Shown here: positions 1 to 64,000 of the stretch, piece after piece | How positions within the stretch are numbered: the first letter of the stretch is position 1 | How the letters are laid out: the number at the start of each line of letters is the position of its first letter | From: a virus | IMG/VR virus record: IMGVR_UViG_3300032304_001768 | Span: 18,327-82,326 of that record | Length of the DNA stretch: 64,000 bases | Direction: 5' to 3' (one strand) | The notes under the pieces: model-generated | What the model was told of the DNA's origin: nothing | Databases searched by the model: none | What the model saw: the letters and a program-made list of their open reading frames with translations, nothing else | Translations under genes and position numbers: made by a program

Positions 1-9
1 TAATTTCGT

Positions 10-1455
10 TCATAAAGTTATTTCTAGTTCTTTCCAAGGAAGCTGCTCTTCTTCGTAATATTGCTGTCTCAGAGCGGCGTGTTCCATTGAATAATGGATG
101 TTGTCGGAAATATCAATCACAGCTAATTTTTGCTTGCTGTTGTGTAATCGCAGTCCTCTACCAATTCCTTGTATTATTCGTATGAAGCTTTTGCCTCCAG
201 ATGCGAATACGATATTGTGTAGGTTTTTGATGTTAATACCTGTGGAAAAAATGCTACTCATAGCTACGCAGACAATATCGTCATTTGCTTCAAGTTCTTC
301 GATAACGCTGTTTCTATCGGCTACGTCAACCTCCCCTTTGATAAGGTGGATTTTCTTATTGTCTATTGTCGAAAGCAATGCCTGTAATATTTCAGCATGC
401 TCCAAGTGATTCACCAATACCAATGTATTGTTTGGTAATTTAGCCACAATTTTCTTAATGAAATTGTTTCTTGGCTCGCTGTTGTAAATGTAGGACAATT
501 CAGCCAGATAATCTTCGGTTGGTGTTTTGTCCTTTTTCTTTACCCGTTTTGGAATAAGTTTTTTAGGGTGATTCAATCTAATCATTTTCACCGCTACATC
601 GGTGAGCACCTTTTCGTCTCTTAATTCCTTGCTTGTTTTCACATAAAGCACAGGTCCGAATGTCCCGATGATTTTCCAAGTATCGAATTGATCTTTTGGA
701 AATGTTCCCGTCAATCCAAATCGGTTTGGTGTTTTTATTTTGGAAACAGCCTTTGCCAATTTCGATCCAATTTTAACGCCATGACACTCATCCACGATAA
801 GCAAGTCAACATCTAAAATCCATTTATTGTCATCAAATTTAGAATTGAGATTTTCCGTGTTGCAAATTACAATTTCAGTATCTTGTAATTTGTTCTTTCC
901 AGTCCAGCCCGAATATGCGAAATTAACTTCATATTCGGCAAAATCCTTTTGTAATTGTCCTACCAAACTTGTCCCCGGAACAATGATAAGGCATTTGAAT
1001 GTTTTGGATTTTCTATTTCTCCAAAAGTTCTCGATGATAGAAGCGATACAAAAGCTCTTTCCTGAGCCTGTGGCGCTCTTTAAGGTGCCTCTACCATATT
1101 TTAGAGACAATGATACCATTTCCAATTGAAAATCCCTATGAGGGTATTTAAAGCCGTCAAATACCTCATCAACTGATATCCCACATTTCAGAGCATTTGT
1201 AAATTCTGGTGTGTATTGAATGTTGGTGAACTGACTGTCGATCAAGAATTGAATAATTTCCTTATACAGTCCAAAATCAAAACGACCGATATTGTCAATC
1301 GCATGCTTTCTATCTGGTATCTTTCGATTGAATTTTTTAGCGAACTTAGCGTTCTCATTTTTTACGCTAAATTTGCCACGCACTAACGACAATTGTGCGG
1401 GATCACATATTATCTGACCTTTTCTAGTGTGTGTATCGTAGTGCAGCTTAATCAT
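10..1455 (-). CDS. uvsW: UvsW-like SF2 DNA helicase
   Basis: Walker A (SATGSGKS), DECH, GLTGT, STGINIKNLH, QGIGRGLR motifs; adjacent to UvsY-like gene. Confidence 0.9.
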   Translation of the reverse strand: MIKLHYDTHTRKGQIICDPAQLSLVRGKFSVKNENAKFAKKFNRKIPDRKHAIDNIGRFDFGLYKEIIQFLIDSQFTNIQYTPEFTNALKCGISVDEVFDGFKYPHRDFQLEMVSLSLKYGRGTLKSATGSGKSFCIASIIENFWRNRKSKTFKCLIIVPGTSLVGQLQKDFAEYEVNFAYSGWTGKNKLQDTEIVICNTENLNSKFDDNKWILDVDLLIVDECHGVKIGSKLAKAVSKIKTPNRFGLTGTFPKDQFDTWKIIGTFGPVLYVKTSKELRDEKVLTDVAVKMIRLNHPKKLIPKRVKKKDKTPTEDYLAELSYIYNSEPRNNFIKKIVAKLPNNTLVLVNHLEHAEILQALLSTIDNKKIHLIKGEVDVADRNSVIEELEANDDIVCVAMSSIFSTGINIKNLHNIVFASGGKSFIRIIQGIGRGLRLHNSKQKLAVIDISDNIHYSMEHAALRQQYYEEEQLPWKELEITL

Positions 1456-1859
1456 TAGTTCATTTCCAATTGATGGAATTTCAAAATATTCTCAAAGTCC
1501 TTGGCACTATATTTAATAGTTTCGTATATACGTTCTAACTGTTTTACAGTTAATTTCATATCCTCAATCTCATCAGTTAATTCTTCGACACTTTCACTCT
1601 CTTCGATTTTATCAAAAGTGGATTTGTTTAATTTGACAGGGCTGTTATCCAGCAACTTCTTGGATAGATTTTTAACCAACTTCTTCTTTTTCATTTCAAG
1701 CCCTCTTAATGATTGCTCTGCTTTACTGAGTTCGTTTGCCCAATATGATTTTTCACCGGGAACCTGATTTAGCTTATCGCCCAATGTCATTACATTGATG
1801 TCGGTAGCGAATAAGGTTAATCGCTGTTCGTATTTTAATCGAATGTTTTGTTGACTCAT
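1455..1859 (-). CDS. uvsY: UvsY-like recombination mediator
   Basis: 134-aa coiled-coil protein directly upstream of uvsW as in T4-like phages. Confidence 0.55.
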   Translation of the reverse strand: MSQQNIRLKYEQRLTLFATDINVMTLGDKLNQVPGEKSYWANELSKAEQSLRGLEMKKKKLVKNLSKKLLDNSPVKLNKSTFDKIEESESVEELTDEIEDMKLTVKQLERIYETIKYSAKDFENILKFHQLEMN

Positions 1860-1885
1860 TTACACTATCCATAATAAATAATAAT

Positions 1886-2167
1886 ATGTCAATGTCAAGT
1901 AAAGATAATGAAGAAATAAGAAAATTATACGAATCAATTTATGTTGAAATGACATCAGGTGAAGTTGTTGGGCCTATCACACCAACAATAACCGATTTGG
2001 GTAAACCAAATGCTGATACTTATGCTCCGGGAGACGCCAGAATTGTAAAAGGCGGTAAGAAGAAAAAGAAACCGAGAGTGCAAAGAAGGAATATGGGATA
2101 TGAGGATACATTATTGTATCAATCTGATAATGTCAAGGACATTAATAGGAATATTTCAAATAAGTAA
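1886..2167 (+). CDS. hypothetical late protein
   Basis: ORF preceded by TAAATA-N5-ATG; N-terminal KDNEEIRKLYE motif. Confidence 0.6.
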   Translation: MSMSSKDNEEIRKLYESIYVEMTSGEVVGPITPTITDLGKPNADTYAPGDARIVKGGKKKKKPRVQRRNMGYEDTLLYQSDNVKDINRNISNK

Positions 2168-2305
2168 AAAAAGTTCTATTTTACCTATTGACAATTACAA
2201 AAAGTGAGGTAGTTATGGGTTGTAGTGGGTGGGCTTGGTATAATATAATATATAATATAGATTATAATAGCTATTGTAATAGGGTTTGAATTTTGTAATT
2301 ACAGT

Positions 2306-2737
2306 ATGAGTAATTGGATTGATTTGCCCGAAGACACCGCCAAATATCATGGGTTTGTCTATATTATCAATAATAATCATCCTGATAGTGATAAGAAATA
2401 TTATATAGGATGTAAGAAATTATTAAAAAGAGTAAAGAAAAAACCATTAAAAGGTAAAAAGAGAGCTAGAATATCCTACGTTGACAATAATGTTGACAGC
2501 TATTGGGGTAGTTCGGAGGAGCTAAAGTCTGATATTGAACAATATGGACTTGATTTTTTCACAAAAAAGGTGTTGCATCTATGTGAAAATCAATGGGAAA
2601 TGAAATTTCTTGAAATGTATGAGCAAATGAAAGCGAATGTTTTATTTGACAATTCATCATACAATGGCATAATCAACGTTAGAATTAATAAAGTTCCTAA
2701 ATCATTGCAGGAAAAATACAAAGATTTTAAATTTTAA
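2306..2737 (+). CDS. GIY-YIG family nuclease
   Basis: GFVYII...YYIGCKK, YWGSS, YNG motifs. Confidence 0.75.
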   Translation: MSNWIDLPEDTAKYHGFVYIINNNHPDSDKKYYIGCKKLLKRVKKKPLKGKKRARISYVDNNVDSYWGSSEELKSDIEQYGLDFFTKKVLHLCENQWEMKFLEMYEQMKANVLFDNSSYNGIINVRINKVPKSLQEKYKDFKF

Positions 2738-2740
2738 CAA

Positions 2741-3283
2741 ATGAATATTGAAAAAGAAGTTTTAGAAAGTGTGGTGGTTTCGATAGTTTTTGAAGATTCC
2801 AATAAAGAATTATTGGATATTGATGAAATTTTTAAAAAAACCAATCGAGAATTCCCTGAGATGTTGAAAAATTTAAATCTTGACATTAGTTTTGATTTTT
2901 CAAACAGGGATATCAAAAAACTATACACCACTCAATTTCTTCTAACATTTGTAGAATACATTAAGAATAGAAACCGCACTGAGAAATTGTATCTGTTCAG
3001 CAATCAATTGACCAAAGATGCATTCCGCAACAAATTGATTCATAAATTAAAAACTATTTTTGGATTTACAGTTTTTGAGCAAATTAAGGATCTTAATGAG
3101 ATTTTTGAAAAAATCACAGAATCTGATTGTGAAACGGTATCGCACGTTGAATTGTTTTTGAACACCGAGAGAAAATTGAAATCGTTAAAACAGATCAAAA
3201 AGTATCTGAACAAAAATGGTCTGACTTATCTCAACGATGTTTATTTTAATGAGTTATCAAACAAGCTTTGTCTTTTTGTCTAA
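2741..3283 (+). CDS. hypothetical protein
   Basis: 180-aa ORF in tight operon. Confidence 0.6.
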   Translation: MNIEKEVLESVVVSIVFEDSNKELLDIDEIFKKTNREFPEMLKNLNLDISFDFSNRDIKKLYTTQFLLTFVEYIKNRNRTEKLYLFSNQLTKDAFRNKLIHKLKTIFGFTVFEQIKDLNEIFEKITESDCETVSHVELFLNTERKLKSLKQIKKYLNKNGLTYLNDVYFNELSNKLCLFV

Positions 3284-3291
3284 ATACAGAC

Positions 3292-3684
3292 ATGAGTAAA
3301 TTTCTTTCAAAAATTGAAGCTTATGATCCTACACTTGTTGAAAATTTAGATCAGCGTGATGAGTTCAGACATCTTTTAAAATCCGCTGGTTTGAACAGCG
3401 GAAACGGTTTGGATAACACTTTGTATATCGATGATCCACAAAGCAACAGAACGTTCGTTGTGCGCCTCATGAGCGTGTCTCAAGGTGCTCCGGGAACAGA
3501 ACAGCCAGAAGAAGACAGCGAAGCTGATGACGCTATCGACAGCGCATCCAAGACAAATACATCCGCCGCACAAGCGCGAGCAAATCGGAAAAAAGCAGTT
3601 GATAGTAAACTTCCTGCGATTTTGAAGGATTACAACGCTGGGACCAAGAGAATCGCTAATTACAAGCCACAGCCAAACATATGA
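3292..3684 (+). CDS. hypothetical protein
   Basis: Start reassigned to ATG 5 nt after TAAATA (3281-3286). Confidence 0.6.
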   Translation: MSKFLSKIEAYDPTLVENLDQRDEFRHLLKSAGLNSGNGLDNTLYIDDPQSNRTFVVRLMSVSQGAPGTEQPEEDSEADDAIDSASKTNTSAAQARANRKKAVDSKLPAILKDYNAGTKRIANYKPQPNI

Positions 3685-4061
3685 AAAGTAAGACGCTATC
3701 TTTAATTCAACATCACATCAGGCTTATCAGAGAGCAAGGTGAAGAAATGCAACAAGGTGATGTGCCTATGGATGATGGTTCTCAACAGCAAGTTGCTCCA
3801 GAACAACCACCAGCTGCACCCGCTACTGAAATGCCATTCACAGCAGCTTCGGAAAACATGTATGTCAAATTTATGATCGACATGGGAACCAAGTGGATGT
3901 CTGATACTAAAAATACAGAAGATGCCGCTTTACTCAATGCATTGAGCGATCAATTCTCAGCAGGTAGCAAAGTAAATGCCAAGCAAATGTTTGAAGAATT
4001 CTTGACAATCATCAAACCATATATGGGCGAAGGCATTTCAGAATTGCTCGATCAAATTTAA
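3681..4061 (+). CDS. hypothetical protein
   Basis: ATGA overlap with upstream gene; Q/P-rich linker. Confidence 0.6.
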   Translation: MKSKTLSLIQHHIRLIREQGEEMQQGDVPMDDGSQQQVAPEQPPAAPATEMPFTAASENMYVKFMIDMGTKWMSDTKNTEDAALLNALSDQFSAGSKVNAKQMFEEFLTIIKPYMGEGISELLDQI

Positions 4062-4083
4062 AATCAAAACATTAAATAACACT

Positions 4084-4548
4084 ATGGACTTTAAACGTAA
4101 AGATAATAATTTGATTTGGGAAAATTATGCCACCGCTGGTTATAACGATGATGAAGAATCTTCGGCGATTGATGATCTAAATTCAATGGGGGATGACGAT
4201 GATTACAATGAGCATGAATATGATGAACATGAATACGACGACGAGCATGGCGACGAGACATCAGTTGTAATGTCATTTGATACCGATTCAGCGGTGCAAC
4301 CATCAATCGAACATGATGCCGATTCTGATGAAAAAAGTGAATTGTGTGAAATGATTTGTTCTGAACTTAAGAAGCTTTCTGAATATGCTAAGCGTTTGGA
4401 GAAAATGGCAAATGAAGCTGATTTCGAAGAATGGATGCTTGCCAAGATTACCAAGGCAGCTGACTACGCCTCTGATGTTTATTATTCCGCAAGTTCCAAG
4501 GCCGACTACGCAAATAGTCCTGATCTTGACGACGAATACGAATTCTAA
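4084..4548 (+). CDS. acidic hypothetical protein
   Basis: TAAATA-N5-ATG; D/E/H-rich repeats (DEHEY). Confidence 0.6.
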   Translation: MDFKRKDNNLIWENYATAGYNDDEESSAIDDLNSMGDDDDYNEHEYDEHEYDDEHGDETSVVMSFDTDSAVQPSIEHDADSDEKSELCEMICSELKKLSEYAKRLEKMANEADFEEWMLAKITKAADYASDVYYSASSKADYANSPDLDDEYEF

Positions 4549-4551
4549 AAT

Positions 4552-5007
4552 ATGCTAAAATTCAATCAGTTTTTCTATGAAAAATATGTTCTCGGCTTGA
4601 TCGAGAATATTTATCTCTTTGATTTAGAAGGAGTTGGAAAAATCGCGTCTAAATTAGACAGCGGCAACGGAGCTTTTAACGTATTACACGGAGAAAATAT
4701 TGAAATTTCTCCTGATAAGGAATATGTGCGTTTCGTTACCGTAAATAATTTTTCATTGGAAAAACCTGTAATTGGAACCATCAGCATCAACGTGGGCGCT
4801 GGTAACACAGAAGACCGCCCGGTTGTTGAATTCGATGTTGAAATAGGAGGAAAGAGATTTTCTAAAGTTCCATTCAGCATTGGAAATAGAAGCACAAATG
4901 ATCACAAAATTCTTATAGGTAAAAAGTTCATCCAAAATAATTTAAATGCGCTTATTGATGTAAGTCTTATTAATGTGGCTGATAAAAATATTGAAGTTAA
5001 ATACTGA
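4552..5007 (+). CDS. RimK-associated/retropepsin-like protease
   Basis: KLDSGN catalytic motif, RPVV, ILIGKKFI; N-terminus MLKFNQFFYE. Confidence 0.7.
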   Translation: MLKFNQFFYEKYVLGLIENIYLFDLEGVGKIASKLDSGNGAFNVLHGENIEISPDKEYVRFVTVNNFSLEKPVIGTISINVGAGNTEDRPVVEFDVEIGGKRFSKVPFSIGNRSTNDHKILIGKKFIQNNLNALIDVSLINVADKNIEVKY

Positions 5008-5008
5008 T

Positions 5009-5542
5009 ATGAGAAAATATACCCAACGCGAATTGTTAGAAGAAGGTTTTTGGTCAACGGTTAAAAAAATAGGATCTGGGATTAAAAGAACAGCCAAAAT
5101 AGCCGATAAAGTATTAACCCCAGTTTTACCTGAAGTTACAAGACTTGTAAAAGATCCTGTTAATTATATTAAAGGAATTAAAGATGCTGCAACAGGATAC
5201 GACCCCAAATCCAAAGATTTGTCTGATAAAGCGATACATGAAATGGAAGCTAACTTGGCCAAACAAGGATACACATTAGATCCAAATGATATTCCTAGAT
5301 ATGAAGGAAACTACAACAACATGCCATCATATTCAGTTTATGTAACAGACAGTAATGGAAATGCTACAACACTTACTGTTGATAAAAAAGGAAATAAGAT
5401 TACTACAAGAACAAGAAGTAGGAATACCAGACGACCAGCAGCGACACCTACCGCAACTTCAACAGCGCAAACTACAACCCCAACTACACCTACAGCGCCT
5501 ACAACTCCACCCGGAAACGTTGTTCCATTCACAAGACCGTGA
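5009..5542 (+). CDS. hypothetical protein with T/P-rich tail
   Basis: TAAATA-N5-ATG at 5009; LEEG putative head-protease site. Confidence 0.6.
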   Translation: MRKYTQRELLEEGFWSTVKKIGSGIKRTAKIADKVLTPVLPEVTRLVKDPVNYIKGIKDAATGYDPKSKDLSDKAIHEMEANLAKQGYTLDPNDIPRYEGNYNNMPSYSVYVTDSNGNATTLTVDKKGNKITTRTRSRNTRRPAATPTATSTAQTTTPTTPTAPTTPPGNVVPFTRP

Positions 5543-5549
5543 ATTTAAT

Positions 5550-5577
5550 TTGACAAAGTTTCGTGGTGTGCTATCTT
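5550..5577 (+). promoter_or_regulatory. sigma70-type promoter
   Basis: TTGACA-N16-TATCTT with extended -10 TG; GTG start 6 nt downstream. Confidence 0.6.
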
Positions 5578-5583
5578 CATAAC

Positions 5584-5844
5584 GTGAAGATAGAAATAGT
5601 AACAATCAACGACGAGTCATTCAAGCTTAATGTGGCGCAATTCGGAACACACTTTGTAGCCACAGATGGTGAACGAGTGTGTATAGGTTCTACGGAAACA
5701 GACGCTATTTCAGGCGTTGCTGAAATGATTGAAATTGCAGAAAATGTAGTGGTCAACAATCCACCTGCCGAAAGACAAAAAATCCCGGCCCCTATCGAAA
5801 ACAATAAAGGCGCGGGATGGTTTGCTGGAACTAGCTGGGGTTAA
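5584..5844 (+). CDS. hypothetical protein
   Basis: GTG start after promoter. Confidence 0.5.
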   Translation: MKIEIVTINDESFKLNVAQFGTHFVATDGERVCIGSTETDAISGVAEMIEIAENVVVNNPPAERQKIPAPIENNKGAGWFAGTSWG

Positions 5845-6581
5845 ACTCCCAAGACTTGAGTGATGTGTTTCAGTAGCGGACTACGAACAACGTCATCAGC
5901 GTCAAATTTAACACAATGGATGTTATTTTTTCTGGAATGTTCCGTGTCAAATAAAGAGTGAACCTTTTCAAATCCAGAATCTTTGATATCGGCCTGTCTA
6001 GCATCTCCACAAACGATATACTTGGTGTTTCGTCCGAAGCGGGTAAGAATAGTGGCTAGTTCGCTTTTGCTCATATTTTGAGCTTCGTCAATAATCACAA
6101 AAGAATTGTGGAATGTAAGACCTCTTACGAAGTTTACAGGAACTGCCTTGATGTAATTGTTGTTCATCAATTGACCACACATCGCGTCATCAACGATTTC
6201 ATGCAACTTATCCATCAATGGCATGGTATATGGACCAAATTTCTCGTCCAATTCACCGGGCAAAGCTCCAATACTTCGGGATGAGCTTTCAACAACGGAT
6301 CGAATGTAAATGATTTGGTCAACTTTACCTTCTTTCAAATGCTCCATCGCAGCATAAACAGAGAGATAGGTTTTGTTGGTTCCCGCCAATCCATCAATAA
6401 ATACCATGTTAGTATTTTGATTGTTGATTGTGTAATAACACTGTTTTTGATTTGGTGTCAACGGGAATTGTTTTTTTAATTTCATGTTATCCAAATTGAA
6501 ATTTTTCTTATAGGCATCTATAAAATCAATTTCAATTTCATCAATTTCTTTACGCTTGCGCGTAGAACGTTTTGTGCTCAT
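5841..6581 (-). CDS. phoH: PhoH-like ATPase
   Basis: GLAGTNKTY, GALPG, FVRGLTF, IIDEAQN, ILTRFG, GDARQAD, DVVRS motifs. Confidence 0.92.
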   Translation of the reverse strand: MSTKRSTRKRKEIDEIEIDFIDAYKKNFNLDNMKLKKQFPLTPNQKQCYYTINNQNTNMVFIDGLAGTNKTYLSVYAAMEHLKEGKVDQIIYIRSVVESSSRSIGALPGELDEKFGPYTMPLMDKLHEIVDDAMCGQLMNNNYIKAVPVNFVRGLTFHNSFVIIDEAQNMSKSELATILTRFGRNTKYIVCGDARQADIKDSGFEKVHSLFDTEHSRKNNIHCVKFDADDVVRSPLLKHITQVLGV

Positions 6582-6690
6582 TCTATAATATTTAATTCAA
6601 AAAGTGGGGGTGGTGGCAGTGTCCAATTTCACTACAAAAATACTAAATAATGAAACTTGACATCCTCGAAACGTCCGTTACAGTCGGTGC

Positions 6691-7356
6691 ATGAATCAGC
6701 GAATTCTAGTTCTGAACAGGTATTATTTCCCTGTTGGCGTTTGCGACGAAAGGAAAACTTTCGGCAACATCTTCTCAGAAGTGGTGTATCCATTGGACAT
6801 CATTTATGAAATTGATGAAAACGGCAATAAAACTGATAATGTTGACTATTTTAACCTTATTAAGGGAAGCAAAGACTGGTTGAATCTTCCTGTGCGAGAA
6901 TACGATGACTTCATACTCACCACAAAAGGTAAGGTGAGAGTTCCTAGTGTTGTTGTGTGTGCGTCTTACGATAGAATACCTCACAAGCAGGTGTATTTCC
7001 CGACAAAGATGAATATCATCAAGAGAGACAGCAATACTTGTTGTTACTCTGGTATAAAGCTTACAAAGGAAACTTCTACCATTGACCACATCATTCCTAG
7101 ATCAAAGCATACTGGCAACGCCAACACTTGGGAGAACCAAGTTTGCTGCCACAGAGAGCTTAATATCTGGAAGAGTGACAGACGACCAGACGAATGTGAT
7201 TTGACGAAATTCACTCCAAAAGATGATGATCTTAAAGCTTGGGTGGCATCACAGGGTAAGAAACTGAAACTCAAGAAATCGCCCACAAAGCCTAAAAATG
7301 GATTTGTTTTTGTTGATTTCTTAGAAGAATGGGATTTGTTCTTGAAAAATGTTTGA
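6691..7356 (+). CDS. HNH endonuclease
   Basis: RDSNTCCYSG...TIDHIIPRS...NTWENQVCC...N; preceded by TTGACA-N16-TACAGT. Confidence 0.8.
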   Translation: MNQRILVLNRYYFPVGVCDERKTFGNIFSEVVYPLDIIYEIDENGNKTDNVDYFNLIKGSKDWLNLPVREYDDFILTTKGKVRVPSVVVCASYDRIPHKQVYFPTKMNIIKRDSNTCCYSGIKLTKETSTIDHIIPRSKHTGNANTWENQVCCHRELNIWKSDRRPDECDLTKFTPKDDDLKAWVASQGKKLKLKKSPTKPKNGFVFVDFLEEWDLFLKNV

Positions 7357-7377
7357 TGTGTGCTAAATTATCTCTAT

Positions 7378-8121
7378 ATGAGATTAGCTATAAGCGGAAC
7401 TGCATGTGTGGGAAAGTCAACTTTACTCAAAGCGTTTCTTCAGCGGTGGCCTATGTATGGGACACCGCTGAAGACGTATCGTGATGTCATCACAGAAAAT
7501 GATCTTGAGCATTCGTCCAAAACCACAGAAGAAACCCAATTGTTGATTCTTGATTGGATGATGACAACACAAGAGAAATTCAAGAAAGAAGACAATATCA
7601 TTTTCGATAGATGCTCTTGGGACAATTTGGCCTACACATTGGTTGGAAATGCCAATAACAAGATCAATAATGAAGTCACAGCAGCTTCTATTTCTCTGGT
7701 GCGAGAAAGCCTCAAGAACATTGACATCATATTCTGGCTTCGTCATGACGAAGATATCGCAATTGTTGATGATGGTCTTCGTGATGTCAGTAAGGATCAT
7801 ATCTTGGAAGTTGATGATGTATTTGCTCAATTGTATGAGCAATATGCCGAAGATCTTGAAACCGATATTTTCTATCCAAAAGAGGATTGCCCAGCTATTA
7901 TTGAGGTTTATGGCAAGACCGTTGACGATAGAATCAGTTTCATTTCCAATTTCATTGATGAAAAAGGAGAACTCATCGAACCTGATGAAAACTTTTTCAG
8001 CGAAGAAAATCTTCAAGTGCTGGAACAAATGCTCAAAGAACAAGAAAAGGCGCAAAAGGATGACGAAACTATTGTTAAACTAACCAACGATATCAAAAAT
8101 GGAAAGTCTGGTAAAAGGTAA
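7378..8121 (+). CDS. P-loop nucleotide kinase (AAA_28/dNMP-kinase-like)
   Basis: ISGTACVGKST Walker A; IFDRCSWDNLAY. Confidence 0.7.
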   Translation: MRLAISGTACVGKSTLLKAFLQRWPMYGTPLKTYRDVITENDLEHSSKTTEETQLLILDWMMTTQEKFKKEDNIIFDRCSWDNLAYTLVGNANNKINNEVTAASISLVRESLKNIDIIFWLRHDEDIAIVDDGLRDVSKDHILEVDDVFAQLYEQYAEDLETDIFYPKEDCPAIIEVYGKTVDDRISFISNFIDEKGELIEPDENFFSEENLQVLEQMLKEQEKAQKDDETIVKLTNDIKNGKSGKR

Positions 8122-8142
8122 AATGAAATTTGGGTTGGAATA

Positions 8143-9057
8143 TTAGATAAATTCCAACCCAAACCCAGCTTCTTTGGCGGTTTTATTTATAAAAGAAAAA
8201 TCTAAATTAGAAAATTTTGCTATGGTTTTAGTTATAATTTTATCTGGATTTTTGCAAAGCCTTTGAATACTTGATTTTTTTATAGCGCCGTGAGCGTTAC
8301 TAGCTTCTTGATAAGTTTCAAACTTGCCCAGTGGAGTAATATAAAAATGCTTAAACATTGGATTATTTTTTCCTTTAACTTTTATTTTCATTTTCTCAGA
8401 ATGTTTTCGCATAACGTCCCAATTATCTTTATTTTTTCCAATTTTCCAGTTGGCGCTCTTCCTAATACCTTCTATCATAGCATCAGTGGGATTTTCCCAT
8501 GTCTTTTTAAGAGAATTTGATTGTTTACGTAATTTTTTGTTAGTTTTTTTAGTATCGCCCCTCCAAGAATTTGGTATAGATTTTCGCCATTTATGTATTT
8601 CAGATACTGATTTATTAGCAATTGTATTACTTCTTTTTTCTTGAATTTTCTGTTGATCTAACTGACCATATGATTCTTTAAATTTTGCAATTCGTTCAAC
8701 TTCTTTCAATTGTCGTTTGGAGTTTATAATTTTAATAGTTTCAGGCGTGTTGAAAATAGAATGCCCGGAATTGCCATTCCAACCGCTCCCATGCGCATAC
8801 AAAGTGTGTTTTGATTCTAATTCCTCTCGTTTTGAAATATATTCAAAATCGCCAGTTTCTACCAACTCAACACGAAATTCAGATTCTCCATATTCCAAAA
8901 TTCCCTTATATAGGTGTTTACCACCCTTGCCTATTTTATGTTCTTCAAATCGGTCCAGATAGGTTTTATTGGCAGCATATACCATACCCCAATAAACCCA
9001 ACCATTAACATCACACGTTATTTTATATAATTGAGCTATAATATGATTATTTGACAT
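8143..9057 (-). CDS. GIY-YIG-like free-standing homing endonuclease
   Basis: LYKITC..NGWVYWG, GWN, basic repeats, GKNNPM; opposite orientation; TAAATA-N5-ATG on minus strand. Confidence 0.65.
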   Translation of the reverse strand: MSNNHIIAQLYKITCDVNGWVYWGMVYAANKTYLDRFEEHKIGKGGKHLYKGILEYGESEFRVELVETGDFEYISKREELESKHTLYAHGSGWNGNSGHSIFNTPETIKIINSKRQLKEVERIAKFKESYGQLDQQKIQEKRSNTIANKSVSEIHKWRKSIPNSWRGDTKKTNKKLRKQSNSLKKTWENPTDAMIEGIRKSANWKIGKNKDNWDVMRKHSEKMKIKVKGKNNPMFKHFYITPLGKFETYQEASNAHGAIKKSSIQRLCKNPDKIITKTIAKFSNLDFSFINKTAKEAGFGLEFI

Positions 9058-9121
9058 AAAATTATTTAGTGTAGTGACACACAATAGACTTGACTTTTGT
9101 AATACATGTTTAATTACTTTT

Positions 9122-9925
9122 ATGAATGATAAAAAATCCATAGGAATTGGAATTTTGACTTGCGACCGTCCTGAATTGTTTGAGAAATGCTATGGATCAG
9201 TTCCTCCTGATGCGGAAACTGAGCTTGTAGTGGTTAATGACGGAGCATCTAAGGATCATTTGAAAGATATCACCAATTTGATATCGCATGATGAACCTTA
9301 TCAGGGTGTTGGTAAAAGTAAAAACGACGCTTTGAAATTTTTGTTTGATAAAGGGTGTGATTACTTCTTCTTGATTGAAGATGATATCTACATTAAAAAT
9401 CCAGAAGTCTTTCAAAAATACATCGAAGCTTCCAAATATACGGGAATTCAACATTTCAATTATTCTCAACACGGATTGATGAATAAGACATTTGATGGCA
9501 CAAGTCAACCAAATCCAACATATATAGCGGAATATGGAACTATGAAACTTCCGTTGTATCCACATTGCGTTGGTGCATTTTCCTTCTACACAAGGCAATG
9601 TATCAATCACGCTGGGTTTTTGGATGAAAGATACTACAATGCATGCGAGCATGTTGATCATACATATGAAATCATCAAATTGGGAATGCATCCTCCGTTT
9701 TGGAATTTTGCAGATATTGAGAATTCGTGGGAATATCTAGGCGATGAACAATGGAGCTTGCAGCAATCCACAATTTCATCAAAGCCAAATCATTCCGAGA
9801 TAATCTCAAAAGCTGACGCGATATTCATATCAAAACATAATTGCTATCCCGGTCAGATACCTACAAGCAATGAATATGATATCATGCGAAAATTAAGAGA
9901 AATCAAAGTCGCTTACGGTAGTTGA
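9122..9925 (+). CDS. glycosyltransferase family 2
   Basis: ILTCDRP, VVNDG, LIEDD, GFLDERY, EHVDH. Confidence 0.8.
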   Translation: MNDKKSIGIGILTCDRPELFEKCYGSVPPDAETELVVVNDGASKDHLKDITNLISHDEPYQGVGKSKNDALKFLFDKGCDYFFLIEDDIYIKNPEVFQKYIEASKYTGIQHFNYSQHGLMNKTFDGTSQPNPTYIAEYGTMKLPLYPHCVGAFSFYTRQCINHAGFLDERYYNACEHVDHTYEIIKLGMHPPFWNFADIENSWEYLGDEQWSLQQSTISSKPNHSEIISKADAIFISKHNCYPGQIPTSNEYDIMRKLREIKVAYGS

Positions 9926-9927
9926 TT

Positions 9928-10635
9928 ATGAATCTGACATTACTCACATGTAATTACAATACTCCGATTTTAATTCAAAATTTATTAAAATCGGTTCGTT
10001 TGCATTGCTCTGAAATGCCTGAAATTCTTGTAATGGATACGGGAACGACTACGGATATATCGGATGTGGTGGAAGGAGCGACGTATCACACTGTGGAGAA
10101 TACGTCACATGGCGATGGCGTCAACAAAGGATTCGAACTTATCGAAACTGACCATGTTTTGCTGATAGATTCCGATGTGATCTTATATCAAGATATCACA
10201 CCCATCTACGAAAAGTTCAAAAGCGGAAATTTCACATTGCTGGGAAATGTATCTGGTGATAGAGGAGGCAAGCAATTGTATCCTAGAGTCGATCCATGGT
10301 TTTGTTTCATAAATTTGAAACATTTAAAAGAACACAATATCAAATTTTTTGATCCTGTGAGAACCAAACAAAGCAGATCAGAAGACAGGATTTATGACAT
10401 AGGATCTACAATGTTTGAGGATGTAATAAATTCAAATTTGCTTATTGCTAATGCAAATTTAGAAAATAAATACTTCAAACATTACGAAGGCATGTCATGG
10501 AGAACCAAAAAATTCGATCCTTCGGCACCGGACACAGATATTGATTTTGGAGGGACTCACAACAATTCAGCGTTGTATGAATATGGTTTAATCATAAATG
10601 AGCAATACCAAAAGGATATGAAATGTTTAGTTTGA
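9928..10635 (+). CDS. glycosyltransferase (GT-A fold)
   Basis: TCNYNTP, LLIDSDV DxD motif. Confidence 0.7.
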   Translation: MNLTLLTCNYNTPILIQNLLKSVRLHCSEMPEILVMDTGTTTDISDVVEGATYHTVENTSHGDGVNKGFELIETDHVLLIDSDVILYQDITPIYEKFKSGNFTLLGNVSGDRGGKQLYPRVDPWFCFINLKHLKEHNIKFFDPVRTKQSRSEDRIYDIGSTMFEDVINSNLLIANANLENKYFKHYEGMSWRTKKFDPSAPDTDIDFGGTHNNSALYEYGLIINEQYQKDMKCLV

Positions 10636-10676
10636 ATTGTTGACTTTATTTTGATAAAATGTAATTAAAAAATACA

Positions 10677-11426
10677 ATGAATACGGTATATGTTAAATTA
10701 GCAGGAGGATTGGGAAATCAACTTTTCCAAATCGCAAATGGCTATGCATACTCTAAAAAACATAATAGAGTATTATTATTAGACGATACTGAATGGGCGG
10801 CATCGCAAGGTAAATCTCCTAAAAATTATCAAAATACAATTTTTAAAAATTTCAAATATGTTTCTGAAAAAATTACAAAGGATTCTTATATTGAATTTCA
10901 TGAACCGGAATTTAATTACAATGAAATTCCAAAATTTGATAAAGATATTTGTCTTATTGGATATTTTCAATCTTTGAAATATTTCGAAACTTATAAAGAT
11001 GATTTCATTTCTCAATTAGAGTTACCAGAATGTAACTTATTTAAAGATTCTGTGGCAGTTCATATCCGACGAGGTGATTATTTACAACACGCGCATATTC
11101 ATTATGTTTGCGACACAGAATATTTTTCAAAAAATATCAAAGAATTTTCTGAAAAAAATATTAATGTATTCACCGATTCTTTAGAATTGGTCCAATCAGA
11201 ATTCAATGATCATAATTTCAGAATTATTCAGACTGAATCTGAATTGATGGATTTAATGGCGATGGCAAATCATACCGATATAATTTGTAGCAATAGTTCA
11301 TTTTCTTGGTGGGCGTCTCTCTTAGGAGTTAAAAAAAATAAAATAATAGTGCCCACACGATGGTTTAACAATTTTCAAAATCATGACGACATCTATAGAA
11401 CAGACTTCACCTTATCAAAAATCTGA
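10677..11426 (+). CDS. alpha-1,2-fucosyltransferase (GT11)
   Basis: GGLGNQLFQ, GYFQS, VHIRRGDY, NSSFSWW. Confidence 0.9.
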   Translation: MNTVYVKLAGGLGNQLFQIANGYAYSKKHNRVLLLDDTEWAASQGKSPKNYQNTIFKNFKYVSEKITKDSYIEFHEPEFNYNEIPKFDKDICLIGYFQSLKYFETYKDDFISQLELPECNLFKDSVAVHIRRGDYLQHAHIHYVCDTEYFSKNIKEFSEKNINVFTDSLELVQSEFNDHNFRIIQTESELMDLMAMANHTDIICSNSSFSWWASLLGVKKNKIIVPTRWFNNFQNHDDIYRTDFTLSKI

Positions 11427-12141
11427 TATTTCAGTAATAATTCCATTTTATTTTGATAATCCTGATCGGATTGCAAATTTAAACACTCTTGTTAAATTTT
11501 TAGAATTTATAGGAATATCAGATATATTAATAAGTGAGTATTATAATACTGTTCCAATGGTAAGTAATATCAATGGGCGGTATTTAGGAACATGCATTGG
11601 CGATAGTCCATATAATAGATGTCATTGTATCAATAAAGCTTTTGAGCATTCCAATGGAAAAATAATAGCTATTTGGGATGTTGATGTGATATTTCAAACA
11701 TCTGTCATTGACAAAGCACTTCAATTGTTTAATTCTGGTAGTGATATAATATATCCATATGATGGCAGATTTTATAATTTGCCAAAATCAGAGTTTCATC
11801 AATTAACGACTGGAAATATAGATTTATCTAAATGTGAGTTGTGGAGTTCTAATTCTGTTGGCGGTTGCGTGATGTTTAAACGAGAAACATTTGAACAGGG
11901 AGGCAAATATAATCCTAATTTTTTAGAATGGGGTTACGAAGATAATGAAATTGTCGCAAGGTTCACCACACTAGGATACAATATAAACAGAACAGACGGT
12001 TGTTTAATTCATATGGAACATGATAGAAATAAATACGCCGATGGCCGAGGTGAGTATGTTAATAAAAATCAATTAATATATAATCATATAAAAAATATGA
12101 ATAAAGAACAATTATTATTAGAAATAGATACATGGAAATAA
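11383..12141 (+). CDS. glycosyltransferase (GT2/GT7-like)
   Basis: DVD motif, GGKYNPNFLEWGYEDNE, HMEH. Confidence 0.8.
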   Translation: MTTSIEQTSPYQKSDISVIIPFYFDNPDRIANLNTLVKFLEFIGISDILISEYYNTVPMVSNINGRYLGTCIGDSPYNRCHCINKAFEHSNGKIIAIWDVDVIFQTSVIDKALQLFNSGSDIIYPYDGRFYNLPKSEFHQLTTGNIDLSKCELWSSNSVGGCVMFKRETFEQGGKYNPNFLEWGYEDNEIVARFTTLGYNINRTDGCLIHMEHDRNKYADGRGEYVNKNQLIYNHIKNMNKEQLLLEIDTWK

Positions 12142-12797
12142 ATTTAATTTTATATAGCAATAATAAATTCATGCGAATCGCACTCGATCATATTGTAAAA
12201 TATAAAAATAATTTTAAAAATATTTATTTATATACTGATGATCATATTGTCGATACTGAATTCTATAAAAACAACATTGACATATTAACATCAGATCGTG
12301 GTGGTGGATATTGGTTATGGAAACCTTATATCTTATTGGATCAATGCTACAAAAATCCAAATGAAAAATTTTTGTATATGGATTGTGGAGATGAGATAGA
12401 TATTGAAAATATTCCAAAACTTTTAGAAATTTTAGGAGATTCATCATTATGTTTGGCTAAAAATTTTCACTCACATTCAGCATACACAAAAAGGGATTGT
12501 TTTTATTTTATGAATTGCGATGACAATAAATATTGGAACGCTTATCAAATTGAAGCTGGTAATATTTTATTCAAAGCTGATGAATATAGCATTAAAATAT
12601 TCGAAGAATGGTTATATTGGTGCAAAGATCCTAGAATATTGACAGATATTCCAAATGAATGTGGCTTTCCAAATCATTCCAATTTTATTCAACACAGATG
12701 GGATCAGAGTGTATTGACAAATTTACAAATCAAATATGATTTGTATTCAACAACTGATTTCACTTTCTTATTCAATCATAACAAATTTATACCATGA
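12132..12797 (+). CDS. putative glycosyltransferase
   Basis: GGGYWLWKPYI, YMDCG, HRWDQSVL motifs. Confidence 0.65.
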   Translation: MEINLILYSNNKFMRIALDHIVKYKNNFKNIYLYTDDHIVDTEFYKNNIDILTSDRGGGYWLWKPYILLDQCYKNPNEKFLYMDCGDEIDIENIPKLLEILGDSSLCLAKNFHSHSAYTKRDCFYFMNCDDNKYWNAYQIEAGNILFKADEYSIKIFEEWLYWCKDPRILTDIPNECGFPNHSNFIQHRWDQSVLTNLQIKYDLYSTTDFTFLFNHNKFIP

Positions 12798-13567
12798 ACA
12801 ACAGCGTTATATTAACAATACATAATAAAGATTTTTTAATAGCGAATGTTTTGACACATTTGCTTGAAAATTTATCAACATTCAACAATGAACTTATAAT
12901 AGTATTTGATGGATGTCAAGATAATAGTGAAAGTATCACAAAACAAATATTAAGTAATGTCAAAAATAAAAAAATAAAGTACATCTATACTGATGATGTT
13001 TTTGAAACTAAAGCTAATAATGCGGGATTACGAGTAGTTGAAAATGATTATGTTATAATTATACAAGACGATATGGTAATCAAAGAAAAGAATTTTGATT
13101 TAAGAATGGCCCAACCATTCATACATTTTAGCGATGTATTTGCAGTAACATCTTTCATAGCGCATAACAATATATACAATGAAGAGACAAAAGAAATTAA
13201 CTATATTGATATGGCAAATAGATCAAATAGCTCCAGAGATGTATTTTATGGACGGGAATATGCAAATCGAGGCCCTCTAATGTATAACTACAACGATGTA
13301 GTTAAATTAAATTTCTTGGATGAATATTTCGCACCTCAATGTTATGATGATATGGATATCTCCATGAGAGCTTTAAAAGAATTAGGAAAAATATCTGGAT
13401 TATATTGGATAGATTATGAATCTGATTTATCTTGGGGAACTACTAGAAGAGCGCCATCTCCAAAATTGAACAATATACATATTACAAATGCTGCTAAGGT
13501 ATTAGAAAAACATCGAGATTTATTGTATTCAGATAATCGAATCATAGATAATAGAATTTTAAAATAA
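12794..13567 (+). CDS. glycosyltransferase family 2
   Basis: TIHNK, VFDGCQDNS, IIQDDM, FLDEYF..YDDMD. Confidence 0.8.
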   Translation: MNNSVILTIHNKDFLIANVLTHLLENLSTFNNELIIVFDGCQDNSESITKQILSNVKNKKIKYIYTDDVFETKANNAGLRVVENDYVIIIQDDMVIKEKNFDLRMAQPFIHFSDVFAVTSFIAHNNIYNEETKEINYIDMANRSNSSRDVFYGREYANRGPLMYNYNDVVKLNFLDEYFAPQCYDDMDISMRALKELGKISGLYWIDYESDLSWGTTRRAPSPKLNNIHITNAAKVLEKHRDLLYSDNRIIDNRILK

Positions 13568-13569
13568 TT

Positions 13570-14172
13570 ATGAAAATAAAACCTAAAAATTCCGATGAAT
13601 GGTATAGAATTGACGGTGACAATACACTAAGATTGAATTATGAAAATTTAAATAGTAATTCAACAGTTGTGGATATTGGAGCTAGACATGGAGCGTGGGC
13701 ATGCCCTATTAAAGAAATGTATGGATGTGATGTTATATGCTTTGATGTGATTGAAGAATATGTAGAAAATTTAAAGCAACTAGGATTTACATCATATAGA
13801 TACGCTGTTTCCGATACAAATGGAGTGCTTTCTTTAGGAATTGATGGTGATGAAGCTTCAATATATCATGAATATGATATATTTCAAGTTGAATCTATTG
13901 ATACTAATAAACTGTTCAACTTATTAAAAGTTGATAAAATCGATCTTATAAAAATGAATGTTGAAGGTTCTGAATATGATATTATTAAGAATTTAATAGA
14001 TAATAACTTGATAAATAAAATTGATAATTTACAAATTCAATTCCATGAAATGGTTGGATGTGAAGAAAAATATTCTAATTTAGAAGCATCGTTAATGAAA
14101 ACGCACGAATTAACTTGGAGATATCCGTTTATTTGGGAAAACTGGAAACGAAAAATTGATAATATTTCTTAA
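13570..14172 (+). CDS. FkbM family methyltransferase
   Basis: VDIGARHG, IDLIKMNVEGSEY, QIQFH. Confidence 0.85.
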   Translation: MKIKPKNSDEWYRIDGDNTLRLNYENLNSNSTVVDIGARHGAWACPIKEMYGCDVICFDVIEEYVENLKQLGFTSYRYAVSDTNGVLSLGIDGDEASIYHEYDIFQVESIDTNKLFNLLKVDKIDLIKMNVEGSEYDIIKNLIDNNLINKIDNLQIQFHEMVGCEEKYSNLEASLMKTHELTWRYPFIWENWKRKIDNIS

Positions 14173-14176
14173 AAAT

Positions 14177-14842
14177 ATGCATGACACATATAATAATACA
14201 AAGTTAAACAAACTAAAATACCAATTTGAAGATTGTGAAAATATACATCATAACTATTCACAAGCTTATCAAGATATGTTTGTTTTAAGCATGTTGAATG
14301 GTAAACGAAATGGGACGTTCGTTGAGATAGGAACTTTTCACCCAACAGAAATTAGTAATACGTATCTATTAGAAAAACAATACGGTTGGAATGGTATATC
14401 TATTGACATTAATGATATTGTTGATTATAATAATGTTAGAACATCTAAACTAATAATTGAAGATGCTTTGAAAATAGATTATTCTAAATTATTCAAAGAA
14501 CATAATTTACCAAATCATATAGATTATCTACAGTTAGATATCGAACCACCTAATAATACATTAGAATGTTTAAAGCGCATTCCATTTGACGAATATACAT
14601 TTTCAGTTATAACGTTCGAAACAGATTCATATTATTCTGGAAACACCATATCTGATATTTCTAGGAAGATTTTAGATGATAATGGATATGAATTAATAGT
14701 CGCTGACGTTTGCAACCATGATATCATATATCCATTTGAAGATTGGTATGTGAATCCTAAATTTGTAGATCCAAAATTGATAAAACTTTTTAAATCCGAT
14801 ACAACTGATAAATTGACAGCAGAGCAAATTATTTTAATGTAA
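14177..14842 (+). CDS. FkbM-like methyltransferase
   Basis: YSQAYQD, FVEIG, SNTYLLE, IDYLQLDIE, EDWYV. Confidence 0.8.
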   Translation: MHDTYNNTKLNKLKYQFEDCENIHHNYSQAYQDMFVLSMLNGKRNGTFVEIGTFHPTEISNTYLLEKQYGWNGISIDINDIVDYNNVRTSKLIIEDALKIDYSKLFKEHNLPNHIDYLQLDIEPPNNTLECLKRIPFDEYTFSVITFETDSYYSGNTISDISRKILDDNGYELIVADVCNHDIIYPFEDWYVNPKFVDPKLIKLFKSDTTDKLTAEQIILM

Positions 14843-14843
14843 A

Positions 14844-15611
14844 ATGAAAGCATTATCGATATGTCCCACTTATGCAAGAATACCATTCCTCAACAGAATG
14901 GTCGCTGGTTTCTTAAGTCAAACTTATGACGACAAAGAACTTGTAATCATCAACGATGACAAGAATGTTGAACTTGTATGCGAACAGCCCGGTGTTGTAT
15001 GCATCAATTTGAATAAGAAAATTCTAGTTCCACAGAAAAAGAATCTAGCGATTGGGCTGGGTTATCATGACGTATTTTTAACATGCGATGACGATGATGT
15101 GTATCTTCCAAATCATATAGAATTGCATGTAAAAAAGCATTTGGAAAATCCTGAGATTGGACTTTATCGAAATGAAGCGGCGTATACCATATATGGTGAT
15201 CAATTCTTCATAAAGCATTCACCTCCAAACACCATTTCATGCACAAGAAAGGATTGGTTTTTAAACAATGGATACGCTCACGATCAAAACATCGCAGAAG
15301 ATCAAGAATTCTACAACAAAATAACAAACAAATTGGTGGAGAGAGATGAATTGAATATATCGTATGTATACAATTGGGGCGGCGTCAATTATCATCTTTC
15401 GTATGAAGCTGATGAGTCAATTGAAGAAAAAGCATTCAAACAATTACAGCAACTAAATTTGGTTGGTAAAAAATATTACATAGAACCAGATTTCAAACAA
15501 TATGAAAATTTCAAAACGCTCGACCGCATCCACAAACAAAAAAACGAAAATCTTCTTGTAAAACACACGGAGCTTGCTAAGATCGACATATCCCACTTGA
15601 CCGATGTTTAA
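14844..15611 (+). CDS. glycosyltransferase family 2
   Basis: CPTYAR, SQTY, IINDD, CDDDD, AED. Confidence 0.8.
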   Translation: MKALSICPTYARIPFLNRMVAGFLSQTYDDKELVIINDDKNVELVCEQPGVVCINLNKKILVPQKKNLAIGLGYHDVFLTCDDDDVYLPNHIELHVKKHLENPEIGLYRNEAAYTIYGDQFFIKHSPPNTISCTRKDWFLNNGYAHDQNIAEDQEFYNKITNKLVERDELNISYVYNWGGVNYHLSYEADESIEEKAFKQLQQLNLVGKKYYIEPDFKQYENFKTLDRIHKQKNENLLVKHTELAKIDISHLTDV

Positions 15612-15945
15612 ATCAATCAACCACATTCTCTTTGAAAAACCAGCTAAAGAAATCGATCCTGAAGAATTGGAAAATTTTGCTCCATACATGGTGTGTAGAT
15701 ATTTGTCGTTTTATGGAAATTCTGAGTATGTTGATTACGCTAATAATACCCTGAACAAATATTCAGGATTATTCAAGACAGATGATGAGCTTTTCAGATT
15801 TTATGAACATGTTGTTCCAACTCTAAAAAAGAAGAAAATCAACTATGTTAAAAAGTTGAAAAGGGAAAAGTCTGATATTGTTAAGAATGTTCCAGAATTT
15901 TCATCTAGGCGAGAAATGAAAATGTTGACAAATTTAGATATCTAA
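15604..15945 (+). CDS. clamp loader small subunit (T4 gp62-like)
   Basis: F..IN..., F.PYMV.R.LS, AN..N, KKK...KK pattern resembling gp62. Confidence 0.55.
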   Translation: MFKSINHILFEKPAKEIDPEELENFAPYMVCRYLSFYGNSEYVDYANNTLNKYSGLFKTDDELFRFYEHVVPTLKKKKINYVKKLKREKSDIVKNVPEFSSRREMKMLTNLDI

Positions 15946-15957
15946 CTAAATTTGTTA

Positions 15958-16377
15958 ATGACACAATCGATAGATATTCTAGCGCCACAAAAATCACACA
16001 TTAATCTTTCTGATAAGACTCTTCCTACCGATTTCGGAATGGATGATTATGTTTTGTCAGAACTTTTGGATGATGCAATTCTAATTGAATACTGTGACCT
16101 ACATGGTGGTGAAGAAGGCGCAGAATACATCCTACGCGGAGGTATTGCAGTTCCGATTAACCAAGTCCACAACGCATGGCGTAAGGGCACTGTGATTCTC
16201 ACAGGACCAAGCGTGAGGCAAGTTAAAAAAGGACAGATCATCGTGTTCCCAAACAACATGGGAATTCCGATTTCAAATCTTGAAGTTGATGATCACGGCA
16301 AAGTTAAAAACGGTCTGTTGATCAACGAACAGCGCATTTTCGGAATTTGCAAAGTGAATCCAAATATCGATAAATAA
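15958..16377 (+). CDS. GroES-like co-chaperonin
   Basis: L.D.ILIE, GGIAVP, G.VILTGP.V..VKKGQ.IVF, LINE..IFG. Confidence 0.7.
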   Translation: MTQSIDILAPQKSHINLSDKTLPTDFGMDDYVLSELLDDAILIEYCDLHGGEEGAEYILRGGIAVPINQVHNAWRKGTVILTGPSVRQVKKGQIIVFPNNMGIPISNLEVDDHGKVKNGLLINEQRIFGICKVNPNIDK

Positions 16378-16382
16378 TTTAA

Positions 16383-16796
16383 GTGAGGAAGATAAACAGA
16401 GTTGAACTAGAACGTCTTACAATGAATAATGTTTGTGAGATTATGTTCGTTAGGCGCAGACCAGAAAGAGCAAAAGGAAGACCTTTGACGCGCCGTATGT
16501 TATGCACCAACTCTAAAAATATCTTACTCTCTCCAAATGGAAGAATTTCTTTAAATTACGATAACATAACGCCGGGTAAAAGACAAGCAGCTTTTAAAAT
16601 AGATCGAGTAAAACATAATGTTGTTGTTGCCTATGATATCATCATGCAAGAATATCGAAACATTTCAATGGATGCTTGTTTTTTAGTCAATCAATTACCA
16701 GACGACGATACATTTTGGAAATATTTTGACGAAGTTCTTCTACCAGCATCTCCGCAAGATAAGCAACATTTCATGGATAATGAATACAATGACTGA
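16383..16796 (+). CDS. WYL/SH3-like hypothetical protein
   Basis: CEIMF.R...RRMLCT...VVAYD...YRNI pattern seen in T4-like phages. Confidence 0.5.
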   Translation: MRKINRVELERLTMNNVCEIMFVRRRPERAKGRPLTRRMLCTNSKNILLSPNGRISLNYDNITPGKRQAAFKIDRVKHNVVVAYDIIMQEYRNISMDACFLVNQLPDDDTFWKYFDEVLLPASPQDKQHFMDNEYND

Positions 16797-17124
16797 TATT
16801 GAACAAGAATTAAAAAATATAGTGTTAAAAACCGTCAAATTTACAATTGACAATAAAACAATTAGAAGTGGAAGAGTTGATGTTTTCAATACTAAACAAT
16901 TCTTTATAAAATTTAAACTTTCTACTGGTGATGAGCAGCGAGAATACGAAATGCCATATCCATACAAGCTGACCAAGATTCAGAATGGGTATATTTTCGA
17001 TTATTGTCTGAGTTCATTCTGTTCTGTCAAGGACGACAACTACTTCAAAATGCTAGGATTTGACAAAACGAACGCTTCCAAGTTGCACAACAACTACGTT
17101 TACATGGTCGCTCTTTCGTCTTGA
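16789..17124 (+). CDS. hypothetical protein
   Basis: ORF overlapping the stop of the upstream gene. Confidence 0.55.
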   Translation: MTDIEQELKNIVLKTVKFTIDNKTIRSGRVDVFNTKQFFIKFKLSTGDEQREYEMPYPYKLTKIQNGYIFDYCLSSFCSVKDDNYFKMLGFDKTNASKLHNNYVYMVALSS

Positions 17125-17154
17125 CTTTGAGAATGGGTGCGCTACCATCGGGCG

Positions 17155-18771
17155 ATGGCACAAATGATACTCGACTTCCCGGAAGGCTACACCCCTTCGA
17201 CACATCAGGCAAAAATAATCACCGAGATTGAAAAGGCCATTGCAAACAATGAGAAATTTATTGTTTGCAATGCTGCGACAGGAACGGGAAAATCATTTTT
17301 CGCTCCTACTTTGGCAAATCACTTCGGAGGACCAACAGCAGAATGGAATTCAAAGGTTGATGATTACTCCATTTATGGAGAAGATGGCGCTGAATTTGCT
17401 GAAAACCAACCGTTGTTTGGTGTGTATGCATTAACAATAACAAAATCCCTACAAGATCAATACAAGCAAAGCTTTGATTTCGCTCAGGTCTTGAAAGGAC
17501 AAAGCAATTATCAATGCAATTACGATGATACCCTGACTGTTGACGTTGCTCCATGTTTGTATCTTCCAGCATTGAAAAATGAATGTTGGTCTTGTAATCG
17601 ATGCTCGTATTACAATGATAGAAACACCATGCTGAAAGCTGAATTCGCGGCTTTGAATTACAGCATGTATTTCTCATTGCCTTCTCATTTGAGGAAACGT
17701 AAAGTGTTGGTGCTGGACGAAGCTAGTGAATTGGAAGATCAGCTTGTCAGTCAATTTACATGTGAGATTGATATCCCATTCTTGATGAAAACCCAAACTG
17801 CGGTTACGGCATTTCCAGATGATGAGAAAAGTGTAAAAGTTCTGACATGGTTAGGCAAGCTAATGGGAGCATTGACCAATTCAATTGAGAGTTACAAAGA
17901 ATATTTCAAAACCAAGAAAGGAAAAGATTTGGAGTTTACTAAAAAGAAGTCTGAATACACCAAACTTGCCAACCTTTCAAAAAGTGTCGAACTACTGATC
18001 AGCACTTTTAATGATAGTCAATACATCGTAGAGCATATCGAAAAGAAAATTCGATTCACCCCTCTCAAGATTGATAAATTGAGCCGTTATTTGTTTGACA
18101 ATGCTGATCATGTTGTGTTGTTGAGTGCAACAATCATTGATCCTGTTAATTTCTGTAAGAATTTGGGCATTCCAAAATACAAATACATTGAAATCGACTC
18201 ACCATTTGATGCGGAAAAGGCTCCCATTTATGTGCTGGCTCACCAAAAGATCAACTTTGGCAATTTAAAGACATTGCTGCCTACCTTGTGCAAGCAAATT
18301 GATGGCATTTTGAATGAGCATGCCGATCAAAAAGGCATCATCCACACCCACACTCAATACATAGCAGACTATATTCGAGACCATGTGAAGAGTAATCGAT
18401 TGATATGTCGTGAAGCTGGCGTTACCAATGAAGATATTCTTGAAAAGCACACCGAAGACGCTGGACCTACGGTATTGGTATCGCCATCAATGACTTATGG
18501 AGTTGACTTAAAGGGTAAATTGGCTGAATTCCAAATCATATTGAAGGCTCCGTGGCTTCCTACCAAAGATGTCAGAGTCGAACGAATGATGAAGTTGGAT
18601 AAAGAGTGGTATTCTAATAAAATGCTATGCACTTTGGTTCAAGCGTGTGGTCGTGGAGTTCGCAGCGTCAAGGATGAATGTGTTACATATGTGCTTGATG
18701 GCAGTATTTTCGATGCTGTATCTCGGAACAAAAAGAAACTTCCCAAGTATTTTATTGATAGATTTCAGTAA
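17155..18771 (+). CDS. DinG/Rad3-like helicase
   Basis: AATGTGKS, KGQSNYQC Cys cluster, LDEA, LSAT, GVDL, QACGRGVRS; TTGACT-N16-TACCAT promoter 6 nt upstream. Confidence 0.85.
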   Translation: MAQMILDFPEGYTPSTHQAKIITEIEKAIANNEKFIVCNAATGTGKSFFAPTLANHFGGPTAEWNSKVDDYSIYGEDGAEFAENQPLFGVYALTITKSLQDQYKQSFDFAQVLKGQSNYQCNYDDTLTVDVAPCLYLPALKNECWSCNRCSYYNDRNTMLKAEFAALNYSMYFSLPSHLRKRKVLVLDEASELEDQLVSQFTCEIDIPFLMKTQTAVTAFPDDEKSVKVLTWLGKLMGALTNSIESYKEYFKTKKGKDLEFTKKKSEYTKLANLSKSVELLISTFNDSQYIVEHIEKKIRFTPLKIDKLSRYLFDNADHVVLLSATIIDPVNFCKNLGIPKYKYIEIDSPFDAEKAPIYVLAHQKINFGNLKTLLPTLCKQIDGILNEHADQKGIIHTHTQYIADYIRDHVKSNRLICREAGVTNEDILEKHTEDAGPTVLVSPSMTYGVDLKGKLAEFQIILKAPWLPTKDVRVERMMKLDKEWYSNKMLCTLVQACGRGVRSVKDECVTYVLDGSIFDAVSRNKKKLPKYFIDRFQ

Positions 18772-18798
18772 TCAGTATTTTCTCTCATAAATAAATGA

Positions 18799-19905
18799 GT
18801 GGTAAAATACTCATATCATCATGAACAACTCGATTTGCTGATGCTTTTTACATCAGCATTCGATGATTGTTTGCTTTATCGTTACGATGCAAAAACAAGA
18901 CTTCCAGCGTCTAAAATTGACGTTAGATACATTCATGGACCGAAACAAAAGGTAATTTATGACATTGTTTCGAAGCAGAAGAATTTAACACTGCCTGTCG
19001 TGTCTATCGAACAAACCAATTTGACGAGAGATGCTGACAGAGTGATGCATAAAAACCAGAATATTTATAGACCAACATCTAATAATTCTGGTAAAATTCC
19101 AATGCCTGTTCCTGTAACAATGAATTTGAAAATTTCAATCATTGCAAAATACAAGGAAGATATTGATCAAATCGTTCAAAACTTTGTAACAGTAGCAAAT
19201 CCATATTTCGTGGTGTCTTGGAAAGTTCCAAGTGCATTTAAGTTGGATTTTATTGATGAGTTAAGAACTCAAATAGAATGGGATGGTAGTATCAGTTACT
19301 CGACTCCGAGTAATATGGCGGCTGAAGACAAATATCGTATCACGGGCGATACATCATTCACAATCAAAGGTTGGCTATTTCAATCTACAGAAAATTCAGA
19401 AGGATTGATTTATGAAGTCGATACAAATTTCATAGCCTCTGATTTGACAAAACGAATTTTGACATATGACGATTATCCAGCATTGTCTGGTGCATATGAG
19501 GAAAATGAAATGATATCAGTATCAGCATACCCACAATTCACCAATTTGTATTTCAATTCAACTGGTGATATTGTTCCGATAAGAGAAAATATTGAAATCA
19601 AAACGATGAACGAAAACAAGTTCACCATTTTGGGTAAGCGATTCTCATTCAACAACAACTGGTATCTGAGCAGCGGAAATCCATCGTTGTTTTCTGGATA
19701 TGAAAAAATCACAACAGCCAAATTTCCAACCATTTCGGCCTATCGACTTCCATACGAATATGTATCAGTTGCGGATGACAATATGGCTGTTATTACCTTG
19801 CCGCCAAATTCATTGTCGGCATCCGGTAGATTCACTTTTGTAACTTCCAATAGTGCGGGGTGGACTTCTTGGAATACTGTGATAAATACAGATATCACAC
19901 ATTAA
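18799..19905 (+). CDS. tail terminator/sheath stabilizer (gp15-like)
   Basis: YIHGPKQK, LTLP, PVPVTMN, QIVQNF, FTIKGWLF; adjacent to portal. Confidence 0.65.
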   Translation: MVKYSYHHEQLDLLMLFTSAFDDCLLYRYDAKTRLPASKIDVRYIHGPKQKVIYDIVSKQKNLTLPVVSIEQTNLTRDADRVMHKNQNIYRPTSNNSGKIPMPVPVTMNLKISIIAKYKEDIDQIVQNFVTVANPYFVVSWKVPSAFKLDFIDELRTQIEWDGSISYSTPSNMAAEDKYRITGDTSFTIKGWLFQSTENSEGLIYEVDTNFIASDLTKRILTYDDYPALSGAYEENEMISVSAYPQFTNLYFNSTGDIVPIRENIEIKTMNENKFTILGKRFSFNNNWYLSSGNPSLFSGYEKITTAKFPTISAYRLPYEYVSVADDNMAVITLPPNSLSASGRFTFVTSNSAGWTSWNTVINTDITH

Positions 19906-19943
19906 TAATCAATGATTATTTTTCAAATTCCTAAATAAAAGAT

Positions 19944-21782
19944 ATGGCAGGTTCTGATAGTTCATCCACTCCAAATGGAAATAAAAATTACGTAGCAAGC
20001 GACGGTAGAGGATCGACGTTCGATAGATCGATGCAATCCTTTATTAAAAGTCGTTCTCCGTATGCATATAAGGAAGCAGAGACCGACGAAAACACCAATA
20101 CAAAATACAAGTATTTCAAAAACGTCGGCATGCGCCGTTCTGAAGCGATTGCCAAAAATTCAGTAGCTCTAAGCAACGAATACAACAACACTCCATATGG
20201 AACCATCCATCAGGATAAAACATTCGGGGATGTTATGTATGCAAAGGTTTCCGAGGACAAGCCGGGACGTTTGCGTGATTATAGAACTATTGCGGCGTTC
20301 TCCGAAGTGTCTGATGCATTGGATGAAATTTGTGATGCGTGTATCAATACAGATGATAAGGGAAATATTGTAACCATCGATTTTGTAAATGATTCATTGA
20401 AATCCGAAGAGAAGACAAAAATTCAAGATGAATTCAATAAATTCATTTACTTCTTCGACCTCAAGAACAAAGGATGGAGATATTTCAGACAATTGCTTAC
20501 CGAAGGTGAGTTGTTCTTTGAAAACATCATTCACGAAGATTATACAAAACAAGGCATTTTAGCAGTTCAAAATCTACCTGCCGATAATATCGATCCGATT
20601 TATTCCAACATTCAGAACATGTTGATCAAAGGATTCTTGTATAACAAGCCGATTTTCGATAGATACAATACGAAAAAAGTAGATAAGTTTGAACACATTC
20701 CATTTGAAGAAAATCAAATCATCTATGTAAACAGCGAACAATACAATGAAACCAAGGATTTCGTAATTCCGTTTGTTGAAAATTGCCGCCGTGCTTATCG
20801 TCAGTTGAGCATGATCGAAGATAGCGTTGTCATTCACAGAATGGTTCACGCTCCATTGCGTTTTGTTTTCAACGTTGACGTTGGCAGAATGGCAGTTCCA
20901 CAAGCTGAATCATATCTTAAGCGTCTTCAGCAACAATACTGGTCAAGCAAAACATTTGATGTTGATCAAAATGATATTGTCAAAAAATACAATCCACAGT
21001 CCATGTTGGATAGTTATTGGTTTGCCAAGCGCCAAGGTCAAGAAGCAACTTCTGTTCAAACTATCGGTGGACAACCAAGTGATGGCAATTTGGATGTATT
21101 GGATTGGTTCTTAAAGAAATTGTATAGATCTCTCAAGGTTCCTACAAACAGACTCAAAGAAGATTCAGCTAATAGTGATGGTGCTCAAATGCTCAATGAG
21201 GAATTGAAGTTTGCAGATATGGTGATTCGCCATCAACAAAAATTTGCAGTTGGTATTAAAAAAGGATTTATAACTCACTTGAAACTTCGTGGAGTTTTTG
21301 ACGATCTTGATATTGAAGAGCAAGAAATCGAAATTGATTTCGTAAGACCGGGAACGTTCTTCGAAATGCGAGACAATCAGAAGAAGCAACTAAAAGTTGA
21401 TATGTATCACAGCGTCATGGGAACTTCTCATGTTTCTGATACATTTGCCAAGAAGAAGTATCTAGGATGGGACGACAAAGACATTCTTGCAGACCGTGAA
21501 TTTAGACGTAAAGACGCTGAATTTGAATGGGAAATGCAACAAATCGCTACAATGGGTCCAGATTGGAAAGCTCAAGTTATTGCTCAAGCAAATGCTGGTG
21601 CAGAAGGCACACCTGCGGAAGCTCCGATTGGCGGCGGTGGCGGTGGAATAACACCACCTCCAGCGTTTGGTGGTGGTCCTACTGGCGCGGGCGAAGAAGC
21701 TGGGGGTGGAGAAACACCACCACCTTTTGGAGGCGAGCCAAATCAGACTCCACCTCCGGGTGAAGGTCAACCAACTGAATAA
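19944..21782 (+). CDS. portal protein (T4 gp20-like)
   Basis: YRQLSMIEDSVVIHRMVHAP.RFVFNVDVG, SMLDSYWF, KKLYRSLKVP, EELKF. Confidence 0.93.
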   Translation: MAGSDSSSTPNGNKNYVASDGRGSTFDRSMQSFIKSRSPYAYKEAETDENTNTKYKYFKNVGMRRSEAIAKNSVALSNEYNNTPYGTIHQDKTFGDVMYAKVSEDKPGRLRDYRTIAAFSEVSDALDEICDACINTDDKGNIVTIDFVNDSLKSEEKTKIQDEFNKFIYFFDLKNKGWRYFRQLLTEGELFFENIIHEDYTKQGILAVQNLPADNIDPIYSNIQNMLIKGFLYNKPIFDRYNTKKVDKFEHIPFEENQIIYVNSEQYNETKDFVIPFVENCRRAYRQLSMIEDSVVIHRMVHAPLRFVFNVDVGRMAVPQAESYLKRLQQQYWSSKTFDVDQNDIVKKYNPQSMLDSYWFAKRQGQEATSVQTIGGQPSDGNLDVLDWFLKKLYRSLKVPTNRLKEDSANSDGAQMLNEELKFADMVIRHQQKFAVGIKKGFITHLKLRGVFDDLDIEEQEIEIDFVRPGTFFEMRDNQKKQLKVDMYHSVMGTSHVSDTFAKKKYLGWDDKDILADREFRRKDAEFEWEMQQIATMGPDWKAQVIAQANAGAEGTPAEAPIGGGGGGITPPPAFGGGPTGAGEEAGGGETPPPFGGEPNQTPPPGEGQPTE

Positions 21783-21829
21783 TAACAATTGGTTGCAATA
21801 ATATTCTGTTAACTTCATAAATAATAATT

Positions 21830-22972
21830 GTGAGTGAACTTTGCCAGATTACGCCTATTAGCGCATTTATGTCTACTAACCTCAATTCTAAAATTGAGTG
21901 TTATCAACAATTAGGAGAGCGCATAATGAGAATGTTGGGATACCCTATGATAAACGTAGAGTTGCATCCTGACCAACTTTATGATGCAATTTCCATGTCA
22001 GTTGAATTTTTCACAAAATACGCGGGATACACCCAAGAATTTTTGATTTTTGATAGTAACTTATATGAACCTAATAAGGGATTGCGTTTGGATAATCTAT
22101 TCACAGTTGCCAATACAGGATTTAACTTAACTCAAAAGTTGGCAGAACCACAAAGAGCAAATCCTGATTTTACTGCCGATATTCCAGATGCTTTGTATGT
22201 TTCCCTCACAGCAATTCCGCAAAGTTATTTTGCATCCAGCAGTTCTTTGAGCGGTGCCGTCGCTAGTGATGGCATCACAGAACTTCAGATTATTGATCAG
22301 GCGATATTCTCAGAATTGACTGCGTTTAGACCATCTCTTAGCGCATCATTTAAGAAATCTCCTCAGAAAACTCTTTCAGTTCAATGTCAACCAGTTCAAA
22401 ATGCTACCACATTCAACAACATGTTTGACTATGATGTGATGGATTACCGTAAAGTCATGGCTGTAACTGATTTTGAAGAAGGTTCTACAAACGGTATCAA
22501 CACGCTGTTTACTCTTGAGCAGACTATGGCCCAGCAGACATATTTTAGTTATGCTATGGGTAACTATGGATTTGACTTGCTTTCATGGCACACAATGAAA
22601 GATTGGATTGAAACTAGAGAAAAAATGCTTGCAATACGTAAAGATTTTTATTTTGATGAAAGAACCCAATATTTCAGATTAATCCCACAGCCTAAAAATA
22701 CCAGATTCTATGGAGTTATATCATGCTATGTTGAACGTCCATTAAGAGATCTAATCAAAGAAAAGTGGGTATTGGAATACGCAGTCGCACTATCCAAAAT
22801 TATGTGGGGTAGAATTTTAACTAAAATTACAGGAGTGTCTTTGTTGGGTGGTGGATCATTAAATGGTGGTGAAGTATTATCCGAAGGCGTTAATGAAAAG
22901 GAACGTCTTGAAACCTTCTTGATCGAAGGTGGATATGGTGATTTCCAGCCTATCAGCTTATTCGTTGGATAA
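21830..22972 (+). CDS. neck protein (T4 gp13-like)
   Basis: RMLGYPMINVEL..DQL, WVLEYAVALSK.MWG..L.K..GV.L.GG..LNG. Confidence 0.85.
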   Translation: MSELCQITPISAFMSTNLNSKIECYQQLGERIMRMLGYPMINVELHPDQLYDAISMSVEFFTKYAGYTQEFLIFDSNLYEPNKGLRLDNLFTVANTGFNLTQKLAEPQRANPDFTADIPDALYVSLTAIPQSYFASSSSLSGAVASDGITELQIIDQAIFSELTAFRPSLSASFKKSPQKTLSVQCQPVQNATTFNNMFDYDVMDYRKVMAVTDFEEGSTNGINTLFTLEQTMAQQTYFSYAMGNYGFDLLSWHTMKDWIETREKMLAIRKDFYFDERTQYFRLIPQPKNTRFYGVISCYVERPLRDLIKEKWVLEYAVALSKIMWGRILTKITGVSLLGGGSLNGGEVLSEGVNEKERLETFLIEGGYGDFQPISLFVG

Positions 22973-22975
22973 TTT

Positions 22976-23434
22976 ATGGCATTACCTCTTAAAAGGGACA
23001 AGCGATTCCGACAAGGATATTACACTCCAAAAAATCCCGGTAAATACATGGGATCTGGACAAGCCATTTACAGAAGTGGGCTGGAGTGTAAATTCTTTGT
23101 ATTTTGTGATAACAATCCAAATGTAGTTCGTTGGGGAAGTGAAAATATAATCATTCCCTACAAATCCAAAATCGACGGAAATTGGCATAAGTATTATGTT
23201 GATAATTATGTCGAGATTATGGAAGGAAATACATTAGTTCGATATTTGATAGAAATCAAACCTCATAAGCAAACTCAAAAACCCGTTAGTAAACAGGGTA
23301 AGAAAAAAAGTAGTTTGTTGTATGAACAAACTCAATGGGTTATAAATGCCGAGGGTAAATGGCCCGCTGCTGAAAAATACTGTAAAGACAGAGGTTGGAA
23401 ATTTTTGATTATTACAGAAAAGCAATTGCAATAA
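22976..23434 (+). CDS. head completion nuclease (T4 gp4-like)
   Basis: G.YTPKNPGKY.G, YRSGLE, WGSE, YYVD, EIKP..QT, KW.AA. Confidence 0.88.
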   Translation: MALPLKRDKRFRQGYYTPKNPGKYMGSGQAIYRSGLECKFFVFCDNNPNVVRWGSENIIIPYKSKIDGNWHKYYVDNYVEIMEGNTLVRYLIEIKPHKQTQKPVSKQGKKKSSLLYEQTQWVINAEGKWPAAEKYCKDRGWKFLIITEKQLQ

Positions 23435-23459
23435 ATACAGTTCGATCTAAATATTGTAA

Positions 23460-25991
23460 ATGAAATTGTTTAGCGAAAAGGTTAACAGCACCTTTACTAA
23501 CTCTTCTTTTAACGTCTTACAGGTTGAAAACTTCTCGGAAATTTTCTTCGATGTTTATGAGATTGAGCTTAACAAGATCAAATATCCAGCTGAAAAGATC
23601 GATGAGCATGACGGTCATCCTGTGGTATCTGTTCCTGTAGTAATTGGTGAGCAGGAATATAAATATCCATTTGTCCTATTAAAAGGACCATTTGAGGTAT
23701 TGTTCAATGAAAAGAACAATAGTGTAATTGAAATTCCAGAAGCTCCTGAACTTATCGAAGAATCTATCGAAGAAGTTGAAGATGTCGCGGAAACTACTAA
23801 TTTTGAAGTTCAGCCGAATTATGATGATTTGCTTAGAGAAAATTCCAAAAAGGAAATTCTGAACCAAATTAAAATAGCGAAACAACAAGCTGCTACAAAA
23901 ATCAAAAAACTCAAAGAGTCTGCTCTTTCAGAAGCTACTTTTGATATCAAACTCAAGAAAAAAGAATTTGATAAGACTCTACAAGACGCAAAAGACACCC
24001 TTGTAAATGAGTTTGTTCAAATTTCCAACAGCATCAAATCTGAATTGTTAGACGTTAATAACGATAGATATTCAGAAATTAAGGATACAGTATCTGCAAA
24101 AATTGGTTTACTTGCTGAAAATCTTCAAAGAAATATAACTGAAGATTTTAAATCTGCTTCTAAATCATTCGACGCCAATATCAGAGCGTTGGTAATGGAA
24201 TTGCATACATCATCGGTTTTGCCAAAATTGAAAGATGAGTTGACTGTTATCGCATCTGATGTTGTTGAAAAGGTTTCAAAAATTGAAGAATCTTTAAATG
24301 ACAAGCTTTCGAACAAAGTTGACGTTTCCATGCTGGAGGGTGTCAACAATGAAATTAATGCAATTCAAATAGCTAATATTGAATTGAACAATAACATCAA
24401 CAAAGGCGTTAATAAAGCGTTGTCGCGTCTTGGGAATGTCAATAACAAAATTGACGATGCGATTGTCGATTTGTCGGAAAGTGTTGATATTAAAATAAAA
24501 TCAGCTACTGATAACATCACAAATTACTATTCTTCTAAAATAAAAGAATTAGAAGATCAAACATTTGAGATTAATGAGAGTAGTAGGAGATATTTCATCG
24601 ACTTGATTCAGGAATCTAAAAATAACCTGATTCAAGAAATTAGAAATATCAAAAAAGATGCTCCGATTGAATATGTAATTGAATCCAAGGCAGGCAGAAC
24701 TTCTAAGAGTTTTGATTCAATCACAAGCGAACTTGATAAAAAAATATCTGATAAAATTTCAGATGAAGTTATACGTCTTCGTAAATACATATCGCTTTAT
24801 TCGGGTGGTGGAACAGTTGCCCAGCAATTCGCCGCTGGTGGTATAATGAATGGAGATTTAACTGTTGTTGGTTCGATATCCGCTTCAAACTATCTCGGTT
24901 TGGTTGTCCCTAATCCAGATCTATCACAGTATCTACCAATATCAGGTGGAACCATCACAGGAAATTTAATTGTAAATAATACACTCTCAGCATACTCTCT
25001 GTCAGCTGATCGTATTTTCGCATCTCAGTTAGACGCACTATCTGCTAACATCACAGTCATTGACATCAAGCAATACGAATTATCTGGATTCAATGTAACT
25101 GGCAACTGCACAATTCAAGGTAGTGTTAGTTCAAACAATGCTGTGTATGGTTCTAATTTAGTTTATCTTGGTGGTAACGCAGCAGGATCTAACCTTATTA
25201 TCGGAACCAATGATAGTTATAACTTAGCTCTTGAAACCGATGGTGTAAATAGAATGACCATTTTAAGTTCTGGTAACACTGGTATTGGGACATCTACACC
25301 AAATGAAAGACTGACAGTAGTTGGTAATATAAGTTCGAGTGGAGCTATGATTGCTTCAAATTATAACCCCGGAACAAACGTTGCTGCATTTTTACAAACA
25401 CCGACAAGTAATAATTTAAGAGCAGCATTATCGGATGAAACTGGAACTGGGGCAAATGTATTCGCTGATAATGCTACGCTGTCAAATCCAACAATCAATA
25501 ATGCACTAACATTAAATGCTACAACATACACATACACAAGTGCAGCTGCTATTAGTCACCTAGCAGGACTCGGAACTCGTAGAGCTAGACTATCTTCAGA
25601 TTTGGTAGTTCCTACTGGTAATGTCACTGTTAATGCACTAACACTACCAGTAGTATCAGGCAAGACCTACAAACTTCACCTCCATTTGTTTAACTCAGGC
25701 ACTGCGGGTTGCACAGTAAATAGTCAAATCGTTTGTAGTTTTAACATTACTAATGCAAATTTATTTTATAGAAGACCTGGTGTTGAGGGAACGAACACTG
25801 TGTTAGTAGCCTCCCCTTGGACTGGGTTCTCTTACTTTAACAATACAGGTGCCACCACTCAAGCTGCCATTATGGAGGGTTATTTTACTGCTGCTTCTAG
25901 TGGAAACTTTGGCTTTTCATTTGGATCAACAGGTGGGACGGGAGCTACTCTCTTTGCAAATAGTTTTGTTGAACTAACAGAAATTTTTTAA
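23460..25991 (+). CDS. coiled-coil virion protein with fibre-like C-terminus
   Basis: Long coiled coil, SGGG hinge, YLPISGG and GIGTSTP..LTVVGNI fibre repeats. Confidence 0.6.
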   Translation: MKLFSEKVNSTFTNSSFNVLQVENFSEIFFDVYEIELNKIKYPAEKIDEHDGHPVVSVPVVIGEQEYKYPFVLLKGPFEVLFNEKNNSVIEIPEAPELIEESIEEVEDVAETTNFEVQPNYDDLLRENSKKEILNQIKIAKQQAATKIKKLKESALSEATFDIKLKKKEFDKTLQDAKDTLVNEFVQISNSIKSELLDVNNDRYSEIKDTVSAKIGLLAENLQRNITEDFKSASKSFDANIRALVMELHTSSVLPKLKDELTVIASDVVEKVSKIEESLNDKLSNKVDVSMLEGVNNEINAIQIANIELNNNINKGVNKALSRLGNVNNKIDDAIVDLSESVDIKIKSATDNITNYYSSKIKELEDQTFEINESSRRYFIDLIQESKNNLIQEIRNIKKDAPIEYVIESKAGRTSKSFDSITSELDKKISDKISDEVIRLRKYISLYSGGGTVAQQFAAGGIMNGDLTVVGSISASNYLGLVVPNPDLSQYLPISGGTITGNLIVNNTLSAYSLSADRIFASQLDALSANITVIDIKQYELSGFNVTGNCTIQGSVSSNNAVYGSNLVYLGGNAAGSNLIIGTNDSYNLALETDGVNRMTILSSGNTGIGTSTPNERLTVVGNISSSGAMIASNYNPGTNVAAFLQTPTSNNLRAALSDETGTGANVFADNATLSNPTINNALTLNATTYTYTSAAAISHLAGLGTRRARLSSDLVVPTGNVTVNALTLPVVSGKTYKLHLHLFNSGTAGCTVNSQIVCSFNITNANLFYRRPGVEGTNTVLVASPWTGFSYFNNTGATTQAAIMEGYFTAASSGNFGFSFGSTGGTGATLFANSFVELTEIF

Positions 25992-26100
25992 TCTATGAAT
26001 ACACAACTAATAACCAAAGAATTTGAAAAGATATTACCTCACAAAGTAGTCGAGGTTGTAAGATAGACTGCTATTCACCAAGAAATTCTATGCTAAAAAT

Positions 26101-26475
26101 ATGATCGAATCATTAACACCAACACAATACAATAGAGAGCTTGCTAAAATTCAAACTAAGGCAGCTCGTCATTATGCAATCACACAGAACGAATGCTATC
26201 AAAAGTTCTGGAATCGTGATCCTCAAGTCATTCTTGATAGTATCAATAGCAACATACCTTTGACACTCGAACGATTCGAAGGTAACACCGATTTGGGAAT
26301 AGCCGTAAACAAGCAGTTAGAAAAGACTGATGTAGGTGAACGCTGCATAGTTACTATGCCGCAAGGCTATTCATTCAATGGCTCGGTATTTGAGTATGCA
26401 GTTCCAGTCATTATTACAGAAGATATAGACATAACAGAAACTATCACAGTTCAGACGGATGATACTCTTTATTGA
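26101..26475 (+). CDS. hypothetical protein (possible fibre chaperone)
   Basis: ORF following the fibre gene. Confidence 0.5.
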   Translation: MIESLTPTQYNRELAKIQTKAARHYAITQNECYQKFWNRDPQVILDSINSNIPLTLERFEGNTDLGIAVNKQLEKTDVGERCIVTMPQGYSFNGSVFEYAVPVIITEDIDITETITVQTDDTLY

Positions 26476-26555
26476 ATTTTATCTACTGCTAGTAGATTGG
26501 TGTTAATTGACTATATTGGTTAGAGAAATGAATACAAGGCTAATTAAATAACTTT

Positions 26556-26870
26556 ATGGCATCAGACGCACAATACATTCCATATTTCAATAACAATATC
26601 TGTAAATCTTTCAGACAATCAATATCAACTTCTTTGGTAGCGTTATCTGCACAGGTTTGCTCGGAAGTTATAATCTACAATAAGACTGGTGGGGATATTA
26701 CAATTTATGATAATAACAACTTCTCAGTTCTTAATAGTTTGTTATTATCAAACAATGACAATGTTGTGATACGAGGAATTACAAATACCAATCAAGTAAG
26801 CGCATCTGCATCATCAGCAGGCGCAATGTATTACAGAACTCAATATTATTCTTATACTCCAAGTAGATAA
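26556..26870 (+). CDS. small virion protein
   Basis: TAAATA-N5-ATG; S/T/N-rich beta-like sequence. Confidence 0.55.
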   Translation: MASDAQYIPYFNNNICKSFRQSISTSLVALSAQVCSEVIIYNKTGGDITIYDNNNFSVLNSLLLSNNDNVVIRGITNTNQVSASASSAGAMYYRTQYYSYTPSR

Positions 26871-26909
26871 TATCAGTAGATTTAAAGCTTTACTTAGATA
26901 AATACAACT

Positions 26910-27578
26910 ATGGCATTAAAACTAAAACTAATCTCCGAGAATCCAGATCTGTTAGAAGATTTCGAAATTGTTGAAGAACAAGACAATCTAAAGGCTGGTA
27001 ACTCCTTGTATGTTAAAGGTCCGTTTATTGGATGTAACCAAGTTAATAAAAATAAACGTTACTACGATCTTTTGGACACAAGAGACGAGGTTAACAGATA
27101 CATTCAAGAGATGGTTCTTCCCGGTAGAGCAATGGGTGAATTAAATCACCCGTCTAGTGCTGATGTCAATCTTGAAAGAGCATGTCACTTGGTTACTGAA
27201 CTCAAGGAAGTTGACAATGCATTTTATGGAAAAGCTAAAGTTCTCACAACTCCAATGGGTCAAATCCTTAGAGCTTTGATCAACGATGGTGTTAAGGTTG
27301 GTATGTCAACTCGCGCTTTAGGTTCTTTGCAAGAAGAATCTTCATACAGCAGAGTTAAGAATATGCGTTTGGTTGCAGTTGATGCAGTTGCCGATCCATC
27401 TTTCCCAAAAGCTTTTGTTAATGGTATTCTTGAAAGCAAGACTTATGTGCTTGAACAAGATGGTTCATTTGAAGAAGTTTACGAAAACTTCCAAGCTTCC
27501 ATATCTAAATTACCTAAAAAGGATATGGATGGTTATCTCAAGGAACAAATTTTGAAATTTATTAACGCCTTGAATTAA
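26910..27578 (+). CDS. prohead protease (T4 gp21-like)
   Basis: NKNKRYY, GELNHP, TPMGQI, GMSTRALGSL, D.VADPS. Confidence 0.93.
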   Translation: MALKLKLISENPDLLEDFEIVEEQDNLKAGNSLYVKGPFIGCNQVNKNKRYYDLLDTRDEVNRYIQEMVLPGRAMGELNHPSSADVNLERACHLVTELKEVDNAFYGKAKVLTTPMGQILRALINDGVKVGMSTRALGSLQEESSYSRVKNMRLVAVDAVADPSFPKAFVNGILESKTYVLEQDGSFEEVYENFQASISKLPKKDMDGYLKEQILKFINALN

Positions 27579-27586
27579 ATAAACTT

Positions 27587-28105
27587 ATGCCACTCAAAAA
27601 AGGAAAAGACCAAGAAACTATCTCTTCTAATATTGGGGAATTGATGAACACTTACGAGAAAAAAGGTAAGATCGGAACTTCAAAGCCCAAGAATAAGAAG
27701 AAAGCTGCTGAACAAGCAGCCGCAATTGCATACAGCAAAGCTGGAAAAAGCAAGAACTCTAAGAAAAAGAAGCCAGAAGAGGATAACGAATCCGTTGCCA
27801 AGAAAATGAAAAAAGGTAATGGTAAAGCTACATTCAAAGTCAAGGCTGCTAAAACCAGAAAGAAATCCGCTCCACCTACACAGGTTCATCGTAAGAAAAA
27901 AGGCAAAGGAAGCTATAATCGCAAAACTTCCGTTGAACAATTAAACAATGACAAAGGTGTTTTCAGTGAAAATCAAGAAATTTCTCTGTTTATTAAATGT
28001 ATTTTGGAGAAAAAATACAACGATGCGAATAAATATTTAACAGGTATTCTTAACGCCAAGATGCAAGCTCGCATCGAGGACGAACTTAACACCCCTTTAT
28101 TCTAA
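27587..28105 (+). CDS. basic prohead core-associated protein
   Basis: MPLKKGK..TISSNI, QAAAIAYSKA; between gp21 and gp22. Confidence 0.55.
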   Translation: MPLKKGKDQETISSNIGELMNTYEKKGKIGTSKPKNKKKAAEQAAAIAYSKAGKSKNSKKKKPEEDNESVAKKMKKGNGKATFKVKAAKTRKKSAPPTQVHRKKKGKGSYNRKTSVEQLNNDKGVFSENQEISLFIKCILEKKYNDANKYLTGILNAKMQARIEDELNTPLF

Positions 28106-28108
28106 ACT

Positions 28109-28984
28109 ATGAAAATTAAAGATTTACTCAACGAAGATGTTGTAAAGATCATGAGCGAAGATACGCTAGTGGCCATTCAGGAAGCTTTCGATAAGAAAGT
28201 TGAATTGACAACCGAAGCAGCCCTCGTTGCACAAGATGAACTTTATGCCGAGAAGTTAGATCAACTTATCAAGACGATTGATAGAGACCACAGTGTCAAA
28301 ATGAAGCGTATTGTAGGTGCTATCGATCAAGACAGAACTCAAAAGCTCTTGAAGGTTGTTAAGAAGTATGAAACCGCTCTTAATGAAGGAAGCCAAGGAA
28401 CAGTTGCCCACGTTGTAGGTGCAGTTAGTTCATATCTTGATTCTTTCTTGGAAGAAAGCTTCTCCAGAGAAGATTTCTCCAAGGCAGTTAAGAACACCTC
28501 TGCTATGAACGTTCTTGAAAGACTTCGCAACACACTCGCTGTTGACAGCGTGATGATGAAGGAATCCGTTCAAGAAGCAGTTCTTGATGGCAAGGGTAAG
28601 ATTGATAATCTTCAGAGCGAAAACGTTCAACTTAAAAAGCAATTGAAAGTTCTCGAAGAAAACTTCAACACTGTTCGTGTCAACGCTCTCATCGAAGAAA
28701 AGATTTCTAAGATGTCTGATGACAAGAAGAGCTTCGTTCGTAAGACCCTCAAGGATAAGTCATTCGATTTCATCTCAGAGAATTTCGACTATGTTTCCCG
28801 TCTCTTTGACAAAAAGGAGAAGGAAAAGATCAAAAGCATCACAGAAGACGCGAAAAAGCGTAAGATTGATGTAGATTTTATTCCAGAACAACAAAAAGTT
28901 GTAACGGAAAGCATAAATAATAACAACGACGATGCATATGATCCATATGTTTCCGAGTTGGATAAAGTTTTCGGAAAACGATAA
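28109..28984 (+). CDS. prohead scaffold (T4 gp22-like)
   Basis: Helical E/K-rich protein immediately upstream of the major capsid gene. Confidence 0.75.
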   Translation: MKIKDLLNEDVVKIMSEDTLVAIQEAFDKKVELTTEAALVAQDELYAEKLDQLIKTIDRDHSVKMKRIVGAIDQDRTQKLLKVVKKYETALNEGSQGTVAHVVGAVSSYLDSFLEESFSREDFSKAVKNTSAMNVLERLRNTLAVDSVMMKESVQEAVLDGKGKIDNLQSENVQLKKQLKVLEENFNTVRVNALIEEKISKMSDDKKSFVRKTLKDKSFDFISENFDYVSRLFDKKEKEKIKSITEDAKKRKIDVDFIPEQQKVVTESINNNNDDAYDPYVSELDKVFGKR

Positions 28985-29050
28985 ATTTTTTCACCAAGAG
29001 TCATGAGGTCGCAAGACCTGAATATATAGAAACAGAGAATACGTCAAAAT

Positions 29051-30517
29051 ATGAAACCAAACTCACAAGTTAATGAAAGCAGAACTGATGCACTCGTAAG
29101 AAAGTGGTCTAAGGTCTTGGATTACTCCTCAAAGGGAGTTGCTCCAATCCGTGATGAACACACTTACAGAACAACAGCTATGCTTCTTGAAAACCAAGAG
29201 CAATGGTGTATCCAAGAATCCAATGCAGCAGCTACTGGCGGTGTTTTCGGTGCTTTGCAACCTACTGGCACTCCCGGTATTGCTAACTCCGACAGCTACG
29301 CAACAGGCGATGCTAGACTTCCTAAGATCCTCATTCCTATGATTCGACGCACTTTCCCTGAGTTGATTTCCAACGAACTTGTTGGTGTTCAGCCTATGGG
29401 TGGACCAGTTGGTCTTGCTTTCGCCCTTCGTTATGCTTATCAAGCAGATACCCTTAGTGATTTCGGTGTCGATGGTAAGAACACTGAGGGTGGAACAGGA
29501 ACCCGCATTAAAACACTCAATCCACAATTAAGTGGTGCAGGCGGTCTACCATATTCCGAACTTGGTTATCAACTTCTTGATACACGTTTCACCGGAGCTT
29601 CTTCCGCATTTCTTTCTGGCAATACAGACGCTGGTTGGACATTCGCTGATCAGGACCGTGGTGTTGCTGAACTTCTCGCTAATTACGAACTGACAGGTAA
29701 AATCCCTCAGATCGAAATGAAGTTTGAGAAGACTGCTGTTGAAGCAGGAACTCGTAGACTTGCTACCCGCTGGTCTGTCGAGCTTGAGCAAGACCTTAAG
29801 AACATGCAAGGTATCGATATCGATGGAGAACTTACGAACGCAATGTCGTATGAAATCCAAGCCGAAATCGACCGTGAAGTTGTGATGCGTATGATTCAAT
29901 CCGCCATGAATGGTGGAGCAGGTGCTGGTTACTCCATTTGGAGCCCAGTTAGTGCCGATGGTCGTTGGACTGCGGAGCGTAACATCACTTTCTATCAGAA
30001 GCTACTTATCGAGTCCGGTCGTATGGCCGCTCGTAACCGCCGTGGAGCCGCTAACTTTGTTATCGCAACTCCTCGCGTTTGCACTATCCTTGAAATGCTT
30101 CCAGACTTCAAAACATTTGAAATCGCTGGAACTGTTGCAACAGGTGGTGTTGGTGTAGCTAAGGTAGGAACTGTTGGAAATCGCTTCACCGTTTATCGTG
30201 ACACCAGAACAGAAGTTCAGAACTCCTCTTACTACAACCCAAATTACTATTCAGGCAGATCCCCATCTACTGTTGAGTATGCGTTGCTTGGTTACAAGGG
30301 TGCTGAATACTATGATACTGGTATCATCTACTGTCCTTACATCCCGATCATGGTTCAAAGAACTATTGGTCCAAATGATTTCGCCCCTCGCGTTGGTCTC
30401 ATGACCCGCTATGGTATCGTGAACAATATCTTTGGAGCAAATCTTTATTACCACTTGATCCTTGTCAAGAACCTTGGTGATGCGTTTACGCCCGGAACAG
30501 TTAGCACATATTTATAA
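29051..30517 (+). CDS. major capsid protein (T4 gp23-like)
   Basis: LLENQE, GVQPMGGPVGLAFALR, ELEQDLK, EIDRE, YCPYIP, MTRYG. Confidence 0.97.
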   Translation: MKPNSQVNESRTDALVRKWSKVLDYSSKGVAPIRDEHTYRTTAMLLENQEQWCIQESNAAATGGVFGALQPTGTPGIANSDSYATGDARLPKILIPMIRRTFPELISNELVGVQPMGGPVGLAFALRYAYQADTLSDFGVDGKNTEGGTGTRIKTLNPQLSGAGGLPYSELGYQLLDTRFTGASSAFLSGNTDAGWTFADQDRGVAELLANYELTGKIPQIEMKFEKTAVEAGTRRLATRWSVELEQDLKNMQGIDIDGELTNAMSYEIQAEIDREVVMRMIQSAMNGGAGAGYSIWSPVSADGRWTAERNITFYQKLLIESGRMAARNRRGAANFVIATPRVCTILEMLPDFKTFEIAGTVATGGVGVAKVGTVGNRFTVYRDTRTEVQNSSYYNPNYYSGRSPSTVEYALLGYKGAEYYDTGIIYCPYIPIMVQRTIGPNDFAPRVGLMTRYGIVNNIFGANLYYHLILVKNLGDAFTPGTVSTYL

Positions 30518-30567
30518 TTCGTTATAAATACGCGACTTACCGAAGTAAATCGACAAAGAATCAAACC

Positions 30568-30606
30568 GAAGCCAGAGGAACCGAAGATCCTCTGGCTTCT
30601 TCTTTT
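30568..30606 (+). terminator. intrinsic terminator after the capsid gene
   Basis: 12-bp stem GAAGCCAGAGGA/TCCTCTGGCTTC followed by a T-rich tract. Confidence 0.85.
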
Positions 30607-30655
30607 AATAAATTGAATTAGTTGACATTGGACCGACAGTGCGTTAAATATATAC

Positions 30656-32098
30656 ATGCCATCGAAATTGACAACCGCTGATGTAATCAAAAGATTTAAA
30701 TTTATTCATGGTGACAAGTATGATTATTGTAATTTTGAATATGGCGGAACTAAACTGATAAAAGGAACTGTTATATGTAAATTGCATGGAGATTTTAATA
30801 TCAGCAGAATGCATCATGAAAGAGGTATTGGATGTCCAACATGTGCAAATGTCCCAATAGGTGGACATAAAAAGAAAACCAAAACTGAATTTCTTAATCA
30901 ATTAGAATTATCTATTTTAAAAAGCTACGATTTTTCTAAATTTGAATATATAAATAATCACACAAAAGGCATTGTCATATGCAATTTACATGGGGAATTT
31001 TTAAAAAGTCCTAAAAAACTCTTATTAAATCAAGGATGCCCCAAATGTAGTGGTAAACATAAATCATCAGCTTTTTCTTTACAAGAGCAATTACCACAAT
31101 ATGATTTATCTAAATTTGAATATGTAAATAATAAAACATCCAGTATTGTATCATGTCCTATTCATGGCGATTGGACAGCAAGACCGGATAATCTATTGTT
31201 TGGAAAAACGAGATGTCCATCATGCGCAGGCACCGTATCAAAAATAGAAGAAGAACTTAGAGAATATATAATGTCCCTTGGCGTAGAATGCCAATACAAT
31301 GATAAATCTATAATCCCATCTAAATTAGAATTGGATATTTACATACCAACACATTCTCTCGCAATAGAACTCAATGGGTTATATTTTCATTCTGAACTAT
31401 CTGGGAATAAATCAAAATTTTATCATTTAAACAAAACAGAAGAATGCGAAAAATTAGGAATACAATTATTGCATATTTTTGAAGATGAATGGAGAGATAA
31501 AAAAAATATCTGGAAAAGTGTGATACGCCAAAAACTAAAAATGACACCTGTGCGAATTTTTGCTAGAAAATGCGCAATACGCGAAGTCTCATTAGCAGAG
31601 GCTTCTAAATTTCTCAATGAGAATCATTTGCAGGGATACGGAGTTTCTAAAAATAGATATGGTTTGTATTACAATGATGAATTGGTTTCTATTTTGACTA
31701 TTTGTAAAAGTAGATTTGATAAATCTATTGATTATGAAATATCAAGATTTGCTAATAAGCTAAATCATATCGTAGTTGGTGGATTTAGTAAATTATTAAC
31801 TTATTTTATCAGAAATTTACATCCCACTACTATTGTGACTTATGCCGACAGAAGGATTTCTACTGGTGATGTATATAGAAAATTTGGAATGGTTGAATAT
31901 CCAACAACCGCCCCCAATTACACATATTTTAAAAAACAATCACCTAAGCGATTCTCGCGAATGGAATTTCAAAAACATAAATTGTCTAAAAAACTTTCAA
32001 TCTTCGATTCCAATAAGACAGAATGGGATAATATGATTGCTAATGGATATGATCGTATATGGGATTGTGGAAATAGAAAATTTGTTTGGCGATCATAA
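30656..32098 (+). CDS. Hef-like homing endonuclease
   Basis: Repeated YDYS..Y..C..HG...GCP.C units, ELDIYIP..LAIELNGLYFHS, YADRR, RIWDCG. Confidence 0.8.
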   Translation: MPSKLTTADVIKRFKFIHGDKYDYCNFEYGGTKLIKGTVICKLHGDFNISRMHHERGIGCPTCANVPIGGHKKKTKTEFLNQLELSILKSYDFSKFEYINNHTKGIVICNLHGEFLKSPKKLLLNQGCPKCSGKHKSSAFSLQEQLPQYDLSKFEYVNNKTSSIVSCPIHGDWTARPDNLLFGKTRCPSCAGTVSKIEEELREYIMSLGVECQYNDKSIIPSKLELDIYIPTHSLAIELNGLYFHSELSGNKSKFYHLNKTEECEKLGIQLLHIFEDEWRDKKNIWKSVIRQKLKMTPVRIFARKCAIREVSLAEASKFLNENHLQGYGVSKNRYGLYYNDELVSILTICKSRFDKSIDYEISRFANKLNHIVVGGFSKLLTYFIRNLHPTTIVTYADRRISTGDVYRKFGMVEYPTTAPNYTYFKKQSPKRFSRMEFQKHKLSKKLSIFDSNKTEWDNMIANGYDRIWDCGNRKFVWRS

Positions 32099-32134
32099 AT
32101 GTATTTTTGTATGAATAAATAACTAAATAAGAAT

Positions 32135-32509
32135 ATGGCACTTTACTCATTTACATCAGCCCTACTATCCTCATCTGCATCTAACCCTGCTCCAATAAAT
32201 GCTTCACTATCTGCAAACGGAGTGAATGTTATTTCATTATCCGCTCCTGTTGATGCTATCGTATTCAATCCAGTAAGCACTCTTAATTCAAGATTAAGCA
32301 GCTGCACAATCAACGGTTGTGTATTTGCCATTGATACTGCATACAGCGGTTCTGTAATGGCATTGGCAGACGTTCCATCAAGAACATATACTGTATTCAC
32401 ATACAACTCTGCATTCGCTACTGTTCCATTGTCCGCTGTTGCATACGCTTCAACCACAGAAGTTTCTACTAGCGATCAACGTAGATTGCGTCTATTAGGT
32501 TACTGTTGA
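32135..32509 (+). CDS. small virion protein
   Basis: TAAATA-N5-ATG; S/A/T-rich. Confidence 0.55.
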   Translation: MALYSFTSALLSSSASNPAPINASLSANGVNVISLSAPVDAIVFNPVSTLNSRLSSCTINGCVFAIDTAYSGSVMALADVPSRTYTVFTYNSAFATVPLSAVAYASTTEVSTSDQRRLRLLGYC

Positions 32510-32523
32510 TCTAAATATTCTTG

Positions 32524-33243
32524 ATGTTTATCCGAGGATCAGGAAGCGGTCAAGAATTTAAACGAAATGATCAATCATTTTACAGGGGGATCGTTGTCAA
32601 GAACAACGATCCTCTTCGTTTAAACAGAGTTAAAGTTTATATTTCAGAAATATCAAATCAGCCATATGATGAATGGTTTGAAGCTTATGATGAAATCAAT
32701 GTAAAAACACCGGGCGTCAACAATATCGGAGACAACTGGATGGATACTGCTGTGTTTGAGGAAATTACAAATACAATTCCTTGGGCAGAACCATGCTTTC
32801 CATTGTTTGGAGAAGGAGGTGGCAGTCGATATTTCAAAGATGAAAAGATCGCAACCATTTCAGATTCTAATTATGTGGAGGGTTTTAATGTATTAGATAC
32901 AAAGCCACCTACATTAGAAACAGGAGGATTTGCTCCTGCATTTCTTTATGAAAATACGGATACCGCTGTGAATGATTCATTTAGTGATCCGATTGGAAAC
33001 CTCACAGCTGAATGCAATCCATATAGTTATGCATACAAACCTTCTAAGCATGTCAACAAAGCGAAGGGCATGTTCTCAATTCCAGAAGTTGGAACAAAGG
33101 TTTGGGTATTTCATTGGCAAGGTGATTTGAATTATCCAGTATATTTTGGAATCATGCACGATTCAAGAGAGTTGTCATTGATAAACAATACAGATAATAC
33201 AATAAAATCAAGTCCGACATATCCAGTTGATTTTGAAAATTAA
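32524..33243 (+). CDS. baseplate hub gp5 N-terminal OB-fold part
   Basis: YRGIVVKNNDPLRLNRVKV, IPWA, P.VGTKVWVF...GD..YPVYFG. Confidence 0.75.
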   Translation: MFIRGSGSGQEFKRNDQSFYRGIVVKNNDPLRLNRVKVYISEISNQPYDEWFEAYDEINVKTPGVNNIGDNWMDTAVFEEITNTIPWAEPCFPLFGEGGGSRYFKDEKIATISDSNYVEGFNVLDTKPPTLETGGFAPAFLYENTDTAVNDSFSDPIGNLTAECNPYSYAYKPSKHVNKAKGMFSIPEVGTKVWVFHWQGDLNYPVYFGIMHDSRELSLINNTDNTIKSSPTYPVDFEN

Positions 33244-33260
33244 CATCTAAATACTTTTTA

Positions 33261-34853
33261 ATGTCAGCGATTTACAAAAACCGAACTATTATCAATCAAA
33301 GAGCGGCGTCTATTGATATTGATAACACTACAAACAATGAAAAGATACAAATCTCTCATAGAAGTGGTAGTAACATAAATTTGTCAAATGAGACAAATTC
33401 GGAATTGGCTACGAACAACAAACAGACCAAAGTTATCAATGACAATTTCCATACTGTTAATAAAAACAGTGTAGAGTTCGTAGGTAAAGATAAGACAGAG
33501 CGAATTGGAGAAAACCATTATATTCTAAAGGGATTCACAAAGCAAAGCGAATTGGACGCTTTCAATCAATGGAAAGATGCATTTAGACCGATTGCGTTGA
33601 ACAACAGTCAGTTTAAAATTCAACGAGGAGGTTACAGCTATCCAAATGGTGTCGCTACTCCACAGGCAGGATCAAGAGCATCCAACCCAGTGTTAAATTC
33701 TATATCCACATCAGTAAAGAATTCATTTAGTGGTTATACAAAAACACCAATCAGAGACTCTACCAGAGATGATGTCACCAATTACACTCCAGTAGCAGTT
33801 AGACAAGGAACTGGAGCCACTCAACACAGTGTAGCTGGCGTTTTGATAGATAAAAGCGCAGGAGCGTCAGGTTCAAATGCTCCGGGAGTTGCTACAGTTG
33901 GATCTGCTCAAAGTGCCGCAACTGAAAGTGGTAGCTGGGCAACCAACACAGCATCAACGACAATTGCATCACAATTGGAACAAATTCAGTCCGCGTTGTT
34001 ACCTATTGAACAATCAATGGGTAATGGAGGAGATGATATTCAGTTCACAAAGAAAAATAAAGTGAGCACAATCGGTGCTGCATTCAATGATTTTCCATCT
34101 GTTCGAATTGATGAATTAGGCAGAAGTCAGCCGTTTGAAATGCTTGTGAGTGATGTAGGAGCTTTTAAAAATCACGATACAGTTCCTGTTGTGGAAGAAG
34201 TTGACAACGCTTCGATGTTTCCATGTGGAGAAGAAACAAACGTTGTTGGTAACAGATATAATTTACTCGCTGGTTCTGGCGGTATAAACTTAAAAACCAC
34301 GGGCGGTATTGAATTGGGCGGAACCGTTTTAAAAACAGGCTTTAAGAAAATCCATTTGAATTCATCTCATGGATTGCATTTAATGTCTGAAAACGTGGTC
34401 GAATTGACCAGTTTAAAATCAATTGTATTGAGAACTCCTCGACAAGTATTTGTCGAGGGCTCTTTAGGTGTCAATGGAGATGTAGTTATTGGAGGAGGCG
34501 CTTATGTGGAAGGAGAAACTTATGTTCAGCACATAACAGCCCCTGTTGAAATTCAACAGACAGAAGATACTATTTTGTATAGTAAATTTAAAACTAACGC
34601 ACCCCGCTCCTTGATAATTGGAGAGGTGCAGTTTGATATTAACGATTGGCGTCCAGTTTATGCATCATCCGAACAGGATTTGATTGTGTCTCCCGCACAC
34701 AGCCACCACTTCAAGAACATTCCATTGAGATTAACTAAATCTAATTCAGATGTTCGTAAATTTGCGCAGAGTGAAGGAGTTAACAATCACTTGGCGGTGT
34801 CTAAGTCACTTCCTCAGACACACACCAAGAAAACAGTTGATGTATCAAATTAA
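33261..34853 (+). CDS. baseplate spike/gp5 C-terminal part
   Basis: EKIQISHRSGS, beta-helix-like repeats, terminal HSHH. Confidence 0.6.
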   Translation: MSAIYKNRTIINQRAASIDIDNTTNNEKIQISHRSGSNINLSNETNSELATNNKQTKVINDNFHTVNKNSVEFVGKDKTERIGENHYILKGFTKQSELDAFNQWKDAFRPIALNNSQFKIQRGGYSYPNGVATPQAGSRASNPVLNSISTSVKNSFSGYTKTPIRDSTRDDVTNYTPVAVRQGTGATQHSVAGVLIDKSAGASGSNAPGVATVGSAQSAATESGSWATNTASTTIASQLEQIQSALLPIEQSMGNGGDDIQFTKKNKVSTIGAAFNDFPSVRIDELGRSQPFEMLVSDVGAFKNHDTVPVVEEVDNASMFPCGEETNVVGNRYNLLAGSGGINLKTTGGIELGGTVLKTGFKKIHLNSSHGLHLMSENVVELTSLKSIVLRTPRQVFVEGSLGVNGDVVIGGGAYVEGETYVQHITAPVEIQQTEDTILYSKFKTNAPRSLIIGEVQFDINDWRPVYASSEQDLIVSPAHSHHFKNIPLRLTKSNSDVRKFAQSEGVNNHLAVSKSLPQTHTKKTVDVSN

Positions 34854-35521
34854 ATGATTTCGTCAACCAATCCATATTGAAGACACTCTTCAGCAGTAAG
34901 CCAAATATCTTTCTTCAATAGTTCATCAATCTTCTTAACAGGAAGCTTTGTGTGTTCCTTGTAGAAGCTTTTCAGAATGCTCATGAGATTGGTTACATTG
35001 TATATTTCATCTTCCAACTCACTAAATTTGCCATACATGCCACCTGAGATTTGGTGAATTAGAATGTGGGAATATTTTCCGATAACTCTGTGGTCTCCCA
35101 TTAGAGCTATGAAAGTCGCTGCACTAGCAGCATAGCCATCTACATAAGTATAGACTTTTGATTTCATAGTTCTAATTGTATCAACAATTGCAAATGCTGG
35201 ATAAACTTCTCCTCCATCACTTGCAATGTGCAAATGACAAACAGGTTCAAAATCATCACCCAATGTATTCTTGATATTTTGAAGCTTTACATCAAGATCC
35301 AGCAATGTTCTGTTGAGATCCAATGCTGCTGTTTGATCGATGCTTCCGTAAAAAAATATCTTATTGTCCAATACTCTGATAGATCCTTGGGGATTCCAAG
35401 TTTCATTTGATGTCGGAGCTTGCATATTCAGATAAATGGGAACTTGTTGTAAAACTTGTTCGTCTTCTTCGCTTGCTTTATATTTCCATCGTTTCATAAG
35501 AATGTTTTTGTTAGGCTTCAC
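34850..35521 (-). CDS. ClpP-like protease
   Basis: HIASDGG, G.AASAAT, ILIHQ, DIWLTAEECLQYGLVD. Confidence 0.85.
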   Translation of the reverse strand: MKPNKNILMKRWKYKASEEDEQVLQQVPIYLNMQAPTSNETWNPQGSIRVLDNKIFFYGSIDQTAALDLNRTLLDLDVKLQNIKNTLGDDFEPVCHLHIASDGGEVYPAFAIVDTIRTMKSKVYTYVDGYAASAATFIALMGDHRVIGKYSHILIHQISGGMYGKFSELEDEIYNVTNLMSILKSFYKEHTKLPVKKIDELLKKDIWLTAEECLQYGLVDEII

Positions 35522-38336
35522 ACGTTGTGCAATTCAAGATATTTCTGGCCAACTCTTGAGCAGGGTTGCTGCTTCTTTGATAGTAGAAGCTCTTGATTCC
35601 ATTTTCCCATCCAAAAATCATAAGTTCATTAACTTCTTTTGGTTTGGTATTTGGTGGAATCATAAGATTCAGACTTTGGCCTTGATCTATGAATTTCTGG
35701 CGTTGAATTGCTTGAATGACAATTTCCTTTTGGGAAATTTCTCCGAATGTTTTGAACACATCCTTTTCCTCTTGTGTAAGGAATTTAAGATGCTGAACAC
35801 TTCCACCACGAACAAGAATACTCTTCCAAGTAACTTGATTGTTTTTATCTTTGGATTCGAGCAGTTTGATTAGATAAGGATTCTTAAAGGTGAATTTACC
35901 TTTAGCAAGATCCTTTGTGTAATAGTTGCTATTCAAAGGTTCAATACTTGGAGAGACCTGACCAAGAATAAATGAGCTTGATGTTGTAGGAGCAACTGCG
36001 AGAGTTGTTACATTTCTACGACATTGATCGCTACCAATATAAATTGGAGCGCATCCAAACAACTTAGCAAGTTCTTCGGTTGCCTTGTCAGCTTTCTCTC
36101 GGATCTTACTCCAAACAGACATATTCAGAAGTTTAGCATCCATTGATTCAAATGCAATCATTTTATCTTGAAGAAGGCTATGCCATCCCAAAACACCAAC
36201 ACCCAATGCGCGTTGATTAACTGCAAAGTTTCTTGGAGCTTCCATGAATTTAACATTGGTGGTTTTAGTAATGAATTCTGACATAACAGCATCCAAGAAG
36301 TAAACCAAAGTCTCAACAGCGTCTGTATCTTTCCACTCTTCCCATTTTTCAAGATTTAAAGATGAAAGATCACAAACAAACGATTCATTTTCATCATTTG
36401 AAAGGAAAATCTCAGAACAAAGATTTGAATTGTGAATTTTTCTTCCTGTTGCTTTATAAATTTCAGGAGCCTGATCGTTGGCATTGTCGCTGAAGAAAAT
36501 GTAAGGATAACCGCTTTCAAAACGTTTTTGAATAACCTTACCCCAAATCTTACGCTTTGTCGCGTCTCCTGCAATCATGGAAGACATCCAATCATTGGAA
36601 ACACAAACGCCAATACTCATATCCTGAATTTCATGACCATCAGAACGTATCTTTAGGAATTCTTCAATATCAGGATGATCAATTGGTAGATAACCTGCGA
36701 ATGATCCACGACGAACATTACCTTGCGATACGACGTTCATAAGCTTGTTATAAAGCTCCATGAAGTGAACTGCGCCAGTAGATGACCCACCTGATGATAT
36801 AGACGCTCCACGACCTCGTAGTGCGCCAAAATAGCCACTTGTGCCGCCTCCAGCCTTGGTCATTTGACCAACCTCTGCCAAAGTGTTTAGAATGCCTTCC
36901 ATGGTATCTGGAATGTAAGATCCAAAACAATTATGCAATACTACACCAGATGCGCTAAAAGAATGATCTTCATCTACTGTGAAGTCATAAACATCCTCAA
37001 CCTTTTCAGTAAGATGCAATTCTTTAATTTTGGCATATCGCAACCCATCGTAAAATTTAATAGCTGAATTGCTGTTATTTTTTGAATACTTGTCATTATA
37101 TTTTCTAAAATTGCATGTATACGTGTGTGGTGTGGTTGATAAAACAGAAGATTTTTCTTGCATTTGTAATGACATTCCCAGACCTAGCTTCAAACCGATT
37201 TGATATATTTGAAGAAGCATTTTAGGATTTGCCACCGTTATTCTACAATCTTGGCACTTAGTTATAGTCCCATCACCAGCCAACAAGCCATCTAAGAAAT
37301 ATTTTAATTTCTGTTTGGGTAATTCCATAATCCATTCTGGAATCAATTTATTCTTACATCCATCACCAAATGAATGAAACAAATTTCCAATTATTTGAGA
37401 ATTAACATCGGTAGTTAGCCAAGTATAGATAACATCACCTCTTTTAGTAGAGCCTGTATAAGTATTACCATTTAAATTCAATTTAGACTTCATAATATTC
37501 AACCATTTATGTGTCAATTCAGCTTCGTCTTTATCATTTGTTGTTATTCGTATCCCGACAGGTTCTTTTTTGTTATTTTTGGAAACGCTACCTTCAGCAA
37601 ACCAAAGTCCAAACGCCCACGCCAAATCTTCATCAATTTCTATAAATTCGAATGGGTTTGAAAAATACTCTACTGTTTTTCCATTTTTGGTAGTTTTTGA
37701 TTTGGTATTTTTTGAAATTTCTTTGTAAATCTTTCCATCGATAACATGTGGGTTGTAACTATTACAAAACGATTTCATATCTATTGTGTAGTCCTTCTCA
37801 ACACTCTCAATATCACCGTTGATCGCAACGAGATGCAGATCAGGATTAAGTTCGTCGGTTCGCACCCATCCCACGTTAGTTAAAACTAAATGATTGCCTG
37901 TTAGATAAAGAGGAGTCATTCTATTAGAAACTTTTAATTTAAAAATATTATTTTTATTTTTAGTTGGTATAATATCAATAACTTTTCTATAACGTCCCCG
38001 GTGGGTGAGAACTTCGTCTCCAATTTCTATATCCTTTGCCATTTTACCTCCACCGCTCTTTGTATTAATCCAAGTGTCACCAACGACACAACTAATAGGC
38101 AATCCACGAAGTCTTCCAAAGTTTGAAATTATAGGACTTGAAATTGAATAAAAACCTCTACTTAAGTAGTCTTCAAACTTATTCGCAAATCCATCAATTC
38201 CCAAATAACGCTCTGCTGTTTTTGCTATATCTTTAAACCTTTCTTCTGGTGTTTCACCTTCTAAAAGATATCCTCTTTCCAGAAATTTTCTGGAATCCTC
38301 ATTAAGCCAATAGTATTTTGTGTTTATCATATTCAT
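35511..38336 (-). CDS. nrdA: ribonucleotide reductase class Ia alpha subunit, intein-containing
   Basis: GLPISC, SQGNVRRGS, SNLCSEI, VCDLSS, APTTSSS, DQGQSLN, KSFYYQRS. Confidence 0.95.
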   Translation of the reverse strand: MNMINTKYYWLNEDSRKFLERGYLLEGETPEERFKDIAKTAERYLGIDGFANKFEDYLSRGFYSISSPIISNFGRLRGLPISCVVGDTWINTKSGGGKMAKDIEIGDEVLTHRGRYRKVIDIIPTKNKNNIFKLKVSNRMTPLYLTGNHLVLTNVGWVRTDELNPDLHLVAINGDIESVEKDYTIDMKSFCNSYNPHVIDGKIYKEISKNTKSKTTKNGKTVEYFSNPFEFIEIDEDLAWAFGLWFAEGSVSKNNKKEPVGIRITTNDKDEAELTHKWLNIMKSKLNLNGNTYTGSTKRGDVIYTWLTTDVNSQIIGNLFHSFGDGCKNKLIPEWIMELPKQKLKYFLDGLLAGDGTITKCQDCRITVANPKMLLQIYQIGLKLGLGMSLQMQEKSSVLSTTPHTYTCNFRKYNDKYSKNNSNSAIKFYDGLRYAKIKELHLTEKVEDVYDFTVDEDHSFSASGVVLHNCFGSYIPDTMEGILNTLAEVGQMTKAGGGTSGYFGALRGRGASISSGGSSTGAVHFMELYNKLMNVVSQGNVRRGSFAGYLPIDHPDIEEFLKIRSDGHEIQDMSIGVCVSNDWMSSMIAGDATKRKIWGKVIQKRFESGYPYIFFSDNANDQAPEIYKATGRKIHNSNLCSEIFLSNDENESFVCDLSSLNLEKWEEWKDTDAVETLVYFLDAVMSEFITKTTNVKFMEAPRNFAVNQRALGVGVLGWHSLLQDKMIAFESMDAKLLNMSVWSKIREKADKATEELAKLFGCAPIYIGSDQCRRNVTTLAVAPTTSSSFILGQVSPSIEPLNSNYYTKDLAKGKFTFKNPYLIKLLESKDKNNQVTWKSILVRGGSVQHLKFLTQEEKDVFKTFGEISQKEIVIQAIQRQKFIDQGQSLNLMIPPNTKPKEVNELMIFGWENGIKSFYYQRSSNPAQELARNILNCTTCEA
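36930..38090 (-). mobile_element. intein with LAGLIDADG endonuclease in nrdA (~387 aa)
   Basis: Begins CVVGDT after PIS and ends VVLHN before C(+1); FGLWFAEG and LDGLLAGDG motifs. Confidence 0.92.
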
Positions 38337-38343
38337 TAAATTT

Positions 38344-38772
38344 TTAGTTTGGAATAGATTCCAATAATTTTTTAGCGACTTCAATCGCTTCATCTTCCGA
38401 AACTGTCGTGTCGAATGGACCATCTGGGTCGTTTATAATTTGCTCCAACCCTTCAGAAGCAATATCATAACTGTTCAAATAATCAACTCCAAAATATTCG
38501 GATAAAGCTTTATTTGTCATTAAACCATTGACATCCAAATATTTCCCACTTGGATGTTCTACGACAACGTGAGAATATTCTATATCATTATCGCCATCAT
38601 CTTCATCATACCATCCCTCACCATCAGGATCTGATAAGATATAAATTCGCCATCCAGTTAACTTGTTCAATGCCAATGCTAAAATTGCACAATTCCCTTG
38701 CATATATGAATCAATATCAAATTGATTGTTTAAATTTTCATACAATGCCCTTAATTTATTATAATCGTTCAT
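38344..38772 (-). CDS. hypothetical protein
   Basis: GNC..LA.AL, H.VV, YLDVNG (papain/transglutaminase-like triad possible); between nrdB and nrdA. Confidence 0.55.
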   Translation of the reverse strand: MNDYNKLRALYENLNNQFDIDSYMQGNCAILALALNKLTGWRIYILSDPDGEGWYDEDDGDNDIEYSHVVVEHPSGKYLDVNGLMTNKALSEYFGVDYLNSYDIASEGLEQIINDPDGPFDTTVSEDEAIEVAKKLLESIPN

Positions 38773-38775
38773 AAA

Positions 38776-39786
38776 TTAAAATAATTCACTTTCGTCAAAA
38801 CATTGGGCCTTTTTTGTGTAACCCGTGTCTTTGCTATGGAAAAAGTCGGTCATGTTGTTTCCTAGAAGTTCCTCATCAAACCACACAGTTTTGGAAAGTA
38901 AATCCTGATCGACATCAAAAACTGGCAAAAATCCAATTTGCTCCAAAGATTCGTTGATTCTGTTCTTGATGAATTCTTTTAGAATAGGAGCGGACAAGCC
39001 ATCTTCTTCCAAACCATTGATCATCCAATCGATGATTTTACTTTCTGCTTTGAAAGCTTCTTGTGCTTCTTGTGCAATTTTAACAGAAAGTTCACCATCA
39101 AATAATTCAGGAAGTTCTTCTCTGATGGTATTGATTATTTTAATACCCACCAATGCATGGATATTTTCTTCGTTGCGTGTATACTTGACCTGTTGATCAG
39201 TATCTTTCAAAACATTTTTGAAACGAGCAAACCAATTAATAATGTAGAATTGGGAGAACAATGAAACGTTCTCAACGAACAAAGTAAACAAGATCAAAGC
39301 ATACAAATATTGTTTCTTGGAATCTTTGTAGAATTTGTGAGTGTATTTTTTCAAATACTTGACTCGCCCTTGAATGAAGTCTAATTTCAGGTTTTCTTCA
39401 AAAATGTCTTCAAGCTCCAACACGGTAAGCAATCTTTCGTAAGCATTGTTGTGAATCACTTCAATGTTTGCCATTACATACCCCAGATCTTGAAGAGCGG
39501 GATGTGGAAGGTTGTCGCCCAGCTTGGCCCAAAAGGTTTTGACTGCAACTTCGATCTGCCCAACAGCAGAAAGGGTGCGGACGATGATTTCTCTCAATTG
39601 ATCGTCCAGATCAACTTTGAACTGCTGTAGATCGCTTTTAAAGTTGAATTCTTTGTCGGTCCAGAAGCCGTTGTGCATGGCTTCGATGAACTGCTCTGTC
39701 CAAGGGTATCTGTTCGGTTTTCTGCTGATTTGCTCGTCAAAAATTGTCATGGTAGTCGTCGGTTCGTGTATTGTATCTGATGTCAT
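38776..39786 (-). CDS. nrdB: ribonucleotide reductase beta subunit
   Basis: FW...EF, E.IH..AY, FVENVSLFSQF, EENIH, DFF. Confidence 0.93.
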   Translation of the reverse strand: MTSDTIHEPTTTMTIFDEQISRKPNRYPWTEQFIEAMHNGFWTDKEFNFKSDLQQFKVDLDDQLREIIVRTLSAVGQIEVAVKTFWAKLGDNLPHPALQDLGYVMANIEVIHNNAYERLLTVLELEDIFEENLKLDFIQGRVKYLKKYTHKFYKDSKKQYLYALILFTLFVENVSLFSQFYIINWFARFKNVLKDTDQQVKYTRNEENIHALVGIKIINTIREELPELFDGELSVKIAQEAQEAFKAESKIIDWMINGLEEDGLSAPILKEFIKNRINESLEQIGFLPVFDVDQDLLSKTVWFDEELLGNNMTDFFHSKDTGYTKKAQCFDESELF

Positions 39787-39883
39787 CGGTTTGTCAAATT
39801 GGTTTCGTTCGATTATTTAGCGCGTGTTTTTGATGATGCTGGGTTCTTCTAAAAAATAGATTTTTGATTAAATAGTGTTACGC

Positions 39884-40231
39884 ATGCACAAAAATTGGAT
39901 CTCAGAAATTGACTTGATGTTGGAGGGATATCCTGCTTATATGCAACCTCCTCAGACTACGGGCGGTATGCAAAGAGCGCAGATTTCAAACGTTTCGTAT
40001 CCCAAAGGTGTGCTTGGTATGCCTGACAATTCAATGTTTAACACAAGTCTGGCAAACTCTAATACGTCAGTAAGATCAGACGAGCAAGAAGAAACTCCTG
40101 TAATGGTGGATTGCAATAAAATCCTACAGCATATCAATGAGTTAGAATCCGACTTGGATCACAATTCAAATTCCGATAGAACTGCTTTGATGTGCTTGAA
40201 AAAACTTTCCAGATATATTAGTAAATTATGA
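39884..40231 (+). CDS. hypothetical protein
   Basis: ORF after TAAATA motif. Confidence 0.5.
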   Translation: MHKNWISEIDLMLEGYPAYMQPPQTTGGMQRAQISNVSYPKGVLGMPDNSMFNTSLANSNTSVRSDEQEETPVMVDCNKILQHINELESDLDHNSNSDRTALMCLKKLSRYISKL

Positions 40232-41154
40232 AAAAGGACGAAAATAACGATATTGGTAAACTTTATGAAAATTTCATTTTGAATGAAAATTATAATTATT
40301 TGGTTCAACATTTTCAATCACTTCTTGATAAAGAAGTTGAAATAGTAGGTAAAAAAAATATAAATAATGAACTACAAGACTACTTAGTCAAAGGAGAATT
40401 AGTAGAAATTAAACCAAATGGTTTGAGTATTTTATATACTTCGATACGTCCATCAGACGCATTTAAAAATTTAGGAAAATTTGATGATGAAATCTTCATA
40501 CCTTTTAGTCATATAGCAGCAGCAGCCAATGACCCAATGTTATATGTGCCAGATATACCACACTCTAAGTCTGGAAAAAAGAAATTTGGAAAGGCGATGG
40601 GTTCATTTGATGAGTATGAAAAAATGGAAACAGAAACAGAATATGAAAAAAATCAAAGATTAATGTCTAAAAAATTTCCGTGGATTGCTAATTTAATGGC
40701 AGATAATGATCTGATGAGTAATTTTGTATATGATGCAAAAAGTGATACTTTGGTATATAGTGTTGCCTTTATGCCAGATTATGTAAAAAAACATAAAGCT
40801 ATAGAAATAGCAAAACAAGTATTCCCAAGATTAAAAGAAGGAATGGATTTTTATAGTCATAAAAAAACAGCAATATTTATAAATAATGTTAAGTTTTATA
40901 ATATTGCACGTGCTATCGGAGATGAGTTAAAATCCTATGATGTTTCAATTGATAATGTGCAAACTGGTTATTGGGATTTGGTGTTAACTATTCATAAAGC
41001 ATCATCAGAACCACCAAATAAATTAATCAAAGCATCTGATTTATTTTATAAAAGTGTTGAATATTTATCAGGTGAAGAACCAGAAGAGCTAGACGAATCG
41101 TTTTTAAACTATGATTTATCAGATTACACAAAATTAATTTATGAAAAGCTTTGA
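40228..41154 (+). CDS. hypothetical protein
   Basis: 308-aa ORF; N-terminal DENNDIGKLYE motif. Confidence 0.6.
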   Translation: MKKDENNDIGKLYENFILNENYNYLVQHFQSLLDKEVEIVGKKNINNELQDYLVKGELVEIKPNGLSILYTSIRPSDAFKNLGKFDDEIFIPFSHIAAAANDPMLYVPDIPHSKSGKKKFGKAMGSFDEYEKMETETEYEKNQRLMSKKFPWIANLMADNDLMSNFVYDAKSDTLVYSVAFMPDYVKKHKAIEIAKQVFPRLKEGMDFYSHKKTAIFINNVKFYNIARAIGDELKSYDVSIDNVQTGYWDLVLTIHKASSEPPNKLIKASDLFYKSVEYLSGEEPEELDESFLNYDLSDYTKLIYEKL

Positions 41155-42007
41155 AGAATATTTCATGACAGAAATGGCACTTACTGATTTTAAAAAAATT
41201 GGTAAGTGGAATGATCCTAAAAATAGACACGGTTACGATAAGCAAAGTGTCGCTATATTGAATTCTGATGCTGGTGTTAAAAAAATACAAGATAAATTCA
41301 ATAATATCAATATTGCTGATTTTAATTTATATTTTGTCAAAAAACCAAATGCATCCAAAGCTAGAGAACTTGGTAAGGTTAGCGAGGAGTCTTTGAAAGA
41401 TTATACCGGAGTTGAAATTGGTAAGGATATTCCAGTTCCATCAGAAGATTCTATTACTATTGTATTTACAAATAATGCAGCTGCTGAAAAAGTCCCCTTG
41501 ACATATTGGACCATCGCCCATAGAATAGGTCATGCCTTTGATGCTACTGAACGTAGAAATTATAGAAGTGGTAATTACAGAGCCACTTTCATGAATAGAT
41601 TAGATAAATTATTGGATAATATTTTAAAAGAATGTTATAATTATAATATTTCTAAATCTTCTTATAATAGAGAATTGATATTTGCAGCAATACCAGAAAT
41701 TAGAAATTTCTTTGAATCTATTGGTAAATTTAGAAGTGCTAGAATGAAAAAACTTTTTAGATCTAGTGAATTTGTATATGAATGTTTTGCTCAGTATCTA
41801 TTGTCGAATGGTAATTTAACATTTAATGATTTTCCTAAGTATATAAAGACTTCTAATAAAAAGGCGTGGGGTCGTGATATTGGAGGCACTTTAAAATTAC
41901 AAGATGAATATGCTGCTGAAAATTTCAAAACTGAATTGATTGATCTTATGTCTGATTATTTTGATTATTTGATTGGTAGCCACATCAATTCAATCAACAT
42001 AATGTGA
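41141..42007 (+). CDS. putative head-packaged protein, zincin-like
   Basis: MKSFEEYFMTE N-terminus; AHRIGHA...ECFAQ. Confidence 0.55.
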   Translation: MKSFEEYFMTEMALTDFKKIGKWNDPKNRHGYDKQSVAILNSDAGVKKIQDKFNNINIADFNLYFVKKPNASKARELGKVSEESLKDYTGVEIGKDIPVPSEDSITIVFTNNAAAEKVPLTYWTIAHRIGHAFDATERRNYRSGNYRATFMNRLDKLLDNILKECYNYNISKSSYNRELIFAAIPEIRNFFESIGKFRSARMKKLFRSSEFVYECFAQYLLSNGNLTFNDFPKYIKTSNKKAWGRDIGGTLKLQDEYAAENFKTELIDLMSDYFDYLIGSHINSINIM

Positions 42008-42044
42008 CTTGACAATCGAAAACGGTGTGGTAAATTGGCGTTGT

Positions 42045-42701
42045 ATGGACACAAATTACACCCACATCACATTCGTTTTGGATCAATCTGGAAGCATGGC
42101 ATCTTGTTGGAAGGACGCTATTGGTGGTCTAGCATCGACCATCAGCGATCAAAAGCAGCTGGATTCTAAATGCACCTTCAGCCTTTTCAGCTTTGACAAC
42201 GCCGTCGAGACTCATTTGGATTTTGCCGATATCAAGCTTGTGAGCGAAGCTGTCGAAGAATTTGGAATTCACCCAAGAGGAAGCACCGCATTGTATGATG
42301 CAATTGGACGCGCTGTTGTTCAAACTGGAGCGACTTTGAATGCTCTCGCAGAGAACGACCGTCCGGGAAGAGTCTTGGTGGTTATTCAAACAGACGGAGA
42401 GGAAAATTCATCAAGAGAATATACTGCTGCCAAAGTCAAAGCTCTGATTGAAGAACAAACCAATAAGTATTCTTGGGACTTTATGTTTGTCGGAGCCGAT
42501 CAAAATAGTGTTTTGACAGCTACACGCACTCTCGGGGTTGCTGCTGCTAACACTTCGTTCTACAGCACGACCGATACCTTGGAAACATTCAACGTTCTTT
42601 CTTCTAAAATGAAGAACATGCGCAGCGCATCACAGGATACCTATAAGACCTACGCAGCGTTTACTCAAGAAGAAAAAACGCTAATGGCAGGAAAAGAGTA
42701 A
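42045..42701 (+). CDS. von Willebrand factor A domain protein
   Basis: DQSGSM MIDAS, GSTALYDAIG, QTDGEENSS, FVGA; TTGACA promoter at 42009. Confidence 0.88.
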   Translation: MDTNYTHITFVLDQSGSMASCWKDAIGGLASTISDQKQLDSKCTFSLFSFDNAVETHLDFADIKLVSEAVEEFGIHPRGSTALYDAIGRAVVQTGATLNALAENDRPGRVLVVIQTDGEENSSREYTAAKVKALIEEQTNKYSWDFMFVGADQNSVLTATRTLGVAAANTSFYSTTDTLETFNVLSSKMKNMRSASQDTYKTYAAFTQEEKTLMAGKE

Positions 42702-42851
42702 AAATAATCAAAAAATAAATTCAATCAGACTAAATACCTTTACAGCAAATGAAACCATCGTCAGATCAACGCTATCTCACAGTAGCCGGATTTAATCTAA
42801 ATCCGATTGATGGGGTGTAATTTGTTGGATCGTAAAATAATCTGATGAATG

Positions 42852-42886
42852 CAAGCCCTCTCCAAAAAAGAGGGCTTGATTTTTTT
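42852..42886 (+). terminator. intrinsic terminator
   Basis: CAAGCCCTCT/AGAGGGCTTG stem plus T tract. Confidence 0.8.
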
Positions 42887-43018
42887 GGATATTATGGTTT
42901 TATAGAAGATATCGTTGACCAAAAACGTGAGTCAACTGAAAAGGCAGAGAGTGTGCTAAAAACATTTCGACACCGCGAAGCGGGAGCTTAAAAGGCTTGC
43001 AAACAACGAAAATAAATT

Positions 43019-43618
43019 ATGAAAAATCATAGAGTAAAATACACAAGGCAAGAGTATCGAGAAGAATACTTAAAAAGTAAAGAATGGCAAAATTTGCGTT
43101 CTTTGGTTATATCAGCGAAATGCGCTTGTCAATGTTGTAAAGAATCAGATGCTACAGATGTGCATCATTTGGTATACAGAAATTTAGTGGATGTAACAAT
43201 TAATGATTTAATTCCTGTATGTAGGACTTGTCATAATCTTATACATGAAGCCATAGACAATTCTTACATATCACAAGATGTTAAAGATTTTGAAAATATT
43301 AAAATCAAAACAATCAATCTATTTGATGATCCAGTATATAAAGAATGGAAAACTTGGATAACGTCCAAGCATTTCTTATCAGTTGAAGATATTCAGTTAA
43401 TAACTGAGTTGCAGCCTTTTGTAATAAAAAGAATTGCTGGTATCATAAAGAAAAATATTTGGTATAATGATTTACCGAATGTAAAATTCACAGGTCGTCA
43501 AATATTAAAAATACAAAAAATTGTAAAATTGGGCGTTCGAAGAAAAAAAGACGGATTGGATCGACCACGAAAACTTTCAGAATATCAAATCGACAAAATC
43601 ATCAGAAAAAAGAATTGA
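43019..43618 (+). CDS. HNH endonuclease
   Basis: YLKSKEW..LR, CQCC, DVHHL.Y, L.PVC..CH..IH. Confidence 0.75.
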   Translation: MKNHRVKYTRQEYREEYLKSKEWQNLRSLVISAKCACQCCKESDATDVHHLVYRNLVDVTINDLIPVCRTCHNLIHEAIDNSYISQDVKDFENIKIKTINLFDDPVYKEWKTWITSKHFLSVEDIQLITELQPFVIKRIAGIIKKNIWYNDLPNVKFTGRQILKIQKIVKLGVRRKKDGLDRPRKLSEYQIDKIIRKKN

Positions 43619-43724
43619 CATTCATTAAACACTGTGCTAAGGTGCTTACATCACTCGCCGCTGGCAACGCCGACAGCGACTGATACCAACCCGAAAGCGA
43701 GGTTGGTAAGATTGCTCTTTGAAA
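43615..43724 (+). promoter_or_regulatory. tRNA operon promoter and leader with boxA-like site
   Basis: TTGACA-N17-TAAGGT; hairpin TACCAACC/GGTTGGTA; TGCTCTTTGAAA at 43713-43724. Confidence 0.65.
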
Positions 43725-43739
43725 TTTCAAAAATTAAAT

Positions 43740-43814
43740 GGTCTCATCGTCTATCGGTTAGGACAAAAGATTTTCAATCTTTAGAGGCGGGTTCGATTCC
43801 CGCTGGGACTACCA
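43740..43814 (+). tRNA. tRNA-Glu(TTC)
   Basis: Full cloverleaf, CCA end. Confidence 0.92.
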
Positions 43815-43827
43815 TTTAAAAATTAAT

Positions 43828-43861
43828 AGCGGATAGAACAAGATGGTTAGTTGTCAGTTTC
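43828..43861 (+). pseudogene. degenerate 5' half of a tRNA (Met-like)
   Basis: AGCGGATAGAACAAGATGGTTAGTTGTCAGTTTC resembles a tRNA-Met 5' half; breaks near the anticodon loop. Confidence 0.35.
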
Positions 43862-43886
43862 TGCTGCTAGTGTAAATAACATCAGA

Positions 43887-44429
43887 ATGAAATACACAAT
43901 TTATAAGATTACTAATAATCTCAATGGTAAGTTTTACATCGGTAAACACCAAACAACAAATCCAAATGATACGTATTTTGGATCAGGAAAAGCGATTATC
44001 AATGCTATTAAATTTTACGGTAAGTCAAACTTCACGAAAGAGGTGTTGTTCATTTTCGATTCTGAGTTTGAGATGAACGCTAAAGAAAAAGAACTCATTA
44101 CTGAGGAATTTGTGGCAATGCCAGATACTTACAATCTTGGAATTGGTGGTGAAGGTGGTGCGCATTTTAAAGGTAGACGACATTCTTTAAAAACTAAAGA
44201 GAAAATTTCTGTATCGAATACAGGAAAGTCTCTTTCAGAAGAAAGTAGGCAAAAATCTATTGGGAGAAAACATTCAATAATCACAAAACAAAAAATTTCA
44301 CTTGCTGCAAAATCAAGGAAAGTTTCTGACGAAACAAAACAGAAGATTTCCAAAGCTTTGAAAGGTAGAAAAGTCTCAACAGAGACTAAAGAAAAAATTT
44401 CCAATACGATGAAAGCTCGTAATAAATAA
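43887..44429 (+). CDS. GIY-YIG homing endonuclease with NUMOD3 repeats
   Basis: TIYKITN..NGKFYIGKH, YFGSG, YNL..GG.GG, HS..TK.KIS repeats. Confidence 0.9.
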   Translation: MKYTIYKITNNLNGKFYIGKHQTTNPNDTYFGSGKAIINAIKFYGKSNFTKEVLFIFDSEFEMNAKEKELITEEFVAMPDTYNLGIGGEGGAHFKGRRHSLKTKEKISVSNTGKSLSEESRQKSIGRKHSIITKQKISLAAKSRKVSDETKQKISKALKGRKVSTETKEKISNTMKARNK

Positions 44430-44435
44430 TTCAAA

Positions 44436-44529
44436 AGCAGGGTAGAGAAGATCGGTCGATCTCGCTTGGCTCATAACCAAGAGGCTACTCAAACGCGCAT
44501 AAGTGGTTCGAATCCCGCCCCTGCAACCA
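44436..44529 (+). tRNA. tRNA-Met(CAT), atypical
   Basis: A1:A72 mismatch, CTTGG-CTCATAA-CCAAG, ~20-nt variable region, imperfect T stem, CCA. Confidence 0.65.
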
Positions 44530-44531
44530 TT

Positions 44532-44679
44532 CAAGTGCTGTAGAATAGAGATACTTCTAAAAGGAAAATCGGTATCGAAAGATGTGTGGGTTCGAATCCC
44601 ACTCAGGCTCAATAAGTGGTCTGATGGCGGAATGGTAGACGCGCTGATAATAAAAAGCCTCTGTTCGTTTGTTGCCTTG
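44532..44679 (+). ncRNA. YrlA-like / circularly permuted tRNA-Leu-like RNA
   Basis: T arm precedes D arm; acceptor stem closed by a loop; flanks pair (GAATAGAG/CTCTGTTC). Confidence 0.7.
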
Positions 44680-44684
44680 TTAAT

Positions 44685-44759
44685 GGGAGAGTAGCCAAGA
44701 GGTAAGGCAAGAATTTCATAAGTTCTGTATCGCAGGTTCGAATCCTGCCTCTCCTACCA
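44685..44759 (+). tRNA. tRNA(CAT) Met or Ile2
   Basis: Cloverleaf, AGAAT-TTCATAA-GTTCT, CCA. Confidence 0.85.
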
Positions 44760-44763
44760 TTAA

Positions 44764-44836
44764 TGCTTGTTGGATCTTCTTCATGTCGCGATAAGAAGGT
44801 GCCTACCATCGGTGTGAACCCGAAAGCAAGCAACCA
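44764..44836 (+). ncRNA. D-armless tRNA-like RNA ending in ACCA
   Basis: TGCTTGT/GCAAGCA acceptor, TCGG-TGTGAAC-CCGA T-like arm, ATCTTCTT/AAGAAGGT hairpin. Confidence 0.5.
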
Positions 44837-44856
44837 TTTCTTGATAACGTTTCTAT

Positions 44857-44941
44857 GGGTAGATGGGTGAACGGTTAAACCAGCTGATTGTAAATCAGCC
44901 CCTTTATTGGATTGTAGGTTCGAATCCTACTCTGCCCACCA
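44857..44941 (+). tRNA. tRNA-Tyr(GTA)
   Basis: Cloverleaf with long variable arm, CCA. Confidence 0.92.
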
Positions 44942-44942
44942 A

Positions 44943-45036
44943 ATAGTTGCATGGAACTAAACAATAAGGCCAATGGTAGATCTGGACTCTAATATAGATC
45001 CGTGTTCTTTGTAGGTTCGAGTCCTACTGTGACTAT
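44943..45036 (+). ncRNA. tRNA-like RNA with CTA-containing loop
   Basis: Acceptor AGTTGCA/TGTGACT, canonical T arm, GATCT/AGATC hairpin with loop GGACTCTAATAT; no CCA. Confidence 0.5.
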
Positions 45037-45121
45037 GATATTGTCGCGTTGATCGGTGACTGATTTGGAATAAGCAGGAGTAAGTCCAAAGAGAATGATG
45101 ATAAATCCTGCACAATTTATT

Positions 45122-45213
45122 GGAAGTATGGCAGAGCGGTCTATTGCACTATCTTGGAAAGATAGAGGTCGCCAAATGGTGGCCCATAGGTTCAAATCCT
45201 ATTACTTCCGCCA
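45122..45213 (+). tRNA. tRNA-Ser(GGA)
   Basis: Class II cloverleaf, G73, CCA. Confidence 0.92.
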
Positions 45214-45221
45214 GTTTTAAT

Positions 45222-45299
45222 GGGGCTGTATCGGAACTGCCTTCTAAGCAGTGGCACCGTAAAGGATCGATGCAGGTTCGAATCCTGCCAGCCCTGCCA
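45222..45299 (+). tRNA. non-canonical D-armless tRNA-Arg(TCT)
   Basis: 7-bp acceptor, ACTGC-CTTCTAA-GCAGT, T arm, GCCA; no D arm. Confidence 0.7.
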
Positions 45300-45302
45300 T
45301 TT

Positions 45303-45454
45303 TTCTCGTTTGGGCGCGTAACGACAAGATACGTTGGAGATGGCTCATGCCAGAGTCTCTGCAAGAGAGAATAATCAATAGAATAGGCGCGGGCATTAAG
45401 CGCAATAAAAATAATTATTAATCAAAGCAGCGTAGCAAAGCTTGTTAACGAGAA
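45303..45454 (+). ncRNA. unknown structured RNA (~150 nt)
   Basis: Nested helices TTCTCGTT/AACGAGAA, ACAAG/CTTGT, TACGTTG/CAGCGTA plus internal hairpins. Confidence 0.5.
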
Positions 45455-45463
45455 TCATTTTAT

Positions 45464-45555
45464 GGGTGTGTGGTCGAGTCTGGTTTATGGCGTCGCACTT
45501 GAAATGCGAAGGTGGTGAAAGCTGCCCGTGGGTTCAAATCCTACCGCACCCGCCA
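45464..45555 (+). tRNA. tRNA-Ser(TGA)
   Basis: Class II cloverleaf, CCA. Confidence 0.92.
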
Positions 45556-45563
45556 AATTTAAT

Positions 45564-45640
45564 CCCTGTCTGGTGTAAGTGGTCTGCACGATTCGCTGAA
45601 GACGAGTAGGATACCTGATCGAAACGGGTGACAGGGGCCA
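45564..45640 (+). tRNA. tRNA-Phe(GAA)
   Basis: Cloverleaf; atypical T loop ATCGAAA; CCA. Confidence 0.8.
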
Positions 45641-45647
45641 TTTTAAT

Positions 45648-45735
45648 TGGGGTGAAGTCTAATGGTTTGACACCAGCCTTTGAAGCTGGCAGTAGCGAAA
45701 GCTCAATGTGGGTTCGAATCCCACTACCCCTGCCA
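45648..45735 (+). tRNA. tRNA-Gln(TTG) with long variable arm
   Basis: CCAGC-CTTTGAA-GCTGG, AGC-GAAA-GCT variable hairpin, GCCA. Confidence 0.82.
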
Positions 45736-45740
45736 ATTTT

Positions 45741-45814
45741 GGATCTGAAACATTAAGGTGATGTAACGGTCTTTTAAACCGTAGAATTGGGATCATTCCC
45801 CAACAGGTCCACCA
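45741..45814 (+). tRNA. tRNA-Lys(TTT)
   Basis: Cloverleaf; atypical T loop ATCATTC; CCA. Confidence 0.82.
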
Positions 45815-45822
45815 ATTTCAAC

Positions 45823-45850
45823 TTGACAAATCAAAACCCTCTGATACAAT
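45823..45850 (+). promoter_or_regulatory. sigma70-type promoter
   Basis: TTGACA-N16-TACAAT with TGn extension. Confidence 0.7.
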
Positions 45851-45876
45851 CAACACATATCAAAAAGTCATAAAAA

Positions 45877-46071
45877 ATGATAACCCAATTAAATCCAACA
45901 ATCCCATTGAAAACACCGAAAGGTAAAGGATTCGCTCATTTAGTCATAGACTATTCCCAAGAGCATGATTTAATGTGGGTGGTATTTCTTGATGAAACTG
46001 GAGAATGTTGGACCTTTAAAAATAGTGAAGTGAGAATGGTAGAGAATGTATCTTTAGATAGAATGAAATAA
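45877..46071 (+). CDS. small conserved phage protein
   Basis: QLNP.IP..TPKG.G.A..VIDYS.EH.L.WVVF.D.TGECWT. Confidence 0.7.
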   Translation: MITQLNPTIPLKTPKGKGFAHLVIDYSQEHDLMWVVFLDETGECWTFKNSEVRMVENVSLDRMK

Positions 46072-46143
46072 CTTATGAAAGTTAGGATTTTGCAAAAATC
46101 CAATAGATTCTTCTATGTAGAAGAATTTAGAGATCTTTCAAAT

Positions 46144-46219
46144 TCCCAAGTAGCACAGCGGTAGTTGCGACTGGCTGTTAACCAGTATGTCGGTGGTTCG
46201 ATCCCACCCTTGGGAGCCA
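46144..46219 (+). tRNA. tRNA-Asn(GTT)
   Basis: Cloverleaf, CCA. Confidence 0.92.
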
Positions 46220-46227
46220 AATATAAA

Positions 46228-46301
46228 GGCCCGGTAGTTTAATGGCAAAACAGTAGATTTGTAACCTTCAGACGAGAGTTCGATTCTCTCTCGGGCCTCC
46301 A
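46228..46301 (+). tRNA. tRNA-Thr(TGT)
   Basis: Cloverleaf with weak anticodon stem, CCA. Confidence 0.75.
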
Positions 46302-46311
46302 TTATTTATAT

Positions 46312-46390
46312 CCTCCTATAGCTCAGTTTTGGTTAGAGCACTCGTTTGATAAATGAGAGGTCGTTGGTTCAAGTCCAACTGGGAGGACCA
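46312..46390 (+). tRNA. tRNA-Ile(GAT)
   Basis: Cloverleaf, CCA. Confidence 0.9.
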
Positions 46391-46393
46391 CTT

Positions 46394-46720
46394 ATGACAT
46401 TAAATGAATATCAAGAAGCTGCGATTGAAACTGCCATATATGGCGAAGGCCAATTAATAATTTATCCAACTTTGGGTTTGACTGGTGAAGCTGGTGAAGT
46501 TGCGGATAAAGTTAAAAAGGTTTTGAGAGATTATGATGGTGTTTTTACCGATGCCATTAAGCTAGAAATTGCTAAAGAAGTCAGTGACGTATTGTGGTAT
46601 TTGGCGGCTCTGAGTAGAGATTTGGGTTATTCTTTGGAAGATATTGGTCAAATCAATCTCAATAAATTAGCAGATCGACAACAACGTGGAGTTATTTCTG
46701 GTTCTGGTGATAATAGGTAA
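46394..46720 (+). CDS. MazG-like NTP pyrophosphohydrolase
   Basis: LGLTGEAGEVADKVKK, KEVSDVLWYLA, NL.KL..R..RG.I.GSGDNR. Confidence 0.88.
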   Translation: MTLNEYQEAAIETAIYGEGQLIIYPTLGLTGEAGEVADKVKKVLRDYDGVFTDAIKLEIAKEVSDVLWYLAALSRDLGYSLEDIGQINLNKLADRQQRGVISGSGDNR

Positions 46721-46761
46721 AATAATTGGAGATTTTATTTGGTATCCAACTAAATAATAGT

Positions 46762-47424
46762 ATGGATACCTTAGAAAAAATATCAAAAGAAGATGCGAAG
46801 ATATTAAAGCAAAAATGGTATTTTACTGGATTGGAATGTTCAAATGGCCACTTAGATAAAAGATATACAAACACAGGCATATGTTATGGGTGTAAGCGTT
46901 CACAGAATAACAGATCTAATGCAAAAAATCCAGAAACTTTAAAAGTTATAAGCTCAAGAACTTATCAAAAAAATAAAGAATCTAAATTGGAACAATCTAA
47001 AAGATGGGCACAACGGAACAGAGAAAAATCTAATGCTATTAAATCTAAATGGAAACAAGTTCATAGAGAGCAACATTTGGAACAAGCAAAGAAATATTCC
47101 AAAAATCAAAGAAAAGATCCGTTCAAACGAATTAGTAAAAATATGAGTAAAGCTATATGGCAATCTTTAAAAGGAAAAAAAGGAGGTTCCCATTGGCTAT
47201 CATTTGTGGATTTTACAATTGAAGAATTAACAATTCATTTAGAAAGTAAATTCAAAGAAGGTATGACTTGGGAAAACTATGGCAAATATTGGCATGTTGA
47301 CCATATCAGACCGCTTAGTTGGTTTAATTTAGAACTTGAATTTAAAGATGCATGGTGTTTGGGAAATCTTCAACCATTAGAAGCAGTTTTAAATTTGAGA
47401 AAAAATAATAGATACGAAGGTTGA
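46762..47424 (+). CDS. HNH endonuclease
   Basis: YFTG.EC..GH...C..C; GMTWENYG..WHVDHIRP, NLQPL...NLRK. Confidence 0.8.
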   Translation: MDTLEKISKEDAKILKQKWYFTGLECSNGHLDKRYTNTGICYGCKRSQNNRSNAKNPETLKVISSRTYQKNKESKLEQSKRWAQRNREKSNAIKSKWKQVHREQHLEQAKKYSKNQRKDPFKRISKNMSKAIWQSLKGKKGGSHWLSFVDFTIEELTIHLESKFKEGMTWENYGKYWHVDHIRPLSWFNLELEFKDAWCLGNLQPLEAVLNLRKNNRYEG

Positions 47425-47431
47425 TATTTAA

Positions 47432-47506
47432 GCAGGCATCGTATAATGGTTATTACATAACATTGCCAATGTTAATATGCGGATTCGATTTCCGCTGCCT
47501 GCTCCA
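47432..47506 (+). tRNA. tRNA-Gly(GCC)
   Basis: Cloverleaf, U73, CCA. Confidence 0.9.
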
Positions 47507-47517
47507 TTTGATTTAAT

Positions 47518-47593
47518 CAGGGTATAGCGTAATGGCATCGCGCTTGGTTTGGGACCAAGAGATCTGTAGGTTCGAGTCCTACTATCCTGACCA
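47518..47593 (+). tRNA. tRNA-Pro(TGG)
   Basis: Cloverleaf, CCA. Confidence 0.9.
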
Positions 47594-47598
47594 TTTAT

Positions 47599-47676
47599 CT
47601 ACTGCTGGCATTGATATGGTAAGGCGCTTGATTTGGGATCAAGAGTATGTCGGTTCGAATCCGACGCAGTAGACCA
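47599..47676 (+). tRNA. tRNA-Pro(TGG)
   Basis: Cloverleaf with weak D stem, CCA. Confidence 0.8.
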
Positions 47677-47681
47677 TTTAT

Positions 47682-47927
47682 ATGAAAATTGCATTTAGAA
47701 GTTCATTATCAAGACTGGACATGGAATATGATTCAGATAATTTTGACAATTTTGAAGAGAAGTGTTTCTGGCAAGCATTAAAAGTGGAGTATTGGAAGGA
47801 GTTGTTTGAAAATTGCGGTAATGTTCATCCATTTCGATCCGCGTTTGCTCAACGGTTTTCTTTGGAAAAAAGAAAGTTTGAAACATTAATTCAAGCGAAT
47901 AAGTATTTTAATACTAAACTGAAATAA
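47682..47927 (+). CDS. hypothetical protein
   Basis: 81-aa ORF between the repeats. Confidence 0.45.
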   Translation: MKIAFRSSLSRLDMEYDSDNFDNFEEKCFWQALKVEYWKELFENCGNVHPFRSAFAQRFSLEKRKFETLIQANKYFNTKLK

Positions 47928-47942
47928 GAATTTATATACCTA

Positions 47943-48015
47943 GCGTTAACTTAAAACGATACTGATGAAAGCCGTGCTTCGACATCAGAGAGTGACGGCG
48001 GGAGAGAACGCGCCA
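47943..48015 (+). ncRNA. pseudoknotted small RNA ending in GCCA
   Basis: GCGTT/AACGC closing stem; CTGATG/CATCAG and GCCGT/ACGGC crossing helices. Confidence 0.45.
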
Positions 48016-48024
48016 ATTTCATAA

Positions 48025-48099
48025 CAGGGTGTGGCTTGACAGGGAAGCGCTTAGTTTGGGGCTAAGATCATGGAGGTTCGAATCCTCTCATCCTGACCA
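48025..48099 (+). tRNA. tRNA-Pro(TGG)
   Basis: Cloverleaf, CCA. Confidence 0.85.
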
Positions 48100-48104
48100 T
48101 TTAT

Positions 48105-48182
48105 CTACTGCTGGCATTGATATGGTAAGGCGCTTGATTTGGGATCAAGAGTATGTTGGTTCGAATCCGACGCAGTAGACCA
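48105..48182 (+). tRNA. tRNA-Pro(TGG), duplicate
   Basis: Near-identical copy of 47599-47676. Confidence 0.8.
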
Positions 48183-48187
48183 CTAAC

Positions 48188-48263
48188 AGAGGCGTAGCTC
48201 AATCGGGAGAGCGGAAGATTGTCAATCTTCAGGCAGCGGGATCGAAACCCGTCGTCTCTGCCA
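48188..48263 (+). tRNA. tRNA-Asp(GTC)
   Basis: Cloverleaf, G73, CCA. Confidence 0.88.
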
Positions 48264-48269
48264 TTTTAT

Positions 48270-48349
48270 GGGGCATGGGACTGCATGGCGTGGTCGTCTC
48301 ACTTGCAATGAGAAAATGCAGATCGGTTCGATTCCGATATGCTCCACCA
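48270..48349 (+). tRNA. tRNA-Ala(TGC)
   Basis: G3:U70, A73, CCA. Confidence 0.88.
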
Positions 48350-48358
48350 TTTAATAAC

Positions 48359-48418
48359 ACAGTATTCGTCTAATGGCTTAAGACTACTCCCTCCAAAAGA
48401 GAAAACGTGGGTTCGAAT
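48359..48418 (+). pseudogene. truncated tRNA-Trp(CCA)
   Basis: D arm, CT-CCA-AA loop and GTGGGTTCGAAT present; 3' T-stem and acceptor strand missing at the HNH gene boundary. Confidence 0.7.
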
Positions 48419-48439
48419 ATCATTTATGTAAATACTTTC

Positions 48440-49138
48440 ATGGACTACAAAACTATATATGACAATTTAATTAAACATAGACAGGAACATCCAGCTGAAG
48501 GATATACCGAACAGCATCATATAGTCATGCGCAGTATGGGCGGAAGTAATGAATCATCAAATCTTGTTTCTTTAACTGGTCGCGAACATTGGATTGCTCA
48601 TTTACTCTTATACAAGATTCATCGAAATAAGTTATCAGCCTATGCTTGCCATATGATGGCAATGAAATGTGAAAAACGTGGCATACCACATGTTCGTAAT
48701 TCTCGAATGTATGAAAAAATAAGAATATTATGTTCTAAACATATTGGTATAAATAATACACATACTCAAACAGGGGTGAAAAATTCTCAATACGGAACGC
48801 GGTGGATATGCAATATTCTTTTGCAGCAAAATCAAAAAATTTCTAAAGATGTGGAATTACCTGATGGATGGATCGTCGGTCGAAATAAATGGATAGATCA
48901 TAGCGTAACGCTTAGTTGTGTGACATGTAAATCAACATTCAAAACGTTGAATGTGAGATCTAAATATTGTTCGCGAACGTGTTATCCACCTCGCAAGCCC
49001 ATGAAAGTCTCTTACGAGACCAGACAAAAAATGTCTATCATTAAGAAAGAATTATATAAAGATCCAACACGTAATCCAAATTACGGAAAATTTAAAAATA
49101 AAAAAACACAGTTGCAGCAAGTGGCGGTTGCAGAATGA
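48440..49138 (+). CDS. HNH homing endonuclease
   Basis: YTEQHHIV.RSMGGSN...NLV.LTGREHWIAHLLL, NSQYGT.WI; 3' end overlaps tRNA-Trp. Confidence 0.88.
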   Translation: MDYKTIYDNLIKHRQEHPAEGYTEQHHIVMRSMGGSNESSNLVSLTGREHWIAHLLLYKIHRNKLSAYACHMMAMKCEKRGIPHVRNSRMYEKIRILCSKHIGINNTHTQTGVKNSQYGTRWICNILLQQNQKISKDVELPDGWIVGRNKWIDHSVTLSCVTCKSTFKTLNVRSKYCSRTCYPPRKPMKVSYETRQKMSIIKKELYKDPTRNPNYGKFKNKKTQLQQVAVAE

Positions 49139-49185
49139 CTCCAAATCATTTGTTTTAGCGAGTTCGATCCTCGCCAACTGTGCCA
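49108..49185 (+). tRNA. tRNA-Trp(CCA)
   Basis: Cloverleaf, G73, CCA; begins inside the HNH ORF. Confidence 0.82.
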
Positions 49186-49198
49186 CTTTTTTAATAAT

Positions 49199-49272
49199 GG
49201 CGTGTTGTCAGATCGGTTATGTAGGGCACTGCAAATGCTCGTAGGTAGGTTCGACTCCTACACATGCCTCCA
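49199..49272 (+). tRNA. tRNA-Cys(GCA)
   Basis: Cloverleaf, U73, CCA. Confidence 0.88.
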
Positions 49273-49282
49273 TTTTAAAAAC

Positions 49283-49357
49283 GGGGAATTAGCTGAGTGG
49301 TAAAGCGGCTCTTTTACACGGAGTAGATCGGGGGTTCGATTCCCTCATTCCCTACCA
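49283..49357 (+). tRNA. tRNA-Val(TAC)
   Basis: Cloverleaf, CCA. Confidence 0.9.
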
Positions 49358-49481
49358 TTTAAGTTTATATCGGCATGTGGAGAAATTGGCAGTCTCGGCA
49401 GACTTTAAAGTTTAAATTTATCCTCATGTAGCAATCTAGTTGAGGGGTTGACAAACAATTCCTATGCTACTAAATAATAAC

Positions 49482-50276
49482 ATGTCTGCAAAATTAAGAA
49501 AGTATACCAAAGAATTTTTAGAACCTAAAGTTAAAGAAGTCACATCAATGACTGCTTTAATAGAAAGCATAGGGCTTAAACTTACTGGAGGCAGTTATCG
49601 ACTGTTAAAACAAAGAATAAATCAACATGGAATATCCATAGATCATTTTATTGGACATGGTTGGTCGAAAGGATTAACTAAAGAAACATCAGATACATTA
49701 AATAAAAATTCTCTTAAAACGAGGACGCCCCATGAAAAAGTTTTTTGTATAAATTCCGGGTTTAATTCTAGTAAATTAAAATATAGATTATTAGATCTTG
49801 GTTGGGAAGACAAATGCAATATTTGTGGATTGAAGGACTGGCTAGGTAATCCTATTACTTTACATGTTGATCATATAAATGGAATATCCGGAGATAATAG
49901 ATTGGAAAATTTGCAAATAATTTGTCCCAACTGCCATCAACAAACAGAAACATGGGGTAATAAAAAAGACAAGGGGAGTATGGTGAAATTGCTAAACACG
50001 CCAGACTTAGGATCTGGTGCCGAAGGGCTTGTCGGTTGGAGTCTGACTACTCCCACCAAAAAATGTATAGACTGTGATAAAAAATGCTCTTGTAATGCTA
50101 CAAGATGTAAATCTTGCGAAGCTATTAGAAAAAACAATAATATAAAAAAAAGAGTTTCTAAAGAACAATTAATTTTAGATTTAAAAGATTTAAAAACATA
50201 TGTTGAAATATCTAAAAAATATAATGTATCTGATGTATCCATTAAAAAATGGTGTAAATTTTATAATCTAGTTTAA
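49482..50276 (+). CDS. HNH homing endonuclease inside the tRNA-Leu insert
   Basis: C..CG..DW...ITLHVDHING...DNRLENL.IICPNCH; C-terminal Cys cluster and HTH. Confidence 0.9.
   Translation: MSAKLRKYTKEFLEPKVKEVTSMTALIESIGLKLTGGSYRLLKQRINQHGISIDHFIGHGWSKGLTKETSDTLNKNSLKTRTPHEKVFCINSGFNSSKLKYRLLDLGWEDKCNICGLKDWLGNPITLHVDHINGISGDNRLENLQIICPNCHQQTETWGNKKDKGSMVKLLNTPDLGSGAEGLVGWSLTTPTKKCIDCDKKCSCNATRCKSCEAIRKNNNIKKRVSKEQLILDLKDLKTYVEISKKYNVSDVSIKKWCKFYNLV
49974..50058 (+). tRNA. tRNA-Leu(TAG) embedded in frame within the HNH CDS
   Basis: GGGAGTA/TACTCCC, CCAGA-CTTAGGA-TCTGG, variable arm, ACCA; compensatory C19:G56. Confidence 0.85.
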
Positions 50277-50349
50277 ACAAAAGAATCTGTTGCTTAATCG
50301 CGTGTGGGTTCGAGTCCCACCATGCCGACCATTTAGATTAAATAGTTTT

Positions 50350-51155
50350 ATGTTAAACTTTAAACAATTCTTCTTCGAACGTGCATTCCACGGTTCACCA
50401 AACGAGGTGGCTGGAGATTTCAATCTGGATTATATTGGAACTGGCGAAGGTGGACAAGCTTTTGGTTGGGGATTGTATTTTGCAGAAAACCCTAAAGTTG
50501 CTGAAACGTATAAAAATTTACATCCATACTCTCAGAGAGAAGTTCGATACAAAGGAAAAACTCCGAGAGAATGGGAAGATGTTAGTGATGGAACGAGCAA
50601 TATGTTTGGGAGAAGATTAGACTGAATGTTTCAAAAGAAGATTTATTAAATTATCCATTGTCCAAACAACAGCTTGATTTGGTGAAATCACTTCCTGATG
50701 AATTGTTTCATAAAGGTAATATGTATGAAGTTAACATTGATGCATCCATAGATGATTTCATTCATTACGATGGATCAGAATCTGAATATGATCCAATCTT
50801 AAAAAAGATCAATGATGGAATCAAAAGATTCTATCATTATGATGAAGGTAATTATTTTCAAGGAACATACGATGGAAAATCCATTTATCCAAAGGTGTGT
50901 AAAGTGGTTGCAGATTTTGAAAATAATTTAGAACAGTTTGGATCACAACCCACCAAAAATGAACAGATATTAGGAAGTAAATTCCTAGCAAAAGTGGGAG
51001 TCAAAGGAATTCGATATTTAGATGAGCTATCCAGATCATCTGGACAAGGCACTTATAACTATGTTATATTTGATCCATCTATTATTAAAATAGTGAAAAC
51101 GAACGGTCAGTTTGTGATGCCTTCCAAGAAACCAGAATCTGTCGAAATCGATTGA
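50350..51155 (+). pseudogene. ADP-ribosyltransferase-like protein, frameshifted near 50588
   Basis: FHGS...GTGEG.QAFGWGLYFAE in one frame; YEV.I and G..GIRYLD...NYVIFD in the other frame, open from 50589. Confidence 0.65.
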
Positions 51156-51228
51156 CAAATCGAAATCGTGTGTTACTCTAAACACGTAATTGGCCATGTG
51201 GCGGATGAAAATTGAAAAATCAAGAAAA

Positions 51229-51306
51229 GGTTGCGTAGTCCAACGGGTAGGAGACAAGAAACTTAAAATTTCTACAGTATGGGTTCGAATCCCATCGCAA
51301 CTACCA
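51229..51306 (+). tRNA. tRNA-Leu(TAA) with short variable loop
   Basis: AGAAA-CTTAAAA-TTTCT, 5-nt variable loop, CCA. Confidence 0.85.
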
Positions 51307-51309
51307 AAT

Positions 51310-51385
51310 GGTGATATAGCTCAATGGTTAGAGCGTCCACCTCATAAGTGGAGGGTTATGGGTTCGAGTCCCATTATTACCACCA
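51310..51385 (+). tRNA. tRNA(CAT) Met or Ile2
   Basis: Cloverleaf, CCA. Confidence 0.88.
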
Positions 51386-51397
51386 TTTTTTAATACC

Positions 51398-51604
51398 ATG
51401 AAAAACATACAATATTATTATGTTGCTTGCGAAGCAACAGATGAACAGAAAGTAAATGCAGAATTTAAACATTATTTCAGATTGTATAAATTTGATGGTG
51501 TTGCTCCTATCCTTGTGGAGCAGGGTGTTGATTTAGTTCCTGTATGGGAAACTAAGTATAATGCTACATTTAATCAAATTAATCCTTATCCACATCTTGA
51601 TTGA
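51398..51604 (+). CDS. hypothetical protein
   Basis: 68-aa ORF filling the gap between tRNAs. Confidence 0.5.
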   Translation: MKNIQYYYVACEATDEQKVNAEFKHYFRLYKFDGVAPILVEQGVDLVPVWETKYNATFNQINPYPHLD

Positions 51605-51611
51605 TAAAAAC

Positions 51612-51691
51612 GCAGTTGTATACCCTTGCGCTACGAACGCATAGAAAGGTTAATCGGATACATGTAGGTTCAATTCCTATCAACTGTGCCA
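51612..51691 (+). tRNA. non-canonical D-armless tRNA-Arg(ACG)
   Basis: GCAGTTG/CAACTGT, TGCG-CTACGAA-CGCA, T arm, GCCA; no D arm. Confidence 0.7.
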
Positions 51692-51696
51692 TTTAT

Positions 51697-51780
51697 GGGG
51701 AAATGGTGGAATGGTATACACGGTAATCTCAAAAATTGTTGCTTAACAGCATGCGGGTTCGAGTCCCGCTTTCCCCACCA
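51697..51780 (+). tRNA. tRNA-Leu(CAA)
   Basis: Class II cloverleaf, CCA. Confidence 0.9.
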
Positions 51781-51782
51781 AT

Positions 51783-51895
51783 GGGCATGACATGGAGTAG
51801 ATGAGGGTTCGATTCCCTCACGGTCCACACTCTAAAAACGGGCCGATTGGTAGTGGCGCGACGGCACTCTTCGGGTTCGAGTCCCGACATGTCCA
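51783..51895 (+). ncRNA. two-headed tRNA-Ala/tmRNA-TLD-like RNA
   Basis: Two T arms; cross-paired acceptor stems GGGCATG/CATGTCC and GGGCCG/CGGTCC, both with G3:U70 and A73. Confidence 0.65.
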
Positions 51896-51913
51896 CAAAC
51901 TTTAAAAAAGACC

Positions 51914-51941
51914 TTGACTTCCTCGAAAGAGGTGTTACAAT
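51914..51941 (+). promoter_or_regulatory. sigma70-type promoter
   Basis: TTGACT-N16-TACAAT with TGn. Confidence 0.6.
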
Positions 51942-52020
51942 CAAGGCATCAAAACAACTTGAGTTTGAAAGAACCAAGGATCGCTAAATAAAAACAGGAG
52001 GGTGAAAGTCCCTCTGCAAC

Positions 52021-52095
52021 GCGCTTATGATGTCAACGGTAGCATGGCAGATTTCCAATCTGAGTGTCAGGATTCGAATTCCTGTGGGCGCACCA
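52021..52095 (+). tRNA. tRNA-Gly(TCC)
   Basis: Cloverleaf, A73, CCA. Confidence 0.85.
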
Positions 52096-52100
52096 AAATC

Positions 52101-52173
52101 CCGAGAGTAGCCTAATTGGTTAAGGCCCTACACTGTGAATGTAGCTATTCGAGTTCGATCCTCGGCTCGCGGA
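52101..52173 (+). tRNA. tRNA-His(GTG) lacking encoded G-1 and CCA
   Basis: CTACA-CTGTGAA-TGTAG; position -1 is C, N73 is A. Confidence 0.85.
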
Positions 52174-52246
52174 GAGGCAGGTATCACACTACTTCCACGT
52201 AGTCTGCCTTGGATGATTCCAATTTGGAATTAACTAAACGTGTGAT
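52174..52246 (+). ncRNA. HDV-like (theta-type) self-cleaving ribozyme
   Basis: P1 GAGGCAG/CTGCCTT with G1.U, P2 ATCACAC/GTGTGAT, P3 ACT/AGT, L3 TCCACGT, P1.1 GG, P4 hairpin, J4/2 C-TAA. Confidence 0.85.
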
Positions 52247-52266
52247 GAACATACTGGAAATTTCCA

Positions 52267-53694
52267 TTATCTGGATACTTCTTCCCAATCCATTGAAGCA
52301 TAAACATCATCGCCATTATCCTTAGAAGCAACAGCCAATGTAAGTTCGTAAGCTGTATTAGTAAATGAATTTCTTTCCAACTGAAATTTAAACAAGGCTT
52401 CTTTCAAGATATCTGTAGTTATGGTCGTTGAATTGCTAGAAGTTAAAAAGCCAGAAGCTAATACGCGACCTCCTGATAAGCTAGTCCCGGTAAGGTTATA
52501 TTCAACACTTGAATTATCAGCAGCAGATAACCAACTACCACCACTCGTTACACCGCTTGTAATAACCCTCCAATTGTAAACACCTGTCCCAACACCCATT
52601 ATTGATAGGGCTGTTAAGATAACAATAGCATCTAACCTAATGGATCTTAAACGAATTGAAACAACAGGTATATATGCACTAGCATTACCAAGATCTTTCG
52701 GAGTTTCAATATCTGTGCCAACTGCTTGTTGCAATCCTCTTAGCTCATAACCACCTTCGGATATAACAGTGCTACAAACTTGCTTCAATAAGCTAGGACT
52801 AGATGTAGCTGCTTTGTTCTCTATTTCATATCTCAATGGCAAAGATGCTGTTGTAATATACGTTGATGCTATTATATTTGCGTGATGAAAATAATGACAT
52901 GGCACAAATTGTCCGTTGATAACAAAACCTGTTCTAACGGTGCCAAGGCCAAGCCATTCAATATCCATGAAAAATATCTGAGCTTTTGTAATATCTAGCA
53001 CCAAACCAGACGGTCCAGAACCATCAAGAGGATCAACATTCCAATTGGCCTGCGCTATACGAGTCGAAGAGAGTGATCCTGACGTTATGCTACGCTCAAC
53101 CATATATAGTGTTGAATCATCAAGCTCCAAGTAAATACCATTGTCATTTCCAAAATATCCAACACGCTGTCTGAGATTTGTTTTAGCTGCGTTGAATGTG
53201 AAAGTGCTCATAATTTGAAGAGACTTACCGGGCTGATATGAAAATACCTTTGTGGTCTCTCTATACACCTTAGAACCACTCAATGCGTCAACTCTCAAAT
53301 CTACCAATCCTTGCGTCTGATTAAATGAAGCAGAAGCGGATGCTGCAACCGTGCCGCCAGTTAGAGTTGCCCACAAGTTATTGTCTGAGTATCTGTGAGA
53401 TGAATCAAATAGAGTCAGGGGTGCAGACATACGAACGCGACCAAATGCATCACTCGCCATATTAAAGTTACCATTAAAACGTGTGGGATCTACAATTACA
53501 ATAGGTTGCGGCTCGCTGTTATCAGATGTATTTACATTATAAGTCAACGTCGCATATTTCGGAAATTCACTCAGAGTCGAAGGCGTTCCATTATATGAAC
53601 TAATATTCGGAAATCTCGCATCGTCAACGATCTGCACATATTTACCATAATCAACAATAGCGGGATTTGCGTTGATATTAGAATTGATAGCCAT
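52267..53694 (-). CDS. putative virion structural protein
   Basis: DAFGR.R...P.TLFDS, YQPGKS, EWLG.G.VR; start 5 nt after a minus-strand TAAATA. Confidence 0.6.
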   Translation of the reverse strand: MAINSNINANPAIVDYGKYVQIVDDARFPNISSYNGTPSTLSEFPKYATLTYNVNTSDNSEPQPIVIVDPTRFNGNFNMASDAFGRVRMSAPLTLFDSSHRYSDNNLWATLTGGTVAASASASFNQTQGLVDLRVDALSGSKVYRETTKVFSYQPGKSLQIMSTFTFNAAKTNLRQRVGYFGNDNGIYLELDDSTLYMVERSITSGSLSSTRIAQANWNVDPLDGSGPSGLVLDITKAQIFFMDIEWLGLGTVRTGFVINGQFVPCHYFHHANIIASTYITTASLPLRYEIENKAATSSPSLLKQVCSTVISEGGYELRGLQQAVGTDIETPKDLGNASAYIPVVSIRLRSIRLDAIVILTALSIMGVGTGVYNWRVITSGVTSGGSWLSAADNSSVEYNLTGTSLSGGRVLASGFLTSSNSTTITTDILKEALFKFQLERNSFTNTAYELTLAVASKDNGDDVYASMDWEEVSR

Positions 53695-53757
53695 ATGTTT
53701 ATTTACCAAAACTTTCTGAAATTTTCCAAAAATCGAACTTGACATTCAGTTTGAGCC

Positions 53758-54198
53758 GTGATACAATCTGATATAACTCAACCATCTGAATTGATGAAAC
53801 TGTTTGAAAAAGTAAAAGAAATACGATCTAAAAATGGAGAACTTTATTTTGAACGCTGGGCTATTATCGAGATATCCAACTTTGCTGCTCTCTATATTCA
53901 TAGAATACATAAAGCAGACAAGGATAAACATCTACACACGCATCCTTGGAACTTTGCCAGTGTTATTCTTAAGGGCAGCTACATTGAATTGTGTGATGAT
54001 GGTAAGATTGTAAAAGAACCCGGATCAATTGCATTTGCTGGTAGGCATTTTTGTCATAGAATTGAAGAAATTATTTCTGGTCCTGTGTGGAGTTTGTTCT
54101 TCGTCTATGGTAAATATAAACCATGGTATTACAGTCTTGGGAAAATAGAATCCCAAGAATACAGAAAGATGAAGAACGAAAATAATCTTCCTGTATGA
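53758..54198 (+). CDS. cupin-like protein
   Basis: YIHRI...D.D..LH.HPW.F.S.IL.G.Y.E, HRI. Confidence 0.6.
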   Translation: MIQSDITQPSELMKLFEKVKEIRSKNGELYFERWAIIEISNFAALYIHRIHKADKDKHLHTHPWNFASVILKGSYIELCDDGKIVKEPGSIAFAGRHFCHRIEEIISGPVWSLFFVYGKYKPWYYSLGKIESQEYRKMKNENNLPV

Positions 54199-54203
54199 TT
54201 TAT

Positions 54204-54298
54204 GGAGAGTAATGCAGCCTCGGTGGCTGTCGCTGTTTGCTAAACAGAGGGAGGTCGTGAACAACGGCCTTTCGGTTCGATCCCGATGCTCTCCTCCA
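54204..54298 (+). tRNA. tRNA-Ser(GCT) with 8/4 architecture
   Basis: 8-bp acceptor, 4-bp T stem, 6-bp D stem, 8-bp variable arm, TCCA. Confidence 0.78.
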
Positions 54299-54344
54299 TT
54301 TTCAGGGTTGACAAACTGGATTCATGTGGTTAAATAGACCCGAT

Positions 54345-54734
54345 ATGAAGACATTACTGACAACAGCGCTACTTCTTATTTTCTCGGTCAGCTGCTCCGC
54401 TGTAAAGCCAATCAGCGTTCCGATGAAATCAAGCAAACCAACTCAAGTTCAAACCGGAAAAGCGTCGTGGTATTCCACTCTCTGCAACAGAGGAAGCAAG
54501 ACAGCGAGCGGTGAACGTTTGAACAACAATAGCTCAACAGCTGCCCACAAAACACTTCCAATGGGAACAAAGGTAAAAGTTACCAATGTTCGTAATGGTA
54601 AAAGTGAGATTGTTAAAATCTCTGACAGAGGACCGTATGTTAAGGGTCGTGTCATTGATGTGACAGTCGGTGTTGCATCTCGCCTCGGATTCAAATCTCA
54701 AGGCGTTACTGAGGTTAGAGTAGAAGTTCTATAA
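54345..54734 (+). CDS. RlpA-like lytic transglycosylase lipoprotein
   Basis: Lipobox VSC; GKASWY, TASGE, TAAHKTLPMGT.V.VTN, DRGPYVKGRVID. Confidence 0.88.
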   Translation: MKTLLTTALLLIFSVSCSAVKPISVPMKSSKPTQVQTGKASWYSTLCNRGSKTASGERLNNNSSTAAHKTLPMGTKVKVTNVRNGKSEIVKISDRGPYVKGRVIDVTVGVASRLGFKSQGVTEVRVEVL

Positions 54735-54742
54735 TAAAACAT

Positions 54743-55432
54743 ATGGCAACACAAGATAATCTAGGTGATAGATGTAAAAAATACGAAAGCACATTCGAGA
54801 ATTATTTTCTCCGCAAGACTCCGATCATTGTTCGGGTGGATGGAAAAGGCTTTAGTAAATGGACAAAGGGTTGCGCCCGTCCATACGATCAATCACTCAT
54901 CGATACCATGTTCAAATCAGCGAAAGAAGTTGCTGCCGAAATGCAAGGATGTAAAGCTTTGTATGCACAGAGCGATGAAGTCACATTCCTACTTCTTGAT
55001 GATGGGGATGAAACCACCCAGCAATGGTTTGGTGGTCGCCAGAATAAAATCGAAAGCATCACATCAGCTATGATGACTGCATTCTTTAATAAGAATTGGA
55101 TTGCTGAAAATCCAACTTCCAATAAGAAGCCAGCTATCTTTGATGCCAGATCATTTCAATGTCCTCGGGAAGATGTAAGCAATGTTTTCTTGTGGCGAGC
55201 TAAAGATTGGCAACGAAACAGTCTCAATATGTATTGCATGCAACACTTCTCTCATAAAGAACTGCAAGGCAAGAATCGTTTTGACAGAGTTGACATGCTC
55301 GCGAAACTTGGAAAGAATTGGGAAGCGGATGTGACTCCGCAGCAACGATTCGGATCTTTCTGGACATTAACAGGTGATCACTTGAATGTTGATCCTACTT
55401 ATGACAATATCAATTTTATAATTTTCTCATGA
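54743..55432 (+). CDS. tRNA(His) guanylyltransferase, Thg1-like
   Basis: VRVDGKGFS, YAQSDEVT, WFGGR..KI.S, FDAR, FLWR..D..RNS. Confidence 0.9.
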   Translation: MATQDNLGDRCKKYESTFENYFLRKTPIIVRVDGKGFSKWTKGCARPYDQSLIDTMFKSAKEVAAEMQGCKALYAQSDEVTFLLLDDGDETTQQWFGGRQNKIESITSAMMTAFFNKNWIAENPTSNKKPAIFDARSFQCPREDVSNVFLWRAKDWQRNSLNMYCMQHFSHKELQGKNRFDRVDMLAKLGKNWEADVTPQQRFGSFWTLTGDHLNVDPTYDNINFIIFS

Positions 55433-55440
55433 CTAATAAA

Positions 55441-55480
55441 TTAACACATATGCATTGACAATCTAATGCATATGTGTTAA
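55441..55480. repeat. perfect 16-bp inverted repeat overlapping a promoter
   Basis: TTAACACATATGCATT-N8-AATGCATATGTGTTAA spanning TTGACA-N17-TAAAAT. Confidence 0.85.
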
Positions 55481-55492
55481 AATTAAAAGGTA

Positions 55493-56009
55493 ATGGCTAA
55501 TATAAAAAGAATAACATACACATGTCCCTTGTGTGAAAAATTACAAGAAACCACGCAATATCGCTTCGATAGAAAAAAAAACTGCGTTTTGTAAAAACTG
55601 TGTAACTATAGGGACTCAAAAAGGAATTAAAAAACCTTTTATAACAGGTGAAAAAAGTGGAAGATGGAAAGGCTGCGAATATATTTCATCTGATGGATAT
55701 AAAATGGTTAAGTGTGATAATCAATTTCATCCATCTGGAAGATTAAAATATAAAAAAGAACACATTCTTATTTTAGAAAATGAATTAGGCCGAGAAATAA
55801 AAACTCAACAGGGAAATATGGGAGAACAAGTCCATCATGTTGACGGTGATAAATTAAATAATAACTTAGAAAATTTAGTTTTATGCTCCGATACAAGAGA
55901 GCATAGGCTCATTCATTGCCAATTAGAAGAAGTTTCTTTTGAATTGGTAAGGTTGGGGGTTATTTCCTTCGATAAAGAAACAAAACAATATAAAATAAAT
56001 GCAAGTTGA
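55493..56009 (+). pseudogene. HNH endonuclease interrupted by a frameshift at an A9 run
   Basis: CPLC in the ATG-55493 frame; CKNC and VHHVDGDKLNN..ENL in the +1 frame. Confidence 0.65.
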
Positions 56010-56643
56010 ACTATTAAATCATTTTGGAAGCGATCTAACCATCGCTAATATCGCCCGCGTGTCTTATGACAAAGAATCATCAGAATTTGGAGACAAAGAT
56101 GCGAAACTGTTAAAATTTCTGGCCGAACATAAACATACATCACCTTTTAGACACGCTCAATTACAATTTAGAATAGAATGTCCTGTTTTTGTAGAACGTC
56201 AACTATTCACTCATCAAATTGGATGGGCAAGAAATTCTATTTCTGGAAGATATGTTGATTTCTCAGACTCTTATTGGCTTCCCAATCAATTACGTTATCA
56301 GTCAAAAGACAGCAAACAAGGAAGTTCAGGCGATGTCGAATCAATATTAAATGATGAGTTATTAGAAGAAATGCGAGCCGTTGTGTCTCATGCACAAGAA
56401 GTTTATTCCAAAATGTGTAATGCTGGAGTGTCTAAAGAACAATGTCGTATTATTTTACCATTGGCATTAGAAACAAAATTCATTTGGACTGGTAGTATGC
56501 ATGCTTTTATGCATTTATGTCAACTTCGTTTGAAAGCAGATACTCAAAAAGAAACAAGAGATATTGTATCTGAAATGTTGGAATTGGTAAAGAACATCGA
56601 AGGCAATCCTTTCGAACACACTTTAAAAGCTTGGGGATACTAA
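55999..56643 (+). CDS. thyX: flavin-dependent thymidylate synthase
   Basis: ARVSY, HTSPF, FVERQL..H, NSISGRY, R.ILP, LR....Q.E.R. Confidence 0.92.
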   Translation: MQVELLNHFGSDLTIANIARVSYDKESSEFGDKDAKLLKFLAEHKHTSPFRHAQLQFRIECPVFVERQLFTHQIGWARNSISGRYVDFSDSYWLPNQLRYQSKDSKQGSSGDVESILNDELLEEMRAVVSHAQEVYSKMCNAGVSKEQCRIILPLALETKFIWTGSMHAFMHLCQLRLKADTQKETRDIVSEMLELVKNIEGNPFEHTLKAWGY

Positions 56644-56647
56644 TAAA

Positions 56648-57232
56648 ATGAAAAAATATCTAATCACTCTAAATGGTCATGGAGTAGAAACAGCAATTCT
56701 GAAGCTCACTCCCAAACAATATTCTTATTGGTTTAAGAAAAATGACGATGAGGAATTTGAAATCACGGATTACATTTGGTCCCCTGAAGATTTTCAGGGT
56801 GACATTCCAGATGACATGAATCTGCTGATTGAAGATGATGAAATTTATAGTTGGGATGAAAATCCACTTATTGAATTCCATTCTAGCACTCCCGACTTTG
56901 ATAATTGCGATATCTGTATTGAAGAAGATGGTGTTGAGATTTTGAATAAGTCCTTCATCGAATTCAATGATGAATACGAATGTTTGGAATCTACTGAAAC
57001 ATTACGAGGCCCAGATCGAATGATGGAAATCAATTCTTATGAAAAGGGAACAGTCTTTGGAGGATACATTGAAACTGATAATTTCGACCCATCTAAATTA
57101 AGGTTCCTTACAATCGAAGGACCAAACGATATGGATTATCTTGTATCTGTTGTTTATGGTGAAGAAGATATCATCGACACACAATCCGCGACCAGAGGAA
57201 AAGGTATGACAGTATCAGTTTGGGAGCAGTAA
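56648..57232 (+). CDS. acidic hypothetical protein
   Basis: 194-aa ORF; EKG.VF, FDPSKL. Confidence 0.6.
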   Translation: MKKYLITLNGHGVETAILKLTPKQYSYWFKKNDDEEFEITDYIWSPEDFQGDIPDDMNLLIEDDEIYSWDENPLIEFHSSTPDFDNCDICIEEDGVEILNKSFIEFNDEYECLESTETLRGPDRMMEINSYEKGTVFGGYIETDNFDPSKLRFLTIEGPNDMDYLVSVVYGEEDIIDTQSATRGKGMTVSVWEQ

Positions 57233-57296
57233 ATATCTACATTAGATGATACTTCTTTGTTGATTTTTTACTAACACTTAGATAAATACATTTGCT

Positions 57297-57497
57297 ATGA
57301 GCGTAATTAGATTGAATGATAACTCCGTTAAGCTTTGCTGTAACGGTAAGGGATGCCCTGTTGTGACTGATCTTGGAGACGGAACAGTTGAAATTATTGA
57401 TGACAATGGAAACCGCATTGTTGTCAAGAAGGAAGAAGCTGCTTTAATTTCTGATGGTGTCAAGACACTCACAGGAGAAAAGCTAATTCTTGGATGA
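57297..57497 (+). CDS. small Cys-containing hypothetical protein
   Basis: LCCNGKGCP.V...I.DD.GN. Confidence 0.6.
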   Translation: MSVIRLNDNSVKLCCNGKGCPVVTDLGDGTVEIIDDNGNRIVVKKEEAALISDGVKTLTGEKLILG

Positions 57498-57766
57498 ATA
57501 TCTGGTTTGACAGTTTAACCCTATTGGGGATGTGCTTCATATTAAAATATGGAGCCATCCTCAATTTTTTGCGTATACCTTTAACGACAAAATTTAAGTT
57601 CTTCAAAGAACTATTCTCATGCGCTTTATGCATGGGATTTTGGCTAGGTTTCTTTTTCTACCTATGCACAAATAAATACCCTATTGGAATGGTATTTTAC
57701 TCAGCTGCAATTTGCTGGATTGGTGATTATGCAATTCAAATCATTCAGAAGCATCTGTATGATTGA
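57494..57766 (+). CDS. small membrane protein
   Basis: ELFSC.LCMGFW and hydrophobic segments. Confidence 0.6.
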   Translation: MNIWFDSLTLLGMCFILKYGAILNFLRIPLTTKFKFFKELFSCALCMGFWLGFFFYLCTNKYPIGMVFYSAAICWIGDYAIQIIQKHLYD

Positions 57767-58006
57767 TTATTGATGAATCACTTCTTGTTCTAAAAGTCTG
57801 AAACGTTTATCGGAATGCCACAACTCATCAGTCTGTGGCGTATAAACACCTTCAGTAGTCTCGATAGCTTTACCTGCCTCCAGAGAGAGTGTAGAAGGTT
57901 GATAAATGTTCAGCAAATTCTTTTTCTTTGGCCAATTCACGCCGCAAGATGTCAGCCCTGTCATGATCAGAATCAAGCTTAGAATTACGTAGTTTTTCAA
58001 TTTCAT
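57767..58006 (-). CDS. putative o-spanin lipoprotein
   Basis: Signal peptide with lipobox LTSC; overlaps the upstream gene in another frame. Confidence 0.55.
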   Translation of the reverse strand: MKLKNYVILSLILIMTGLTSCGVNWPKKKNLLNIYQPSTLSLEAGKAIETTEGVYTPQTDELWHSDKRFRLLEQEVIHQ

Positions 58007-58130
58007 TGATAATTTCGGTTTGTTTTGTTTTGGATTTTATTTGAATATCATAATAAAATGTCTTGCTCTTTAACTCCAGATATGAAGTTAAAGCGAGCAA
58101 GACATTTTTGAGTAGACCGATTAAGTCCAT
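57870..58130 (-). CDS. putative i-spanin
   Basis: N-terminal hydrophobic segment plus coiled coil; overlaps the lipoprotein gene. Confidence 0.5.
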   Translation of the reverse strand: MDLIGLLKNVLLALTSYLELKSKTFYYDIQIKSKTKQTEIINEIEKLRNSKLDSDHDRADILRRELAKEKEFAEHLSTFYTLSGGR

Positions 58131-58318
58131 TATTTTCCTTTGTCCTTTGCCTTGCCGATATTAAGAGCAAGGAAATCGATCACGGCGTAAACCTTAGCAA
58201 GTGGAGTTCCTGCCTTTGGTGTTGGTGTAATTGCAGCGATAGCAGATGCCAAAGCAACTGTAGCAGCGACAACAGCAAACCATGGTTGTGCTTGTAGTAG
58301 TTGTATGATTGTTTCCAT
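58130..58318 (-). CDS. putative holin
   Basis: ASAIAAITPTP...IDFLALNIGKAK, basic C-terminus. Confidence 0.6.
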   Translation of the reverse strand: METIIQLLQAQPWFAVVAATVALASAIAAITPTPKAGTPLAKVYAVIDFLALNIGKAKDKGK

Positions 58319-58368
58319 AACACTATTATTTAGTCGATTTCTTAGACAGAATGAATAAATATTTTTGT

Positions 58369-59139
58369 ATGAACTTCAATGGAAAATTAGAAATCATCAA
58401 GAATGTCCAAACCGCTCTGAATTTAACTGCTGACGGAATCGACGGTCCCAACACATGGAAAGCAATATCAGATAAAATAATAGGAAAAAGTGTTCCTGTA
58501 ACAACGACACCCGAAGTTGTGGGGCCTGTAGTTAAAAACATTTCAGACAAAGCGTTTGATTTGATTATCAAATATGAAGTTGGAGGAGGCGCAGCATATT
58601 ATAACAAAGCTCTTAAGAAGCCTTGTTATCCCGGAGGTGCATCAGGAGTTACAATTGGTATTGGATATGACTTGGGTTACAACACAGCTGCTCAATTTGA
58701 AAAGGATTGGAAAGCTATTTTACCAGAATCTGATTATAACAGACTGTTTAAATGTTTGGGACTGACATCATCCAAAGCAAAAAACGCGATTGCCAGTGTT
58801 CGAGACATTGAAATACCATGGGATAGTGCAATGGTGGTATTTAGAGGAAATACAATACCTCGTTTCATGAAAGAGACGCTACAAGCGTTTCCAAAGGCCG
58901 ATCAGCTGCATCCTGATGCGTTTGGTGCCTTAGTTTCTCTGGTGTTCAACAGAGGCGGCAGCGTGTCAGGAGAACGGCGTTCTGAGATGCTAAACATTCG
59001 CAATTTGGTTCCATCCAAAAATTACAAAGCGATTGCTCAAGAAATCATAGACATGAAAAGACTATGGTATGGCAAAGGACTTGATGGTTTGCTGAAAAGA
59101 AGAGACGAGGAAGCAGCTTTGATCAAATCTTGTGCTTAA
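58369..59139 (+). CDS. endolysin (peptidoglycan-binding plus lysozyme-like)
   Basis: DGIDGPNTW; E...PGG.SGVTIGIGYDLG, ALVSLVFNRG, GL..RR..EA. Confidence 0.85.
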   Translation: MNFNGKLEIIKNVQTALNLTADGIDGPNTWKAISDKIIGKSVPVTTTPEVVGPVVKNISDKAFDLIIKYEVGGGAAYYNKALKKPCYPGGASGVTIGIGYDLGYNTAAQFEKDWKAILPESDYNRLFKCLGLTSSKAKNAIASVRDIEIPWDSAMVVFRGNTIPRFMKETLQAFPKADQLHPDAFGALVSLVFNRGGSVSGERRSEMLNIRNLVPSKNYKAIAQEIIDMKRLWYGKGLDGLLKRRDEEAALIKSCA

Positions 59140-59474
59140 TTTTTCTTGATAAACTTCTCAGGAGAACGTTCAAACTTTTTAGCTAAGTTGACAAATCCTC
59201 CAATAACTTCAGGAGATATCACACCTATTATACCGTAAATCATGGCTTTATATAGTGAGTTGGTATCTCCTGCTTGAAGGATTGCACCTGAATCTATAAT
59301 GATCCATGCGATACTAGATGAGATGGCAGCGACAAAGATTTTTTTAAATTGTTCAGCTATTGAAAGTTTGTTCTTGGAAGATAGCAATCGAGCTACCATA
59401 GCAGCCGCACCAATAACTGGTATTACCCAACCACCCTCTACGAAAGCTTTGATTATTGTTTTTTCAGAGTCCAT
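59136..59474 (-). CDS. holin-like membrane protein
   Basis: Three hydrophobic segments; next to the endolysin. Confidence 0.5.
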   Translation of the reverse strand: MDSEKTIIKAFVEGGWVIPVIGAAAMVARLLSSKNKLSIAEQFKKIFVAAISSSIAWIIIDSGAILQAGDTNSLYKAMIYGIIGVISPEVIGGFVNLAKKFERSPEKFIKKN

Positions 59475-59557
59475 TATGTAGTTATTTAATATCTAAAGTG
59501 GGTCTTTATGTTAGAAAATAACGATAGTTAAGTTTTAATGAAATAGTAAATAACTAC

Positions 59558-60190
59558 ATGGAAACCTTTGAAGTGTATTACGAAAAATTCTCTTTTAACC
59601 CGCTTAAGTGGAACAAAAAAATTGCAGATATGTTCTTTCAAAAGCAAATTAAAAAAAGAGAAAACGCTCGTAAAAATACGCATAAATACATGAGAGAGTT
59701 GAGTGCTGTTTTAAAACAACGAGGATATTCTATACACAAACATGATTTTTCTTATACTGTCAGAAAAGATCGTAAAGTGGGTCTCGAAAATGCTAAATCC
59801 GAAGATACAAAATATATAGTAGGTCCGTTTTCCAAGATACCATATGTGCGTGTGTTGTTTACAAAGGCTCATGAAGTTGGACATGTTCTGCAATGGAACG
59901 AGGACACCAATGAAACTCATGATTTTGAAAAGCAATACAATAGCATAATGAATGCCAAAACGCCAGAGGAAGCATTAAAGATTGAAGATATCAATTCACT
60001 TTGGCGTGAACTGAATGCGTGGGCAAGAGGATTAGCGTTTATTCCAGACGAATTCAAGGTTGAGTATAAAAAATACGCGAAAAAATGCTACGGAACTTAT
60101 CAAGACCACCACATTAGCTATTACAATAAAGAGTCCAAAGAAATATCAATTTTACTATTCATGCTAGATCCTGCGAATACTCAATACTAA
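59558..60190 (+). CDS. zincin-like metallopeptidase
   Basis: AHEVGH HExxH and downstream ELNAW; METFEVYYE N-terminus. Confidence 0.6.
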   Translation: METFEVYYEKFSFNPLKWNKKIADMFFQKQIKKRENARKNTHKYMRELSAVLKQRGYSIHKHDFSYTVRKDRKVGLENAKSEDTKYIVGPFSKIPYVRVLFTKAHEVGHVLQWNEDTNETHDFEKQYNSIMNAKTPEEALKIEDINSLWRELNAWARGLAFIPDEFKVEYKKYAKKCYGTYQDHHISYYNKESKEISILLFMLDPANTQY

Positions 60191-60196
60191 GCAATA

Positions 60197-62368
60197 TCAC
60201 ATAGGTTGCATGTATTGTCCATACACGTGCTTTAATCTATTCAAATATCCTTCTTCGACGTAACCGCCCTTATCAAGAAGTAATTGATAAACAATAATTG
60301 CTCCAACATTTTGAATATCTTTAAAATTTTTGTCTAAGAATTGCATTAAGTTTATAACACCGAGATTCAATCCAAGAACATCCAGATTTATTGACAATTC
60401 AATATATGAACCTGCTATCATATCATTGGATTCTAAAGTTCCATCAACGTCATAAATTCCAAACTTTTTAAGGCTAGGAGAATCAAAGCTTTCATATAGT
60501 TTTGAAAATTCCAATTGCTCTGGTTTATTAACACTCTGTTTATATTCTTTTGTCAGATAATTTACTAAGAAGTTGCCCATCGCTTCTGATACTTCATCAT
60601 CAAATCCTTTTAATGTTATTACATTTCGTCTATCAATCGGTATCGACATTCCAATTTGGATAACGTTATTTTTAAATCCGATATGTTCTAATTCATCAAG
60701 AAGCTCCTGTGCATTCTTATATTCGGTATAATCAACGCCGCTGCTCTCATTTTCAATGTATCCAGAAACCGCTAAAGCTTTCTGAACTGCTTTTTTAATA
60801 TCGTCATAGTTTTCATCCAGCATGTTAACAACATCTTCGATAAAGTCTTTGTAATCGGATGGATCAGATGAACTGCCGTTTCCGTAGTTAAACTTCAAAA
60901 CAAATACAAGTTCATCAGAACTATGATTTTGTATTTGGTCGGTAAGATCCAATAACTCTCCCGTAGGATCATATTGATCAAGTGCTTGAATGAATTTTTT
61001 AAGTTTACGAAGTTCTTCTCCCTTTACACCATATCTTGCAATTTCCGAATCGTCTGTATTTTTTAATCGAAGTTTCCGAATACCCCAAGAATCGATTTCA
61101 TCTTGGAAATCAGAATCAGTTTCGTAATCGGAATCCAAAGAAATTGTAAGCTTTCCATGGGCGTCATAATAAACATACGCTTCTTCATCATCAATAATAT
61201 CAGTATAGTATCCAACGCTGGAGTGATTACCAGAGAAATAACGGTTCTCGATATAACTTAATTCATTTTCAAGTTGATCTCTTTCTTCTTCTGCAAGAGC
61301 TTCCCGATCAACCTCATCATCAATATCATCAATATCTAAATCTCCCTCACTAGACATATCAGATTTGTTGTGATAAATGTTTGGATTAAACTCGTATTTA
61401 TTGTCGTATAATTTATTCAACAGCGTATCCATGTTGTTGTCTTTTTGGGTTCCGCCTCGGATAGAAATGCGGCTCGGACCCCCCTCACCAATTGCATTCA
61501 TCAACTCATCTGCTGAATATGGCTGAACTTTTCGAATATAATTTTTTACAGTTCTGTAAAAGTTTGGAATCACAGAATTGCCATAGATTCTTGTTTCAGG
61601 AACGGCGATCTGTTGAATATTGTCCTCGTCTGTTTCGTTTGGCATGTGGACATCTAACATACGAATACGTAATCTAGCCGTTGCTTCTGGTCCTGTAATA
61701 CCTCTATCGGGATCTTTAAACAAATCAGATTCTTGAAAACGATCATTGTCAATTGCATCTTGAATATCTTCTTTTTTAACCAAAAATGCAATAGCTCCTC
61801 CGCTAATAGCTTCTTGCAAAGCACATTCAAAAAAACTACCCATTCTATTGTGGCAGGATCTTTCGCGTGTGCCGGGAGAAAATCCCCAATCTCCATCTGA
61901 CATTCTGACAATATCAACAGGAGCGCGAGAAAGAACAATAACATATTTATTAAGAATATCTACATCATAATCAGCATATTGCAATTCAAATAAAGAATCT
62001 TTGTGAAGGGCATACCAATCGAGATATTTTGATTTCAAATCATTGGGTATTTTCAAACTCTGAATTGCTTTGCCGACAGCAATAAGTTGAACTTTGTAAT
62101 CACCTTTGCCATATTTTGGATCTAATTTAATTTTACGAGAAACTTCATTTTCGCGTGTTATTTTTTCATATCCTTCAATTTTAGAAAGAGCGTTTATAAT
62201 TTCCAATCCAATTTCATCAGGTGATAACGGAATCACAATTCTTAATTTATCTCCAAAGATATCATGAAAAGGTAATTGTTCTTTATGATTCTCGATATAA
62301 TCAATAACCGACTGATTCATCTCAGAGATCAACACTTGAGAATACAGATTTTCCAAAGCTTTATACAT
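60197..62368 (-). CDS. large acidic hypothetical protein (possibly head-packaged)
   Basis: 723 aa; SR.P.D..RMSD...SCH, ARLRIR; TAAATA-N5-ATG. Confidence 0.6.
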   Translation of the reverse strand: MYKALENLYSQVLISEMNQSVIDYIENHKEQLPFHDIFGDKLRIVIPLSPDEIGLEIINALSKIEGYEKITRENEVSRKIKLDPKYGKGDYKVQLIAVGKAIQSLKIPNDLKSKYLDWYALHKDSLFELQYADYDVDILNKYVIVLSRAPVDIVRMSDGDWGFSPGTRERSCHNRMGSFFECALQEAISGGAIAFLVKKEDIQDAIDNDRFQESDLFKDPDRGITGPEATARLRIRMLDVHMPNETDEDNIQQIAVPETRIYGNSVIPNFYRTVKNYIRKVQPYSADELMNAIGEGGPSRISIRGGTQKDNNMDTLLNKLYDNKYEFNPNIYHNKSDMSSEGDLDIDDIDDEVDREALAEEERDQLENELSYIENRYFSGNHSSVGYYTDIIDDEEAYVYYDAHGKLTISLDSDYETDSDFQDEIDSWGIRKLRLKNTDDSEIARYGVKGEELRKLKKFIQALDQYDPTGELLDLTDQIQNHSSDELVFVLKFNYGNGSSSDPSDYKDFIEDVVNMLDENYDDIKKAVQKALAVSGYIENESSGVDYTEYKNAQELLDELEHIGFKNNVIQIGMSIPIDRRNVITLKGFDDEVSEAMGNFLVNYLTKEYKQSVNKPEQLEFSKLYESFDSPSLKKFGIYDVDGTLESNDMIAGSYIELSINLDVLGLNLGVINLMQFLDKNFKDIQNVGAIIVYQLLLDKGGYVEEGYLNRLKHVYGQYMQPM

Positions 62369-62402
62369 AACAGTATTTAGAAAAATTAGAAGATATTACA
62401 AC

Positions 62403-62642
62403 TCAACGCTTGCGTTTTTCCATACGAGCAAGACGATCATAATAATCCAACATTTCATCGATGTGATGGGACGCAATCGTGCGAGCCGTCTTGATATCTG
62501 TAGTGTGTTCCTTTTCAACTTTGATACCTTTAGCCAACGCTCGTTTGATGACAGACAGCTTAACGTTGTGCTTCTTCGCAAGCGCATCTGCTGTTATCTC
62601 AGGCTTGAACTTCTCTGTAATGAATTGAACGAATGATATCAT
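62403..62642 (-). CDS. small protein with G.KVE.EH motif
   Basis: KGIKVEKEHT...A..IA..H..E..DYYDRL; MISFVQFITE N-terminus. Confidence 0.65.
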   Translation of the reverse strand: MISFVQFITEKFKPEITADALAKKHNVKLSVIKRALAKGIKVEKEHTTDIKTARTIASHHIDEMLDYYDRLARMEKRKR

Positions 62643-62668
62643 GATGTTTTGATATTTAATGAAATTTA

Positions 62669-64000
62669 TTAAATGTTTGATTTGAAATATTCAAGAGCAG
62701 CGTCTCTGTCATATTTATCGAAACCGTAATACGGCAATTCCATATCGCCGTCTACGCTATCAATACGTTCAAAAACGTCAGTTGCAAGAACTCCAGAATT
62801 GTTAAGCAAATAATTCAAGTTCATAACAGCGCCAATCTCGCTGTCCATCCAGCTTTCAAGATTTTCAAAATAAATGGAAACCGTAATATCATCTTCTAAA
62901 TTAAGCTCTAACTCGGTAATACCATCTTTGAAATATTCAAACATCTGATTATAACCACCGCTTTCGTATCCTGCAACGACGGCAGACCGCAAAGCATCAA
63001 TCATTTCATCATTTTCACGCAGAAGAATTTCAAATACCTCTTGAGCGTTGTGGTCGAATATATCAAAATCCTCATCGTAGTTTTCCCTGATATGATTGGC
63101 TATATTTTTCTCGAAAATAATGTCATTCTCTATAGCTCTAGCAAGTAAGCGAACCATATCGTCGTTGTCCACACCCATCGTGTAAAAATCCAAAGAATCG
63201 GTTCCCTCTACATAATCCACATATTGTTCTAGGTTTTTAGGAACATTAATCATACGAAACAGGGATTCCCAATCTTCCCAAACATTATGAAAATGTAAGT
63301 TAGCAGCGCCATTATTCCACTTGGACGGAACAACTTGAACATTATTGTCAGGAAATTGTGATGATAATCTCGATTCAACCACCTGATAAAAAGCTGCATC
63401 ATCGTTCAATTCTTCGCGAATTTGCTTCAAGCTTTTCAATTCTGGCCTGACATCATACAATTGCTTTTTAAGAGCAGGAGATAAATCGGATATCTGAAAG
63501 TTGTTTTCTGGCTTGTATCCCCCACCAACAACATGCTTCACCATATATTCAGTTTCATTACCGCTACTGGACGTATTAACTTTATGAAACAGCAACTTTA
63601 AAATGTATGGATGATACACAGCCTTTGGCTTTTCGTTGGCGCGTCCTTTCATTTCCCCCAGAGCGCCGTTTGAAGTATCGTAAATGAACGTCAACGATGG
63701 TCTTGCGAAAATACGATTGCCACGCTTCTGTGTCTTTCTCAAAGACAACACCGTATCATTTGATGATGGAGAACCAGCATTACCACAATGACCCATAGCA
63801 TCTCCTTCAGCCCTGCAATAGCGTCTATTCAGGTCATACCAAGCAAAATCATTGCCAACATCCATTATCTTGTCAATGCTGCCGTTTCTCAATTCATCAG
63901 TAATATCAACCCACTCTTTTCTATCACCAATCCATTTCTTTTCCAATGCATCGAAATGATCTATAATCTCATTGTAAGTCGCATTCTTGGGCCAATTGAA
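62669..64000 (-). CDS. PcfJ-like domain protein (5' end outside the window)
   Basis: EGDAMGHCG, VLSLR, EMKGRAN.KP. Confidence 0.55.
   Translation of the reverse strand, partial: FNWPKNATYNEIIDHFDALEKKWIGDRKEWVDITDELRNGSIDKIMDVGNDFAWYDLNRRYCRAEGDAMGHCGNAGSPSSNDTVLSLRKTQKRGNRIFARPSLTFIYDTSNGALGEMKGRANEKPKAVYHPYILKLLFHKVNTSSSGNETEYMVKHVVGGGYKPENNFQISDLSPALKKQLYDVRPELKSLKQIREELNDDAAFYQVVESRLSSQFPDNNVQVVPSKWNNGAANLHFHNVWEDWESLFRMINVPKNLEQYVDYVEGTDSLDFYTMGVDNDDMVRLLARAIENDIIFEKNIANHIRENYDEDFDIFDHNAQEVFEILLRENDEMIDALRSAVVAGYESGGYNQMFEYFKDGITELELNLEDDITVSIYFENLESWMDSEIGAVMNLNYLLNNSGVLATDVFERIDSVDGDMELPYYGFDKYDRDAALEYFKSNI

Follow-up and report, generated by a model that had tools for sequence, protein, structure and literature searches.

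Probable arginine tRNA genes with a rewired core in a viral tRNA array

Two arginine tRNA genes without a D hairpin

The question raised by this locus was how arginine is represented in a viral tRNA cluster that covers every other amino acid with conventional genes. ARAGORN reported 28 tRNAs in the window (the whole 64-kb stretch of DNA analysed), none of them for arginine and none at the site of either gene described here. Together with a tRNA-Gly(UCC) recovered with Rfam at 52021-52092, these provide conventional tRNAs for the other 19 amino acids, as originally predicted. All 27 Rfam tRNA matches of the 82,326-base record fell inside this cluster. Arginine was represented only by two rewired genes, with UCU and ACG anticodons, located where they had been predicted (Table 1), and neither the window nor the remainder of the 82-kb record contained a canonical tRNA-Arg; the record is just 39% complete (CheckV), so that the part not covered could still harbor one.

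Inspection of the sequence confirmed that acceptor stem, anticodon loop, T arm and GCCA are normal in both genes. In both, the acceptor stem comprises 7 bp and contains G1-U72, the anticodon loop is 7 nt long (CU-UCU-AA in the UCU gene, CU-ACG-AA in the ACG gene), a T stem of 5 bp closes a TTCRANY loop, and GCCA is encoded. The D hairpin was absent from both, the gap between acceptor and anticodon stem being 7 nt only, and the extra segment expected 3' of the anticodon arm (about 20 nt) measured 19 or 21-22 nt before the T arm. The two genes could be aligned to the Rfam tRNA model (RF00005) only with 13 or 15 D-arm positions replaced by 2 or 4 nt, and 16 or 18 nt inserted in the variable region. 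The UCU gene scored above and the ACG gene below the gathering cut-off of 29 bits (Table 1). ARAGORN detected 5 of 355 instances of the rewired family. This tRNA design goes undetected by gene finders.

Table 1. Coordinates of the two rewired tRNA-Arg genes and of their parts (window positions)
Feature	Position	Strand	Evidence or detail
tRNA-Arg(UCU), rewired D-arm family, CCA encoded	45222..45299	+	RF00005 41.1 bits with D arm deleted; R1 83.6 bits (partly by construction)
UCU acceptor 5' strand	45222..45228	+	pairs with 45289-45295, G1-U72; pairing in 133 homologues
UCU 7-nt linker UAUCGGA	45229..45235	+	U8 A9 U10; C11 G12 G13, 5' strand of short D-stem-like helix; A14
UCU D-stem-like helix, CGG with CCG	45232-45234 with 45257-45259	+	family covariation; also in ViennaRNA MFE structure
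UCU anticodon arm	45236..45252	+	stem 45236-45240/45248-45252, loop 45241-45247, anticodon TCT 45243-45245
UCU 4-nt spacer GGCA, then CCG (45257-45259)	45253..45259	+	CCG, 3' strand of D-stem-like helix
UCU D-loop-like connector UAAAGGAUCGAU	45260..45271	+	GG 45264-45265, candidate A20 equivalent 45266; family-recurrent UAA-N1-2-GG-A
UCU T arm GCAGG TTCGAAT CCTGC	45272..45288	+	T helix 99.2% paired in family
UCU discriminator G; CCA	45296; 45297-45299	+	
tRNA-Arg(ACG), rewired D-arm family, CCA encoded	51612..51691	+	RF00005 27.1 bits with D arm deleted; R1 75.1 bits (partly by construction)
ACG 7-nt linker UAUACCC	51619..51625	+	U8 A9 U10; A11 C12 C13, 5' strand of D-stem-like helix; C14
ACG D-stem-like helix, ACC with GGT (GGU)	51622-51624 with 51648-51650	+	family covariation; ViennaRNA MFE structure
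ACG anticodon arm	51626..51642	+	4 bp plus top U-U, loop 51631-51637, anticodon ACG 51633-51635
ACG 5-nt spacer AGAAA, then GGU (51648-51650)	51643..51650	+	GGU, 3' strand of D-stem-like helix
ACG D-loop-like connector UAAUCGGAUACAU	51651..51663	+	GG 51656-51657, candidate A20 equivalent 51658
ACG T arm, acceptor 3' strand, discriminator G	51664..51688	+	T arm 51664-51680, acceptor 3' strand 51681-51687, discriminator 51688

Fold of the rewired family by comparison

Pattern scans of viral contigs and a descriptor script yielded 264 distinct homologous sequences from 322 loci. The covariance model R1 was built from an earlier subset of 133 homologues, the two window genes included, so that their R1 scores (Table 1) are high partly by construction. 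Clear members of the family scored 61-92 bits and four variant or damaged matches 45-52 bits, while canonical tRNAs of the same loci reached at most 36.4 bits. Since UAA, GG, AU-G...GUUC and the anticodon loop were set in the patterns used for fetching, the invariance of these motifs is also partly by construction.

Within the 133 homologues, pairing amounted to 99.2% in the acceptor stem, 89.4% in the anticodon stem and 99.2% in the T stem, and 15 of the 17 pairs of these helices were changed on both sides (7 of 7 in the acceptor). Anticodon-stem position 15:31, a U-U in the ACG gene, was unpaired in 62 of the 133. No D helix was predicted by RNAalifold in the rewired family. Bases 11-13 paired with the three nucleotides directly 5' of UAA in 264, 264 and 221 of the 264 distinct homologues, and all four Watson-Crick types occurred at each of these D-stem-like pairs; the third was non-standard in 43 members, and one class requires a bulge. 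In a custom UAA-anchored register, this helix was formed by 133, 133 and 108 of the 133 homologues (93.7% of cells paired), against a mean of 46% over 1000 shuffles (maximum 52.9%) and 21-43% in slid registers; the R1-fitted alignment gave just 71.6%, because the class with a 5-nt spacer was placed one column off.

A D-loop-like motif (UAA-N1-2-GG-N) was found 3' of the short helix throughout the family. Both window genes displayed the family features, namely a 7-nt linker starting with UA, the pairing of bases 11-13 with the nucleotides preceding UAA, and UAA-N1-2-GG-N leading to the T arm. Their ViennaRNA minimum free energy structures included the D-stem-like helix and had no energetic advantage over shuffled sequences (z = -0.77 and 0.15). 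The pairing and the motif downstream of it indicate the segment order 1-9, D-stem 3' strand with anticodon arm, D-stem 5' strand with D loop, and T arm, and the earlier impression that the D loop had been relocated across the anticodon arm was right. As established by comparison of homologues, the family has the three classical helices, a 3-bp D-stem-like helix extending the anticodon helix, and a conserved D-loop-like motif.

The original prediction had placed the key helix elsewhere, with bases 8-13 pairing with the nucleotides that adjoin the T arm on its 5' side (ATCGG/TCGAT in the UCU gene, TAT.CC/GGATA in the ACG gene) and the purine-rich stretch forming an unpaired intervening loop. Each window gene can form such a helix, and of its outer cells A9-U was paired in 132 of 133 homologues and U10-A in 112, but these two cells are invariant letters partly fixed by the search pattern. 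The three informative pairs were unpaired in 90, 66 and 64 of the 133 homologues, and the ACG register paired 64, 59 and 56 of 133 at informative positions. The helix was 63.6% paired overall, compared with about 99% for real helices, its inner pairs being often unpaired; most UCU homologues carry UCAAU, which results in a C-A mismatch, and the registers relative to the conserved GGAU differ between the two window copies. Covariation among homologues, the check that had been suggested for this fold, supported the pairing of bases 11-13 with the three nucleotides before UAA and not with the segment before the T arm, which leaves the earlier helix very improbable.

Decay of the two genes into pseudogenes, through damage by homing endonucleases of the cluster, has a negligible likelihood. 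GIY-YIG/NUMOD3 and HNH endonuclease ORFs are interspersed among the tRNAs, and inter-tRNA ORFs were gained or lost between strains, but 264 distinct sequences shared the same layout, compensatory changes had occurred in four helices, and the UCU gene was unchanged in related strains with differing flanks. Of the related-strain contigs spanning this gene, which reveal no transcript ends, the metatranscriptome contig (run X11, possibly carried-over DNA) showed 5 differences and the DNA contig (run X5) showed 9, all of them outside the gene.

Other tRNA classes were considered and rejected. Class II tRNAs did not fit, as the extra region contains no self-contained helix and pairs through its 5' part with bases 11-13, and the D arm is missing. 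In permuted tRNA genes, the 3' half precedes the 5' half; here the acceptor 5' strand comes first and the 3' strand and CCA come last, the swap being confined to inner segments. A mitochondrial-type D-armless tRNA, devoid of any GG or position-20 motif, was ruled out by the conserved D-loop-like motif 3' of the anticodon arm.

Canonical class I tRNA-Arg (RF00005; e.g., tct in the related locus L004, and tct and acg in phage Jay2Jay) shares with the rewired genes the 7-bp acceptor stem, the 5-bp anticodon stem with CU-NNN-AA, the 5-bp T stem with TTCRANY, a discriminator A/G/U, an often encoded CCA, a total length of 75-77 nt, and a sequence of the D-loop type, A-A-Y-Y-G-G-A-U-A, in which the position-20 equivalent is A. 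In contrast, the rewired genes lack the D hairpin, their D-stem-like strands flank the anticodon arm, and their D-loop-like motif occupies the place of the variable loop, giving a predicted three-way junction with an extended anticodon helix rather than a four-way cloverleaf. Metazoan mitochondrial D-armless tRNAs such as mt-tRNA-Ser(AGY) are described as likewise having no D hairpin and a short acceptor-anticodon connector (PMC11551756; PMC7609411). These are short and have lost the D loop entirely, whereas the rewired family has a normal length and relocated D-loop sequence, GG and position-20 base. A human mitochondrial D-armless tRNA is reported to be Y-shaped with a reshaped T arm (PMC11551756).

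Amino-acid identity and the arginine slot

The base following GG was A in all 223 members with Arg anticodons (101 of 101 in loci fetched with this base left free) and U in all 41 members with Ile or Val anticodons (37 of 37 in the base-free subset), the discriminator of the latter being A in 41 of 41. This switch with the anticodon agrees with the identity rules given for bacteria, with A20, C35, U/G36 and A/G73 for arginine, and U20 and A73 among the elements for isoleucine (PMC9976931). Both window anticodons carry the C35 and U/G36 of that arginine set (PMC9976931), and both genes have a GGA (45264-45266 and 51656-51658) whose A would be spatially equivalent to A20, the D-loop neighbour of G18-G19. 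When U12-A23, an identity pair of Ile, was transferred to the swapped layout, Ile members showed no enrichment of it (13 of 35). From the comparison of members, the position-20 base and the discriminator are coupled to the anticodon. The arginine role predicted for the two genes was thereby supported. The family is not specific for arginine, since Ile and Val members exist.

Arginine codons in 23 long ORFs (n = 389) were most often AGA (47.6%), followed by CGT (23.1%), CGA (13.1%) and CGC (9.0%). The UCU gene would decode AGA/AGG and the ACG gene, presumably as ICG, CGU/CGC/CGA, for a predicted reach of about 93-97% of the phage Arg codons. A canonical gene of the same anticodon accompanied 2 of 69 members in fetched loci with at least 15 ARAGORN tRNAs. 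In Streptomyces phage Jay2Jay, a rewired Ile(GAU) gene coexists with a canonical Ile(gat), and family members can thus be redundant.

Coexistence of rewired and canonical genes for one anticodon, as in Jay2Jay, could also suit non-decoding tRNA-like decoys or regulators, e.g., sponges for a host anticodon nuclease, ArgRS or a modification enzyme. Such a role appears improbable, considering that anticodon loops are intact and of the tRNA type (CU-NNN-AA), that the 7-bp acceptor stem is open and followed by a discriminator, with CCA encoded in 148 of the 264 members, and that position 20 and discriminator switch with the anticodon, as expected of synthetase substrates with several identities. 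Moreover, the rewired member is usually the sole gene for its anticodon in large arrays (the two cases above excepted), and the anticodons fit the main Arg codons of the phage.

A functional alternative fold filling the arginine slot is well supported, given the size and conservation of the family, the compensatory changes in all its helices, a position-20 base and discriminator that follow anticodon identity, the usual absence of a same-anticodon canonical gene nearby, and the match to Arg codon usage; of the original prediction, this part held and the key helix was wrong. Both genes very probably work as arginine tRNAs in which no standard part is missing and two inner segments are swapped. 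As judged from sequence, it is highly likely that both are functional elongator tRNA-Arg genes of a widespread, mainly phage-borne family with a rewired core.

In standard numbering, the predicted order would be 1-9, 22-43, spacer, 10-21, 4x-48 and 49-76. U8-A9-Y10 would be followed by a strand matching the D-stem 3' strand and leading directly into the anticodon arm, then by a 4-5-nt spacer and a strand matching the D-stem 5' strand, and the D-loop-like UAA-N1-2-GG-A-N would come next, with a few nucleotides leading into the T arm. The RNA would still be L-shaped, with GG docking on the T loop, and host ArgRS may charge it via A20 and C35, supplying the dominant phage Arg codons during infection. 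Feasibility of a tRNA without a D arm is indicated by an engineered one reported to function in E. coli PURE translation (PMC11551756). According to the same source, the engineered 'mini HisT' of E. coli is accepted by bacterial synthetase, EF-Tu and ribosome without a D hairpin, and is stable in vivo only in a pnp mutant background (PMC11551756). Mini HisT is an artificial tRNA of 62 nt with bases 11-25 simply removed (PMC11551756), whereas the phage family is natural and retains D-loop-like elements.

Distribution of the design and its possible meaning

Members of the family, mostly unannotated, were found in cultured phages of Streptomyces, Stenotrophomonas, Pseudomonas and Agrobacterium. 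On the sequences collected, the non-cloverleaf design is common to hundreds of phages. The UCU-type pattern occurred at 118 viral loci versus 18 loci in 185,579 species genomes, the latter mostly MAG contigs with tRNA arrays. Rewired genes were located in dense tRNA arrays, e.g., a stretch of 25 tRNAs from Acidobacteriaceae bacterium KBS 96, comparable to the prokaryotic tRNA arrays treated as genomic units by Tran et al. (PMC4758250). In the array studied here, both Arg isoacceptors are of the rewired type. No published description of a swapped-segment tRNA design was found in the literature.

With fold and decoding as proposed, the rewiring could have been kept to escape a nuclease (of host defence, a toxin, or a phage enzyme against host tRNAs) that recognises the canonical D arm or core. 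Neutral oddity and stability are other candidate reasons for its retention. The overwhelmingly viral distribution and the presence of the family in phages of several bacterial phyla are consistent with such an escape, which is nonetheless rather unlikely: a viral bias is equally expected of any tRNA lineage spreading in phage tRNA arrays, and colicin D and other known tRNA-Arg nucleases target the anticodon loop, which is canonical here.

More broadly, and only tentatively, the tRNA-Arg genes described here may belong to a natural tRNA scaffold that spreads horizontally, with segments 10-21 and 22-43 swapped, and L shape and identity nucleotides kept. Through the altered course of its backbone, such a scaffold might evade a tRNA-directed host defence, host tRNA turnover or the phage's own nuclease against host tRNAs, which would explain its retention by phages, and it could be retargeted between Arg, Ile and Val via anticodon, position 20 and discriminator. 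If true, an alternative tRNA scaffold, in which the cloverleaf is broken, would operate in bacterial cytosolic translation in several phyla.

Fold of the two genes

Both rewired tRNA-Arg genes (rewired denoting a tRNA without a D hairpin, with D-stem-like strands flanking the anticodon arm and a D-loop-like motif 3' of it) were found exactly where the original prediction had placed them. The absence of a D arm and the long region 3' of the anticodon arm proved real, since the Rfam tRNA model aligned both genes only with those changes: 2 or 4 nt stood in for 13 or 15 D-arm positions, and the variable region carried an insert of 16 or 18 nt. The cut-off of this model is 29 bits, which the UCU gene exceeded at 41.1 bits and the ACG gene missed at 27.1 bits.

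Segments of the two rewired tRNA-Arg genes, 5' to 3'
Segment	UCU gene	ACG gene
Acceptor stem 5' strand	GGGGCUG	GCAGUUG
Linker, bases 8-14	UAUCGGA	UAUACCC
Anticodon stem 5' strand	ACUGC	UUGCG
Anticodon loop	CUUCUAA	CUACGAA
Anticodon stem 3' strand	GCAGU	CGCAU
Extra region	GGCACCGUAAAGGAUCGAU	AGAAAGGUUAAUCGGAUACAU
T stem 5' strand	GCAGG	GUAGG
T loop	UUCGAAU	UUCAAUU
T stem 3' strand	CCUGC	CCUAU
Acceptor stem 3' strand	CAGCCCU	CAACUGU
Discriminator + CCA	GCCA	GCCA

On A2, an alignment of 133 homologues, the paired fraction was 99.2% for the acceptor stem, 89.4% for the anticodon stem and 99.2% for the T stem. Both sides had changed in every acceptor (7) and anticodon-stem (5) pair and in 3 of the 5 T-stem pairs, and RNAalifold predicted these three helices only. 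A G1-U72 wobble topped the acceptor stem in 45 of the 133 members (A2 columns 1 and 76), both window genes included.

The fourth helix differed from the one originally drawn, in which bases 8-13 paired with the segment just 5' of the T arm (ATCGG/TCGAT in the UCU gene, TAT.CC/GGATA in the ACG gene). The three informative pairs of that helix were unpaired in 90, 66 and 64 of the 133 sequences; most UCU homologues read UCAAU, which produces a C-A mismatch, and the ACG register fared no better across homologues. Bases 11-13 paired with the 3 nt directly 5' of an invariant UAA in 133, 133 and 108 of the 133 sequences, the triplets including CGG/CCG, ACC/GGU, CUC/GAG, GCC/GGC, CCC/GGG, CAC/GUG, CAG/CUG, AAC/GUU and GGC/GCC among others. 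When anchored on the UAA, a sequence landmark independent of this helix and on which the figure depends, 93.7% of cells were paired against a shuffle mean of 46% (maximum 52.9%, n = 1000), and sliding the register by 1-3 nt left 21-43% paired. The value was 71.6% in A4, an alignment fitted with R1 (the covariance model built from A2), because its 5-nt-spacer class was aligned one column off. Among the matches listed in a larger set, the three pairs formed in 264/264, 264/264 and 221/264 sequences, with all four Watson-Crick types at each, and between the UCU and ACG genes all three differed with pairing kept (CGG/CCG versus ACC/GGU).

The ViennaRNA minimum free energy structures of both window genes included the 11-13 helix. 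Its presence was the only element used from single-sequence folds, whose energies were no better than those of shuffles and in which the UCU-gene anticodon stem was mis-drawn. A canonical hairpin between the pre-motif strand and the last nucleotides before the T arm was rejected, pairing being inconsistent across classes. As to Levitt-type 15:48 covariation, G15 variants were few in the family.

On the 3' side of the short helix the order was U-A-A-(1-2 nt)-G-G-N-N-..-A-U followed by the T stem, the motif of the ACG gene reading U AAUCGGAUA CAU. The 9-nt motif core shows the D-loop pattern of tRNA-Arg, A14 R15 Y16 Y17 G18 G19 A20 U A21, by comparison with E. coli. The strand 5' of the motif runs toward it, like the D-stem 5' strand of a normal tRNA, and the direction of bases 11-13, from the acceptor side to the anticodon stem, is that of the D-stem 3' strand. 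Because these directions match, segments 10-21 and 22-43 are swapped, and the order in standard numbering is 1-9 / 22-43 / spacer / 10-21 / last variable-loop nucleotides / 49-76. This order yields a three-way junction in which the anticodon helix is simply continued, beyond an internal loop of 1 x 4-5 nt, by the D-stem-like helix. An L-shaped tRNA could presumably keep every helix and the D loop in its usual position, with the GG docking on the T loop. The functional alternative fold first proposed is supported by family comparison, but its helix was wrong; on comparative grounds, the UCU and ACG genes appear to be a new structural variant of tRNA.

Family members, carriers and amino acid identity

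Relatives were collected with descriptor and pattern searches because the stems diverge too fast for BLAST. Megablast of window positions 45000-52000 against cultured phages was negative, blastn-short with both genes gave T-arm matches only in the first 80 related loci, and a MAFFT alignment of the two window genes alone was useless. In 80 loci retrieved via the neighbouring virion protein, descriptor scanning yielded one homologue (locus L006), which had compensatory substitutions in all three stems but an identical 7-nt linker and ACCGUAAAGGAUC stretch. IMG/VR pattern scans gave 14, 42 and 118 loci; 163 pattern matches were reduced to 146 passing stem checks and 119 distinct sequences, the best-fitting linker being 7 nt in all but one of the latter. 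Three scans with the base after GG left free gave 75 (GAU), at least 119 (UCU) and 102 (ACG) loci. The rewired layout was fitted by at least 264 distinct sequences in at least 322 loci.

Clear members scored 61-92 bits with R1 and the canonical tRNAs of the same loci at most 36.4 bits. The window genes, both in the R1 training set of 133 homologues, scored 83.6 (UCU) and 75.1 (ACG) bits, and four variant or damaged matches 45-52 bits. Alignment A3, in which canonical tRNAs were mixed, was left out of the counts. The lower-scoring matches in fetched loci L126, L135 and L263 (45-51 bits), may represent another version of the rewired layout; at least two of them are Arg(UCG) genes whose linker is 8 nt long and whose 3' region is longer and different.

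BLAST of both genes against 50,697 cultured-phage records identified carriers among ~130-kb Streptomyces phages, Stenotrophomonas phage SOVA965, Agrobacterium phage Atu_ph04 and the Pseudomonas phages ventosus, UAVern and Bitten. R1 confirmed UCU genes in SOVA965 (80.6 bits; PP079418.1 38979-39053), Atu_ph04 (81.4 bits; NC_070890.1, about 112818-112893), Streptomyces phage Mildred21 (70.7 bits) and ventosus (66.8 bits), and a GAU gene in Streptomyces phage Jay2Jay (69.4 bits). Among the 59 matches listed, 55 rows had no GenBank annotation at the matching site and the remaining labels were 'tRNA-OTHER' (two) and 'tRNA-Leu' (two); ARAGORN calls overlapped 5 of the 355 instances listed.

Across 185,579 prokaryote species (one genome each), the UCU pattern was found at 18 loci only (16 R1-confirmed), mostly MAG contigs with tRNA arrays. 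Three were isolates: Acidobacteriaceae bacterium KBS 96, Phyllobacterium salinisoli and Devosia riboflavina. In KBS 96 (6.7-Mb scaffold KB906767.1), the rewired Arg(UCU) lay in an 8-kb stretch of 25 tRNAs (ARAGORN) also holding canonical Arg cct/acg/ccg genes; one tRNA of this array had a 4-base anticodon call. L252 is a Bacteroidota MAG contig, probably of phage origin and placed in the MAG by binning; its dense tRNA array combined a rewired Arg(UCU) with a suppressor-type tRNA (tta) and a tRNA called with a 4-base anticodon.

The base after GG tracked the anticodon.

Anticodons, base after GG and discriminator of family members (anticodon counts are distinct sequences)
Members	Anticodons	Base after GG	Base after GG, loci fetched with it free	Discriminator
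Arg	UCU 137, ACG 80, UCG 4, CCU 2 (among the matches listed)	A in 223/223 (among the matches listed)	A in 101/101 (among the matches listed)	G, A or U
Ile/Val	GAU 35, UAU 5 (Ile); UAC 1 (Val)	U in 41/41	U in 37/37	A in 41/41

In the passages cited from PMC9976931, bacterial Arg identity comprises A20, C35, U/G36 and A/G73, with U73 listed too, E. coli ArgRS depends chiefly on A20, and U20, U21 and A73 are among the bacterial Ile elements. Because the base after GG fits this Arg A20 / Ile U20 identity, the relocated motif would behave like a D loop presenting position 20 to the synthetase. Of the arguments that these RNAs would be charged, this position-20 coupling is the strongest. The Ile pair U12-A23, mapped onto the swapped layout, was not enriched in Ile members (13/35).

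The tRNA cluster and its arginine slot

The window (bases 18327-82326 of an 82,326-base IMG/VR virus record, CheckV completeness 39%) had a G+C content of 36%. Its source is a large tailed phage, because portal protein, major head protein, helicase, ribonucleotide reductase and virion protein genes are encoded. ARAGORN called 28 tRNA genes at 43.7-54.3 kb, all on the + strand and none of them tRNA-Arg, to which Rfam added tRNA-Gly(UCC) and the UCU and ACG genes; the complete record had 27 Rfam tRNA matches, every one of them inside the cluster. As originally noticed, the ARAGORN set together with tRNA-Gly(UCC) provided conventional-looking genes for the 19 other amino acids and the Arg slot was otherwise empty, ARAGORN detecting no canonical tRNA-Arg in the window and Rfam none in the whole of this 39%-complete record.

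Coordinates of features in the window and in related loci
Feature	Position	Strand	Remark
Rewired tRNA-Arg, UCU gene	45222-45299	+	
Rewired tRNA-Arg, ACG gene	51612-51691	+	
tRNA-Gly(UCC)	52021-52092	+	Rfam 48.3 bits; missed by ARAGORN; 2 G-U pairs in acceptor stem, mismatch atop anticodon stem
'tRNA-Met' call	44436-44529	+	94 nt; ARAGORN; Rfam 32.5 bits
tRNA-Gln(UUG)	45648-45735	+	88 nt; 18-nt extra region able to form a GNRA-capped hairpin
tRNA-Pro(UGG) gene pair, duplicated block	47518-47676; 48025-48182	+	in both blocks the second gene is divergent, with Rfam scores of 35.9 and 33.1 bits and an odd D region
Homing-endonuclease-type ORF	43851-44429	+	NUMOD3 and weak GIY-YIG match
Homing-endonuclease-type ORF	49464-50276	+	HNH; overlaps tRNA-Leu(tag)
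tRNA-Leu(tag), ARAGORN	49974-50058		
Stretches skipped by related-strain contigs	45303-45458; 46717-47422; 48355-49105; 50335-51144		48355-49105 skipped also by the RNA-library run's contig
DPBB lytic transglycosylase domain protein	54324-54734		near cluster end
Thg1-like protein	54743-55432	+	tRNA-His guanylyltransferase family, 100.4 bits; just downstream of cluster
ThyX	55999-56643		near cluster end
tmRNA gene adjoining virion protein gene	L006 11445-11838; L007 and L008 12172-12565	-	in related phages; the window lacks one at the equivalent site
Lower-scoring R1 matches	L126 6288-6455; L135 4778-4858; L263 2951-3039		
Rewired Arg(UCU), KBS 96 (L269)	5784-5858		

The variable arm of tRNA-Gln(UUG) is unusually long for Gln. 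Inter-tRNA ORFs come and go, because related-strain contigs skip ORF-bearing stretches, three of the four holding one ORF each without Pfam match. These contigs also join 47594 to 48184, so that one tRNA-Pro(UGG) block copy is absent.

The 389 Arg codons of 23 long ORFs were AGA (47.6%), CGT (23.1%), CGA (13.1%), CGC (9.0%), AGG (3.9%) and CGG (3.3%). A34 of the ACG gene presumably implies deamination to inosine by TadA, an enzyme acting on the anticodon arm. Judged from codon content, UCU and ICG together would read 92.8% of the phage Arg codons, or 96.7% with AGG.

A canonical gene of the same anticodon was found in the same locus for 2/100 ACG, 4/175 UCU and 11/63 GAU instances among those listed, and for 2/69 of the members listed in loci with at least 15 ARAGORN tRNAs, these figures being lower bounds because the fetched loci are fragments. 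Streptomyces phage Jay2Jay was an exception, carrying a rewired Ile(GAU) with canonical Ile(gat), Ile(tat) and four canonical Arg genes.

Parts of the cluster were present in 12 public runs, all as contigs and one a metatranscriptome. A related-strain DNA contig (44937-45641) had 9 differences, none in the UCU gene; the contig piece including the ACG gene in X5, a public run with DNA of a related strain, had 30. The metatranscriptome contig (272 nt, 45189-45460) had all 5 of its differences outside the UCU gene. Both contigs fit purifying selection on that gene, and the metatranscriptome one is no proof of transcription, because the run consists of contigs and DNA carry-over is possible.

Significance for tRNA structure and phage biology

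No description of D-armless or rewired phage or bacterial tRNAs was found in the main texts of open-access papers, and the review PMC7609411 contains no mention of 'phage' or 'viral'. Textbooks and recent papers, as represented in the passages cited from PMC11551756, present bacterial-type tRNAs as all cloverleaves and arm-less tRNAs as mitochondrial only; according to the same passages, an engineered D-arm-less tRNA was active in PURE translation and limited in vivo by PNPase.

The family would be a natural counter-example to the cloverleaf-only view, using ordinary bacterial ribosomes and synthetases, and would indicate that the tRNA core tolerates changed strand connectivity. Phage tRNA counts and 'missing Arg' gaps would be annotation artefacts (ARAGORN 5/355; 55/59 GenBank rows featureless). 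The layout would offer a ready-made scaffold for orthogonal tRNA design, and its carriers among cultured Streptomyces, Stenotrophomonas, Pseudomonas and Agrobacterium phages allow a direct test of why odd tRNAs are kept by phages.

Follow-up and report, generated by a model that had tools for sequence, protein, structure and literature searches.

The window, a 64,000-nucleotide stretch of viral DNA from an 82-kb record that is 39% complete, contains a tRNA-Leu gene divided in two by an 876-nt insert. With introns allowed, ARAGORN reads the two parts as a single tRNA spanning 49371-50331. The insert carries an HNH endonuclease gene, with just 76 nt of non-coding sequence on its 5' side and 5 nt on its 3' side, and the reading frame of this gene runs through a second, complete tRNA-Leu gene. 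The features are as follows.

49371..49405, + strand: 5' half of the outer tRNA-Leu (acceptor 5' strand, D arm, anticodon-stem 5' strand and first loop bases), from ARAGORN with introns allowed, a tRNA-Leu HMM and 7/7 acceptor pairing with the 3' half
49406..49481, + strand: non-coding leader of the insert, with a hairpin and TTGACA at 49448-49453
49482..50276, + strand: HNH endonuclease ORF, long form, 264 amino acids plus stop, from the ORF list, Pfam HNH and alignments
49815..49943, + strand: HNH catalytic motif (PF01844), residues 118-160 of the 270-residue version
49974..50058, + strand: inner tRNA-Leu(UAG) with encoded CCA, from ARAGORN, Rfam (51 bits), compensatory pairs and pLDDT
50059..50273, + strand: C-terminal Cys4 zinc-ribbon and helix-turn-helix domain, from gp460 homology, cysteine invariance and a confident fold
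50282..50331, + strand: 3' half of the outer tRNA-Leu (last loop bases, anticodon-stem 3' strand, variable arm, T arm, acceptor 3' strand, A73 and CCA), from HMM positions 36-81 (E 2.6e-6) and pairing; unique in the window

The outer tRNA is a class-II tRNA-Leu in two matching halves. In the tRNA-Leu profile HMM, 49373-49405 corresponds to model positions 3-35 and 50282-50329 to positions 36-81, and the two abut exactly. The acceptor strands form seven of seven Watson-Crick pairs, followed by A73 and CCA, and the anticodon-stem strands pair 5/5. This agrees with the first-pass annotation, which described a tRNA-Leu split in the anticodon loop by about 876 nt. The break point lies somewhere in 49404-49409, and three joins (junction marked by a slash) each give a 7-nt loop: CT/AAGAA with anticodon AAG, CTT/AGAA with UAG and CTTTA/AA with UUA. 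ARAGORN picks UUA. The UAG anticodon originally assigned to the outer gene is thus feasible, though not unique, as AAG and UUA fit too. An uninterrupted gene is seen in a distant relative, L028, where 4800-4886 encode a tRNA-Leu(AAG) identical to the outer T arm and acceptor over 26 nt. An insert-free allele of this locus itself was not found, by pattern in viral contigs or in the contigs of four runs, none of which joins across the insert. A 22-nt pattern from the outer 5' half had zero matches in viral contigs, and a 26-nt outer 3' pattern found one distant relative.

The nested arrangement is present in a second study, on a 22.6-kb contig of run X3, with 10 differences over 1136 nt. Five of the 10 fall in the leader, the most variable stretch of the insert between strains, in which no Rfam family was detected (49398-49500 scanned). 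The outer halves are undamaged, with acceptor and anticodon stems fully paired and 0/85 nt differing in run X3; this fits a recent insertion and equally fits a gene kept working by some splicing route. Run X4 has two changes in the stem strand of the outer 3' half, and its contigs leave 49399-49430, with the partner bases, uncovered. The sole RNA run yielded a single 151-nt contig (49450-49600), uninformative on either tRNA. Synteny with run X3 stops exactly at the 3' end of the outer tRNA (50335).

The ORF in the insert belongs to the HNH endonucleases, as first annotated: its frame is open, it scores 26.6 bits against Pfam HNH PF01844 (cut-off 21.4), and 177 homologues were found. The start of the homologues corresponds to 49482; a further in-frame ATG lies upstream, at 49464. 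Residues C112, C115, H131, N143, C148, C151 and H152, among them two Cys-x-x-Cys pairs, a His and an Asn, are invariant in the 29 long forms of alignment A2. In the C-terminal domain, which has a weak Pfam HTH_28 match, C198 and C212 are invariant in the 29 long forms and C209 nearly so. Both domains are found in gp460 of phage Atu_ph07, which is 40% identical over the full length and is without the tRNA. The AlphaFold model has a mean pLDDT of 83.9, with confident folds for the HNH and C-terminal domains; it drops below 50 only over residues 163-188, the stretch coded by the tRNA. A Foldseek search of the PDB returned nothing at E<=0.001, the weak rows being HNH domains. Between strains, five of six substitutions in the HNH part (49482-49973) are synonymous. 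The nuclease protein is under selection, as judged from the synonymous bias, the invariant Cys, His and Asn residues and the pLDDT.

Homing endonuclease genes commonly degenerate after fixation, and the ORF might instead be a decaying relic of a nuclease gene crippled by the tRNA insertion, in which only the inner tRNA matters. In keeping with this, another copy with an embedded tRNA, L094, has an N-terminally truncated HNH, and neither a clear ribosome-binding site nor a promoter precedes 49482. A defunct gene is nevertheless quite unlikely, given the 5/6 synonymous changes, the retention of all catalytic and zinc ligands, the confident folds of both domains, and six diverged embedded homologues with no stop and no frameshift. 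The insert had been credited with a promoter of its own, a claim that a scan of 49150-50500 did not confirm: four promoter-like sites were found against 4.6 expected, none of them upstream of the ORF. The TTGACA at 49448 can be combined with a weak -10 only, or with a 19-nt spacer. Among related loci, one good site lies where the L052 insert begins, and L009 has none by the rule of the tool.

The inner tRNA was identified as Leu(tag) by ARAGORN and as a tRNA by Rfam (RF00005, 51 bits against a gathering threshold of 29). ARAGORN finds 28 tRNAs in the window, and no other is a Leu(UAG). Its 85 nt correspond to residues 165-193 of the nuclease, about 28 residues that make up the inter-domain linker. 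The ORF reads in frame through the whole tRNA, as had been noticed on first inspection; this is the one frame in which the anticodon region becomes ...TTA.... Of 59 tRNA-Leu(UAG) genes, 31 are open in this frame, so openness alone proves little; the argument is the conserved C-terminal domain downstream.

Across six inner tRNAs, 15 of 17 pairs have double compensatory changes and none is broken. The C19:G56 swap, reported in the first-pass annotation, is present in the sequence and is a genuine covarying pair: G56 occurs in five of 489 parsed phage tRNAs, and all five carry C19. A strain variant, 50044 T>C, changes a G.U to a G-C pair in the tRNA and a Leu to a Pro in the protein. Judged from these sequence comparisons (the compensatory pairs, the 19:56 covariation and the 50044 variant), the inner tRNA is under selection for its RNA structure, as originally suggested.

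The linkage of this HNH family to tRNA genes was surveyed in 99 unique copies, taking as adjacent the first tRNA next to the HNH domain or ORF end. The adjacent tRNA is Leu(tag) in 42 copies (32 on the same strand, 10 convergent), another tRNA-Leu in 15 and a non-Leu tRNA in 17, and 25 copies have none. Hence tRNA-Leu adjoins 57 of the 74 copies that have an adjacent tRNA; Leu(tag) accounts for 73 of the 610 tRNA calls in the loci of the 99 copies. Some family members adjoin Cys, Glu or Pro tRNAs or no tRNA. The ORF stops inside the tRNA in 26/99 copies. Cultured examples of the HNH/tRNA linkage are PPSC2, mistaenkt and Atu_ph07.

The nested layout (outer 5' half, HNH gene, whole inner tRNA-Leu, outer 3' half) occurs at five independent loci: the window, L009 (= L046), L042, L072 (= L074) and L063, the last assigned by eye and with the HNH gene inverted. 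All split pairs that were scored have 7/7 acceptor pairing, and the anticodon stem reaches at best 4/5 in three of six split tRNAs. At independent loci the break falls within the anticodon loop. L052 and L082 each have a downstream tRNA whose 3' acceptor strand matches an orphan 5' half lying upstream better than it matches the tRNA's own 5' end; such hybrid tRNAs are expected if the cassette replaced only part of its target.

Embedding of a tRNA within the HNH ORF, which the first-pass annotation proposed to look for in other phages, recurs. At the DNA level it is found in 4/99 copies (the window, L007, L042 and L094), all in the same frame, and at the protein level in 7/120 among the matches listed (P0001-P0006 and P0074). 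It is kept, zinc-ribbon cysteines included, at identities of 47-73%, and the tRNA always falls in the AlphaFold-disordered linker. In L007 (47-48% identity) the cassette lies between intact tRNAs, so that it has changed context and kept its interior. Long and short forms are interleaved in a midpoint-rooted FastTree tree, without support values and used solely to place the embedded forms, which turn up in three or more places. The close homologues P0002-P0005 were not among the results of the metagenome scan, the DNA search of a phage collection gave tRNA-sized matches only, and relatives sought through the downstream ORF amounted to one weak locus.

Illegitimate recombination, in a region dense in tRNA genes and rich in nucleases, could also have produced the arrangement as a by-product, with no targeting of tRNA-Leu, a dispensable C-terminal domain and incidental read-through. 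Clusters of tRNA genes are recombination hot spots, the X3 synteny ends at 50335, chance leaves this frame open in roughly half of tRNA-Leu(UAG) genes, long and short forms interleave in the tree, and non-Leu tRNAs adjoin 17/99 copies. This account is unlikely in the face of the 57/74 bias to tRNA-Leu, the anticodon-loop breaks of independent loci, the retention of the embedded form and its zinc-ribbon cysteines at 47-73% identity, and an intron-borne family member at the same site.

That member, L022, lies inside a group I intron (RF00028, 40.2 bits, E 3.9e-9, in a 281-nt window). The intron sits at U34/A35 of a tRNA-Leu(UAA) and ends in G (CTT/...G/AAAA); a U before the 5' splice site and a terminal G are fitted by L022 only. 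Given an intron-borne member at this position, the tRNA-Leu anticodon loop is likely to be the ancestral homing site.

A group I intron in the window was considered and rejected: the insert has no P3-P9 core, though a small-window search detects that of L022. No RF00028 match was found at E<=10 in 49000-50700, 49398-49500 or 49940-50300, and no similarity to the L022 group I core. An intron ending at G 50283 would leave a 5-6-nt loop, or a 5' exon ending in A. With L022 as the positive control, the first-pass statement that no group I core motifs could be found holds. A multi-locus Rfam scan (49 kb, E<=1) found no group I intron in L009, L042, L063, L072, L094, L096 or L007, negatives that are weak as the scan also missed the real L022 intron; the small-window re-scan covered the window and L094 2690-3010.

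The insert might still be an intron if the outer tRNA were matured by a route other than group I splicing, either bulge-helix-bulge cleavage and ligation or cuts by the nuclease followed by RNA repair, both tRNAs then working. In favour of this, both outer halves are intact and run X3 shows no change in them, the relative L022 is a self-splicing-type intron at this site, and the site is the canonical post-anticodon one according to ARAGORN if the loop is read as CTTTAAA. In addition the insert ends can pair, a CTTT/AAAG helix lying beside an 8-bp GTTTAAAT/GTTTAAAC helix. The 4-bp helix, however, is drawn with bulges of 3 and 2 nt, the canonical bulges being 3 and 3, and by eye the motif does not recur in the other split loci. 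EndA (PF01974) and RtcB (PF01139) are absent from the 82-kb record, which is 39% complete, under searches with positive controls. No Rnl family was found in the record either; here the Rnl1 control was negative everywhere, and the RNA_lig_T4_1 search, positive in no control, is uninformative. The bulge-helix-bulge alternative raised in the first-pass annotation is accordingly not supported. Splicing by any of these routes is very unlikely, considering also the lack of a group I core under conditions that detect the one in L022, the lack of a final G compatible with a 7-nt Leu anticodon loop, the 76-nt and 5-nt non-coding flanks of the ORF, the anticodon stems of at best 4/5 in 3/6 such split tRNAs, and the two stem-strand changes in run X4 (partner bases uncovered). 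As the record is incomplete (39%), the rest of the genome could hold a further tRNA-Leu(UAG) or an RNA ligase.

The insert is probably a mobile cassette that entered a resident phage tRNA-Leu gene at its anticodon loop and that is made up of a short leader, the HNH homing-endonuclease gene and a whole tRNA-Leu(UAG). Cuts or nicks by the nuclease would fall close to the anticodon loop of tRNA-Leu genes, repair would spread the cassette, and the outer halves would serve as homology arms or footprints. As the insert is without a ribozyme, the outer tRNA is most likely dead, and the inner tRNA would supply the only tRNA-Leu(UAG) found in the window. The precursor RNA would be split between translation and tRNA maturation by RNase P. 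The comparative sequence data support, in this qualified sense, the first-pass idea that the endonuclease invades a tRNA gene and replaces it: the cassette, its whole Leu(UAG), the in-frame layout and its recurrence stand, while an "essential" target, an own promoter and a unique outer UAG are not supported. Phage tRNAs are accessory, which goes against the word essential.

A fuller reading of the cassette can be offered tentatively, and is somewhat doubtful as a whole. The 85 nt would be dual-coding, serving as a working tRNA and a working nuclease linker. The cassette would be harmless by paying for the broken gene with a spare copy rather than by splicing, and HNH::tRNA-Leu would descend from the HNH genes of tRNA-Leu group I introns. 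Excision of the tRNA by RNase P would sever the nuclease mRNA, each transcript then giving one tRNA or nuclease. Severing would throttle the nuclease and keep recombination from separating its gene from the tRNA. The two properties proposed earlier for the cassette, that it is hard to delete and that RNase P makes its expression self-limiting, are plausible.

Several known systems resemble the cassette in part. Group I introns occur in the tRNA-Leu(UAA) anticodon loops of cyanobacteria and plastids. Like L022, whose intron carries a member of the HNH family of the window, they share the host gene class and the anticodon-loop site with the window insert. The insert differs in having no ribozyme core and no compatible terminal G, and in carrying a whole tRNA in place of the ribozyme, so that its neutrality would come through replacement and not splicing. 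There are integrative elements that integrate within tRNA genes and bring a copy of the tRNA segment they displace. They too target a tRNA gene that the element restores, using integrases and a 3'-end duplication, whereas the window has an HNH nuclease, an anticodon-loop break and a whole separate tRNA.

Among nucleases, T4 SegB is described, in the accessible part of its report, as a free-standing GIY-YIG homing endonuclease of the T4 tRNA cluster that recognises the T-psi-C motif of many tRNAs and cuts the tRNA genes of phages lacking SegB (PMC2330249). It likewise lies among phage tRNA genes and spreads with its neighbours (PMC2330249). Unlike the HNH gene of the window it is a GIY-YIG enzyme and, as far as that text goes, is not tied to one isoacceptor, sits between tRNA genes without splitting any, and has no tRNA in its ORF. 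In "fractured genes", as outlined in the available sections of the source, a free-standing homing endonuclease gene lies between gene halves rescued by a split intein (PMC2677866). There also a nuclease gene breaks a host gene and the element restores function, by protein trans-splicing of a protein-coding gene in that case and by a spare copy of an RNA gene in the window. HNH genes are reported in mycobacteriophage and Felix O1-like tRNA arrays, where they were suggested to shape tRNA repertoires, and in Felix O1 a tRNA-Leu(TAG) follows a 1.4-kb gap in the array (PMC6409571, PMC3185647). The passages available on these arrays mention no tRNA-Leu linkage, split tRNA or in-ORF tRNA. The literature, supplementary files aside, yielded no description of a tRNA in an HNH ORF, of a nested tRNA-Leu or of the tRNA-Leu linkage of the family.

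Homing endonuclease genes are known to persist in three ways, in self-splicing introns, in inteins or between genes. The locus and its relatives suggest a fourth, in which the element breaks its target and brings a replacement. It would also be a clean natural case of a tRNA gene in frame in a protein gene, with RNA and protein selection on the same bases. Phage tRNAs counter tRNA-cleaving defences. SegB was recently reported, in the accessible text, to amplify loci of such tRNAs (PMC13096335), and the two together make phage tRNA turnover a subject of current interest. Here a single HNH family is tied to tRNA-Leu, one isoacceptor, in phages that infect many different hosts. Some of its members occur in phages that can be cultivated, namely Felix O1-like coliphages and Pseudomonas phage PPSC2, so that nuclease-driven turnover of phage tRNAs is directly testable.

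With introns allowed, ARAGORN calls positions 49371-50331 of the window, within a tRNA cluster of 28 genes, as one tRNA with an 876-nt insert. A tRNA-Leu profile HMM made from 144 unique tRNA-Leu genes of the related loci matches 49373-49405 (model positions 3-35) and 50282-50329 (positions 36-81), and these matches meet exactly on the model with no gap. The acceptor strands are 7/7 paired, followed by A73 and CCA, and the anticodon-stem strands are 5/5 paired. Together, these bear out the first-pass annotation, which had described two tRNA-Leu halves around the insert. An uninterrupted relative, a tRNA-Leu(AAG) at 4800-4886 of another viral contig (L028), is identical to the outer tRNA over a 26-nt stretch of T arm and acceptor strand. 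The outer anticodon is ambiguous: the proposed junction CTT/AGAA, giving UAG, is possible but not unique, as CT/AAGAA (AAG) and CTTTA/AA (UUA) equally form a 7-nt loop. ARAGORN chooses UUA.

The insert is nearly all protein-coding, consisting of a 76-nt leader, an ORF at 49482-50276 and 5 nt up to the outer 3' half. The encoded nuclease has an N-terminal helical region, an HNH motif (26.6 bits against a Pfam cut-off of 21.4) and a Cys4 zinc-ribbon plus HTH domain. The ORF was said to read in frame through a complete tRNA-Leu(UAG), and this holds: between the two domains, at 49974-50058, lies the window's sole tRNA-Leu(UAG) (tag in ARAGORN), which Rfam scores at 51 bits (gathering score 29). 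Six such inner tRNAs have 17 stem pairs in common, of which 15 show double compensatory changes and none is broken. The compensatory C19:G56 swap noted earlier in the inner tRNA also stands. Among 544 unique tRNAs from all loci the T arm could be parsed in 489 (D-loop parsing was crude); position 56 is C in 478, G in 5 and U in 5. All five G56 tRNAs (Leu, Leu, Met, Ser, Thr) carry C19, and four of the five with U56 carry A19. The tertiary pair 19:56 covaries in phage tRNAs, G19:C56 being the usual state.

Over its full length the nuclease shares 40% identity with Agrobacterium phage Atu_ph07 gp460, whose linker is 15 residues shorter and has no tRNA; a convergent tRNA-Leu(tag) begins 2 nt past the gp460 stop codon. 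An AlphaFold model made with an alignment of 29 long forms (those with the C-terminal domain) has a mean pLDDT of 83.9, residues 163-188 being the sole segment below 50. Because the tRNA-coded residues, 165-193, overlap this segment, the inner tRNA is predicted to occupy a disordered linker between the domains.

At E<=10 the insert has no match to any Rfam intron family in windows of 1.7 kb, 103 nt and 361 nt, and a small-window positive control (L022) was detected, in agreement with the earlier failure to find a group I core. L022 has a short-form HNH gene of the same family, lacking the C-terminal domain, between two tRNA-Leu(UAA) halves. It lies in a group I intron (2922-3702) splitting the phage tRNA-Leu(UAA) between U34 and A35, the classical site. 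CTT closes the 5' exon, and the last intron base is a G ahead of AAAA. The core, formed by the 175 nt that follow the HNH stop, matches RF00028 across P3-P9 (40.2 bits, E 3.9e-9) in a 281-nt window; a 49-kb scan covering eight loci at once missed it. The core has no sequence-level similarity in the window or the other 108 loci, and the window insert has no terminal G compatible with a 7-nt Leu loop. L022 also holds a tmRNA at 556-939 (100.8 bits). A bulge-helix-bulge intron had been offered as the alternative. For it, a 4-bp helix can be drawn with bulges of 3 and 2 nt. By eye, no such motif recurs at other split loci, and the EndA, RtcB and Rnl2 families are absent from the parent viral record (82 kb, estimated 39% complete).

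We consider it probable instead that an HNH cassette bearing a tRNA-Leu(UAG) entered a resident tRNA-Leu and took over the latter's function. The outer tRNA would then be a footprint or homology arm, and the inner tRNA would be dual-coding with the nuclease linker. If RNase P processes the inner tRNA, the nuclease mRNA would inevitably be severed, which may regulate nuclease expression.

Three known systems come closest: T4 SegB, which recognises a motif of tRNA genes and spreads along with them (PMC2330249), tRNA-Leu group I introns, and "fractured genes" (PMC2677866). Literature searches found no description of a nested or embedded HNH/tRNA-Leu arrangement.

Family searches gave 177 protein homologues, 21 viral loci and 80 metagenome loci, plus cultured phages. 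The first tRNA after the domain or ORF end was scored in a de-duplicated set of 99 HNH copies with a complete domain end.

First tRNA adjacent to the HNH gene
tRNA-Leu(tag): 42/99 copies (32 same strand, 10 convergent)
Other tRNA-Leu: 15/99 copies
Non-Leu tRNA: 17/99 copies
None: 25/99 copies (2 of them at contig ends)

Leu(tag) accounts for 73 of the 610 tRNA calls in those loci, the adjacent tRNAs included. The ORF stop codon lies inside the adjacent tRNA in 26/99 copies. Among cultured phages, it is 10 nt within a tRNA-Leu(tag) in Pseudomonas phage PPSC2, a tRNA-Leu begins 2 nt past it in coliphage mistaenkt, and the HNH gene is flanked by tRNA-Leu(tag) and tRNA-Glu in Gordonia phage GodonK. 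Six clusters (L008, L025, L028, L052, L053, L101) contain CUA-anticodon tRNAs, labelled Pyl by ARAGORN, that are possible amber suppressors.

Many HNH copies have orphan tRNA-Leu halves nearby, as detected by the HMM. The nested order (outer 5' half, HNH, whole inner tRNA, outer 3' half) occurs in the window, L009 (=L046), L042, L072 (=L074) and L063. At L063 (2795-3525) the nested tRNA-Leu and the HNH gene lie on opposite strands (minus and plus, respectively); a split tRNA can therefore hold the nuclease gene either way round. L096 has the two halves and the HNH gene, with no inner tRNA or anything further. The acceptor strands pair 7/7 in each of the six split pairs scored. Three of these pairs (the window, L009 and L022) also have a 5/5 anticodon stem; in the other three (L042, L072 and L096) it pairs no better than 4/5. 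An orphan 5' half, HNH and then a whole tRNA are found at L052, L082, L021 (=L010, L050), L019 and L059. At L052 (592-1242) and L082 (2897-3613) the tRNA after the HNH gene has a 3' acceptor strand that complements the orphan 5' half more fully than it does the 5' end of the same tRNA; such hybrid tRNAs are what would be left by partial target replacement. Orphan 5' halves end in the anticodon loop or just past it. Taken together with the L022 intron, the orphan halves suggest that the likely homing site of the family is the tRNA-Leu anticodon loop.

The ORF reads through the tRNA and continues beyond it in 4/99 copies (the window, L007, L094, L042), all in the frame reading U33-U34-A35 as TTA. 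Among 120 listed homologues, seven (P0001-P0006 and P0074, the last from the peptide alone) combine a tRNA-like linker with a zinc-ribbon/HTH domain after it, and P0120 is an additional possible case. The 19:56 covariation is visible in these peptides, KLL occurring with GW in P0001, P0002, P0005 and P0006, and KLV with SS in P0003 and P0004. L007, at 47-48% identity, has its tRNA at the same protein position as the window, and its cassette lies between intact tRNA genes with no split tRNA. In the window and in L007 alike, no in-frame start codon separates the tRNA from the first zinc-ribbon cysteine, so the conserved C-terminal domain has to be translated through tRNA sequence. It is not unusual for a tRNA-Leu(UAG) to be open: 31/59 are open in the used frame, 33/59 in a second and 0/59 in the third. 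Survivorship probably accounts for the embedded forms: an open frame would have allowed the C-terminal domain to be retained, and a closed one would have given a short form with its stop codon inside the tRNA. Embedded forms occur in at least three places of a quick tree, read without its support values, in which long and short forms are interleaved. Upstream of the N-terminally truncated HNH of L094, which has an embedded tRNA, positions 2710-3000 hold a stray segment resembling a T arm, and a 5' fragment resembling tRNA-Leu that is fused to the truncated ORF; a small window gave no Rfam family match.

Strain variants were compared. A 22.6-kb contig of run X3, a near-identical strain from a different study, spans 49200-50335 with 10 differences and identical architecture. 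It diverges completely from the window directly past the outer tRNA's CCA (50335), therefore the outer tRNA end marks a recombination boundary. X3 and X4 together have six substitutions within 49482-49973, five of them synonymous. The sole substitution in the inner tRNA, 50044 T>C, replaces Leu with Pro in the protein, and in the T stem it converts a G.U pair to G-C. Two changes of X4 fall in the 3' strand of the outer anticodon stem, their partner bases lying outside the X4 coverage. No contig joins the outer halves across the insert in the four runs compared, and the one RNA run yielded a single 151-nt contig, at 49450-49600.

The window's tRNA cluster contains a second case at 48359-49185. 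A tRNA-Trp(CCA) remnant starts at about 48359 and ends past the T loop, and an HNH gene unrelated to the main one (48407-49138) begins with GTG at 48407 inside the remnant's T arm. An intact tRNA-Trp (49108-49185) overlaps the final 10 codons of this ORF.

Follow-up and report, generated by a model that had tools for sequence, protein, structure and literature searches.

A phage small-RNA gene family with two alanine-type, tRNA-like heads that exchange their acceptor strands

Positions 51783-51895 on the + strand of the window, i.e. of the whole 64,000-nt stretch analysed here (positions 18,327 to 82,326 of the IMG/VR virus record IMGVR_UViG_3300032304_001768), hold a 113-nt gene that combines two T arms with two acceptor-type stems pairing only crosswise. 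Judging from the sequences of its relatives, this element is almost certainly a real gene belonging to a conserved phage family of small RNAs with a strand-swapped, two-headed fold. Both stems display G1-C72, G2-C71, G3.U70 and an A discriminator (A73), and the reading of 51783-51895 revealed no anticodon arm, D stem, tag frame or message. The family is uncatalogued in Rfam, and no description of it was found in the full-text literature. The element can be described as two units in a row. Unit alpha is made up of the 5' strand of head A, a D-loop-like linker, the T arm of head B and the 3' strand of head B. Unit beta follows with the 5' strand of head B, a D-loop-like linker with a small hairpin, the T arm of head A and the 3' strand of head A. 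The successive parts are as follows.

51783..51789, + strand: 5' strand of the outer acceptor-type stem (head A), GGGCATG; it pairs with 51888-94, and positions 4-7 covary family-wide
51790..51802, + strand: linker 1, 13 nt, unstructured (no fold predicted) and D-loop-like, with TGG at 51793-95
51803..51819, + strand: T arm of head B, GAGGG TTCGATT CCCTC; family-wide, both partners vary in 3 of the 5 stem pairs
51820..51827, + strand: 3' strand of the inner stem (head B), ACGGTCC, plus discriminator A 51827; it pairs with 51840-46, with covariation
51828..51839, + strand: spacer between the units, CACTCTAAAAAC, 12 nt, either a closing loop or an excised trailer/leader; sequence unconserved
51840..51846, + strand: 5' strand of the inner stem (head B), GGGCCGA, with covariation; the preceding base is C
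51847..51870, + strand: linker 2, 24 nt, with a D-loop-like start (TGG 51848-50) followed by hairpin H; based on GG conservation and on close relatives
51855-51868, + strand: hairpin H, GGCGC GACG GCACT; the stem varies with pairing kept in six close relatives
51871..51887, + strand: T arm of head A, TCGGG TTCGAGT CCCGA; based on sequence, fold and family alignment
51888..51895, + strand: 3' strand of the outer stem, CATGTCC, plus discriminator A 51895; based on pairing and covariation

The outer stem joins GGGCATG (51783-89) and CATGTCC (51888-94) through 7 bp including G3.U70, and A 51895 follows. The inner stem has 6 bp, including the G.U, between CGGTCC (51821-26), which precedes A 51827, and the downstream GGGCCG (51840-45); its seventh position is A.A in the window copy and paired in other members. 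Pairing within the same unit is limited to GGGC/GTCC in the window copy. The original prediction had described both stems in this way, with the inner one in permuted order, together with two canonical T arms, no anticodon and the marks of alanyl-tRNA synthetase (AlaRS) recognition, G3:U70 and A73, on both heads, and the sequence bears out all of these features. It had also noted the absence of a tag-reading frame, in agreement with ARAGORN, which detects neither a tRNA nor a tmRNA at 51783-51895 and gives no tag peptide. The minimum free energy fold of the window copy shows both cross stems and both T arms. Nevertheless, this fold alone is not significant (z = -1.70), as 13 of 200 shuffled sequences fold as well. 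That the structure goes beyond chance is thus established by the relatives and not by the single-sequence fold.

To collect relatives, viral, genome and metagenome DNA was scanned with a pattern made of two T loops, TCCA after each of them and GGG in between. Viral contigs contributed 19 matching stretches, bacterial and archaeal genomes 93 and metagenome contigs at least 119. Matches were evaluated with a two-stem test, in which both crosswise stems must have at least six contiguous pairs and be better than same-unit pairing, and the control consisted in shuffling four bases in each 3' strand. Of the 225 distinct matches listed, 18 pass the test, versus a mean of 4.6 and a maximum of 10 with shuffled 3' strands. 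No true members were found among the 93 bacterial and archaeal genome stretches matching the pattern; most of these are genes for tRNA-Ala or tmRNA whose 3' end is duplicated just behind them, or nested tRNAs in Patescibacteria.

A covariance model, the check proposed with the original prediction, was built from 11 members (model R1) and run over all collected loci. It added L361 and confirmed L375, L286 and three exact duplicates. L342, L351 and L365, which are identical to L172, L167 and L164, were counted once. The score of the window copy is 93.8 bits, with that copy being part of the seed, and the non-seed members L375, L167, L361, L286, L174 and L010 obtain 56.7 to 78 bits. Tandem tRNA pairs and att-like duplicates mostly reach up to ~50 bits, and the non-members L179 and L276 ~55 bits. 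Altogether, we collected at least 20 distinct members with covarying crosswise stems, all from uncultured phage and metagenome contigs. They comprise 19 core members and the atypical L078, which was held apart because its outer stem has A3-U70. Because every match had to carry TCCA at the two 3' ends and GGG at the inner 5' strand, free evidence is confined to the outer GGG and stem positions 4-7. The outer 5' GGG is found in all 19 core members, and L078 reads GGA.

Several candidates were discarded. L196 and L313 passed a relaxed filter and look like duplicates or other arrangements. L169, L255, L276, L341 and L371 are tandem copies in which same-unit pairing equals crosswise pairing. L321 had passed the filter, but its first linker measures 62 nt, its outer 5' strand reads GGA and its R1 score is only 46.8 bits. 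In L017, the inner stem is good, but the outer 5' strand was not found. We also scanned for two T loops without the alanine constraint, and 16 of the 134 matches listed pass the two-stem filter. Five of these are of the alanine type, i.e. the window copy (L001), L010, L018, L037 and, for its inner head alone, L078. The remaining 11 have 5' strands that do not start with G.

Searches of known sequences returned little. No Rfam family reaches its gathering score over 51783-51895. BLAST of the window region against 50,697 phage records yielded nothing similar beyond tRNA pieces, and BLAST of the L381 tmRNA with its element, and of six members, against the same records yielded no full-length relative. 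R1 found no hit at E up to 1e-6 in five arbitrarily chosen records (RpAliso, SCTP-2, LR756502, Vibrio phage 1.081.O and T4), and it gives only 24.3 bits on cyanophage S-SSM7. A literature search over the main text of articles retrieved no paper on a two-headed or cross-paired tRNA-like phage RNA. The initial statement that no RNA of such topology has been described agrees with this search and with Rfam. The supplementary tables of one study (PMC11915505) list 79 phage tmRNAs, 72 entries of the class 'permuted, no CDS' and 9 of the class 'standard, no CDS'; members of the family might be among them under a different name.

The main evidence for the crosswise fold comes from stem positions 4-7 of the 19 core members, anchored on the T loops. 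Read crosswise, these positions form 139 standard pairs out of 152, versus 54 of 152 for same-unit pairing, and the strand-swapped topology predicted at the outset is thus borne out. When the 3' strands were re-dealt among members, the mean was 72 and the maximum 96, and none of 10000 trials reached 139. In the model-made alignment of 18 sequences (A3), 95.1% of the cells pair; both partners vary in 14 of the 24 pairs, and double changes are present in 106 cells. For covariation, A3 scores 0.593 versus 0.122 for shuffled alignments, with 0 of 500 shuffles reaching the former value and slid controls at 0.109 or below. Since A3 was fitted to the structure, the independent T-loop-anchored count weighs more. 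Lastly, a DNA contig from a close strain (run X5) shows nine differences inside the element and none in the four acceptor strands. Its T arm B has the form TGGGG/CCCCT, the changes being compensatory.

Both linkers harbour GG, usually as TGG, 3-7 nt past each 5' strand (17/20 and 19/20 members, respectively), and they lack a D stem. GG is present within the first 9 nt of linker 1 in 17 of the 20 members (shuffle mean 11.1; 4 of 1000 shuffles reach 17), and TGG within the first 9 nt of linker 2 in 17 of the 20 as well, a count reached by 0 of 1000 shuffles. The Rfam tmRNA model aligns linker 1 to the single-stranded positions that follow the acceptor 5' strand, and the tmRNA consensus has a comparable single-stranded, GG-containing stretch right after that strand.

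The two heads had also been thought to be linked by a helix between GGAGT (51794-98) and ACTCT (51866-70). These segments are complementary, but at chance level, and they do not form a conserved helix. In none of the 20 members is the duplex energy between the two linkers better than that of shuffled sequences (mean z = +0.13), and L172, L018 and the X5 contig read GGTGT while ACTCT stays unchanged. Based on these energies and relatives, we ruled out the conserved helix. In A3, 60.3% of its cells are paired, against 31-52% for slid controls, which is equivocal. In the six closest relatives, inspection of the A3 rows indicated that ACTCT is partly used in the local hairpin H. The window copy has a C.A mismatch in that hairpin (51857/51866), and the relative's contig reads T at 51857. 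Family-wide, hairpin H is not significant by energy (mean z = -0.31, p = 0.14) or by pair counts (61.4% of cells paired); it is upheld only for the close relatives of the window copy.

We then considered the ends of the RNA. CCA is encoded past the inner A in 5 of 19 members (binomial p = 9e-6) and past the outer A in 9 of 19 (p = 4e-12), with about 0.3 members expected by chance. The window copy encodes CCA at neither end, its inner A being followed by CAC and its outer A by CAA; 27 of the 28 tRNAs that ARAGORN predicts in the window do encode it. The base that precedes the outer 5' strand is T in 14/19 members, and that preceding the inner 5' strand is T or C in 16/19. A pyrimidine at this position fits the known preference of RNase P. 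The spacer between the units is 4-12 nt long across the 19 members, with the shortest found in L172, and a length of only 4 nt is as compatible with a closed loop as with a cleavage site. The CCA and N-1 statistics of the relatives suggest that cleavage at the inner junction may be favoured. Cofolding predicts that a two-piece duplex is preferred over separate folds by 7.5 to 18 kcal/mol in all 20 members. Thus, the proposal of a two-piece RNA receives indirect support from the relatives through their CCA, their N-1 bases and the predicted duplex, while the lack of encoded CCA in the window copy stands against it. Based on these sequence features, we consider it an even call whether the RNA would be both processed into two pieces and charged.

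Each head presents the features of the tRNA-like domain (TLD) of tmRNA, namely G3.U70, the A discriminator, a T arm and a D-loop analogue devoid of a D stem. The 113-nt element contains no mRNA-like domain, resume codon or pseudoknots, its interior being the second head. With the Rfam tmRNA model (RF00023), 51783-51898 score 14.7 bits, and only the model ends align, with 312 positions skipped; with tmRNA_permuted (RF04321), 51803-51851 score 13.8 bits. Both values are far below the cut-off of 47, and the tmRNA scan suggested along with the prediction thus failed to assign the element to these families. The weak alignments on both heads do support the proposed resemblance to the TLD. The inner heads of other members obtain 39 to 40.8 bits with RF04321, still below the cut-off.

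Genes for full tmRNAs, standard or permuted and scoring above the Rfam cut-off, are present in 7 of 12 carrier phage records, and the element begins 5 nt (L018) and 10 nt (L381) after such a gene. This shows that it is an extra gene beside tmRNA and not a decayed replacement. SmpB is encoded in one carrier record, a 516-kb phage. Neither tmRNA nor SmpB was found in the window's own 82-kb record, which is estimated to be 39% complete. The co-occurrence with tmRNA (7/12 carriers versus 10/50 comparison records chosen by the two-T-loop pattern, not at random; p = 0.013) was rejected as a functional clue, as the enrichment vanishes among records of at least 75 kb (5/8 versus 9/21, p = 0.43).

In the window, the element starts 2 nt past the CCA end of tRNA-Leu(CAA) (51697-51780), and further tRNAs are found on its other side. 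The window harbours 28 tRNA genes according to ARAGORN and 26 according to the Rfam tRNA model, and the element is single-copy in it. Similarly, 18 of the 20 member loci hold tRNA genes, and no recurrent linked protein gene was detected beside the element in the member loci. A promoter-like site (TTGACT, 16 nt, TACAAT) is located at 51914-41, 19 nt downstream; such sites are not above shuffles in the region (8 versus a mean of 6.1). A fifth of the sampled words of 51400-52300 recur in one metatranscriptome (X7). The three X7 contigs correspond to 51443-51625, 51958-52016 and 52187-52300, with none over the element, and contigs of this kind cannot show small RNAs.

Among the closest known systems, mycobacteriophage DS6A encodes a molecule that amounts to little more than a TLD (PMC4131195, PMC11915505). 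As reported there, tmRNA in E. coli was strongly inhibited by a DS6A-like molecule irrespective of whether it could be charged, with titration of SmpB as a possible cause. Like the element, the DS6A mini-tmRNA is phage-encoded, with an alanine-type acceptor stem and a T arm but neither tag frame nor pseudoknots, and titration of SmpB is a plausible mode of action for both by analogy. In contrast with the element, whose two heads exchange strands, DS6A has, according to its published description, one head with ordinary same-unit pairing.

Permuted tmRNAs (RF04321, RF01849-51; phage copies e.g. in S-SSM7) share the arrangement of the inner head, in which the T arm and 3' strand precede the 5' strand with a short segment between them. 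This layout is described as being cut by tRNA-processing enzymes into two base-paired pieces (PMC11915505). Unlike permuted tmRNAs, the element has no coding piece, resume codon, tag frame or pseudoknots, and the ends of its permuted unit are closed by the second head. With tRNA-Ala and its minihelices, it shares G3.U70, A73, the stacking of a 7-bp acceptor stem upon a T stem of 5 bp, the TTCGANT loop and the location in a tRNA array. It differs in having two heads in one transcript, and the window copy lacks an anticodon arm and a D stem and is silent in ARAGORN and in the Rfam tRNA model (RF00005).

Two other types of RNA bear a more limited resemblance. YrlA-type Y RNAs contain a tRNA-like module in which the T arm is followed by a closed acceptor-like stem in permuted order. 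They have one T arm and a long Ro60-binding terminal stem, whereas the element has a 7-bp alanine-type acceptor stem with a free discriminator, and no Y RNA family was detected in the Rfam scan of the element at E up to 10. The T4 rnaC and rnaD (species 1 and 2 RNAs) are likewise small, stable and without an assigned function, and their genes lie in the T4 tRNA cluster; rnaC ends with a T arm. In contrast with the element, rnaC has a single T arm, rnaD has none, and neither has cross-paired acceptor stems.

We propose the following scenario. Extrapolating from the biology of tRNA and tmRNA, the element would be transcribed together with the tRNA array. RNase P would cut before both GGG starts, the 3' ends would be trimmed and the CCA-adding enzyme would complete them. 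The product would be one RNA or, more likely, a two-piece duplex of 45 and 56 nt. G3.U70 and A73 would make each head a substrate of AlaRS, as they do for tRNA-Ala minihelices and tmRNA. Considering the features that are kept, the charged heads may be recognized by EF-Tu, and SmpB is a candidate partner in view of the tmRNA-like linkers. As a bivalent mimic of the TLD, the RNA could compete for SmpB, EF-Tu or AlaRS and tune or block trans-translation of the host during infection. By analogy with DS6A, such a role in trans-translation is possible, albeit short of probable. We rank it as the most likely role, ahead of a decoy of tRNA ends, a cis-acting processing element and a tag-less helper of ribosome rescue, because the DS6A-like, TLD-only RNA inhibited tmRNA in the experiments reported (PMC4131195, PMC11915505). 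The presence of full tmRNA in 7 of 12 carriers and of SmpB in one is awkward for a pure inhibitor of trans-translation. Taken as a whole, i.e. family fold, processing with charging and TLD mimicry together, this explanation is offered tentatively, being somewhat more apt to fail in one of its parts than to hold throughout.

Mimics of tRNA show which parts of the translation machinery viruses manipulate. This family retains and doubles the features read by AlaRS, EF-Tu, RNase P and SmpB, while the parts that read codons or serve as message are gone. If the RNA is charged and binds SmpB, it would represent a natural, compact and bivalent modulator of ribosome rescue, a process also pursued as an antibiotic target. 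If it is a two-piece duplex, it would be a rare case of natural RNA domain swapping and a model for the origin of permuted or split tRNA-like genes. A stricter version, which we regard as doubtful, is a true heterodimer of ~45 and ~56 nt in which neither piece could form an acceptor stem by itself and the assembled, rigid particle would offer two CCA ends for alanine. A bivalent aminoacyl-RNA of this sort would be a novel type of molecule. It could fill a pair of SmpB, EF-Tu or AlaRS sites simultaneously, or supply two alanines to an enzyme whose use of aminoacyl-tRNA is independent of the ribosome. For annotation purposes, the gene recurs in large uncultured phages and is invisible to ARAGORN and Rfam.

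An unlikely alternative to TLD mimicry, which nevertheless fares best among the others, is that the two alanine-type ends soak up a defence or stress factor, such as acceptor-end toxins or 3' exonucleases like RNase R, and thereby protect phage and host tRNAs. The element sits in a large array of 28 tRNAs, and it has kept only the half of a tRNA that is seen by acceptor-end enzymes. Large phage tRNA arrays are commonly read as a supply or as a counter-defence tool. We know of no defence system that targets a two-headed shape. For a generic decoy, two heads of the alanine type would be superfluous; the family nevertheless retains G3.U70 and A73, in part because the pattern forced them, and no recurrent protein gene adjoins the element. 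There is a precedent in a phage anti-CRISPR that is described as using tRNA or tmRNA fragments that bind RNase R (PMC11662646), so that structured pieces of these RNAs can serve in counter-defence.

The RNA might also act in cis, uncharged and in one piece, as a tRNA-shaped junction that recruits RNase P and 3' trimming or blocks exonucleases. Its location directly 3' of tRNA-Leu, with a 2-nt gap, would suit such a processing or stability element, as would spacers of 4-12 nt that can serve as loops and the lack of encoded CCA at either end in the window phage. The promoter-like site 19 nt downstream further means that the element may close a transcription unit, but sites of this type are no commoner there than in shuffled sequence. 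A punctuation mark would need neither the CCA encoded in part of the family (inner end 5/19, outer end 9/19) nor the conserved alanine marks, and we find this explanation quite unlikely.

Less probable again is a helper in ribosome rescue, i.e. a tag-less mini-tmRNA that would work with SmpB and EF-Tu alongside the phage's own tmRNA, take the nascent chain on its alanine and free the stalled ribosome without adding a degradation tag. Tag-less rescue would be in line with the CDS-less tmRNAs reported in mitochondria, plastids and phage DS6A (PMC11915505). The carriers with a full tmRNA, the two loci in which one adjoins the element and the carrier that encodes SmpB are also consistent with this idea, but co-occurrence with tmRNA is unspecific among records of at least 75 kb. 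Moreover, the only TLD-only molecule reported as tested (PMC4131195) inhibited tmRNA, and a second head in the place where SmpB replaces the anticodon arm may clash with the ribosome.

It is barely credible that the element has no function and consists of two decayed tRNA or tmRNA fragments cross-pairing by chance: the insignificant single-sequence fold, the likeness of 51790-51820 to a tRNA of the same phage and the about 4.6 of 225 matches that pass pattern and filter by chance would allow it, but 20 diverged members retain both cross stems through double changes, all nine differences in the relative's contig are outside the four acceptor strands, and the GG motifs, CCA and N-1 signals are conserved.

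As to where the family comes from, some features point to tmRNA and others to tRNA. On the tmRNA side, there are the weak alignments to the Rfam models and the inner head of L175, which is 88.9% identical over 35 nt to the permuted tmRNA junction of cyanophage S-SSM7, the only informative partial BLAST match. On the tRNA side, the 31-nt segment 51790-51820 matches the 3' half of the tRNA-Val of the same phage at 91% identity, and two members are less reduced than the window copy. In L078, a complete anticodon arm with UGC takes the place of hairpin H, and L168 has a complete D arm. By sequence, both look like intermediates derived from tRNA-Ala, and they suggest that the family may have originated by domain swapping between duplicated top halves of tRNA-Ala or tmRNA.

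Two loci carry variants of the two-headed RNA in which parts of a conventional tRNA are retained:

L078, 5580-5722: variant two-headed RNA, with an identical copy in L170
L168, 1111-1228: variant two-headed RNA

The second unit of the L078 variant keeps a full anticodon arm, with the alanine anticodon UGC, and its outer stem has A3-U70. The first unit of the L168 variant retains a full D arm, and its units are joined by a 5-bp helix (CCGTC/GACGG). These two variants may be evolutionary intermediates derived from tRNA-Ala. The element in the window also resembles one of the phage's own tRNAs, as its linker 1 and the T arm of its inner head (51790-51820) are 91% identical over 31 nt to positions 49316-49347, which comprise the 3' strand of the anticodon stem, the variable loop and the T arm of a tRNA-Val. 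This likeness could stem from a common origin, from gene conversion or from conservation of the T arm.

Analyses of the surroundings of the element yielded the following features:

Window 51914-51941, + strand: promoter-like site (TTGACT, 16 nt, TACAAT, with TG preceding the second hexamer)
Window 52021-52092, + strand: Rfam tRNA model match, 48.3 bits, no ARAGORN call
Window 45222-45296, + strand: Rfam tRNA model match, 41.1 bits, no ARAGORN call

The promoter-like site lies 19 nt 3' of the element, ahead of the tRNA genes that come next; the count of such sites in the region of the element is not above that of shuffles. Pfam analyses of the context of the tRNA cluster (window 54743-55432, 55999-56643, 43851-44429, 49464-50276 and 55533-56009) identified a Thg1-like tRNA-His guanylyltransferase (100 bits), ThyX (160 bits) and, scattered among the tRNA genes, three genes of the homing-endonuclease type (GIY-YIG/NUMOD3, HNH and HNH_3).

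G008, a 516-kb jumbo phage record with terminal repeats that holds the member locus L174, carries the two-headed RNA together with genes for a permuted tmRNA (97.5 bits) and SmpB (172 bits). The tmRNA of another phage is overlapped by a CDS, SSSM7_025, annotated as 'hypothetical protein'; ARAGORN calls it a permuted tmRNA with a tag peptide.

G008, 22414-22839 and 332963-333252: jumbo phage with SmpB, permuted tmRNA and two-headed RNA
L401, 1434-1785, i.e. NC_015287 (Synechococcus phage S-SSM7) ~20967-21318: permuted cyanobacterial-type tmRNA, RF01851, 109.4 bits

Other arrangements with nested or double T arms were found elsewhere. In seven viral contigs (L008, L009, L014, L033, L040, L042 and L043), a tmRNA-like 3' end (..CCTCCACCA) is directly followed by a T-arm RNA, with an 11-bp terminal stem closing it. 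In Patescibacteria/Saccharibacteria contigs (L193, L215, L218, L230 and L276), a complete tRNA-Ala is enclosed by a helix of ~12 bp, and this helix in turn has a frame made up of another acceptor-type strand pair and a further T arm, which ends in ..GGTCC-A. This nesting of a tRNA in a tRNA-like frame is repeated across several candidate-phyla-radiation genomes. Among the matches listed, L157, L156, L096 and L062 are further nested double-T-arm candidates devoid of alanine marks. The closing loops of their inner stems are only 2-5 nt long, and they may represent a different class of phage tRNA-like RNAs, or chance.
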